DNA of 32,000 nucleotides. It comes from Candidatus Hermodarchaeota archaeon (lineage in GTDB: Archaea; Asgardarchaeota; Heimdallarchaeia; Hodarchaeales; Hodarchaeaceae). Both the position numbers and the translations under genes were made by a program. Within the stretch, counting starts at the first letter, position 1; each line of letters opens with the position of its first letter. Positions 1 through 32,000 of this stretch are shown piece after piece. Below the pieces are notes generated by a model. That model saw nothing but the letters and a program-made list of their open reading frames with translations, made no database searches and was not told the origin of the DNA. The stretch spans positions 200,458-232,457 of the forward strand of contig JBHLKY010000005.1 of assembly GCA_048886185.1 (NCBI GenBank), written 5' to 3'.

Positions 1-182
1 AAGTAGGTCTTGGAAGAATAATATAAGATAGATAATTAGACCTACCAACATTGTATTGTTTGCTATCTTTTGATCTTAATATTGATAGTAATAAAGTTGA
101 GGAGGCTGACTTATTTTAAGATTTTGAGTTTTAAAATCTCGAATAACAATTGTGATCTACTAATCTTTCAAGTTCATAAAGG

Positions 183-200
183 AAAAACTTTTATTTAAAT
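183..200 (+). promoter_or_regulatory. Candidate archaeal BRE/TATA promoter for the 235 gene
   Basis: AAAAACTTTTATTTAAAT (purine run then TTTATTTAAA) 35-50 bp upstream of ATG 235; AGGAGG SD-like motif at 214-219. AT-rich background limits certainty. Confidence 0.3.
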
Positions 201-234
201 TATTTTTTAATTTAGGAGGGATGTTAAAAGAAAG

Positions 235-1032
235 ATGACAAATTGGGTAATTAAACCTGTTCTAATTAGTGTATTATTATTTATTACTTTTGGAAATGTT
301 TTAATTAAGGTGAAAGTGTATGATGAGATTCCGATCACCCCAAATGATGAATTTTTCACAACATCAATCGATTATTTTGATATTAATCCTGATGATTATC
401 GTTTGGTAGTTATGGGTGAAGTCAGAAATCCACTAAATTTATCGCTTGCAGAGATTAAAGTTATGCCTGTTACTTCAGAAATTGTACGGTTAACCTGCGT
501 TGATTATATATCTGGAGCTACATCACTAACTGGAGTCGCCAATTGGACTGGTGTAAGATTGTCTCACATTTTAAACTTAGCACAAATAAAATATTTTTCT
601 ACAAAAGACATTATTTTTCATACTCCTGATTTAAGTAAGCAAGGTTACTCGACAAGTCTAAATTTAACAGAAGCATTCTGGGGAGATGTTATTCTCGCTT
701 ATGAAATGAATGAAGAACCTCTTCCAACAACACATGGTTTTCCTATTCGTCTTGTTTGCCCACGTTTCTATGGTTATAAATGGATAAAGTGGGTAGCTTA
801 TATTAATGTGTCATCAAAGGATTATGAGGGATTTTGGGAAAGTTGGGGTTATGAAGATTCTCCCTATGTATTCCCAGAACTTCCGATTTATTATTCACCT
901 GTTGGATCTGACATTACAGCTTTCAGTTTAACATCAGGAAAATCATCCCATTGGTCAGGTGTAATTGTCCCTATTGTAGCAACAATTGTATTAACCTTTT
1001 GTATGAATTATAGGAAGAAAAAATTAAGCTAG
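235..1032 (+). CDS. Molybdopterin-dependent oxidoreductase, sulfite oxidase/MsrP(YedY)-like Mo domain, with N-terminal hydrophobic segment and C-terminal TM anchor
   Basis: Y(R)LVVMGEVRNPLNLSL, Mo-ligand Cys in RLTCVD, A(N)WTGVRL, LAYEMNEEPLPTTHGFPIRLVCPRFYGYKWIKWV, GFWESWGY; ends VIVPIVATIVLTFCMNYRKKK. Confidence 0.85.
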   Translation: MTNWVIKPVLISVLLFITFGNVLIKVKVYDEIPITPNDEFFTTSIDYFDINPDDYRLVVMGEVRNPLNLSLAEIKVMPVTSEIVRLTCVDYISGATSLTGVANWTGVRLSHILNLAQIKYFSTKDIIFHTPDLSKQGYSTSLNLTEAFWGDVILAYEMNEEPLPTTHGFPIRLVCPRFYGYKWIKWVAYINVSSKDYEGFWESWGYEDSPYVFPELPIYYSPVGSDITAFSLTSGKSSHWSGVIVPIVATIVLTFCMNYRKKKLS

Positions 1033-2799
1033 ACTACGTTCACCAGTTTGAACCTTCCAAAGAGAAGCGTACAACCGATCGTATTCAACCAATTGAGTAT
1101 GTGTACCCTGCTCACTGATCTGTCCATTTTCTAACACGAATATCCTATCTGCATTTCTGATTGTAGATAATCTATGAGCAATTATAATAGTTGTACGACC
1201 GACAATTATCTTCTCCAATGAACGTTGGATAGCAGCTTCCGTTTCATTGTCCACACTACTAGTAGCTTCATCCAAGATAAGTATTGGAGGATCTTTCAAG
1301 ATAGCACGAGCAATGGCAATACGTTGTCTCTGGCCACCGCTTAATTTTTGACCTCTTTCCCCAACAAGAGTATCGTAACCATTTGGGAGACTATTGATAA
1401 AACTGTGAACTTCAGCAACCTTTGCAGCGTTAATAATATCACTAATTGGTGTATCTGGCTTACCATAAGCGATATTTTCTCTTACAGTCCCATCTATTAT
1501 GAAAGTATCTTGTTTAACTAATCCAATCGCCCTTCGTAAGTCTTGGAGATCAAAATCTTTGGTATCAACTCCATCAAGCATTATCTTACCCTCCTGTGGA
1601 TCATAAAACCGTAAGAGAAGCTTGACAATCGTTGATTTCCCCACTCCCGTACTACCAACAAATGCAATGGTTTGGCCTGGCTCTATATCTACTGTGAGAT
1701 TCGTAAAGGTTGGATTTCGTCCTTTATATCCGAAATGGACATTTTGAAAAGAAATTCCACCCGAGATTGAAGATAATGAAAGATCCTTATTTCCGTTCGT
1801 AATCTGACTTTGAGTATCCAATAAATTCATAATTCTCGTTGTTGAAGCCATTGCTCTTTGATACTGATCAAGGGTCTCTCCAACTCTTGTTAAGGGCCAT
1901 AGAAGTCGTTGAGTCAGAAATATCATCGCACTATAAGCTGCAACTTCTAACTGCCCATTTATTGTTTGTAATCCCCCAAAAATTAGCATTGCAGTAAACC
2001 CAACAACAATGATCATTCGAATAAGTGGGGAGAAGGCTGAACTATACTTGATTGCTTCCCGATTACTCTCTCTGTAAGCACTTGAAGATTGAAAGATCCT
2101 ACCCTCCTCATATTCTTCAGTTGTATAACTCTTGATAGTTGCGATTCCAGTCAGATTATTGGACAATTGCCCATTTAATACTCCTACTCTTTCCCTAACA
2201 TCAGCATATCGCGACTCGAGACGTTTCTGGAATTTAATCGAGAATAGGAGAATAAAGGGCATTGGAACTGCAGCCATCCAAGCAACTTCAGGTGAAAGAA
2301 GAAAGAATGCCGTTAAAATCGTAAGAGCTGTCACTGTTACCTGAATGAGATCATTTGCACCTATATCTAAGAACCGTTCAAGCTGATTAATATCATCATT
2401 CAGGATGGACATTAAACCACCTGTTTGACGATCTTCAAAGTATTCCATGTCTAAGTGTTGAAGATGTCTGTACGCATCGAGACGTAATTCGTGTTCAATG
2501 GTCTGGGCTAAATTTCTCCAAAGAATCTTGTAGATATATTCAAAAAGTGATTCTAAGGCCCAAATGACGAATGTTATTAATCCAAGAAAAACTAGTTGTG
2601 TTGGAACATCTACAATTCCAATGTATCCGAAAATAGATCCTTCTCTTCGAACAGCTATATCCACTGCTGCAGCAATTAAGAATGGGGGCGCAAGGTCAAA
2701 CCATTTATTGAGTATTGAAAAAAGAGTGGCTAGTGACATTGTTATACTATGTGATCGTGAATAATAGATCAATTGTAAGAGGGGGCGATCATATTTCAT
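1024..2799 (-). CDS. ABC exporter, fused TMD-NBD (MsbA/ABCB-type half transporter)
   Basis: Six-TM N-terminal half; Walker A GSTGVGKS, Q-loop VKQD, signature LSGGQRQR, Walker B ILILDEATS, H-loop IAHRL. Confidence 0.95.
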   Translation of the reverse strand: MKYDRPLLQLIYYSRSHSITMSLATLFSILNKWFDLAPPFLIAAAVDIAVRREGSIFGYIGIVDVPTQLVFLGLITFVIWALESLFEYIYKILWRNLAQTIEHELRLDAYRHLQHLDMEYFEDRQTGGLMSILNDDINQLERFLDIGANDLIQVTVTALTILTAFFLLSPEVAWMAAVPMPFILLFSIKFQKRLESRYADVRERVGVLNGQLSNNLTGIATIKSYTTEEYEEGRIFQSSSAYRESNREAIKYSSAFSPLIRMIIVVGFTAMLIFGGLQTINGQLEVAAYSAMIFLTQRLLWPLTRVGETLDQYQRAMASTTRIMNLLDTQSQITNGNKDLSLSSISGGISFQNVHFGYKGRNPTFTNLTVDIEPGQTIAFVGSTGVGKSTIVKLLLRFYDPQEGKIMLDGVDTKDFDLQDLRRAIGLVKQDTFIIDGTVRENIAYGKPDTPISDIINAAKVAEVHSFINSLPNGYDTLVGERGQKLSGGQRQRIAIARAILKDPPILILDEATSSVDNETEAAIQRSLEKIIVGRTTIIIAHRLSTIRNADRIFVLENGQISEQGTHTQLVEYDRLYASLWKVQTGERSLA

Positions 2800-2984
2800 A
2801 TTTAACGTAAAAATAAGATTAATTTATCTACTATTTGATAATAAAAATGAAAGAAAATATAATGCTCAGATAATTAACTTTATTTGTATAGAAAAGGTAA
2901 AAATTATCACGAAGAGAGATATTATCAATAACTACTATATATCTATAGATGTAAAACTTCTGTCAAAATTTGGAAATCACCATT

Positions 2985-3512
2985 ATGAAAGAGATTCCCC
3001 CTGGTCCAGACTCCCCTAGAATAGTTTATGTCCGTATTGAAATACCTTTAGGTTCCAAGGTTAAGTATGAATTCAATAAGGAATTTGATACCATTTTTGT
3101 AGATAGGATTCTTCATTCGTCCGTTGTCTATCCCACTGCCTATGGATTCATACCCCAAACCCTCTGTACGGATGGTGACCCCTTGGATGTGTTGATTTTA
3201 CTCAGTACGGGAATTGAACTTGTACCAGCCTGCATTGTTTCAGCAAGACCGGTGGCTGTCTTGAAAATGGAAGATGAAAAGGGGGAAGATGACAAAATCA
3301 TTGCTGTGCTAGTTGATGATCCCAGGATGGAAGAGATCCAATCATTGGAATCAATTCCAAAACATTCATTACGTGAAATAGAGGAGTTTTTTAACACCTA
3401 TAAACACTTAGAAAGAGGGAAAACAACGCATATAGTGGGTTGGGCTGACAAAAAAACCGCATTAAAAATAATTGAAGATGCAATTGACTATTTCAAGCAA
3501 CACAATCATTAA
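2985..3512 (+). CDS. ppa: Family I soluble inorganic pyrophosphatase
   Basis: EIPLGSKVKYE, DRILHSSVVYPTAYGFIPQT, DGDPLDV, DEKGEDDKIIAV, FFNTYKHLE. ATG 2985 preferred over TTG 2970. Confidence 0.97.
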   Translation: MKEIPPGPDSPRIVYVRIEIPLGSKVKYEFNKEFDTIFVDRILHSSVVYPTAYGFIPQTLCTDGDPLDVLILLSTGIELVPACIVSARPVAVLKMEDEKGEDDKIIAVLVDDPRMEEIQSLESIPKHSLREIEEFFNTYKHLERGKTTHIVGWADKKTALKIIEDAIDYFKQHNH

Positions 3513-4617
3513 TGGCTTTTACAATGCATTGAAGTCCGCCCTCAAGTTCCTGTCTACTTGGATAACCATACCCAATTCGCATGAACCGTTTATCGACTTC
3601 AAACCAGTGACCAGGAGCAACAAAAGTTTTATAGGTCATCTTGAGAGTCTTGTAGAATTTATCAATGTCAATAGTAACGCTTGGTTTTATTCTCGGAAAA
3701 CAGATGACCCCTCCAGATGGTTTTACCCATTCTAGATATCTAGAATTATCCATCCATTTGGTTAATATTACTTTGTTTCCCCTTACGTGATTATGAACTC
3801 GAGAAAGGAATTCCTGCTTGTTTGCTAGAAAATGTGCTGCAATTTCTTCATCGACAATAGAATTGCATATAAATATTAATTCCTTTGCAGCTAAGAATTT
3901 CTCCATCAATACATTATCTTGATTAATCAACCAACCTATGCGGAGGCCAGGTAATCCATACGCCTTGGAGAACGAGGAAACACTGATTGCATTTTCACTC
4001 AATGATCCAACTATTGGAAGAGGATCTGGGGTCATTTCTCTGTATGTTTCATCGAATAATAAGTAAATTCCTTTTGACTCTACCATCGTAATGATTTCGT
4101 TCAATTCAGATTCAGTAATCATGGTTCCAGTGGGATTTTGCGGATATGTAAGACTAATAAGTCGTGTATGAGGTTGAATCAACTGTTCAAGTTTATTAAG
4201 GTTAAATCGAAAATGCTTTTCCATTGTTAATTTGAGATAATCTACCTGACAACCAATAGCTCGGGGGGACTCTAGATTAGCAACGTAGTTTGGATGTAAA
4301 ATCACAACATGATCACTTGGTTTGAGTAATGAAGTAGTAATGATGAATAATGCCCCTGCAGCTCCTGTAGTAATTAAAACATGTTCTGGATTAACCTCTT
4401 CTTCTGCAATGTATCGTCTAAGTTGAGGATTACCTAAGTGATCAGTATAACTAAGAGCAAGATCACTTAAATCTATCTTCAGCGTGCCAAAAACGAAATC
4501 AGGAACAGAACTTTCTGCAAGATTGTACTTAATTCGTTTATAACCAAATTCTTCCGGGGATTCCTTTTCTATTGGAGTTCTGCGGTAAGAAAGATGGCCT
4601 TCTCTTTTGTTTTCCAT
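3493..4617 (-). CDS. PLP-dependent aminotransferase class I/II fold, substrate unknown
   Basis: TTGAAGA, PQNPTG, FDETY, Schiff-base Lys in SFSKAYGLPGLRIGW, FMRIGYG. Confidence 0.9.
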   Translation of the reverse strand: MENKREGHLSYRRTPIEKESPEEFGYKRIKYNLAESSVPDFVFGTLKIDLSDLALSYTDHLGNPQLRRYIAEEEVNPEHVLITTGAAGALFIITTSLLKPSDHVVILHPNYVANLESPRAIGCQVDYLKLTMEKHFRFNLNKLEQLIQPHTRLISLTYPQNPTGTMITESELNEIITMVESKGIYLLFDETYREMTPDPLPIVGSLSENAISVSSFSKAYGLPGLRIGWLINQDNVLMEKFLAAKELIFICNSIVDEEIAAHFLANKQEFLSRVHNHVRGNKVILTKWMDNSRYLEWVKPSGGVICFPRIKPSVTIDIDKFYKTLKMTYKTFVAPGHWFEVDKRFMRIGYGYPSRQELEGGLQCIVKAINDCVA

Positions 4618-4703
4618 TTTAATTCAACTGTATCAATAATTATCTTACATAAAAAATCATATCTTCTAACTATGAAATTTCTGATCTGGAGCTAATATTC
4701 CTC

Positions 4704-5399
4704 ATGGGCTTTCTTGAAATCTTCATCCTTTCTTTTCTAGTGGCATTATCAGGAGCGATGTCACCTGGCCCTTTACTCACCTATACAATATACAAGGCGC
4801 TTCAATCAAAAAGAAAAGCGTATTTTGCTGGGATTCTCATTTGGATTGGACATGCTATTTTAGAATTCTTATTAATGCTTATCCTGCTTATCGGCTTCTC
4901 TTCTTTTATTACTAACAAATCCGTTATTATCATAATTGGACTGTTAGGGGGTGGTGTGCTGATTTTTTTCGGGGGGAGTCTCTTGAGAGACATATGGTTG
5001 AATAGTATTGATTTCAGCTTTTTATCACCAGAGGGAGGAATCAGTGAGACGCCTGAAAGTTCCCAAAACAAGATAGACCTACTAAACCAACCCACCCTAG
5101 GAGGGGTGTTAGTATCAATGTCGAATCCATATTGGTGGATCTGGTGGGCGGTTATTGGATTGAACTTTATGACACAGTTTTCAGTTGGGTTATTGAACCT
5201 AGAATTTTGGAGTTTTTTTCTGGGACATGAGCTAGGGGATTTTTTATGGTATGTGTCGATAGCTGGGATCCTTGGTTTTACTAATAAGTTATTAACGAGA
5301 AGGATCTATCTTGGTATTATTATTATTTGCAGCTTATTCATGATTTTTTTTGGCATATTCTTAGCTATTTCACCTATTCTCACAGTAGGAGACCTATAA
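4704..5399 (+). CDS. LysE/RhtB family amino-acid exporter
   Basis: N-terminal GAMSPGP motif, GHA(I)LE, SNPYWWIWW, about six hydrophobic segments. Confidence 0.88.
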   Translation: MGFLEIFILSFLVALSGAMSPGPLLTYTIYKALQSKRKAYFAGILIWIGHAILEFLLMLILLIGFSSFITNKSVIIIIGLLGGGVLIFFGGSLLRDIWLNSIDFSFLSPEGGISETPESSQNKIDLLNQPTLGGVLVSMSNPYWWIWWAVIGLNFMTQFSVGLLNLEFWSFFLGHELGDFLWYVSIAGILGFTNKLLTRRIYLGIIIICSLFMIFFGIFLAISPILTVGDL

Positions 5400-5672
5400 G
5401 CTCTGTCCTGGTTGATAATCATCTACATCATCAAAAGCCACACATTTCTTTTCTGCAGCTAGTCTCATAAAATTGTTGTTGCCATTGATAGAAATAATCA
5501 TATGAGAAGTAGATAACGGAATCTCAGCAATTTCTTGTATGAGTTTCATTTTTTTCATGAGGAGTTCGTTGTCATCAAAAGCAACTAAAGTAAGTTGAAT
5601 TTCACTGTTTGCTATTGAAACAAATAAAACTAGCAGCAATAAACAAAAGAATAATGATTTGTAGTAGTTCAT
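5394..5672 (-). CDS. Small hypothetical protein with signal-peptide-like N terminus (92 aa)
   Basis: ATG start, K followed by hydrophobic LFFCLLLLVLFVSIA; fills an otherwise empty gap and its stop overlaps the lysE stop. No family recognised. Confidence 0.45.
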   Translation of the reverse strand: MNYYKSLFFCLLLLVLFVSIANSEIQLTLVAFDDNELLMKKMKLIQEIAEIPLSTSHMIISINGNNNFMRLAAEKKCVAFDDVDDYQPGQSL

Positions 5673-5801
5673 TTCATATAATGAAGAATAATAATTCTAC
5701 TGATTTTTTCGTGCAATGAAGAGTCGGAAAATTGATTTAGCTAAAATAACTCAGAAGTATTAGGAAAAATTTTACTAATTTTAATGGAAATAAGTTGAGG
5801 A

Positions 5802-6764
5802 TTGAAAAAGGTTCTACTAATGAATTTCTATGAAGAAAGAAATCCACCAAATATATCCTTATCAAAAGTATTGAATTTAATCCAACCATTTTTTCCAGAA
5901 CTTAAAGCAGAGGAAATAAAGTTTTTATACCATGGCTCTTATAACGTTTACGAGATTAAAGATGAGTTCATTTTTCGTTTCCCTGACAAAGTGTTTTTTG
6001 ATAAAAAAGGATATGATTTAATTCAACGAGAACAGAAAATATTAATGTTAATCCAAGAGGATATTTCTATACAGATTCCTAAACCTCTCTATATGTCCTC
6101 TGATCCTACTCATCCATTTATTGGATATAAAAAGATAAATGGAACATCATTATCAAGGTGTTTTCATAAAACCACTCTTGATGATCATAAACACATTACA
6201 AAACAACTTGGGAAATTTCTATCTGAACTTCATTCTCAGAAAGTTTTCCAAAAAGTCTGTATGGCTTTCAAAACTGAACAGGATTTTAATTCTTCTCAAT
6301 ATCAACATAATTGGCGAAATTATTTTGAAAAGGTAAAGAAAAAGGTATATCCGCTTCTAAAATCAAAGCAAAAGCAGTGGGTGTCTCAAATTTTTAGTAA
6401 TTTTCTCGAAAATGAGAGGAATTTTGATTTTATTTCTTGTGTCGTTCATCGAGATTTTGATGTCACGAACATACTTGTTGATCCTAAAACATTTTATGTG
6501 TGCGGGATAATAGATTTTGAGGATACTGGAGTTTATGACCCAGCTGCAGATTTTATATTCTACAATGAAGGTGATCTGTTTCTGGATCATCTACTTGCAA
6601 ATTATTCTAGAAGTAAGGATCTTTATTTTAGAGAGAGAATGAAATTTCTATACTGTCGTTCTGGGTTAGAATATATTTTAACTGGATTAGAATATAATGT
6701 TCCTAAAATGGTTGAATATGGACTCCAAATGACTAAAAAACGAATGAAGAGATTTCCAAGTTGA
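5802..6764 (+). CDS. Aminoglycoside phosphotransferase/choline kinase-like (APH) small-molecule kinase
   Basis: Glycine loop HGSYNVY, FIFRFP, Brenner motif HRDFDVTN, metal motif IIDFED, GVYDPAADF. Alternative start ATG 5820. Confidence 0.88.
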   Translation: MKKVLLMNFYEERNPPNISLSKVLNLIQPFFPELKAEEIKFLYHGSYNVYEIKDEFIFRFPDKVFFDKKGYDLIQREQKILMLIQEDISIQIPKPLYMSSDPTHPFIGYKKINGTSLSRCFHKTTLDDHKHITKQLGKFLSELHSQKVFQKVCMAFKTEQDFNSSQYQHNWRNYFEKVKKKVYPLLKSKQKQWVSQIFSNFLENERNFDFISCVVHRDFDVTNILVDPKTFYVCGIIDFEDTGVYDPAADFIFYNEGDLFLDHLLANYSRSKDLYFRERMKFLYCRSGLEYILTGLEYNVPKMVEYGLQMTKKRMKRFPS

Positions 6765-6799
6765 TAACTCATATCAATTTTCTTCTCTGTTTCCCATTA

Positions 6800-7708
6800 C
6801 TAAAAATTATAAAAATATTCTCCATCAGGAGTAAGATTGGTAATTGTTTTATTTTCAATGGGGTCTAAACTCCATTTAGCAGTCTGGTGGTTACTCTCAA
6901 AATGGTCGATGACTGTAGAAGAGCCTACTACACGAAAATCTTCTCTTTTTCCTAAAAATAACTGATAATATGGCATAAAATTCCTTGATTTCTCACTTAA
7001 AGCAGAACATACGATTAAATGTGGCTTATTCTCTACTATTTCCAAGATTATTAGTTGCATCTGATAATTTATATCTTGTTTTTGATGTTGATCAATAACT
7101 TCTTGTAAAACAGGAATCCAAAAATCCTTAATATTGTGATTAGCGAACTCTCTTGCCTCTTTCAGTTTCTGAGATATATACCATGTTAGGATTTGAGTAT
7201 CAGAAAATTCTCTAAGTTGGATTGTGTTTAATTGATATTCTGTCTTTAATATCCCATTTATAATATTTGAATCAACAGTTCCATTATGAACAATGTATAT
7301 CCTTTTTGAATTCTTATTATCATGAATAACTAATGGTTGAACTTGCTGAAAATCTACTGGCATATTTACACTTGCTCTTCGTGCATGCGCTACTAAGATC
7401 TGGTTTGATAACTTAAGTAAAGGAGGTAACAAAAATGATCTGCTTAAACTAGTCGCTTTATAAGAGAATGCTGCATTTAAGTTTAAATTAGTCTGTTCCC
7501 ACTCTATCTCATAATTCTCTTTAGTACCAATAGTCACAACACCCCATCCATCCTTATGAACACAACTTTTCTTCGGTACACCATACACTTGGTTTAAATA
7601 ATGATCATCCTTTGTGGATTTCAGCCAAGCTACAATCCAACTCTCCATTAAATGCCGAGAAGTCCGGCCCTTTTCCTGTTTAACCCAAAAAGACAATAAA
7701 CGACACAT
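6800..7708 (-). CDS. Class II glutamine amidotransferase / Ntn hydrolase (EgtC/YafJ/Dug3-like)
   Basis: N-terminal nucleophile MCRLL, HKDGWG, LVAHARRAS, HNGTV, SDT; 302 aa, no synthase domain attached. Confidence 0.85.
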   Translation of the reverse strand: MCRLLSFWVKQEKGRTSRHLMESWIVAWLKSTKDDHYLNQVYGVPKKSCVHKDGWGVVTIGTKENYEIEWEQTNLNLNAAFSYKATSLSRSFLLPPLLKLSNQILVAHARRASVNMPVDFQQVQPLVIHDNKNSKRIYIVHNGTVDSNIINGILKTEYQLNTIQLREFSDTQILTWYISQKLKEAREFANHNIKDFWIPVLQEVIDQHQKQDINYQMQLIILEIVENKPHLIVCSALSEKSRNFMPYYQLFLGKREDFRVVGSSTVIDHFESNHQTAKWSLDPIENKTITNLTPDGEYFYNF

Positions 7709-7711
7709 AGT

Positions 7712-8092
7712 TTATTTGTTCCCATACTGTTTTATGAGTCCTTTTGAGGGATAATATGTATAAGTAGAAAATTTTATACCCTTTGGAATTGTTTTTACTT
7801 CTACAAGCATTCTGTGGTATAAAGAACCCTCTCCCTCAACTAAATCAATTTGTGTCCAATGAGCTTGAGTTAACTGAAAATAAATTTCTCCCAGAACATC
7901 AGACTGGCTATCTTCGACTATGAATGGAAATCCTAGCTCTGGAGGGGCAACTTTCCGATAACCTACTAAAATCGCTTTCTCAAATTCTAACCCATGAAGA
8001 AGATAATTTCGACTAAACCCAGATTGTAGGGTTCCATATGTAAATAATCGATCACACTTCTCCTTAATAGGCTCAATCTGCTTTTCTGTCAT
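7712..8092 (-). CDS. Gamma-glutamylcyclotransferase (GGCT/AIG2/GGACT-like)
   Basis: LFTYGTL signature, V(L)GEIY, IDLVEG with the catalytic-position Glu, LYHR, YTYY; 126 aa. Confidence 0.9.
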   Translation of the reverse strand: MTEKQIEPIKEKCDRLFTYGTLQSGFSRNYLLHGLEFEKAILVGYRKVAPPELGFPFIVEDSQSDVLGEIYFQLTQAHWTQIDLVEGEGSLYHRMLVEVKTIPKGIKFSTYTYYPSKGLIKQYGNK

Positions 8093-8130
8093 TTTATGAC
8101 AATTTCTCCCTTTGAAAGATCATTTTTTTG

Positions 8131-9588
8131 TTAAAATCCAAATCCACCAAATAAGCTTCGTGATAAGTAATCTGACCTGCTTAAGGCAACTAGAATTCGA
8201 TCATTATCATCTAAAGGGATTTTTATACCTTGAATATCCAGGGTATTCGTAATTTTAATCCCTTGAAAAGTAGAAACAATATTGTCTTTCTCTTGATAAG
8301 TGAGCTTATAATCCACAGATAATATTCCTTGAACCTCTGTTCCGCGGGAAATGCCATATTTTCTACCCCGTTGATCAGTGATTGTCCTAGATTTATTCAA
8401 TTGTACTACTGCATATATCTTTCCCTGCTGTCTTAGCTCTTCAATTTGTCTTGTCGTAAATTCAACTTCTAATTCATCCTGCTCAAAGTCAGTTCTAATT
8501 TTGGGAAGTTTTTGAATTTTAATCCCTAGAATGTCTTGATATTTTTCAGTTTCAACTATCCAGCGAGTAATACTATCTTGTAATGACTCCTCTTTGGTTT
8601 CACGAACGAAGCGGGCATTAACACCATAATAAACAGCCCTTTCCATATTAATTCGATGATTGGGATCAGGAATAATTTTATTTGCTGTGTACAAGTGAAT
8701 TGCATGCATCGCTGAGACACAACACAAGTAAATTAAATCTAAGAGATATTCAACATCCTGTTGAACATCAAAAATACGCACTTCAACTCGATTTGTCATA
8801 AGAGAGGAGTCCTCATCCTCACCTATATTTGTCAATGGCCCTCTAGGTGTAATATCAACAAGTCTATCACCTCTAGGATTAGTTATTACCTTCTTCACAG
8901 TTTCTCCCGCTAAGCGTAATGTATATCGCATCTGTCCGTAGTATTGCATGGGAACTAATGCTGCAGCAGTTCTGGGAATTTGAATTTGTGAAAATCCATT
9001 TTCTTTTAAAACAGTTGAATTAGAGATTCGATTACTCGCAATATTTGTCCGAGTTCCTTGAAATATTGGAGAATTTGCTGATAATGCAATTAATTCTGGA
9101 AGATAATTCCATAGATAGTCATGTACTGTAGCTAACTCATCTACATTCATGAATCCTCCAATTCTTTGCACTGACACGTTAATATGTGTTCCACACATAG
9201 GATTGGGATCACTTTGAATTGGATGGATACTTTGAGAGAATATTTTGTATCCTAGCTGACTGGCAGCATCAGAAAGAAGTTTTCGGCCAGCATATACAGC
9301 CTCAGCAACATCCTTAGGGGGAAGGGGCAAGGTGACGTATTCGATTTGAGTAGGGGATGGTTCAGCATCTAATCCCCGAATTTTTAGTTGCAGAAAATTT
9401 AATCGTTTTGAATCCCGTTCTAGAATCTCTGCAGCACGTACCATCAATTCGTCCGCAGCATCCACTAAAGTGCCTTCTTTTGTAATAATCAAAAACTCTT
9501 CTTCAATACCACAGAGAACTTGATAATTTTTCCAAGGATCAGGATCCAAATCAGGATCTATTTTCTTCGATTTTCGATGTAAAAACAT
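8131..9588 (-). CDS. GCS2/YbdK-family carboxylate-amine (gamma-glutamyl) ligase with C-terminal extension
   Basis: GIEEEF, EPSPTQIEYVT, SIHP, GTHINVS, LIALSANSPIFQG, ASNR, VDITPR, RVEVRIFDVQ, MERAVYYG. ATG 9588 preferred over TTG 9594. Confidence 0.85.
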   Translation of the reverse strand: MFLHRKSKKIDPDLDPDPWKNYQVLCGIEEEFLIITKEGTLVDAADELMVRAAEILERDSKRLNFLQLKIRGLDAEPSPTQIEYVTLPLPPKDVAEAVYAGRKLLSDAASQLGYKIFSQSIHPIQSDPNPMCGTHINVSVQRIGGFMNVDELATVHDYLWNYLPELIALSANSPIFQGTRTNIASNRISNSTVLKENGFSQIQIPRTAAALVPMQYYGQMRYTLRLAGETVKKVITNPRGDRLVDITPRGPLTNIGEDEDSSLMTNRVEVRIFDVQQDVEYLLDLIYLCCVSAMHAIHLYTANKIIPDPNHRINMERAVYYGVNARFVRETKEESLQDSITRWIVETEKYQDILGIKIQKLPKIRTDFEQDELEVEFTTRQIEELRQQGKIYAVVQLNKSRTITDQRGRKYGISRGTEVQGILSVDYKLTYQEKDNIVSTFQGIKITNTLDIQGIKIPLDDNDRILVALSRSDYLSRSLFGGFGF

Positions 9589-9854
9589 AATCAATCACAG
9601 ATACTTCTAATACACAAAATAAGAGATTTTATTTTTTCCTCTAAATTTAAGCTTGATTGGTAATTATTCATAAATTTTTATACTAAGGGCTTTATTAAAT
9701 TGAATCAAGAGTACATTTATTCTACACTATTTATTTGTCTCCTATTGCCATTGAATGATTCTTTTTCTTTAATTGATAATAATTTATTTGGTCAGCCTTT
9801 TATAGAGCGATCATTTTTTCCAAGTAGATACTATGAAGACAATTTTATTGATAG

Positions 9855-11738
9855 TTGATGATTATGAAGCAGAATAGAAAAGGATTAATCGTACTGATAA
9901 TCTCATTATTAGTACTTTCACTTCTAAATTTTTCCTCAATAACAGCCCCATTTTTTGGTCCCTATGATGTCAATCCAGACTATTATACTACTAACGTGGA
10001 TTCTGGTGATTCACGAACGTATATATTTGATAGAATACGATTTCAGGATCATATGAGCGAATTTGAGGAACGAGAGATGATGGTCATGATACCTTTCGAA
10101 GGAGAGGACATTGACATTAGTGTTTCTGAAGGTAGCAAAGTAACTATTGCAGTTATCAATGTTAATGACACTCACATTGAATCCCAGTGGGTATGGTCTC
10201 TTATCAATGGTAGCGTTTTCAATTGCGATCCAATATATTTCGATAAATCTTCCCTTCTAATCGATGACCATCAAGGATATGGTCCTAGGATGGTTTTTAC
10301 CACCAATGTTTCTTTGATTGAAGAAGTGTATAGTAGCACATCTTGGAATTATGAGATCAACATGGACCGAGTACGGATTTTCAATGAATCATGGGAAGAT
10401 CCTTATAGCTCCCGAGAAGAATATGAATATGACCTGTCAACAGGATTTCTAACAAATCTGCGGATTTCATTTGAAGGTCCTGATTCTCGAATGGAAATTG
10501 AAATACGTGAGACTGAAACATGGAATCCTGATTGGTTTGAACTTGGTGTAAATGTTGGTGATACTAATACATACGTCCTCAGTAAGATGACTTGGTATGA
10601 TGGATATGATGGTACTTACCATCATGACACCTATTTCCTTGTTGTTGTTGATGGAAATCCAATATTTTTACTTCTTCATCAAGGAGACGAGATAGTCGCC
10701 GAAGTAATTAATACAGCTGGTGATTTCGTCGAATTACAGTTAACTTTCAAACAACTCAAAGAGGACAAAGTAACTATTGATGAAAATCCCTATAGGATTG
10801 ATAAAAGCACATTTTATGCTCCTAGAGATCTCGGAGCACCATTACTAATGACTACTAATCGAACAACTTGGGAATATGCTGCTCCCGGTGATGTTGTATT
10901 AGGGGAAGATGTAGTAAAGTTTCATAATGAAAACACTTCTTCAGATGGTCAATGGTTCGATATGATGGAAGGCGCGTGGAATCTCACGACTGGGTGGTTA
11001 CAACGCTTTTACACTGTGAAGATTGAAGACCCAGAAGGCGACAAAATAATTCAACACGAAATGGAAATATTGGATGTTGATTTAATTAAACCAGAAGGAC
11101 CAGCAGAATTTATAAGTGTTTCCACAGGGGATTCTATAACTTATGAGTTTAAAGAGATCCAAACAGCTGATAACGATAAAATAAATATGACATTTCCCGA
11201 TCAACAGATCTGGATTCAAGCTGGTGATACAATGACCGTAAAAATCAAAGGTGTCCAGGGTTCTTTTGTTACAGTTGAATTGACAATTGATTCAGCAATA
11301 GATGGAGAGGTAGTGGTTGATCCAATTACTTTTGATATCACAAAATTTGACGAAGGACCACAATTCCTTCTACCTACTGAAAAACAGATGATAGAAGATT
11401 TTTTCAAAGACACACCAGATGTTGAATTAATTTTCGATGATACTAAAAGTGCTACTATCACAACCAAATTTACGAACGGTGATAGGGAATATCATCAAAA
11501 ACGTGTTTTTGATCTTGAAACAGGATGGCTCATCGAATACAATCAAACCGTTTTCGAAAAAGGGGATCTTGTTGAAAAAGTCTATGCTATTTCTACTGAC
11601 ATTTCCATTGACACATCAGAACCAGAGGCAACAGGAACAGGCCCAGAAGATATCGTAGAGCTTACTCCAATTCCACTCTTCCCAGTGATTCTTTCCCTGA
11701 TAATAGTTGTGGGGTTACTTCGGAAGAAGAATGGGTAA
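9855..11738 (+). CDS. Exported acidic surface protein with three tandem ~185-aa repeats and C-terminal TM anchor
   Basis: Signal peptide KQNRKGLIVLIISLLVLSLL; repeats begin GDSRTY, GDTNTY, GDSITY; ends TPIPLFPVILSLIIVVGLLRKKNG. Alternative ATGs at 9858 and 9864. Confidence 0.85.
   Translation: MMIMKQNRKGLIVLIISLLVLSLLNFSSITAPFFGPYDVNPDYYTTNVDSGDSRTYIFDRIRFQDHMSEFEEREMMVMIPFEGEDIDISVSEGSKVTIAVINVNDTHIESQWVWSLINGSVFNCDPIYFDKSSLLIDDHQGYGPRMVFTTNVSLIEEVYSSTSWNYEINMDRVRIFNESWEDPYSSREEYEYDLSTGFLTNLRISFEGPDSRMEIEIRETETWNPDWFELGVNVGDTNTYVLSKMTWYDGYDGTYHHDTYFLVVVDGNPIFLLLHQGDEIVAEVINTAGDFVELQLTFKQLKEDKVTIDENPYRIDKSTFYAPRDLGAPLLMTTNRTTWEYAAPGDVVLGEDVVKFHNENTSSDGQWFDMMEGAWNLTTGWLQRFYTVKIEDPEGDKIIQHEMEILDVDLIKPEGPAEFISVSTGDSITYEFKEIQTADNDKINMTFPDQQIWIQAGDTMTVKIKGVQGSFVTVELTIDSAIDGEVVVDPITFDITKFDEGPQFLLPTEKQMIEDFFKDTPDVELIFDDTKSATITTKFTNGDREYHQKRVFDLETGWLIEYNQTVFEKGDLVEKVYAISTDISIDTSEPEATGTGPEDIVELTPIPLFPVILSLIIVVGLLRKKNG
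10005..11550 (+). repeat. Three protein-level tandem domain repeats within the 9855 CDS
   Basis: GDxxTY at aa 51, 235, 425 (nt 10005, 10557, 11127); TG[FW]L with Gly at aa 197, 380, 557. DNA identity is low, so the duplication is old. Confidence 0.8.
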
Positions 11739-11741
11739 CTT

Positions 11742-11768
11742 AATTCCTTTTCCCCTTTTTTTTTAATT
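11742..11768 (+). terminator. Pyrimidine/oligo-T tract between convergent genes (archaeal-type terminator candidate)
   Basis: AATTCCTTTTCCCCTTTTTTTTTAATT directly after stop 11738. Confidence 0.5.
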
Positions 11769-11788
11769 TCTGTTATACCTTATGAGGA

Positions 11789-13534
11789 CTAACTATTTAT
11801 TGATTTCTTTCTGCCTGCCTTCTTCCATTCCAGATCTCTCAATTCACGATGAAGAACCTTACCAATAGCACTTTTGGGCAATTCATCAATGAACTCAACA
11901 TGTCGTGGTATCTTATATCTAGCAATTCGTCCCTTACAGAATTCGATCAACTCCTCTTCAGACGCAGTCTCATCATCTCGTAATACAACAAAAGCCTTAA
12001 CAGTTTCCCCTCGAATTGGATGGGGAACACCAACCACAGCCACTTCTTGAACAGCAGGGTGCTCGATAAGTTCCTCTTCAACTTCCCGTGGGTACACTTT
12101 AAGACCACTGACATCTATCATATCCTTCTTCCGACCAGTGATGAAAAAGAATCCATCTTCATCAATGTAACCAATATCACCAGTTAAGAAGTAACTGTCA
12201 CTATTATACGCGTTTTTAGTTTCTTCTATTTTGTTCCAGTAACCTTTCATCACTTGAGGACCTCGAATACCGATTTCGCCTTCCTCACCTTGAGGGAGCT
12301 CTGTATCTTGACCCCCTTCTTTAGGATCGAAGATTTTTACCTCAGTATCGGCAATTGGAAGACCTATACTACCTGGGCGTTTCAATCCAGGGACTAAAGG
12401 ATTCACATGTGTAACAGGACTTGTTTCAGTCAATCCGTACCCCTCTACTACATTGGCTCCTGTTAACTCTTCAAAATTATACATTACCTGTTCAGGTAAG
12501 GGAGCAGCTCCAGAAAGACAAGCCCGAATCGAAGTTAAATCATAATCTTTAATATCCTTATGAAAAAGAAGACCCACATACATTGAGGGAACTGCATGAA
12601 AGAAAGTTGGTTTATATTTATAAAGAGTTTCAAGTAAATCCTGCAGCATTGGTCTCCCAGCAAGTGGGTCTGTTATCAGAACCATCGGAGAGGCAGCGTT
12701 AATAGCTGCTAACATAATACAGTTCAAGGCAAATATGTGGAATAAAGGTAAAGCACAGATAAAGCATTCCCCCCCTTGAACGACTGGTGGATACATTACA
12801 TTTGTTAGCTGTAGCTGGTTACTCACGATATTATAATGGGTAAGCATTGCTCCTTTACTTACTCCTGTTGTCCCACCAGTATATTGTATGAGGGCTAAAT
12901 CCTCCTTAGGGTCAATGTGAACCTCTGGAACTTCCTTAGGATTACCTTCAGCAACCATCTTTTTAAATGACAAGTCTTCTGTATGAATTCTTTTTCCAAG
13001 AGGAACCTTTCCGAAAAGAGTTCCAAACAACCGTTTGGAGAAAGTCATTTCCTCTCTAAGAGAAGTTACAATTATATGATCTAAATTAACTTTCTTCTTG
13101 TCGCGAAGCCTTCTAACCCGCTTATAGACTATATCCACGCATATAATGATTCGTGCTCCTGAATCATTGGTTTGATACTCCAGTTCATGGTCAACGTATT
13201 GTGTATTAAATGGTACAATCATAGCTCCTAAGCGATTGATAGCAAAAAAGGAAATAACAAACTGTGGACAGTTAGGGAGATAAATTCCTATTCGATCTCC
13301 CTTCTTTACCCCCAATTTATGCAGAGAATGTGCGAACCGTAATACTCTGTCCCAGAGCTCTCCGTATTTCATTTTTTTGTCAAAAAAGATGGTTGCCACA
13401 TTGTTAGGTGATAATTCTGCAGCTTCCTCTAAAAATTTATAGATTGGATAGTCATCAGGATACTCCATGGTACGTGGAATCTCTTCTGGCCAACTTTTAA
13501 GCCAAGGTTTATCCAGTAATTTAGTCTGTTCCAT
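11789..13534 (-). CDS. fadD: Long-chain fatty-acid--CoA ligase (FadD-like ANL adenylate-forming enzyme)
   Basis: KPWLKSWP start, QYTGGTTGVSKG P-loop, EGYGLTETSP, TGDIG, GRKKDMIDVSGLKVYPREVE, catalytic Lys in KSAIGKV. Confidence 0.9.
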   Translation of the reverse strand: MEQTKLLDKPWLKSWPEEIPRTMEYPDDYPIYKFLEEAAELSPNNVATIFFDKKMKYGELWDRVLRFAHSLHKLGVKKGDRIGIYLPNCPQFVISFFAINRLGAMIVPFNTQYVDHELEYQTNDSGARIIICVDIVYKRVRRLRDKKKVNLDHIIVTSLREEMTFSKRLFGTLFGKVPLGKRIHTEDLSFKKMVAEGNPKEVPEVHIDPKEDLALIQYTGGTTGVSKGAMLTHYNIVSNQLQLTNVMYPPVVQGGECFICALPLFHIFALNCIMLAAINAASPMVLITDPLAGRPMLQDLLETLYKYKPTFFHAVPSMYVGLLFHKDIKDYDLTSIRACLSGAAPLPEQVMYNFEELTGANVVEGYGLTETSPVTHVNPLVPGLKRPGSIGLPIADTEVKIFDPKEGGQDTELPQGEEGEIGIRGPQVMKGYWNKIEETKNAYNSDSYFLTGDIGYIDEDGFFFITGRKKDMIDVSGLKVYPREVEEELIEHPAVQEVAVVGVPHPIRGETVKAFVVLRDDETASEEELIEFCKGRIARYKIPRHVEFIDELPKSAIGKVLHRELRDLEWKKAGRKKSINS

Positions 13535-13960
13535 ACTGTTTTTTCCGCCTAATTAATTATTGGATAGAATTCTTCTATATTGAAATGATCAATTTAAATA
13601 CTTAATATACATTTCTTAAAGCTAATTAGAAGTCATACTTAATTTTAGATGTATTCGTCCTATTAGATATTAGTATCACTTTTGATTGACACCTTGTATT
13701 TAACTTTTATCACTCATAGTTTCACCAAGTCACCAATTTATCGCTATATCCGACAACTTTAACCTAGCTAAAGTTAAACGCCCTCTTGCTAAGAAATAAT
13801 TGTGTATAAAGGAACTCCGCTAGAATTGAAACATTCTGATCACTTTCTTACAACGGAAGATTTATAATAATTATCACAACATTAAATGGAAGTGTGGGCA
13901 ACAAATATCTTTTTTGTTCCTATCAAAAAAATAGAGTAATGAGTTGCATCCAAGAGAAAA

Positions 13961-15658
13961 GTGAACAAAATGTTAAGAAAAAAACCCTTGTTATTTATCT
14001 TAGTTATTTTAACCCTATTTTCAGTTTACTCGGTGAGTATAGGGGTAGCGACTCCTAATCAGCGGCCAAAAATTAAGATTGGCGCCTTAGGACCTTTAGC
14101 AATCACACCAGGTAACGATATGAAAAATGGGGTCGAAATGGCTGTGGATGAAATAAATTCTGGAGATGGAGTAAATGTTGGTGGAGTCATATACGACTTT
14201 GAATTAATCACTCGAACAACCTCAGGGGATCTTGGAATTCCAGATCCATCTGTTGGTGTTGCATCTGCCGTCCAACTGATAGATAGCGACAATGTGACTG
14301 CAATTATTGGGGGATTTCGCACAGAAGTGGTTCTCGGAGTCCAAATGTCAACATCAGTTTCGTTAGACAGACCCTTTTTAGGTATTGGAGCCAGTGCTCC
14401 CATCGTGTCGCCTCACTTTTGGAGAATTGGCCCTAGTAACGTCAGCGGTCTTGCACGTAATGTTATTGATTTCTATGCTTATGGTTTAATACCAGATGAA
14501 GGTGTCAGAAACATTACAATTATTCGTGAAAGTGCAGCATGGACTTTGGCGATGGCTCTCGGTATTAAACAAGCTTGTATTGGATTAGCCGCTGCAGGTT
14601 TTTATGGCGCAGGTGTTACTGTCAACTTCACTGATGACATAATAATCCCAGTTGATTATCAACAAGATGAAGTTACAAATGCTTTTTCTGTGCTTACTGG
14701 AGATACTTATCAAGGATTGGAGCTAAATGCCCTGTGTACCATCTTCTCAGGACCCGTTGGTGGATATGTCCCAGTTGCATGGGCTGCTCATGATTTACCT
14801 ATGTTTCTAGCTGGTATAAATGTCGAATCTCAAGTTAGCACCTTCTTTGATGAAACTGAAGGAGCTTGCTATGGTGAAATCGAACTTGAAACATGTCCAC
14901 CTGATGTTGAACCAAATGAAAATACCGCTCCCTTCAGAGCTAAATATTTCTCCCTCTATGACGAACAGCCAACATATACAGCCTTTGCTTCCTATGATGC
15001 AGTATATGTACTAAAAGCTGCCATTGAAGCTGCTAATTCCCTCAATTATGCTGATATCGAAACAGCTTTGGCTAATATCGAAGTTCAAGGAACAGCGTAT
15101 ACAATTAAGTTCACAAGCGAACCTGGTCCTCATTGGACTGTAGCGGAAAACACAACTACAGGTTTACCATATTACGTTCCCATTCTTACAAGTGCAGAAT
15201 ATCCTGAAGGAGTTCCTATTGGAACATTCTTGGTCCATGACCTTTACACTAATGCATCCTATGGAATGAGCGGACGACCATATAACGTTGGTTATTGGGC
15301 TCAATGGCAACAAGGCGGTATTAAGAAAACTATTTGGCATGATCCAACAAAGGATGCTCCAGGTTATCTAGATGTATATAGTCCTATGGATAATCAGAGA
15401 AATCTCACTGCTGGTAACCTTGTATGGCCGATTAATCACGCGGAGCATGGATGGGAACCCGAGCCTGAGCCGACCACTGAAGTAACAACAGGAGTTACAG
15501 AGACAATAACAACAGAGGGCACAGAGACAACAGAAGAGGAAACAACAACATCCGAGGAACCAGTTGTAGAAGTTCCAGGATTTGATTTACAGATTGCTTT
15601 GTTTGTAATGTGCTCTGTAGCAGTGATATTCTACAAACAGAAACAAAAGAAACGCTAA
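13961..15658 (+). CDS. Liv-family (type 1 periplasmic-binding fold) ABC substrate-binding protein with Thr/Glu-rich linker and PGF-type C-terminal anchor
   Basis: Signal peptide; IKIGALGPL, GVEMAVDEIN, YTAFASYDAVYVLKAAIEAA; linker EPEPEPTTEVTTGVTET; VPGF plus TM plus KQKQKKR. Alternative ATG 13970. Confidence 0.88.
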   Translation: MNKMLRKKPLLFILVILTLFSVYSVSIGVATPNQRPKIKIGALGPLAITPGNDMKNGVEMAVDEINSGDGVNVGGVIYDFELITRTTSGDLGIPDPSVGVASAVQLIDSDNVTAIIGGFRTEVVLGVQMSTSVSLDRPFLGIGASAPIVSPHFWRIGPSNVSGLARNVIDFYAYGLIPDEGVRNITIIRESAAWTLAMALGIKQACIGLAAAGFYGAGVTVNFTDDIIIPVDYQQDEVTNAFSVLTGDTYQGLELNALCTIFSGPVGGYVPVAWAAHDLPMFLAGINVESQVSTFFDETEGACYGEIELETCPPDVEPNENTAPFRAKYFSLYDEQPTYTAFASYDAVYVLKAAIEAANSLNYADIETALANIEVQGTAYTIKFTSEPGPHWTVAENTTTGLPYYVPILTSAEYPEGVPIGTFLVHDLYTNASYGMSGRPYNVGYWAQWQQGGIKKTIWHDPTKDAPGYLDVYSPMDNQRNLTAGNLVWPINHAEHGWEPEPEPTTEVTTGVTETITTEGTETTEEETTTSEEPVVEVPGFDLQIALFVMCSVAVIFYKQKQKKR

Positions 15659-15698
15659 TTTTTGGCGTTTCCCCTTTTTTTATTTTTTACTTTTTTTA
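15649..15698 (+). terminator. Hairpin plus long T tracts after the binding-protein gene
   Basis: GAAACGC (15649-15655) pairs with GCGTTTC (15665-15671), 9-nt loop, followed by CCCTTTTTTTATTTTTTACTTTTTTT. Confidence 0.55.
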
Positions 15699-15846
15699 TC
15701 AATAAGAGGAATATCCGCTTAATCAACGTAAATCTATGTAGAAAATTTGATAAACACCATTAAAAGTGTTAAGCTACCTTCATAATCTTCACTATATCCA
15801 CGAACTTAGTTATCTAATGTTAAAGGAATAAAAAAGGAGAGTACTT

Positions 15847-17436
15847 ATGAACGATCAGACGAAAACAAGGCTTTTTGAGTTCTTACAAGAAGAATTTTGG
15901 CTTTTGATTAGTTTAATTATACTTTTTATTTTCTTTTTAGTATTTCCTTTTGTATTAAATTTAAGTCAACCCGTTATCGGTCTACAAATTGTTTTAAATG
16001 GCATTGTGGTCAGTGTTCTATATGCAATCTTAGCGATGGGATTTTCCTTGATATATGGGACTGCTAAACAGCTCAAACTTTCACTAGGAGGATATTATGT
16101 AATAGCCGCTTATGCAATGTATTTCTTACTTGAAGCTGTTAAGATAAATGTTCCAGTTAAATCTCCTATTCTTAGAATAACAGCTACCAAAGTTAATATA
16201 GATGGTTTTCTATTCTGGGCGATAGCCTTACTCCCAATAATAGTCTCAATGATTATTTTACTGTTTATGTGGACTGTGTTTGAAAAACGTGCATTTTTCC
16301 TTGTGTTAATATCAACTATAATCTCTGGAGGAGGTTATATACTCGTTAAGGTGCTTGGAGGAATTATAATAGAGAAAGATCTCGGAACTTTAATAGAGAA
16401 AAACCTTTTAGAAGTTAATATAACAAAATTACTTGAGAGAAACCTTGTAGATGGATTCTACATTAGTTTGGCTGTTATTCTTCTTAGCCTTGCAGCTTGG
16501 TATTTGGAACTCCCAAAACGAGAAATAGCAGTTGGTACTGCAATACTTGGTTTGATCGTTCCACTCATGATAATAGTCGATCTTACCTATGAGGAATTTG
16601 GTATAAACAAGCTTTTAGAAGTAGTACCTCTATTCGGATCATTGATTGGAAAGTTAATTACTTTACCAGTTGTTTATCTGGCTTTAATGGTTGTAGCAGT
16701 AATGTTGACTGCTTGTTTGGCTATGATGTCAGACCGCTATTTGCTAGAGAAGGTTAGGAAGTCTCATGTTAATGTAATGATTGTTACATTTGCTGTTGCA
16801 CTATTTGTTCAGAATTTTATCCAGATAATTTATTATCCACACAATGGAAAGAGACTTCTCCCATTCGGCCCAGAGGATCGTACCCTTCATGGAATTGTAC
16901 CTTTAAATGATATAATAGTCTTTTTCGGAGCCCGAATATCATTTCTTCGAATTATTTCAGTTATTTTTTCTATTCTATTACTTTTCCTTTTATACGCATT
17001 TATCTGGTTTACTAAAATGGGAAAGGCTCTACGGGCTGTTTCACAAGATGAGGAAGCTGCAGCACTCGCTGGTGTTGACATTCGGAAAATTACAGCCATA
17101 GTTAGTGGTGTTGGAATGGGTATAATTGGATTTGCTGCTGTTTTGACGTCATCATTTAGCGCTACTCCCCAATGGAGCCCCTATATGGGTTGGTGGGTGC
17201 TGATTACATGCATTGCGGTGGTAACTCTCGGGGGAATGGGCAGTCTCCCTGGAAGTATTATCGCAGCCTTCATAATAGGTTTTGCAGAAACTGTTGTTGG
17301 TAGTATGACAACCATCATACCTGTTCTCAATGTACCTTTTAATAATCTCTCCCCAGTTATTCCATTTGCTGCTATCTTGTTAGTGCTGATCTTCAAGCCA
17401 GAAGGACTACTAGGAACTAAGGAGGAACTGGAATAA
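15847..17436 (+). CDS. livH: Branched-chain amino-acid-type ABC permease, LivH-like, enlarged (529 aa)
   Basis: QIVLNG...LYAILAMGFSLIYG, TKMGKALRAVSQDEEAAALAGVD, VVTLGGMGSLPGSIIAA, FKPEGLLG. Confidence 0.85.
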   Translation: MNDQTKTRLFEFLQEEFWLLISLIILFIFFLVFPFVLNLSQPVIGLQIVLNGIVVSVLYAILAMGFSLIYGTAKQLKLSLGGYYVIAAYAMYFLLEAVKINVPVKSPILRITATKVNIDGFLFWAIALLPIIVSMIILLFMWTVFEKRAFFLVLISTIISGGGYILVKVLGGIIIEKDLGTLIEKNLLEVNITKLLERNLVDGFYISLAVILLSLAAWYLELPKREIAVGTAILGLIVPLMIIVDLTYEEFGINKLLEVVPLFGSLIGKLITLPVVYLALMVVAVMLTACLAMMSDRYLLEKVRKSHVNVMIVTFAVALFVQNFIQIIYYPHNGKRLLPFGPEDRTLHGIVPLNDIIVFFGARISFLRIISVIFSILLLFLLYAFIWFTKMGKALRAVSQDEEAAALAGVDIRKITAIVSGVGMGIIGFAAVLTSSFSATPQWSPYMGWWVLITCIAVVTLGGMGSLPGSIIAAFIIGFAETVVGSMTTIIPVLNVPFNNLSPVIPFAAILLVLIFKPEGLLGTKEELE

Positions 17437-19145
17437 TGGATTGGAAAGAACTAGCTGAAGATTTATGGGATGAGGTGAAAGATCGCGGATATTACATTGT
17501 AGCTATAACAATTCTCATTCTAGCTCCTCTCATTTTAGTTGCTCCCCCCACAACTTGGCCACCTTTCAATGTGATTTTTAATGGCTCAGAAGTACCCATT
17601 TTGAGCGATATTTATGCTATAGGTCGAAAAGCTGGTCTGTTCGGGGGGAATACATGGATCCTTAAAGTTCTCTCTTTATGTGCAATATGGGCAATATTTG
17701 CAGCAAGCTGGGATTTCCTCTCAGGTTATAGTGGACAAGTTAGTTTTGGACATGCTGCATTCTGGGGATTTTCAGCCTATGTGGCTTTCTGGGTCGCATC
17801 AGGTTTTCATCCAGGTTTCCCTGTGATGGAATTTGGAATCCCAATCGTTGATGACATCCTGTTTGTCATTGTGTCTCTTCTTAATGATATTCTCTCTTTT
17901 GTTTTGAGCTTAATCGGTTTGGAGGAAAAGTTTGTACTTGATCCTTTACAAGCTCTTGTTTTTGGGGGAATAATTTCCGCAGTACTTGCAGTGTGCATTG
18001 GAATGATAGCTCTTCGTGTGAAAGGTTTCTATCTTGCCTTAGTAACGTTAGTAGTACCTCTAATCTTCAATTCATTGGCAAATACCTTTAAAGAACTAAC
18101 AGGAGGCAATAATGGCCTCTCAAGCGATGTAACCCGCGTTGTTCCTCTACCTGATATGTTAAATCCTAAATTTCGTGAGATTTTTGCCTTGAACTTCTAT
18201 CTTTTCACACTTGTGATATTTTTAATCGCGATTGGGTTAATGATGCTAATAGCATACTCCCGAATTGGTCTTGCTTTTCAATCAATTCGAGAAGATGAGG
18301 ATGCTGCTGAATCTCTAGGAATTAATGTTCGGAATTACAAGATTCTCGCTTTTACACTAAGTGCTTTCTTTGCAGGGATCGCAGGGGGATTGTATGCCCA
18401 ATGGTATAGTTATGTTTCTCCAACCTATCTGGAAAGTGCAGCCTCCTTTAATGTAATAATAATGTGTGTGATAGGTGGCATCGGTACCATTACTGGTGGT
18501 GTGGTAGGGGCCTTTGTGTTAACTATCCTTGTGAACATTTTTTTGAGAAATGTTTTTGAGGGTGTGCATGGACTGGATATGCTTGCATTTGGTATCTTAC
18601 TTATCATCACTCTAAGGTATATGCCATTTGGTCTTACCCGTGCAACAAAAGATCAGAAGAGAGCTTGCGTTCTAGGCACTCTATTTGCACTTGCTTGGGC
18701 AATTCTTCCTTCTAGTAGTAAAGGGTGGGGAGTTGACATCTTTTCGTCCATTCTTCCAAGTACTGAACAGACAACAAATCCAATTGGCAAAGCATTATCA
18801 ATTACAGTCACATCAATACTTACTTTGGTAGGAAAAGTTGATTCTCTAGGTCAGATGGCCACCTCTCTCACTACTGAAAACTTTTTAACATTCTTAGGTC
18901 TAATTATCATGTTTATCTTATGCATTCCTGTTATTCTCGTTTTCTTAATAAGTGAGATTATTGGGTTGTTTCTCCTTGAAGGGATCTTGGGAATGCAACT
19001 GGGGGAGACTCTAATCAAAGCCAAATTTTTAATTTATATTACTGTTGGTATCCCTTTTGCTTTTTACCTTCCTAAAATATTTAAGTTAATTAGATTAAAA
19101 TATTGGGGTATTTGGCCATCTGTTGGCCGATATGAACCCGATTGA
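17436..19145 (+). CDS. livM: Branched-chain amino-acid-type ABC permease, LivM-like, enlarged (569 aa)
   Basis: SWDFLSGYSGQVSFGHAAF, LRVKGFYLALVTL, LTGGNNG, SIREDEDAAESLGIN, VIGGIGTITG, MPFGL; TAATG coupling with livH. Confidence 0.85.
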   Translation: MDWKELAEDLWDEVKDRGYYIVAITILILAPLILVAPPTTWPPFNVIFNGSEVPILSDIYAIGRKAGLFGGNTWILKVLSLCAIWAIFAASWDFLSGYSGQVSFGHAAFWGFSAYVAFWVASGFHPGFPVMEFGIPIVDDILFVIVSLLNDILSFVLSLIGLEEKFVLDPLQALVFGGIISAVLAVCIGMIALRVKGFYLALVTLVVPLIFNSLANTFKELTGGNNGLSSDVTRVVPLPDMLNPKFREIFALNFYLFTLVIFLIAIGLMMLIAYSRIGLAFQSIREDEDAAESLGINVRNYKILAFTLSAFFAGIAGGLYAQWYSYVSPTYLESAASFNVIIMCVIGGIGTITGGVVGAFVLTILVNIFLRNVFEGVHGLDMLAFGILLIITLRYMPFGLTRATKDQKRACVLGTLFALAWAILPSSSKGWGVDIFSSILPSTEQTTNPIGKALSITVTSILTLVGKVDSLGQMATSLTTENFLTFLGLIIMFILCIPVILVFLISEIIGLFLLEGILGMQLGETLIKAKFLIYITVGIPFAFYLPKIFKLIRLKYWGIWPSVGRYEPD

Positions 19146-19163
19146 GTTAACTGGTGAAAACTA

Positions 19164-19943
19164 ATGTCAACAGATACATCTCAAGTTAAATCTAATAGCG
19201 AGGAAAGAAATATTCTCCTAGAGGTAAAGAATCTGAGTAAACACTTTGAGGGATTGAAAGCTGTGAATGAAGTCAGCTTTTCTATACATGCTGGTGAACT
19301 TATCGGAGTTATCGGCCCTAATGGTGCGGGGAAAACGACTCTCTTTAATTTATTGACTGGGTTCTTGAAACCAACTGAAGGTGAAGTCTTTTTTGATGGA
19401 AAAAATATTACAGGATGGCCCACTTTTAAAATAGCCAAACTCGGGATTTCACGCACCTTCCAGCTAGTACGTCCTTTTCGATTCTTGGACGCGTTAGAAA
19501 ACACTATGGTGCCTCATATTCCCAAAAACTTTTTTGCAAAGTCATCCACACTTCGAAATAAAGCTATTTGGTCATTAATTACTGTTGATCTAGCGGAAAA
19601 GAAGAACTATCCTGCATTCATTTTACCTCATGGAGATTTAAAAAGACTTGATATTGCTAGATCCTTTGCAATGCAACCCCGAATTTTATTATTGGATGAA
19701 CCTTTTTCTGGGCTTAGCTATGAAGAAGCCTTTCGTGTACAACGTTTAATTCGTGATGCTCATGAAAAAGGAATGGCGATTGTAATTGTTGAACACAAAC
19801 TCAAAATATTGATGAAACTGGTTGAGAGAGTCCTAGTTCTTCACCAAGGGAGGTTGATAGGAGAGGGATCACCAAAAGAAATTGCCAACAATCAAGAAGT
19901 TATTAATGCATATTTGGGAACTGAGGCGATGGAATATGCCTAA
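19164..19943 (+). CDS. livG: Liv-type ABC ATP-binding subunit
   Basis: GPNGAGKTT, GISRTFQ, LPHGDLKRLDIAR, LLLDEP, IVEH, VINAYLG. Confidence 0.93.
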   Translation: MSTDTSQVKSNSEERNILLEVKNLSKHFEGLKAVNEVSFSIHAGELIGVIGPNGAGKTTLFNLLTGFLKPTEGEVFFDGKNITGWPTFKIAKLGISRTFQLVRPFRFLDALENTMVPHIPKNFFAKSSTLRNKAIWSLITVDLAEKKNYPAFILPHGDLKRLDIARSFAMQPRILLLDEPFSGLSYEEAFRVQRLIRDAHEKGMAIVIVEHKLKILMKLVERVLVLHQGRLIGEGSPKEIANNQEVINAYLGTEAMEYA

Positions 19944-20718
19944 AAAATCCAACCTATCTCAATTACACCTCCTTGAACTTCAAGAAGCAAGTGTTCATTA
20001 TGGCCGTGCAATTGTACTTGCATCTGTTTCTCTTACGGTTGATACAGGAGAATTAGTTGCAATCATTGGCCCAAATGGAACTGGAAAATCAACTCTTCTA
20101 CGAGCAATATCAGGACTTGTAGAGCTAGAGAGAGGAAAGATCTTTTTTGAAGGAAAACTTGTAGCAGAGTCCACTAAAAGCGAATTTCGTGTTATGGGTC
20201 GAAATAAGTCTTTGAAACCTCATAAAATCGTTGAACTGGGCATTATCCATTGTCCTGAAAGACGAAGACTGTTTTCCGAATCATCAGTCAGAGATAACCT
20301 TGAGTTAGGTGCATATACTATTAAAGATAGTGAAAAAATTGAAAAAACTATGGAATGGGTCTTAAAGTTATTCCCTTTTATTGAAGACCGTCTTGATGAA
20401 AAAGCTGGTGTATTTTCTGGTGGTGAACAACAAATGATAGCTATTGGTCGTTCTCTCATGGGAGACCCCAAACTTCTTCTTTTAGATGAACCAAGTTTAG
20501 GTCTCGCACCTATGGTTAAACTGAGCATTGTTGATGCAATTAGGCAAATTCAGAAAGCAGGAACAACAATTTTGCTAGTTGAGCAAGATGCTAGCATCGC
20601 CTTAGAAATGTGCGATAGGGGGTACTTACTTGAAGACGGTAGGATAGAGTTAGAGGGCACAAGTGAAGAACTGTCAAAAAATGAACATATTAAAGAAGCT
20701 TATCTAGGAATCGCATGA
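19936..20718 (+). CDS. livF: Liv-type ABC ATP-binding subunit
   Basis: GPNGTGKST, CPERRRLF, FSGGEQQMIAIGR, LLLDEPSLGLAP, LVEQ, IKEAYLG. ATG 19936 overlaps the livG end by 8 bp; ATG 19882 gives an implausible leader. Confidence 0.93.
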   Translation: MPKKSNLSQLHLLELQEASVHYGRAIVLASVSLTVDTGELVAIIGPNGTGKSTLLRAISGLVELERGKIFFEGKLVAESTKSEFRVMGRNKSLKPHKIVELGIIHCPERRRLFSESSVRDNLELGAYTIKDSEKIEKTMEWVLKLFPFIEDRLDEKAGVFSGGEQQMIAIGRSLMGDPKLLLLDEPSLGLAPMVKLSIVDAIRQIQKAGTTILLVEQDASIALEMCDRGYLLEDGRIELEGTSEELSKNEHIKEAYLGIA

Positions 20719-20854
20719 ATTTCTCTTCTCTTTAAATATGGGATTATATTCAAAAAGCCTTCAATGGTAATAAAAACTTCATTATATTTTGATTAGCCTT
20801 TAATAAGGAAATATCATATATTTCAAATCTATACTAGATTTTAAGGTGAAACTT

Positions 20855-22477
20855 ATGAATTATGATCTAATTATTCATAATGGCAGTATCATAGATGGAA
20901 CGGGAAATCCTCCTCATTTTGCTGATGTGGGTATTCAGGCTGGAAAAATTAGCAAGATTGGTCAGTTAGGTAAGAATGCTGATAAGAAAATTGATGCTCA
21001 GGGTTTAATTGTTTCACCAGGATTTATTGATCCACATAACCATTCAGATTTCGTTATTCCCTTTGATCCTCGCTTGGAGTCATCTATTCGACAAGGAATC
21101 ACAACTGCAGTGATAGGTAACTGTGGAGACTCCCTTGCACCGATAAACAAAGAGAGAATTGAACTGTTTGAGAAACTGGCAAATATGTTCTCACCGCCAG
21201 GAACAAGATTGGACATTACATGGGAAACTTTCAAAGAATATTTGGTAACAATTGAAGCAAGAGGATGTTCCACAAACATTGTACCACTTGTTGGATTCGG
21301 AACTATACGTATAGCTGGTGGTCCAGGATTTGAGGATCGTCCACCTACTTCAGAAGAACTTGAGTATATGAAACTATATGTCGAAGAGGCCATGGTATCA
21401 GGGGCATTTGGAATGAGTACAGGATTAATTTATACTCCCCAAATATACGCTAAAACGAAAGAAATTGTTGAATTGGCAAAAGTGGTTGCAAAATATGGAG
21501 GTACCTACTTCTCTCATATTAGAGGTGAAGGAGCGAATGTTGTTAATGCTGTAAAAGAATTGATATATATCGTTGAAGAATCTGGTTGTGTTGGAGGGCA
21601 GATTGCACACCACAAAGTCTCGGGCCAACGTTATTGGGGAGCTAGTAAAGAGACATTATCACTTATAAAAAAAGCAAATATTAGAGGGATCAATATAAGT
21701 TGTGATCAATACCCTTATAATAGAGGTATGACATCCTTAATAACCGTACTTCCCCCCTGGGTTCATATTGGAGGTATTGATAAAATATTAGAACGTATTA
21801 AGAACCCCAAAGAACAGGAGCAAATTAAAAAAGACATTAGTGAAGGTATAGAAGGATGGGAGAATTGGATTAAAGATGTAGGTTTTGATCGCATTTATAT
21901 TTCTGCTGTTAAGACACAGAAATGGAAGGAAGTTGAAGGGAAAAGCATTACAGAGATTTCGAAAATTAAAAATTCAGATGAGTTTACGACATTATTCAAT
22001 CTCATATTAGAAGAGAAAGGTGAAGTCTCTATTCTTATCGAAAGCATGGGAGAGGACGATATTCTGCGAATTATGACAGGAACTTATACAATGGTAGGAA
22101 CCGATGGATGGGGGGTTGCCCCTACTGGTATTCTAAGCTATGGTAAACCTCACCCACGTTTTTATGGTACTTACCCTCGAATTTTGGGTAAGTACGTTCG
22201 TGAAGAGAAGCTTCTCACCTTGGAGGATGCAATTCGAAGAATGACATCCTTTCCTGCACAACGGTTAGGCCTAAAAGATCGAGGGCTAATTAAAGAGGGT
22301 ATGGCGGCAGATGTTGTTGTTTTTGATAAGAATACAGTAATTGATAAAGCAACATTTAAGAATCCACATAGATTCCCGGTTGGTATAAAACATGTCATTG
22401 TAAACGGGGAAGTTGTTGTAGAGAGCGAAAAGCAAAAATTATGTCTTCCTGGACAAGTATTAAGACATAAAAAGTAG
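20855..22477 (+). CDS. Amidohydrolase of the N-acyl-D-amino-acid deacylase (D-aminoacylase) family
   Basis: IIDGTG...ADVGI, PGFIDPHNHSD, VIGNCG, YFSHIRGE, QIAHHK, VGTDG, PHPRFYGTYPRILG, RGLIKEGMAADVVVFD. AGGTGA SD-like motif favours ATG 20855 over GTG 20846. Confidence 0.9.
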   Translation: MNYDLIIHNGSIIDGTGNPPHFADVGIQAGKISKIGQLGKNADKKIDAQGLIVSPGFIDPHNHSDFVIPFDPRLESSIRQGITTAVIGNCGDSLAPINKERIELFEKLANMFSPPGTRLDITWETFKEYLVTIEARGCSTNIVPLVGFGTIRIAGGPGFEDRPPTSEELEYMKLYVEEAMVSGAFGMSTGLIYTPQIYAKTKEIVELAKVVAKYGGTYFSHIRGEGANVVNAVKELIYIVEESGCVGGQIAHHKVSGQRYWGASKETLSLIKKANIRGINISCDQYPYNRGMTSLITVLPPWVHIGGIDKILERIKNPKEQEQIKKDISEGIEGWENWIKDVGFDRIYISAVKTQKWKEVEGKSITEISKIKNSDEFTTLFNLILEEKGEVSILIESMGEDDILRIMTGTYTMVGTDGWGVAPTGILSYGKPHPRFYGTYPRILGKYVREEKLLTLEDAIRRMTSFPAQRLGLKDRGLIKEGMAADVVVFDKNTVIDKATFKNPHRFPVGIKHVIVNGEVVVESEKQKLCLPGQVLRHKK

Positions 22478-22487
22478 TTTCGGGTCT

Positions 22488-23474
22488 ATGGTAGTGAAGA
22501 CGATGAATATCAGGTTGGATATGAATGAAATACCTTATCCTCCCCCTAAGAATGTGATTAAGGCCGCTGAAAAGGGTTTAGCATCATTAAATAGATATGC
22601 TTCCCTTGAAGAACGAGAATTGATAAAAAAGCAGATTGCAAAGTATTCAGGGATACCCAAAAAAAACATTATTGCTTACCCTGGTTCAGACCTGATATTA
22701 AGAGAAATTGTTCACATCTTTTCAAAGGAGAGGAAGGTGATCATGGTATATCCTACATTTTTTCCTACCTATTACGCAGCAAAGCAATTTGGTAAGGAAA
22801 TGACTGAAATTTCACTCGAGCCACCAGAATTCAACCTGAATACAGAGCTACTTTTCAATGAACTGAATGAACCCTCTTTGGTGATTATTGATAATCCTAA
22901 TAATCCAACAGGTAAAATTTTACTTGATAAAATTACTGTTGAAACCATTCTAGAGAATACAAACTCTATACTTGTAATTGACGAGGCATATTATGAGTTT
23001 ACTAATTTTTCTTTCGTGCACTTCGTAAAAAAATATCCAAACCTCGCCATTGGAAGAACAATCTCAAAAGCTTTTGGTTTAGCGGGTACACGAATTGGAT
23101 ATATTATTGGAGGGGAGATCTTTATGGATGTCTTTTCCTCTGTGTCTATAATGCTACCACAGGTAAGTTTATTAGCAGCAATCGAGGCTTTGAAGAATCC
23201 TGAATATATTCAGAAGAATATTGAAATTACAATAAAGGAAAGGGAAAGGGTAAAAAGAGAATTAGAAGAAATTGGTATCCAGGTTTATCCTAGTACTACT
23301 AATTTTCTTCTGATCAATACTAATCTACCCGATATAGGACCACAACTGATTAAATACGGTATATTAGTGTTTGATCTTTCCAACCGTTGGCACTCGGGGT
23401 TTATCCGAGTTACAATCGGGACAGAACAGGAAAATGACATTTTTTTATCAACAATGAAAAAAATATTACATTGA
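22488..23474 (+). CDS. HisC-like PLP aminotransferase (histidinol-phosphate/aromatic aminotransferase family)
   Basis: RLDMNEIPY, NPNNPTG, IDEAYYEF, RTISKAFGLAGTRIGY, RVTIGTEQEN. No other his genes nearby, so hisC is not asserted. Confidence 0.85.
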   Translation: MVVKTMNIRLDMNEIPYPPPKNVIKAAEKGLASLNRYASLEERELIKKQIAKYSGIPKKNIIAYPGSDLILREIVHIFSKERKVIMVYPTFFPTYYAAKQFGKEMTEISLEPPEFNLNTELLFNELNEPSLVIIDNPNNPTGKILLDKITVETILENTNSILVIDEAYYEFTNFSFVHFVKKYPNLAIGRTISKAFGLAGTRIGYIIGGEIFMDVFSSVSIMLPQVSLLAAIEALKNPEYIQKNIEITIKERERVKRELEEIGIQVYPSTTNFLLINTNLPDIGPQLIKYGILVFDLSNRWHSGFIRVTIGTEQENDIFLSTMKKILH

Positions 23475-23497
23475 ATAGCTGTAAGGAGTGGTAGGTC

Positions 23498-24253
23498 ATG
23501 GGAATAAGAGTAGAAAAAAAGAAGGTTCTTTGGACTATTATTATAGACAATCCTGAGGTTAAAAATGCTGTTGATGGCCCAACAGCAGCAGTCTTAACTA
23601 AAGCATTTAAAGATTTTGAAGCTGATAAGGAAGCTCGGTCAGCTGTACTTTGGGGAGACAATGGATGTTTCTGTTCTGGAGCAAATCTGAAAGCTATTCA
23701 CACAGATCTTGGAAATCGAATTAATAAAACAGGGGACGGACCAATGGGTCCAACTAGGTTGTTTTTATCGAAACCTGTTATTGCAGCTGTAGCTGGTTAT
23801 GCAGTTGCAGGAGGGCTTGAGCTAGCCCTTTGGTGCGACCTACGAGTAATTGAGAAAAATGCAGTTTTTGGAGTTTTTTCAAGGCGTTGGGGTGTCCCAT
23901 TGATTGATGGGGGTACAGTACGTTTACCTCGATTGATTGGATTAAGTAGAGCACTCGATATAATTCTTACAGGACGACCTGTGTATGCTGAGGAAGCCCT
24001 CGCAATAGGTTTAGCAAACCGAGTTGTCGATGAAGGCCAATCGAGAGTGGAGGCCGAAAAATTAGCACTTCAGATTACTAAATATCCCCAAACGTGCCTT
24101 AGAGAAGACCGACTTTCTACTTATGAACAGAGTAATTTGAATATGAAGAATGCCTTAAAGAATGAGTTCGATCATGGATTAAGATCTCTTAAAGAAGCAT
24201 CAGAAGGAATAAATAGATTTATTAATGGTGAGGGACGCCATGGTCAATTCTAA
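23498..24253 (+). CDS. Enoyl-CoA hydratase/isomerase (crotonase) family
   Basis: DNPEVKNAVD, FCSGANL, KPVIAAVAGYAVAGGLELALWCDLRV, GVPLIDGGTVRLPRLIG. Confidence 0.92.
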   Translation: MGIRVEKKKVLWTIIIDNPEVKNAVDGPTAAVLTKAFKDFEADKEARSAVLWGDNGCFCSGANLKAIHTDLGNRINKTGDGPMGPTRLFLSKPVIAAVAGYAVAGGLELALWCDLRVIEKNAVFGVFSRRWGVPLIDGGTVRLPRLIGLSRALDIILTGRPVYAEEALAIGLANRVVDEGQSRVEAEKLALQITKYPQTCLREDRLSTYEQSNLNMKNALKNEFDHGLRSLKEASEGINRFINGEGRHGQF

Positions 24254-24284
24254 GTCTTTAGAGTGAAATCAACTTATTTTACTT

Positions 24285-25154
24285 CTAATCTTGAAGGAAT
24301 TTTACTAGGAATGGATTCACTATATCTGGATGTGTATATTGAGGCATATGCCCACATTCTTTAATCGAATGAAATTTTATTGATGGAATGGCTGCACGCA
24401 CCTTTTGACTTGTTGAATAAGGGATAGTTTTATCCTGTTCCCCCCAAAAGAGCTGTATTGGCAATTTCCGTTTTCCAAGCCTCTTGTATGTCTCCTTCAG
24501 ATTGTTGAAGGGTGTATTCAATGTAGTAGATTGTATTGCTTGAAGAAAACCTTTATATTTCATCTGTTCCATGTATTTCTCGAGATATCCCTCTATATTT
24601 TCAGACTCAAAGAAGTCTTCCTTTTGGGCATTAATTATCCTATTGTGATTAAGATAGAATCTTAACATTAATTTATTTAAAACTGGTATCTTCAAGATTG
24701 ATAACAGAAAGTTTCTGCTAATTGAAAAACCGATTGGATCTACCAATGACACTTTTTTAACTAGTTCTGGATATTTATCAGCAAATACAACACATATCCC
24801 CCCTCCCATTGAGAGTCCAACAAGATTGATCTTCTTATTTGTCAGATCAAGCTTATGGATTAATTCATGAAGTTGTTGAACGAAAAATTCCATATTATAT
24901 TTAACTTGAGGACGATCAGAATAACCACGACCATATAAGTCATATCTTAAGACCTTAAATCCTTCTTCAACTAACTTATCAAATGTGAAATCCCAAACAA
25001 ACAACGGGGATGAGAACCCATGCACTAATACGACAATATCAGCATCAACAGGTCCATTTAATTCGTAATGTACAAATCCATTTGATAATTGAATAAATTC
25101 TCCCGGAAGTGATTCTCTTGTCTTACTATCTAACTCCATATATTCATAGTTCAT
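24285..25154 (-). CDS. Alpha/beta-fold hydrolase
   Basis: VLVHGFS oxyanion motif, YDLYGRGYS, nucleophile elbow GLSMGG, WGEQD, CGHMPQ. Confidence 0.92.
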   Translation of the reverse strand: MNYEYMELDSKTRESLPGEFIQLSNGFVHYELNGPVDADIVVLVHGFSSPLFVWDFTFDKLVEEGFKVLRYDLYGRGYSDRPQVKYNMEFFVQQLHELIHKLDLTNKKINLVGLSMGGGICVVFADKYPELVKKVSLVDPIGFSISRNFLLSILKIPVLNKLMLRFYLNHNRIINAQKEDFFESENIEGYLEKYMEQMKYKGFLQAIQSTTLNTPFNNLKETYKRLGKRKLPIQLFWGEQDKTIPYSTSQKVRAAIPSIKFHSIKECGHMPQYTHPDIVNPFLVKFLQD

Positions 25155-25209
25155 ATTTTATAACACTCATTTCTTGTATTTTACCTTTTCTAAGGATTTT
25201 TCTCCTTGA

Positions 25210-26028
25210 TTATGGGTTTTTTGCTTTGATTATCATTGAAAAGGGAATTATTCTAATCACACGTACAAATTTCTTGATGTATTCTTCATATATGTCATTT
25301 ACTACAGAGATGTAGGGGATCTTCAAGGATGCTTCTTCATCCATACTAGCTAGATCAAAGGCTTGAGGTTCCTCTATTCGTAGTATTTGTAATCCGGTTT
25401 CAATACAACCGTTAATAATCTCAGATATTGACCAATTCCCTTGATTAAACGTAGCAGTTGTTCCATCAAAGCAAAGCCAATCCCATACATCTCGACTTTT
25501 ATTAAAATAATTTCCTACTTTATTTAAATCTCCCTCTTCTAATGCTGGTCCTACAGTCAACCAGATTGGATGTTCAAAACAGAAAACTAAAAATCCTTTA
25601 GGTTTTAAGACACGAGCAGTTTCCTTGAACACCGCTCTCAAATCATCTGCATAACCAATAGCATGCGATGAAATTACAATATCGAAAATATTACTCTCAA
25701 ATTGTCCTAAATCTTCCATTCTTCCCTGTACAAACTTGGTTTTTACCCCTTCCTTTTTTGCTAGTTTTTTTGCATATTCTAGTTGAATTTCCGATATATC
25801 TAATCCGATTACTTCTGCTCCCCATTTGGTTAAAACAATCGAGTTCTGACCTCCTCCACATCCGAGTTCTAAAATTTTTTTGCCCTTTACATTACCAAGT
25901 AAATTTAAATCTCTTTCACCAGGAGCAACAGGGCCATAATGAACATCCTCTAATGAAATTCGCTTCTCATCTTGATATGATTTTGAAATAGCGTTCCAAC
26001 TTTCTCTATTTTGAATATTTTTCACCAA
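25210..26028 (-). CDS. Class I SAM-dependent methyltransferase
   Basis: ILELGCGGG, GLDISE, FDIVIS, RVLKPKG; GTG start. Confidence 0.9.
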   Translation of the reverse strand: MVKNIQNRESWNAISKSYQDEKRISLEDVHYGPVAPGERDLNLLGNVKGKKILELGCGGGQNSIVLTKWGAEVIGLDISEIQLEYAKKLAKKEGVKTKFVQGRMEDLGQFESNIFDIVISSHAIGYADDLRAVFKETARVLKPKGFLVFCFEHPIWLTVGPALEEGDLNKVGNYFNKSRDVWDWLCFDGTTATFNQGNWSISEIINGCIETGLQILRIEEPQAFDLASMDEEASLKIPYISVVNDIYEEYIKKFVRVIRIIPFSMIIKAKNP

Positions 26029-26655
26029 GAAGACCTCTGAATCTATTCGACTAGTTTAAATAAGAATCTTTTGAAATACTTCCCAAGTTTCAACACTGTC
26101 AATTTCTGATCTTTGCTAAACGCTTAGTTCTTGTAAAATTACAGTTCTTGAATAGATATTATGCTACTGTACACTATCTGATTGAAAGGCAGAAATGCCA
26201 ATTTAGGTATCTTCAGTACCAACCCGAATAACTGGATAGAGTTGTGGTAGTACAAAAAGAGTCATAGCTTCTATTGTCAAAAGTGATATAACAATACTTC
26301 CAATATATTCTGTTCTAGACATATTAATTAAATCTTGTTATTTTAATTGAGAGAAAAATGATTCTTAATGTTAGGATTACTATTAAATATAGAATTTTTT
26401 AAGCATTATCTAATCTAACTACAATTTATCTGCTCTATTTCATTAGTTATCCTTTATTACCCAACTATAGAAAGAAAAATAATTACCTAACGCCTGCAAA
26501 GATTATAAAGTTAAAATCTACTACCTTTTCACACGAACCTCCTTTTTTTCCCATAATGTTAAATTTGCCCTATATTTCAACACTTAAGAATTTTCAAGGA
26601 TTAGAATCCCATATCTTTTTAAAAGTAAGATAATAAAAATATAGTAAATTAATCA

Positions 26656-27228
26656 ATGGCGGTTTATTCTATGAAATCATCATTTCAGGGCTATTCTGAA
26701 GAACCACTTGTAATCTTAAAACCCAAATACCTAAAATTAATTGCATTGTTAAAATCAATACCTATAGCTGTCTTTCTGGGATTATTTGGGGGAATAGGTG
26801 TCTTGATGGTGACCTTAATAGCGAGTAGTGAGCCAACCATTAGTGGAACTGTGGATTCTACCTCGACAATGATGCTTTTTGGGGGTACCGTTGGATTTTT
26901 TTTGTTAGGAGCAATTCTATCAATTTGGTATCGAAATACCTCGATTAGTCATATCGAGTATCGAATTTTTCCTAATCGTATCGAATACTTTGAGGGACTC
27001 TTTACTGTGGAACAAAAAACCATCAAATTTGACGATGTCTCTGAGATCTATTTACGTAAAGGGGTATTACAAAAGCGATATAATTTGGGTTCTATTTTTT
27101 TAATGACAAAAGGCTTGATGATTCCCATGGTTGGGATGCGAGGAAATCTTGGGGGAATGATTCTCCGTGATATTGAAGATCCCGATGTGATTTACCAACA
27201 GCTCAAACAACTCAAAGACACAGGGTAA
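26656..27228 (+). CDS. Membrane protein with two TM helices and a bacterial PH-like (bPH_2-type) domain
   Basis: Two hydrophobic segments then YRIFPNRIEYFEGLFTVEQKTIKFDDV...QKRYNLGSI...IRDIEDP-like pattern typical of this family. Confidence 0.7.
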   Translation: MAVYSMKSSFQGYSEEPLVILKPKYLKLIALLKSIPIAVFLGLFGGIGVLMVTLIASSEPTISGTVDSTSTMMLFGGTVGFFLLGAILSIWYRNTSISHIEYRIFPNRIEYFEGLFTVEQKTIKFDDVSEIYLRKGVLQKRYNLGSIFLMTKGLMIPMVGMRGNLGGMILRDIEDPDVIYQQLKQLKDTG

Positions 27229-27536
27229 GTCTAACATCATGATTCAGTGAGTGATATTGTCGTTTATTAATGTAGTTGCTTCATATCATTCTTTATGAAT
27301 TACGGTGAAATTTTTTCCCATCAAATATATAATGAAAAAAGTATCGTCGTTTATTGCATAGCTGTTATATAATTCTTTGAAATACGTGTATGATTCACAA
27401 ACAACTGTTTTTCAGAACAAATGAGTTATCTTTAATTTACTACATTCCTCATTCCTAATTTTATTAAACTCAAAAAAATTTACTCAATTTAATTTTTGGG
27501 ATTAATTTGATTGCTAAAAAAGGAATTGGAAATGAA

Positions 27537-27692
27537 ATGGCTGATTATTTCTTCAGAATCATTATGATCCTCTATATTGTTGTTTTAGGTCTCATACTAT
27601 ATTTTTTTGGTCAAAAATCCCCCAAATTATATAATACGGATCCTCAACGATATTTAACAACATTTAACAAACATCTTCAAACGACACTTTGA
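27537..27692 (+). CDS. Possible small single-TM protein (51 aa from ATG 27537)
   Basis: Hydrophobic IIMILYIVVLGLILYFF followed by polar tail; AAGGA upstream. Could be a remnant or spurious. Confidence 0.3.
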   Translation: MADYFFRIIMILYIVVLGLILYFFGQKSPKLYNTDPQRYLTTFNKHLQTTL

Positions 27693-27748
27693 CGACATTA
27701 ATGTTTGAAAATAAAAGATATCACAGAACGAAATAACTCTTTTAGTTG

Positions 27749-28822
27749 TTAACGAAAGAATTGTTTCATTACTGTAATCATCTGTTGAGTACAGAAGTCA
27801 ATATCTTCCTTTACAATACTATAATGAGTAACTAAACGAATTTTATTTCCCTTATTTAGAACTAAAACACCGTTCTTTGCCAATATTGTCACCAATTTTT
27901 CCATTGGCGTAGTTGTTGGAAATTCTACCCAAATTATATTTGTTTCTGGCATACAAACTTCTATTGGAAGTGATTCTTCCTTCAATACTTGCGCTAATCG
28001 AGTTGCATTAACATGATCTTCTTCAAGACGGTTTATCCAATTCTCCTGTAATGCAACAAGCCCCATGATAGCAATAATTCCGGCTTGGCGCATACCTCCA
28101 CCTAACATTTTTCGAAATTTCCTCGCTTTGGTAATAAACTCTTGAGGTCCGACAACAATTGACCCAATTGGACATGAAAGGCCTTTCGAAAGGCAAAATG
28201 TCATACTATTGACATATTGAGAAAATTCGGTAACTGGTGTTTTCAATGCCACTGCTGCATTAAAAATTCGAGCACCATCCATATGAATTCTCATCTCATT
28301 ATTTCTGAGAGCAAAATCATTAAGATCTTTCAAATATGAAGGCGGAATGACAGTGCCACCATGATTATTGTGTGTGTTTTCAACACAGATCAATGTTGTC
28401 CAAGCTTGATGATCATCATCCCGAGGACGAATTAATGGTTGTAAATCATCATTTATAGAAGCTATCCCTTTATTAGAAGAGTATGCCCTTGGTGTTAATC
28501 CACCAACTCGAGCAGCACTCCCCACCTCATAGAATAAGATATGACTTGCAGATTCTACCAGTATTTCATCCCCAGGGCAAGTAGAACTAAGTAAAGACAC
28601 TAAATTTCCTTGAGAGCCAGATGTGACTAATAATCCAGCTTCCATGCCTGTAACTTTTGCTGCAGTTTCTTCTAGCTCATTAACAGTTGGATCCTCACGA
28701 AAAACATCATCACCAATCTTTGAATCATCCAATGATTTTAATGCTTCCCACATCTCAGGAGAGGGTTTTGTTACAGTATCAGATCTAAGATCGACTATTT
28801 TGTTTTGCATTTTTTTACACAT
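27749..28822 (-). CDS. ltaE: Low-specificity L-threonine aldolase
   Basis: DLRSDTVTKP, GDDVFREDPTV, SGSQGN, ENTHNNHGG, HMDGARIFNAA, PLP Lys in CLSKGLSCPIGS, LGGGMRQAG, RLVTH. Alternative ATG 28810. Confidence 0.93.
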   Translation of the reverse strand: MCKKMQNKIVDLRSDTVTKPSPEMWEALKSLDDSKIGDDVFREDPTVNELEETAAKVTGMEAGLLVTSGSQGNLVSLLSSTCPGDEILVESASHILFYEVGSAARVGGLTPRAYSSNKGIASINDDLQPLIRPRDDDHQAWTTLICVENTHNNHGGTVIPPSYLKDLNDFALRNNEMRIHMDGARIFNAAVALKTPVTEFSQYVNSMTFCLSKGLSCPIGSIVVGPQEFITKARKFRKMLGGGMRQAGIIAIMGLVALQENWINRLEEDHVNATRLAQVLKEESLPIEVCMPETNIIWVEFPTTTPMEKLVTILAKNGVLVLNKGNKIRLVTHYSIVKEDIDFCTQQMITVMKQFFR

Positions 28823-29007
28823 CCAATAATTCAGTTAGGTGAGGCAATAACTAAAGTATTGTGATAATAAAGAGTGTAATGAGAATAATTTCAATCACAA
28901 TGAGAAAATTTACCAATTTTTACACTGATTCAACCTAGAGAAGAGACAAATAAAATGATTATTATTTAGAAATAAATTCAAAATGAGTATTCAATTGATA
29001 TTGATAT

Positions 29008-29514
29008 GTGATGAACATCATGAGAGATATTCGTCGTAAAGAAAAAGCTATCACAGATGAAAATGAAATGAAACAAATACTTCAAAGCGCCCAATATATT
29101 ACCATTGCCATGTGTAAAGACAACCAACCTTATCTTGTTACTCTAAGTCATGGATATGATCCAGAAAGAGGACTACTCTTTTTTCATTGCGCATCAGATG
29201 GGAAAAAGATAGATTATTTAACCTCAAATAACGTTGTTTGGGGACAAGCCCTGATTGATCTCGGATATGCTCAAGGGGCTTGTGACCATCTTTATGCAAC
29301 TACTCAATTTAAGGGAAAAGTGTCTTTTATTCAGGATTTGGAAGAGAAAAGACAGGCTCTAATCAATATGATTCAAAAACTTGATGAAAAGCCTCAAATG
29401 ATTATTAACAAGCAACTCACAGATAAATCGATAGCAAAAGTAACAATTGGTCAGATAGATATCGAGGATATGACTGGAAAAAAGCAGAAAACCGTAGAAA
29501 TAACGATGTTTTAA
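29008..29514 (+). CDS. Pyridoxamine 5'-phosphate oxidase-like flavin-binding protein (NimA/NimC-related)
   Basis: MRDIRRKEK, PYLVTLSHGY, FFHCASDGKKIDYL, TGKK. Confidence 0.85.
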   Translation: MMNIMRDIRRKEKAITDENEMKQILQSAQYITIAMCKDNQPYLVTLSHGYDPERGLLFFHCASDGKKIDYLTSNNVVWGQALIDLGYAQGACDHLYATTQFKGKVSFIQDLEEKRQALINMIQKLDEKPQMIINKQLTDKSIAKVTIGQIDIEDMTGKKQKTVEITMF

Positions 29515-29931
29515 CAAAATAAGGCAAATTTTATCCATTTTCTTTTCCTGAAAATGAATCTTTCCAAGGCTCTTTGATTCTCTATTGTGATTTGAGGATA
29601 AATAACGAAGTTCTGATAGTTGGGTTTATAGCTAAATAAGAAGACTGTGGTCTGAGATAGATTTGATTGAAGCAAAGTGTGAAATTAATTCTTTGGAAAA
29701 GGTCTATAAAGACATTCTCTGTTACTGTAATTACAGTAAATTCCGAAGCCGCTTGAGATGCATACTGTGCCGCTAATGTTCGGTTTGGGGTTCAAATTAA
29801 TGTTCTGGTTCAGTATTTGTATCATTGTCTGGTATAGAGAGGTTATTTGTACAACCAGACAATAATAAAAAACGGATTAGAACTAAAAATGCTTGAATAG
29901 ATCTTAAGTATTGAATTGAAATCACCCCCAT
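29511..29931 (-). pseudogene. Probable decayed gene for an exported (lipoprotein-like) protein
   Basis: ATG 29931 opens 44 codons ending FLLLSGCTNNLSIPDNDTNTEPEH (stop 29797); a second frame runs about 120 codons to 29511 with one internal TAA (29685-29687), and its final stop overlaps the nimA-like stop. Confidence 0.3.
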
Positions 29932-30082
29932 TGATTTTGCAGTTATTGAGAGAATTATTATAACTTACTTGTGTTGTAATTTATTAAATATATTGTAGTA
30001 ATGTATTAATTTTTCCCTTTTTAGGGGCTTAAAAGATTATTTCACTTGGATTTCCTAATAAAAGGTCTAATTAGTGATCGAA

Positions 30083-31867
30083 ATGGTTGAGTCAAAAGAA
30101 ATCGCCTGGGATCTAACACTAATCTTCAAATCTGACGAAGAAATTCAGCAAACAATTCAAAAAGCTCGAATTGAGGCAGAAATGATTGAAAAAGATTACC
30201 GGGGTAAGATAAATTCTGAGAAAACAACCGAGAGTGATCTTCTTCGTTTGTTTAAACACTTAGAAAGCTTGAGAGAGAAATCAGAGGGATTATTCTTTTA
30301 TGGTAAGTTAAAGGTCAGCGCAGATCAGACCAAGAAAGAAGCATTAGAACTATTCAATACTGCGAAAAATGTTCTACTAGAGGTTAAGACAAAAATTGCC
30401 TTTGTTGAAATAGAACTGGGAAAATTGTTAGAGAGTAAAGGGAAATACATACAATCGCCAACTTTAAAGAATTATAAACACTATATGGAACGAATAAAAC
30501 AAAAGCATAAGCACACTCTATCTGAAGCTGAAGAGCAACTAATTCTTGAGAAAGATCTAAATGGGGTAATGGCTTGGTCACAATTTCGCGCAGAGTGGCT
30601 TGGAAAGAAATTATTTCGAGCAATTATTGATAACAAAGAGAAAACGTTTTATTGGAGTGAAGCTCAAGGTTTAATGAGATCTACAAATAGACTTAATCGA
30701 AAAAATACTATTATTGCAGTCATGGAGGCCTTAAAAGAAGATGGGGACATATTTTCAGCTACATTACGCAGCATTTGTACTAATCATGTAATGATGGCAA
30801 GACGTAGAAATTATGATACGATGGCCTCTAGTTTGATAACTAATGACATCACTCAAGAAATGATTGATAATTTATATGCAGCAATAGAATCCAATTTAGA
30901 CATCTTTCATGATATTTTACTTTTAAAAGCAAAGGTATTAGGTACTGAAAAATTGTTAGGGGAGGATCTTTGGGCCCCTATTCCTCAAGAGGGAGAAGAA
31001 TCTGAAAAGATAACTTGGGATGATGCAAAAAAAATTGTTACTGAGATTTTGAAAGATTTTGATGTTGAATTCGGGAGAATTACCACCAAAATGTTTAAAG
31101 AAAATCATATTGATGCCTCTCCTAGGAAAGGAAAACGAGGAGGAGCATTCTGTTCGGCTAATGATTACGCAAAAGAATGTTTCATCCTCCAATCCTTTAA
31201 TCATACTTTCGATGATTTAAGTACGTTAGCTCATGAGATGGGTCATGCAATACATGGTTATTTAACCCTAGGAGCACAAACCCTGATTAATAGGGATATC
31301 TCGTATTGCATCGCTGAATGTGCTTCTGAATTTGTAAGATTTCTTTTAATAGATAGAATGAAAGAAAAAGTGGCTGATTTTCAGAAACGTATTATCTTAT
31401 TTAACCATTTGGAAGATCTAGCAATTTCTATATTTGAAGTGGGATCAAGAACACAATTTGAAAAGAGTCTATATCAGGCCATTAAAGCAGGGGAATACTT
31501 AAATACCGAAAAGATTTCAGATTTGTTTCTAAAGTCTAGAACAAATTATTTTGGAGACTCTATTCAATTTTTACCACAACAGAAGTATGATTGGATGTGG
31601 AAACCTCATTATTTTAGAATAGATTTACGCTTTTACAATTACCCTTATGTATTTGCAGAACTAATAGTCCTTGCTTTATATAATAAGTTCAAAAGTGAAG
31701 GTGATTCGTTTAAACTCAATTTTAAAGCTTTTCTCGCAGCTGGTTCCTCCAAATCACCACAAGAACTAGTTAAAGATATGGATATGGATCTCACTACAAA
31801 AGAATTTTGGCAATTGGGATTAAACGAAATGAGAGCGATCCTGAGAGACATAAAAAACCTATTCTGA
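30083..31867 (+). CDS. pepF: Oligoendopeptidase F (M3B metallopeptidase)
   Basis: WDLT start, KGKRGGAFC, zinc motif HEMGH, AECAS, FYNYPYVF, LAAGSSKSP. ATG 30083 preferred over GTG 30074. Confidence 0.92.
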   Translation: MVESKEIAWDLTLIFKSDEEIQQTIQKARIEAEMIEKDYRGKINSEKTTESDLLRLFKHLESLREKSEGLFFYGKLKVSADQTKKEALELFNTAKNVLLEVKTKIAFVEIELGKLLESKGKYIQSPTLKNYKHYMERIKQKHKHTLSEAEEQLILEKDLNGVMAWSQFRAEWLGKKLFRAIIDNKEKTFYWSEAQGLMRSTNRLNRKNTIIAVMEALKEDGDIFSATLRSICTNHVMMARRRNYDTMASSLITNDITQEMIDNLYAAIESNLDIFHDILLLKAKVLGTEKLLGEDLWAPIPQEGEESEKITWDDAKKIVTEILKDFDVEFGRITTKMFKENHIDASPRKGKRGGAFCSANDYAKECFILQSFNHTFDDLSTLAHEMGHAIHGYLTLGAQTLINRDISYCIAECASEFVRFLLIDRMKEKVADFQKRIILFNHLEDLAISIFEVGSRTQFEKSLYQAIKAGEYLNTEKISDLFLKSRTNYFGDSIQFLPQQKYDWMWKPHYFRIDLRFYNYPYVFAELIVLALYNKFKSEGDSFKLNFKAFLAAGSSKSPQELVKDMDMDLTTKEFWQLGLNEMRAILRDIKNLF

Positions 31868-31927
31868 TCTTTCTACGATTTTAATACCAACAGATTTATG
31901 TATCATCATAATAGAGTGTATTTCAAG

Positions 31928-32000
31928 ATGAATTCTACCTTAAAAAAATCTGAAAATGAGTGGAAAAAAACTCTTACAAAAGAGCAATTTTGGATACTGA
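31928..32000 (+). CDS. msrB: 5' fragment of peptide-methionine (R)-S-oxide reductase MsrB (runs off the window)
   Basis: Hand translation MNSTLKKSENEWKKTLTKEQFWIL matches the typical MsrB N-terminal KS-EW---LT-EQ--IL pattern; only 24 codons visible. Confidence 0.6.
   Translation, partial: MNSTLKKSENEWKKTLTKEQFWIL

Follow-up and report, generated by a model that had tools for sequence, protein, structure and literature searches.

A locus of one ligase and two removal enzymes

What chemistry is served when an archaeon encodes, side by side, a ligase of the kind that makes γ-glutamyl amides and two enzymes of families that break them? The question is raised by a locus of Candidatus Hermodarchaeota archaeon (Hodarchaeales, Asgard; assembly GCA_048886185.1), lying in a window of 32,000 nt that constitutes the whole stretch of DNA analysed here (contig JBHLKY010000005.1, positions 200,458–232,457). 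The features of the locus, in window coordinates, are the following.

6800–7708, minus strand: GAT2, a lineage-specific class II (Ntn) glutamine-amidotransferase-like hydrolase of 302 aa, with Cys2 as nucleophile
7712–8092, minus strand: GGACT/AIG2-type γ-glutamyl(amine) cyclotransferase of 126 aa (Pfam PF06094), hereafter GGACT
8131–9594, minus strand: Asgard-specific carboxylate-amine ligase of the GCS2/YbdK superfamily, an ORF of 487 aa from TTG 9594
8500–9537, minus strand: catalytic GS/GCS-fold domain of the ligase (approximately residues 20–365), with the motifs GIEEEF, TQIEYVT, GTHINVS, SANSP, ASNR and RVEVRIFD
8134–8499, minus strand: extra small β-barrel at the C-terminus of the ligase (approximately residues 366–487)
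9595–9854, minus strand: AT-rich intergenic stretch 5′ of the ligase gene, the presumed promoter of the three-gene unit on inspection of the sequence

The ligase probably starts at ATG 9588 rather than at TTG 9594, since an identical recorded protein (P0004, 100%) has 485 aa. The ORF list agrees with the initial annotation in giving three co-oriented genes separated by 38 bp (ligase/GGACT) and 3 bp (GGACT/GAT2), and the catalytic motifs that it noted in all three proteins are kept in the alignments of their homologues. The trio is found, with its order kept, in eight genomes of the genus including this one, and is therefore not a chance arrangement; the three genes are one conserved unit, as had also been claimed. 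A tRNA scan of the window gave no hits. The only unassigned ORF near the operon (5394–5672, 92 aa, among ORFs of at least 60 aa) is without a family match. Across the genus, the only common neighbour is a convergent APH-like kinase, shared by the closest relatives and offering no functional clue.

An Asgard-only ligase family

Membership of the ligase in the GCS2/YbdK superfamily is indicated by sequence and profile matches, by a GS/GCS fold and by the GhExE, GxH, SxR and RxExR motifs. The match to Pfam GCS2 (PF04107) reaches 41.9 bits for a cut-off of 21 and spans residues 134–189 only, and alignment to YbdK-type sequences with hhalign extends over 253 columns (probability 99.7, E 1.3e-25). 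A sequence-profile search of the PDB with the ligase family returned insignificant glutamine synthetase rows only and missed YbdK, so that a fold comparison was needed. The AF2 model (pLDDT 79.5) matches YbdK best (1tt4, Z 25.7, 302 residues aligned, rmsd 3.4; Foldseek E 4e-13), followed by plant GCL (Z 20.9), Dop (Z 18.0) and PafA (Z 16.4), with GS-like amine ligases also among the fold neighbours. Five of the motifs (GIEEEF, GTHINVS, SANSP, ASNR and RVEVRIFD) are invariant in 29 homologues and align to those of E. coli YbdK.

The fold and catalytic motifs are thus shared with YbdK/GCS2 ligases (PF04107; PDB 1r8g and 1tt4), but identity to YbdK is only 17–20% and the scores fall far under the TIGR02050 and NF010040 cut-offs. 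Over the whole set of YbdK and GshA equivalog models (NCBIfam TIGR02050 and NF010039–NF010045), the ligase scores 25–59 bits against cut-offs of 176–437. Unlike YbdK, it shows a deletion of ∼22 residues before the GTH motif, an insertion at about residues 200–230 and a C-terminal barrel of ∼120 residues, and it is restricted to Asgard archaea. In phylogeny the family forms a long separate branch with support of 100/99, outside GshA, EgtA and YbdK, in keeping with the initial annotation, which would have been refuted by a ligase nested within GshA/EgtA clades. Representative matches number only 40 among 1.84 billion proteins, and the ligase occurs in 76 of the 400 Asgard genomes surveyed. It founds a narrow, Asgard-only family, far from YbdK, GshA, EgtA and PafA.

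The barrel is present in all family members, even at 31–35% identity, and ends in LFGGFGF in the crown clade. Modelled alone (pLDDT 87.6), it gives weak SH3b-, Sm- and BirA-C-like matches with a best Z of 5.0, and Foldseek retrieves nothing below E 0.05; an SH3, Sm or BirA-like assignment of this domain is not established.

The initial annotation mentioned that similar neighbourhoods had been noted in bacteria, and this is borne out. The ‘New CAL’ ligases (Iyer, Burroughs and Aravind 2008; e.g. [quoted passage not shown] The Asgard operon differs in having both erasers together, an extra C-terminal domain and an archaeal host, and its ligase belongs to a different family, since only GCS2 and weak GCS Pfam matches appear at E 0.1.

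The two removal enzymes

GGACT matches PF06094 with 51 bits (cut-off 22.8), keeps the motifs YGTL and E-G-E-G..Y.R in 30–31 of 31 GGACT sequences, and is the single match to this family in a genome that is 96% complete. Enzymes of the GGACT/AIG2 type prefer γ-glutamyl amines over α-amino acids. GAT2 matches GATase_6 (PF13522) with 31.9 bits (cut-off 27) and carries the signature of class II (Ntn) enzymes: C2 after Met1, H108-A-R110, H141-N-G143 and S169-D-T171 are invariant in 16 aligned homologues. In class II GATases, such motifs (Cys2, H-x-R and S-D-T) hold the α-carboxylate and the α-amino group of the glutamyl moiety. A set of 5.8 billion proteins contains only 25 homologues of GAT2 (53–64% identity); where the organism is given, in a minority of rows, all come from Hodarchaeales or Heimdallarchaeota. 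In the Atlas, the clusters closest to GAT2 consist of stand-alone archaeal GATase_4/6 proteins. A complex prediction for ligase and GAT2 (score 0.00) is uninformative either way.

Known pathways in the genome

Ergothioneine synthesis, which the initial annotation had set aside from the window, is rejected at the level of the 96%-complete genome: EgtD (PF10017) was not found, and GAT2 scores 19.8 bits against the EgtC equivalog TIGR03442 for a cut-off of 218.65. Classical glutathione synthesis is disfavoured as an explanation, with a ligase below the GshA equivalog cut-offs and no GST (GST_N_3) found in the genome. The sole GSH-S_ATP match is a 308-aa frame (44.5 bits, cut-off 23) representing either gshB or a RimK/LysX-type ligase. 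There is one GGT gene and one Hydantoinase_B (5-oxoprolinase-type) gene. A literature search on Asgard archaea and γ-glutamyl enzymes, or on neighbourhoods of FGase, ATP-grasp and COOH-NH2 ligases, yielded nothing specific.

Partners of the ligase across Asgard genomes

Partners of the ligase change from clade to clade. In the basal clade they are an ATP-grasp enzyme and an FGase; one group has an FGase–histone-fold fusion, another has FGase and GGACT, Loki genomes have GGACT and a class I GATase, and GGACT with a class II GATase is found only in a shallow Hodarchaeales subclade. The FGase gives a weak match to poly-γ-glutamate hydrolase (PghP-like). Some loci of other relatives are without any GATase. 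The Loki class I enzyme matches Peptidase_C26 with an intact Cys-His-Glu triad and occupies the same slot after GGACT as the class II enzyme does in its own lineage. The view of the trio as a linked system thus stands for the shallow Hodarchaeales subclade, and fails beyond it, where Loki genomes have a class I GATase in third place and other relatives have no third gene. Along the ligase tree, the removal partner shifts from FGase/PghP-like enzymes to GGACT, and then to GGACT with either a class I (Loki) or a class II GATase.

All recurrent partners (GGACT, class I or class II GATase, FGase) come from families of glutamyl-amide-cleaving enzymes, and this points to γ-glutamyl amide chemistry, as the initial annotation had proposed. 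The swap of class I for class II GATase in the same slot matches the experimental interchangeability of these enzymes on a γ-glutamyl substrate: in eukaryotic glutathione turnover, which relies on a ligase, a cyclotransferase and a GATase-type hydrolase, all three hydrolase/cyclotransferase types are interchangeable on the same bond, and yeast dug3, without its class II enzyme, is complemented by plant class I GGP1 and by GGCTs (PMC9804317).

Ligase and GGACT co-occur in 55 of 400 Asgard genomes; 21 genomes have the ligase alone, 19 have GGACT alone and 305 have neither. Within the genus, every ligase-bearing genome has GGACT, directly adjacent except in G070 and G071, in which the two are separated by a GH77 gene. 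Between Hodarchaeales and Loki, identities are 55–58% for the ligase and 51–60% for GGACT, a similar degree of divergence.

A candidate make-and-break module

Collectively, these data are consistent with a small-molecule module that makes and breaks the γ-glutamyl amide of an amine X, a reading to which we give an even chance. The three genes would constitute one transcription unit. The ligase would use ATP to activate the γ-carboxylate of free L-glutamate and couple it to X; GGACT would free X and 5-oxoproline, the free α-amino group attacking the γ-amide; and GAT2 would free X, or a modified X, and glutamate. The Hydantoinase_B gene may be available for 5-oxoproline recycling. Gene order, family assignments, intact motifs, conservation and the pattern of partners are observed; what we infer is that the acyl donor is glutamate, that the linkage is γ, that the acceptor is a small molecule, and which way the flux runs. 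The γ-glutamyl group would most likely be a temporary handle by which X is captured, protected or detoxified, by analogy with the Puu, Ipu and Atd amine pathways, with EgtA/EgtC in ergothioneine synthesis and with BtrJ/BtrG in butirosin synthesis.

This reading draws on a ligase that carries all Mg-ATP and acyl-phosphate motifs of its superfamily, on the co-occurrence and similar divergence of ligase and GGACT, on a genome in which no alternative pathway context (no GST, no EgtD) is found, and on the presumed co-transcription of making and breaking enzymes, which is typical of transient-handle pathways. In PuuA/PuuD, IpuC/IpuF, GmaS, EgtA/EgtC and BtrJ/BtrG, a ligase and a γ-glutamyl remover are likewise co-encoded with glutamate as transient handle; except for EgtA, the ligases are of the GS or ATP-grasp type. 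However, the Puu, Ipu, Egt and butirosin pathways encode enzymes that modify the intermediate, whereas the Hodarchaeales operon has none, and a ligase accompanied by nothing but erasers would run a futile cycle. With its shortened region before GTH and its added barrel, the ligase might also have an acceptor other than a small amine. Two findings in Loki genomes, taken up below, also argue against the module: the persistence of the removal enzymes in genomes without the ligase, and the resemblance of the class I GATase to ammonia-supplying enzymes.

Alternative readings

The initial annotation held that one writer with two erasers is not explained by glutathione, which is wrong as a principle, since eukaryotic turnover (GCL, ChaC/GGCT, Dug3 or plant GGP1, C26) has exactly this layout (PMC9804317). 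A glutathione-like cycle is accordingly to be considered, in which the ligase makes γ-Glu-Cys or another γ-glutamyl amino acid as a low-molecular-weight thiol or peptide, while GGACT and the GATase-type hydrolase set its level and recover the amino acid. The closest folds, YbdK and plant GCL, agree with such a cycle, as does the reading of analogous bacterial neighbourhoods as glutathione-like peptide synthesis (PMC2588565). The Asgard set nevertheless differs from the eukaryotic one in forming a single operon, in a ligase that is not GCL, in a cyclotransferase of the GGACT/AIG2 type rather than ChaC or GGCT, and in the lack of a detectable GST in the genome. The ligase, moreover, sits on its long separate branch far under the GshA and YbdK cut-offs, it occurs patchily, with 10 of 21 genomes of the genus and 51 of 135 of the Loki family carrying it, and a thiol buffer would gain nothing from synthesis co-transcribed with breakdown. 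Haloarchaea make γ-Glu-Cys without gshB; even so, a cycle of this kind is rather unlikely here.

In a second alternative, GGACT and the GATase would degrade external or peptide-derived γ-glutamyl compounds and so supply glutamate or 5-oxoproline for fermentation, while the ligase would serve another purpose and be a dispensable neighbour rather than their writer. At least seven Loki genomes, up to 99% complete, have clusters of the type HGD-GGACT-GAT1(-HGD) that lack the ligase and show a clean junction. Where present, the GATases of such loci are scattered among those of ligase-bearing loci on the GATase tree. In Loki, genes for an acyl-CoA dehydratase activase and three HgdB/DCCP-like proteins are attached to the cluster. 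Since GGACT and class I GATase are intact in these genomes, the erasers are independent of this ligase; the removal enzymes are modular and can also work without it, and the system, read as a write/erase operon in the initial annotation, is not a closed cycle. The genomes with GGACT only or ligase only point the same way. Against salvage stand the constant company of GGACT and ligase in the genus, the confinement of GAT2 to loci where it adjoins the ligase–GGACT pair, and the finding that in four separate lineages the ligase lies beside a hydrolase of γ-glutamyl or glutamyl amides, each time with a different fold, a pattern not easily accounted for unless they share a substrate. Salvage of this kind is considered unlikely.

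In a third alternative, the ligase would place single γ-linked glutamates on protein lysines or N-termini, with the barrel for recognition and the hydrolases as erasers. This would be an improbable outcome, and no less improbable is its variant, an Asgard-specific mark on histones or chromatin proteins erased by an FGase–histone fusion, GGACT and GATases. The fusion exists: in one ligase clade, the neighbour is an FGase-like hydrolase fused to a true histone fold, which scores 53.4 bits with the archaeal histone model (cut-off 50). The basal-clade ligase is translationally coupled to its RimK/TTL/YheCD-like ATP-grasp ligase, the barrel has a weak likeness to SH3b, Sm and the BirA C-terminal domain, and Dop and PafA share the superfamily fold and the principle of a ligase plus an amidase. 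But the barrel matches lie below a meaningful level, the histone fusion belongs to another clade and another enzyme, and YbdK and plant GCL are structurally nearer to the ligase than Dop or PafA. Pup is ∼64 aa long; no Pup-like gene is seen around the operon among ORFs of at least 60 aa, and the ligase gives no Pup-ligase Pfam match at E 0.1. Unlike Dop, the Asgard erasers have unrelated folds requiring a glutamyl group with a free α-amino function, and the known substrates of GGACT and of class I and class II GATases are small, free γ-glutamyl compounds. The protein-lysine proposal and PafA analogy of the initial annotation were thus overstated, the barrel and the fusion being indirect hints.

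Finally, the GATase (class II here, class I in Loki) might take ammonia from glutamine for the ligase to amidate a phosphorylated carboxylate, which is very unlikely. In its favour, ammonia supply is the classical role of both GATase classes, the best-scoring models for the Loki class I enzyme are the GuaA, TrpG and CarA subunits (at least as alike to ammonia suppliers as to PuuD-type hydrolases), and GatB/GatE of the same superfamily work in this way (PMC2588565). Against it, GGACT, a more widely kept crown-clade partner than the GATase, would have no role, several ligase loci are without any GATase and two GATase folds would need to dock on the same ligase.

Significance

The layout of writer, cyclotransferase and GATase-type hydrolase is already known from eukaryotes, and similar bacterial neighbourhoods have been known since 2008; what is new is the Asgard variant. 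Four unrelated hydrolase folds have been recruited in turn beside a compact ligase family with an extra domain of its own, and the operon marks an Asgard γ-glutamyl chemistry outside any characterised pathway. If the acceptor is a metabolite, as in the preferred make-and-break module, this would be a new amine-handling or cofactor route in Asgard archaea; if it is a protein, the archaeal lineage closest to eukaryotes would have a reversible modification of a new kind.

Organization of the operon

The operon comprises three co-oriented genes, separated by gaps of 38 and 3 bp in the ORF listing and carrying catalytic motifs. The initial annotation had described it in these terms, and the ORFs, Pfam matches and motif alignments confirm the description.

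Genes of the operon
8131-9594, minus strand: ligase (Pfam GCS2, 41.9 bits, above the gathering score, residues 134-189 only)
7712-8092, minus strand: cyclotransferase (Pfam GGACT, 51 bits, above the gathering score)
6800-7708, minus strand: class II hydrolase (Pfam GATase_6, a class II family, 31.9 bits, above the gathering score)

The ligase motifs GIEEEF, GTHINVS, SANSP, ASNR and RVEVRIFD are invariant in 29 aligned homologues, and each pairs with a YbdK counterpart. The cyclotransferase retains YGTL and E-G-E-G..Y.R in 30-31 of 31 aligned sequences, while Cys2, H-A-R, H-N-G and S-D-T of the hydrolase are invariant among its aligned homologues. Because a recorded protein identical to the ligase has 485 aa, translation probably starts at ATG 9588 rather than TTG 9594. 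The operon is flanked by genes for an APH-like kinase, LysE, an aminotransferase and a 627-aa protein without family, which are not conserved with it past the closest relatives. The 627-aa ORF (9855-11738, plus strand), divergent from the operon, has no Pfam match at E 0.01; a partial homologue (38% identity) lies close to the operon in one relative (locus L054).

A separate ligase family

The ligase belongs to the GCS2/YbdK superfamily, yet is none of its known members. Against the NCBIfam equivalogs YbdK and GshA it scores 25-59 bits, below all cut-offs (176-437), and the ligase-family profile did not retrieve YbdK from the PDB by sequence. With hhalign, alignment to YbdK-type sequences reaches a probability of 99.7 across residues 27-334; ahead of GTH the ligase lacks ~22 residues, and around 200-230 it has an insertion. 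The top fold neighbour of the AF2 model (pLDDT 79.5) is YbdK (Z 25.7), followed by plant GCL (20.9), Dop (18.0), GshF (17.2), glutamine synthetase and PafA (16.4). Searched exhaustively with phmmer, 1.84 billion representative proteins yielded just 40 matches to the ligase, ordinary 360-aa GCS2 proteins surfacing only at E 1e-7 to 4e-4. All close homologues bearing names are from Asgard archaea, with identities of 72-81% to Hodarchaeales/Heimdall and 52-58% to sequences labelled Loki, Thor, Hermod or Odin. The genome that contains the window is itself of Hodarchaeales type. Every family member has an extra C-terminal domain of ~120 residues, predicted to form a small beta-barrel when modelled alone (pLDDT 87.6); fold searches with this barrel reached Z 5.0 at best, to SH3b, Sm and BirA-C-like structures, which is too low to convince.

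Asgard archaea also use the ligase fold in a second, unrelated setting, as the GCS2-like domain of giant ORFs. In the same genome, outside the window, a 990-aa ORF (C15:55713-58682) has a weak domain of this kind near its N-terminus (23.4 bits to PF04107). Comparable open frames of 955-1410 aa occur in other Asgard families, and a protein from the representative search (P0157) has 1350 aa.

Succession of partners along the ligase tree

Ligase orthologues were found in 76 of 400 Asgard genomes surveyed; the window's genus contributes 10 of its 21 other genomes, and the main Loki family 51 of 135. In an outgroup-rooted tree the family is monophyletic (support 100/99). Neighbours were classified by profiles built from the loci and mapped onto this tree.

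Partners of the ligase, by clade
Basal clade (31-35% identity, small genomes): RimK/YheCD/TTL-like ATP-grasp ligase, FGase-family amidohydrolase and ligase, translationally coupled
45%-identity clade: FGase fused to a genuine histone fold, divergent neighbour of the ligase
Lineage of locus L046: ligase between FGase and GGACT
Crown clade, Loki genomes: mostly ligase-GGACT-class I GATase; a few loci with ligase-GATase only
Crown clade, deeper members of the window's genus: ligase-GGACT
Subclade of that genus at 78-81% identity: ligase-GGACT-class II GATase (eight genomes, this one among them)

The trio recognized in the initial annotation is therefore real, but it is a recent variant confined to the last subclade; from the order of partners, the older core of the system is the ligase plus some glutamyl-amide hydrolase. 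For the class II hydrolase, 5.8 billion proteins yielded only 25 homologues; every one examined sits in a ligase-GGACT operon, and the hydrolase diverges faster than its operon neighbours (53-64% identity). The Loki class I GATase matches Peptidase_C26 with an intact Cys-His-Glu triad, and the L046 FGase also has a weak poly-gamma-glutamate hydrolase match. The own genome (96% complete) has the operon GGACT as its single GGACT; searches of it found neither an FGase nor orthologues of the class I GATase or of the ATP-grasp ligase that accompanies the basal clade.

Several loci have further features. The basal operon, often headed by an ADP-forming CoA-ligase-like gene, looks like a system building peptides or glutamyl tails; in L042:1201-6458 (also L035-L041) this gene and those of the ATP-grasp ligase, the FGase-like hydrolase and the ligase follow in that order as an operon of overlapping genes. 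In the fusions (L043:3951-4862, minus strand; L044:6632-7477; L045:3960-4859) the histone fold is C-terminal and scores 53.4 bits against the archaeal histone model (cut-off 50), and the opposite side is occupied by a gene for myo-inositol-1-phosphate synthase. The fusion clade also has proteins of 473-479 aa, unlinked to the ligase, with a GGACT domain mid-protein (~residues 108-226; L057:4260-5699 and L071:4272-5693), whose flanking regions matched no family. A GH77 4-alpha-glucanotransferase gene lies between ligase and GGACT in two genomes of the window's genus (G070, G071; L050:3398-4945, 607.8 bits, and L051:3398-4981).

Chemistry suggested by the partners

The recurrent neighbours of the ligase represent four unrelated folds (FGase/PghP-like, GGACT, class I GATase and class II GATase), which share a single trait: they cleave an amide at a glutamyl residue. 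GGACT and both GATases, by cyclisation mechanism and glutamine-binding motifs, act on gamma-glutamyl groups whose alpha-amino group is free. This cleavage is the main argument that the ligase would make a gamma-glutamyl amide from free glutamate; we infer that glutamate is the donor, that the bond is a gamma linkage and what kind of amine the partner X is. Chances are about even that the operon is a module for gamma-glutamyl amides of small molecules. In it, the ligase would use ATP to form gamma-Glu-X, from which GGACT would release X and 5-oxoproline, and the class II hydrolase X or a derivative and glutamate, so that glutamate would serve as a transient handle.

There is experimental precedent for exchanging a class I for a class II enzyme at one position: yeast dug3, deficient in the class II enzyme, can be complemented by Arabidopsis GGP1 (class I, C26) and likewise by the GGCTs (PMC9804317). 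Eukaryotes normally turn over glutathione with just such a layout, one writer and two erasers of different chemistry (PMC9804317); the initial annotation's use of this layout against a glutathione-like reading thus fails as stated. A thiol or peptide cycle of the gamma-Glu-Cys type is rather unlikely. The own genome has one GGT, one Hydantoinase_B (5-oxoprolinase-type) gene and a 308-aa frame matching GSH-S_ATP (44.5 bits, cut-off 23), a match that alone does not separate gshB from a RimK/LysX-type ligase; EgtD, PxpA and GST were not found there.

Coupling of ligase and erasers

Coupling between ligase and erasers is strong, not obligatory. Among the 400 genomes, 55 have ligase and GGACT, 21 the ligase alone, 19 GGACT alone and 305 neither, counts that are purely descriptive, given the non-independence of related genomes. 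In at least seven Loki genomes, of up to 99% completeness, an HGD-like gene is followed by GGACT, with a class I GATase next in five, and the whole genome lacks the ligase; in L056 the ligase-less junction is clean (33 bp). Where present, GATases of these loci are interspersed with those of ligase-bearing loci on the GATase tree, which indicates several losses or gains of the ligase, with the erasers remaining intact. As an account of the system, salvage of gamma-glutamyl compounds from outside, uncoupled from the ligase, is quite unlikely.

In Loki genomes the module sits within a cluster, overlapping it in part, that encodes an acyl-CoA dehydratase activase (263 bits) and three proteins resembling HgdB, HadC or double-cubane reductases; all score far under equivalog cut-offs (e.g. 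L001:4515-11975; L056, L058, L060, L064, L065, L069 and L070). This cluster is absent from the 96%-complete genome containing the window. In another Loki genome, a stand-alone GGACT orthologue (L061:4986-5372, minus strand) lies within a 128-codon open frame, where no ORF of at least 80 aa with an ATG, GTG or TTG start was called; a full-length protein may therefore use an unusual start codon.

Relation to bacterial neighbourhoods

Protein tagging, hinted at by the C-terminal barrel and, in other clades, by the FGase-histone fusion and the RimK/TTL-like partner, is decidedly improbable. A glutamine-dependent amidotransferase is very improbable. Iyer, Burroughs and Aravind (2008) described neighbourhoods in which a bacterial GCS2-sized ligase family adjoins either a thiol peptidase resembling GATases or a cyclotransferase of the AIG2 family; glutathione-like peptide synthesis, not tagging, was predicted for that family (PMC2588565). 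The principle is the same, but the Asgard system differs in its separate, deeply divergent ligase family, its added domain, the presence of both erasers together and the succession of partner folds documented along the ligase tree.
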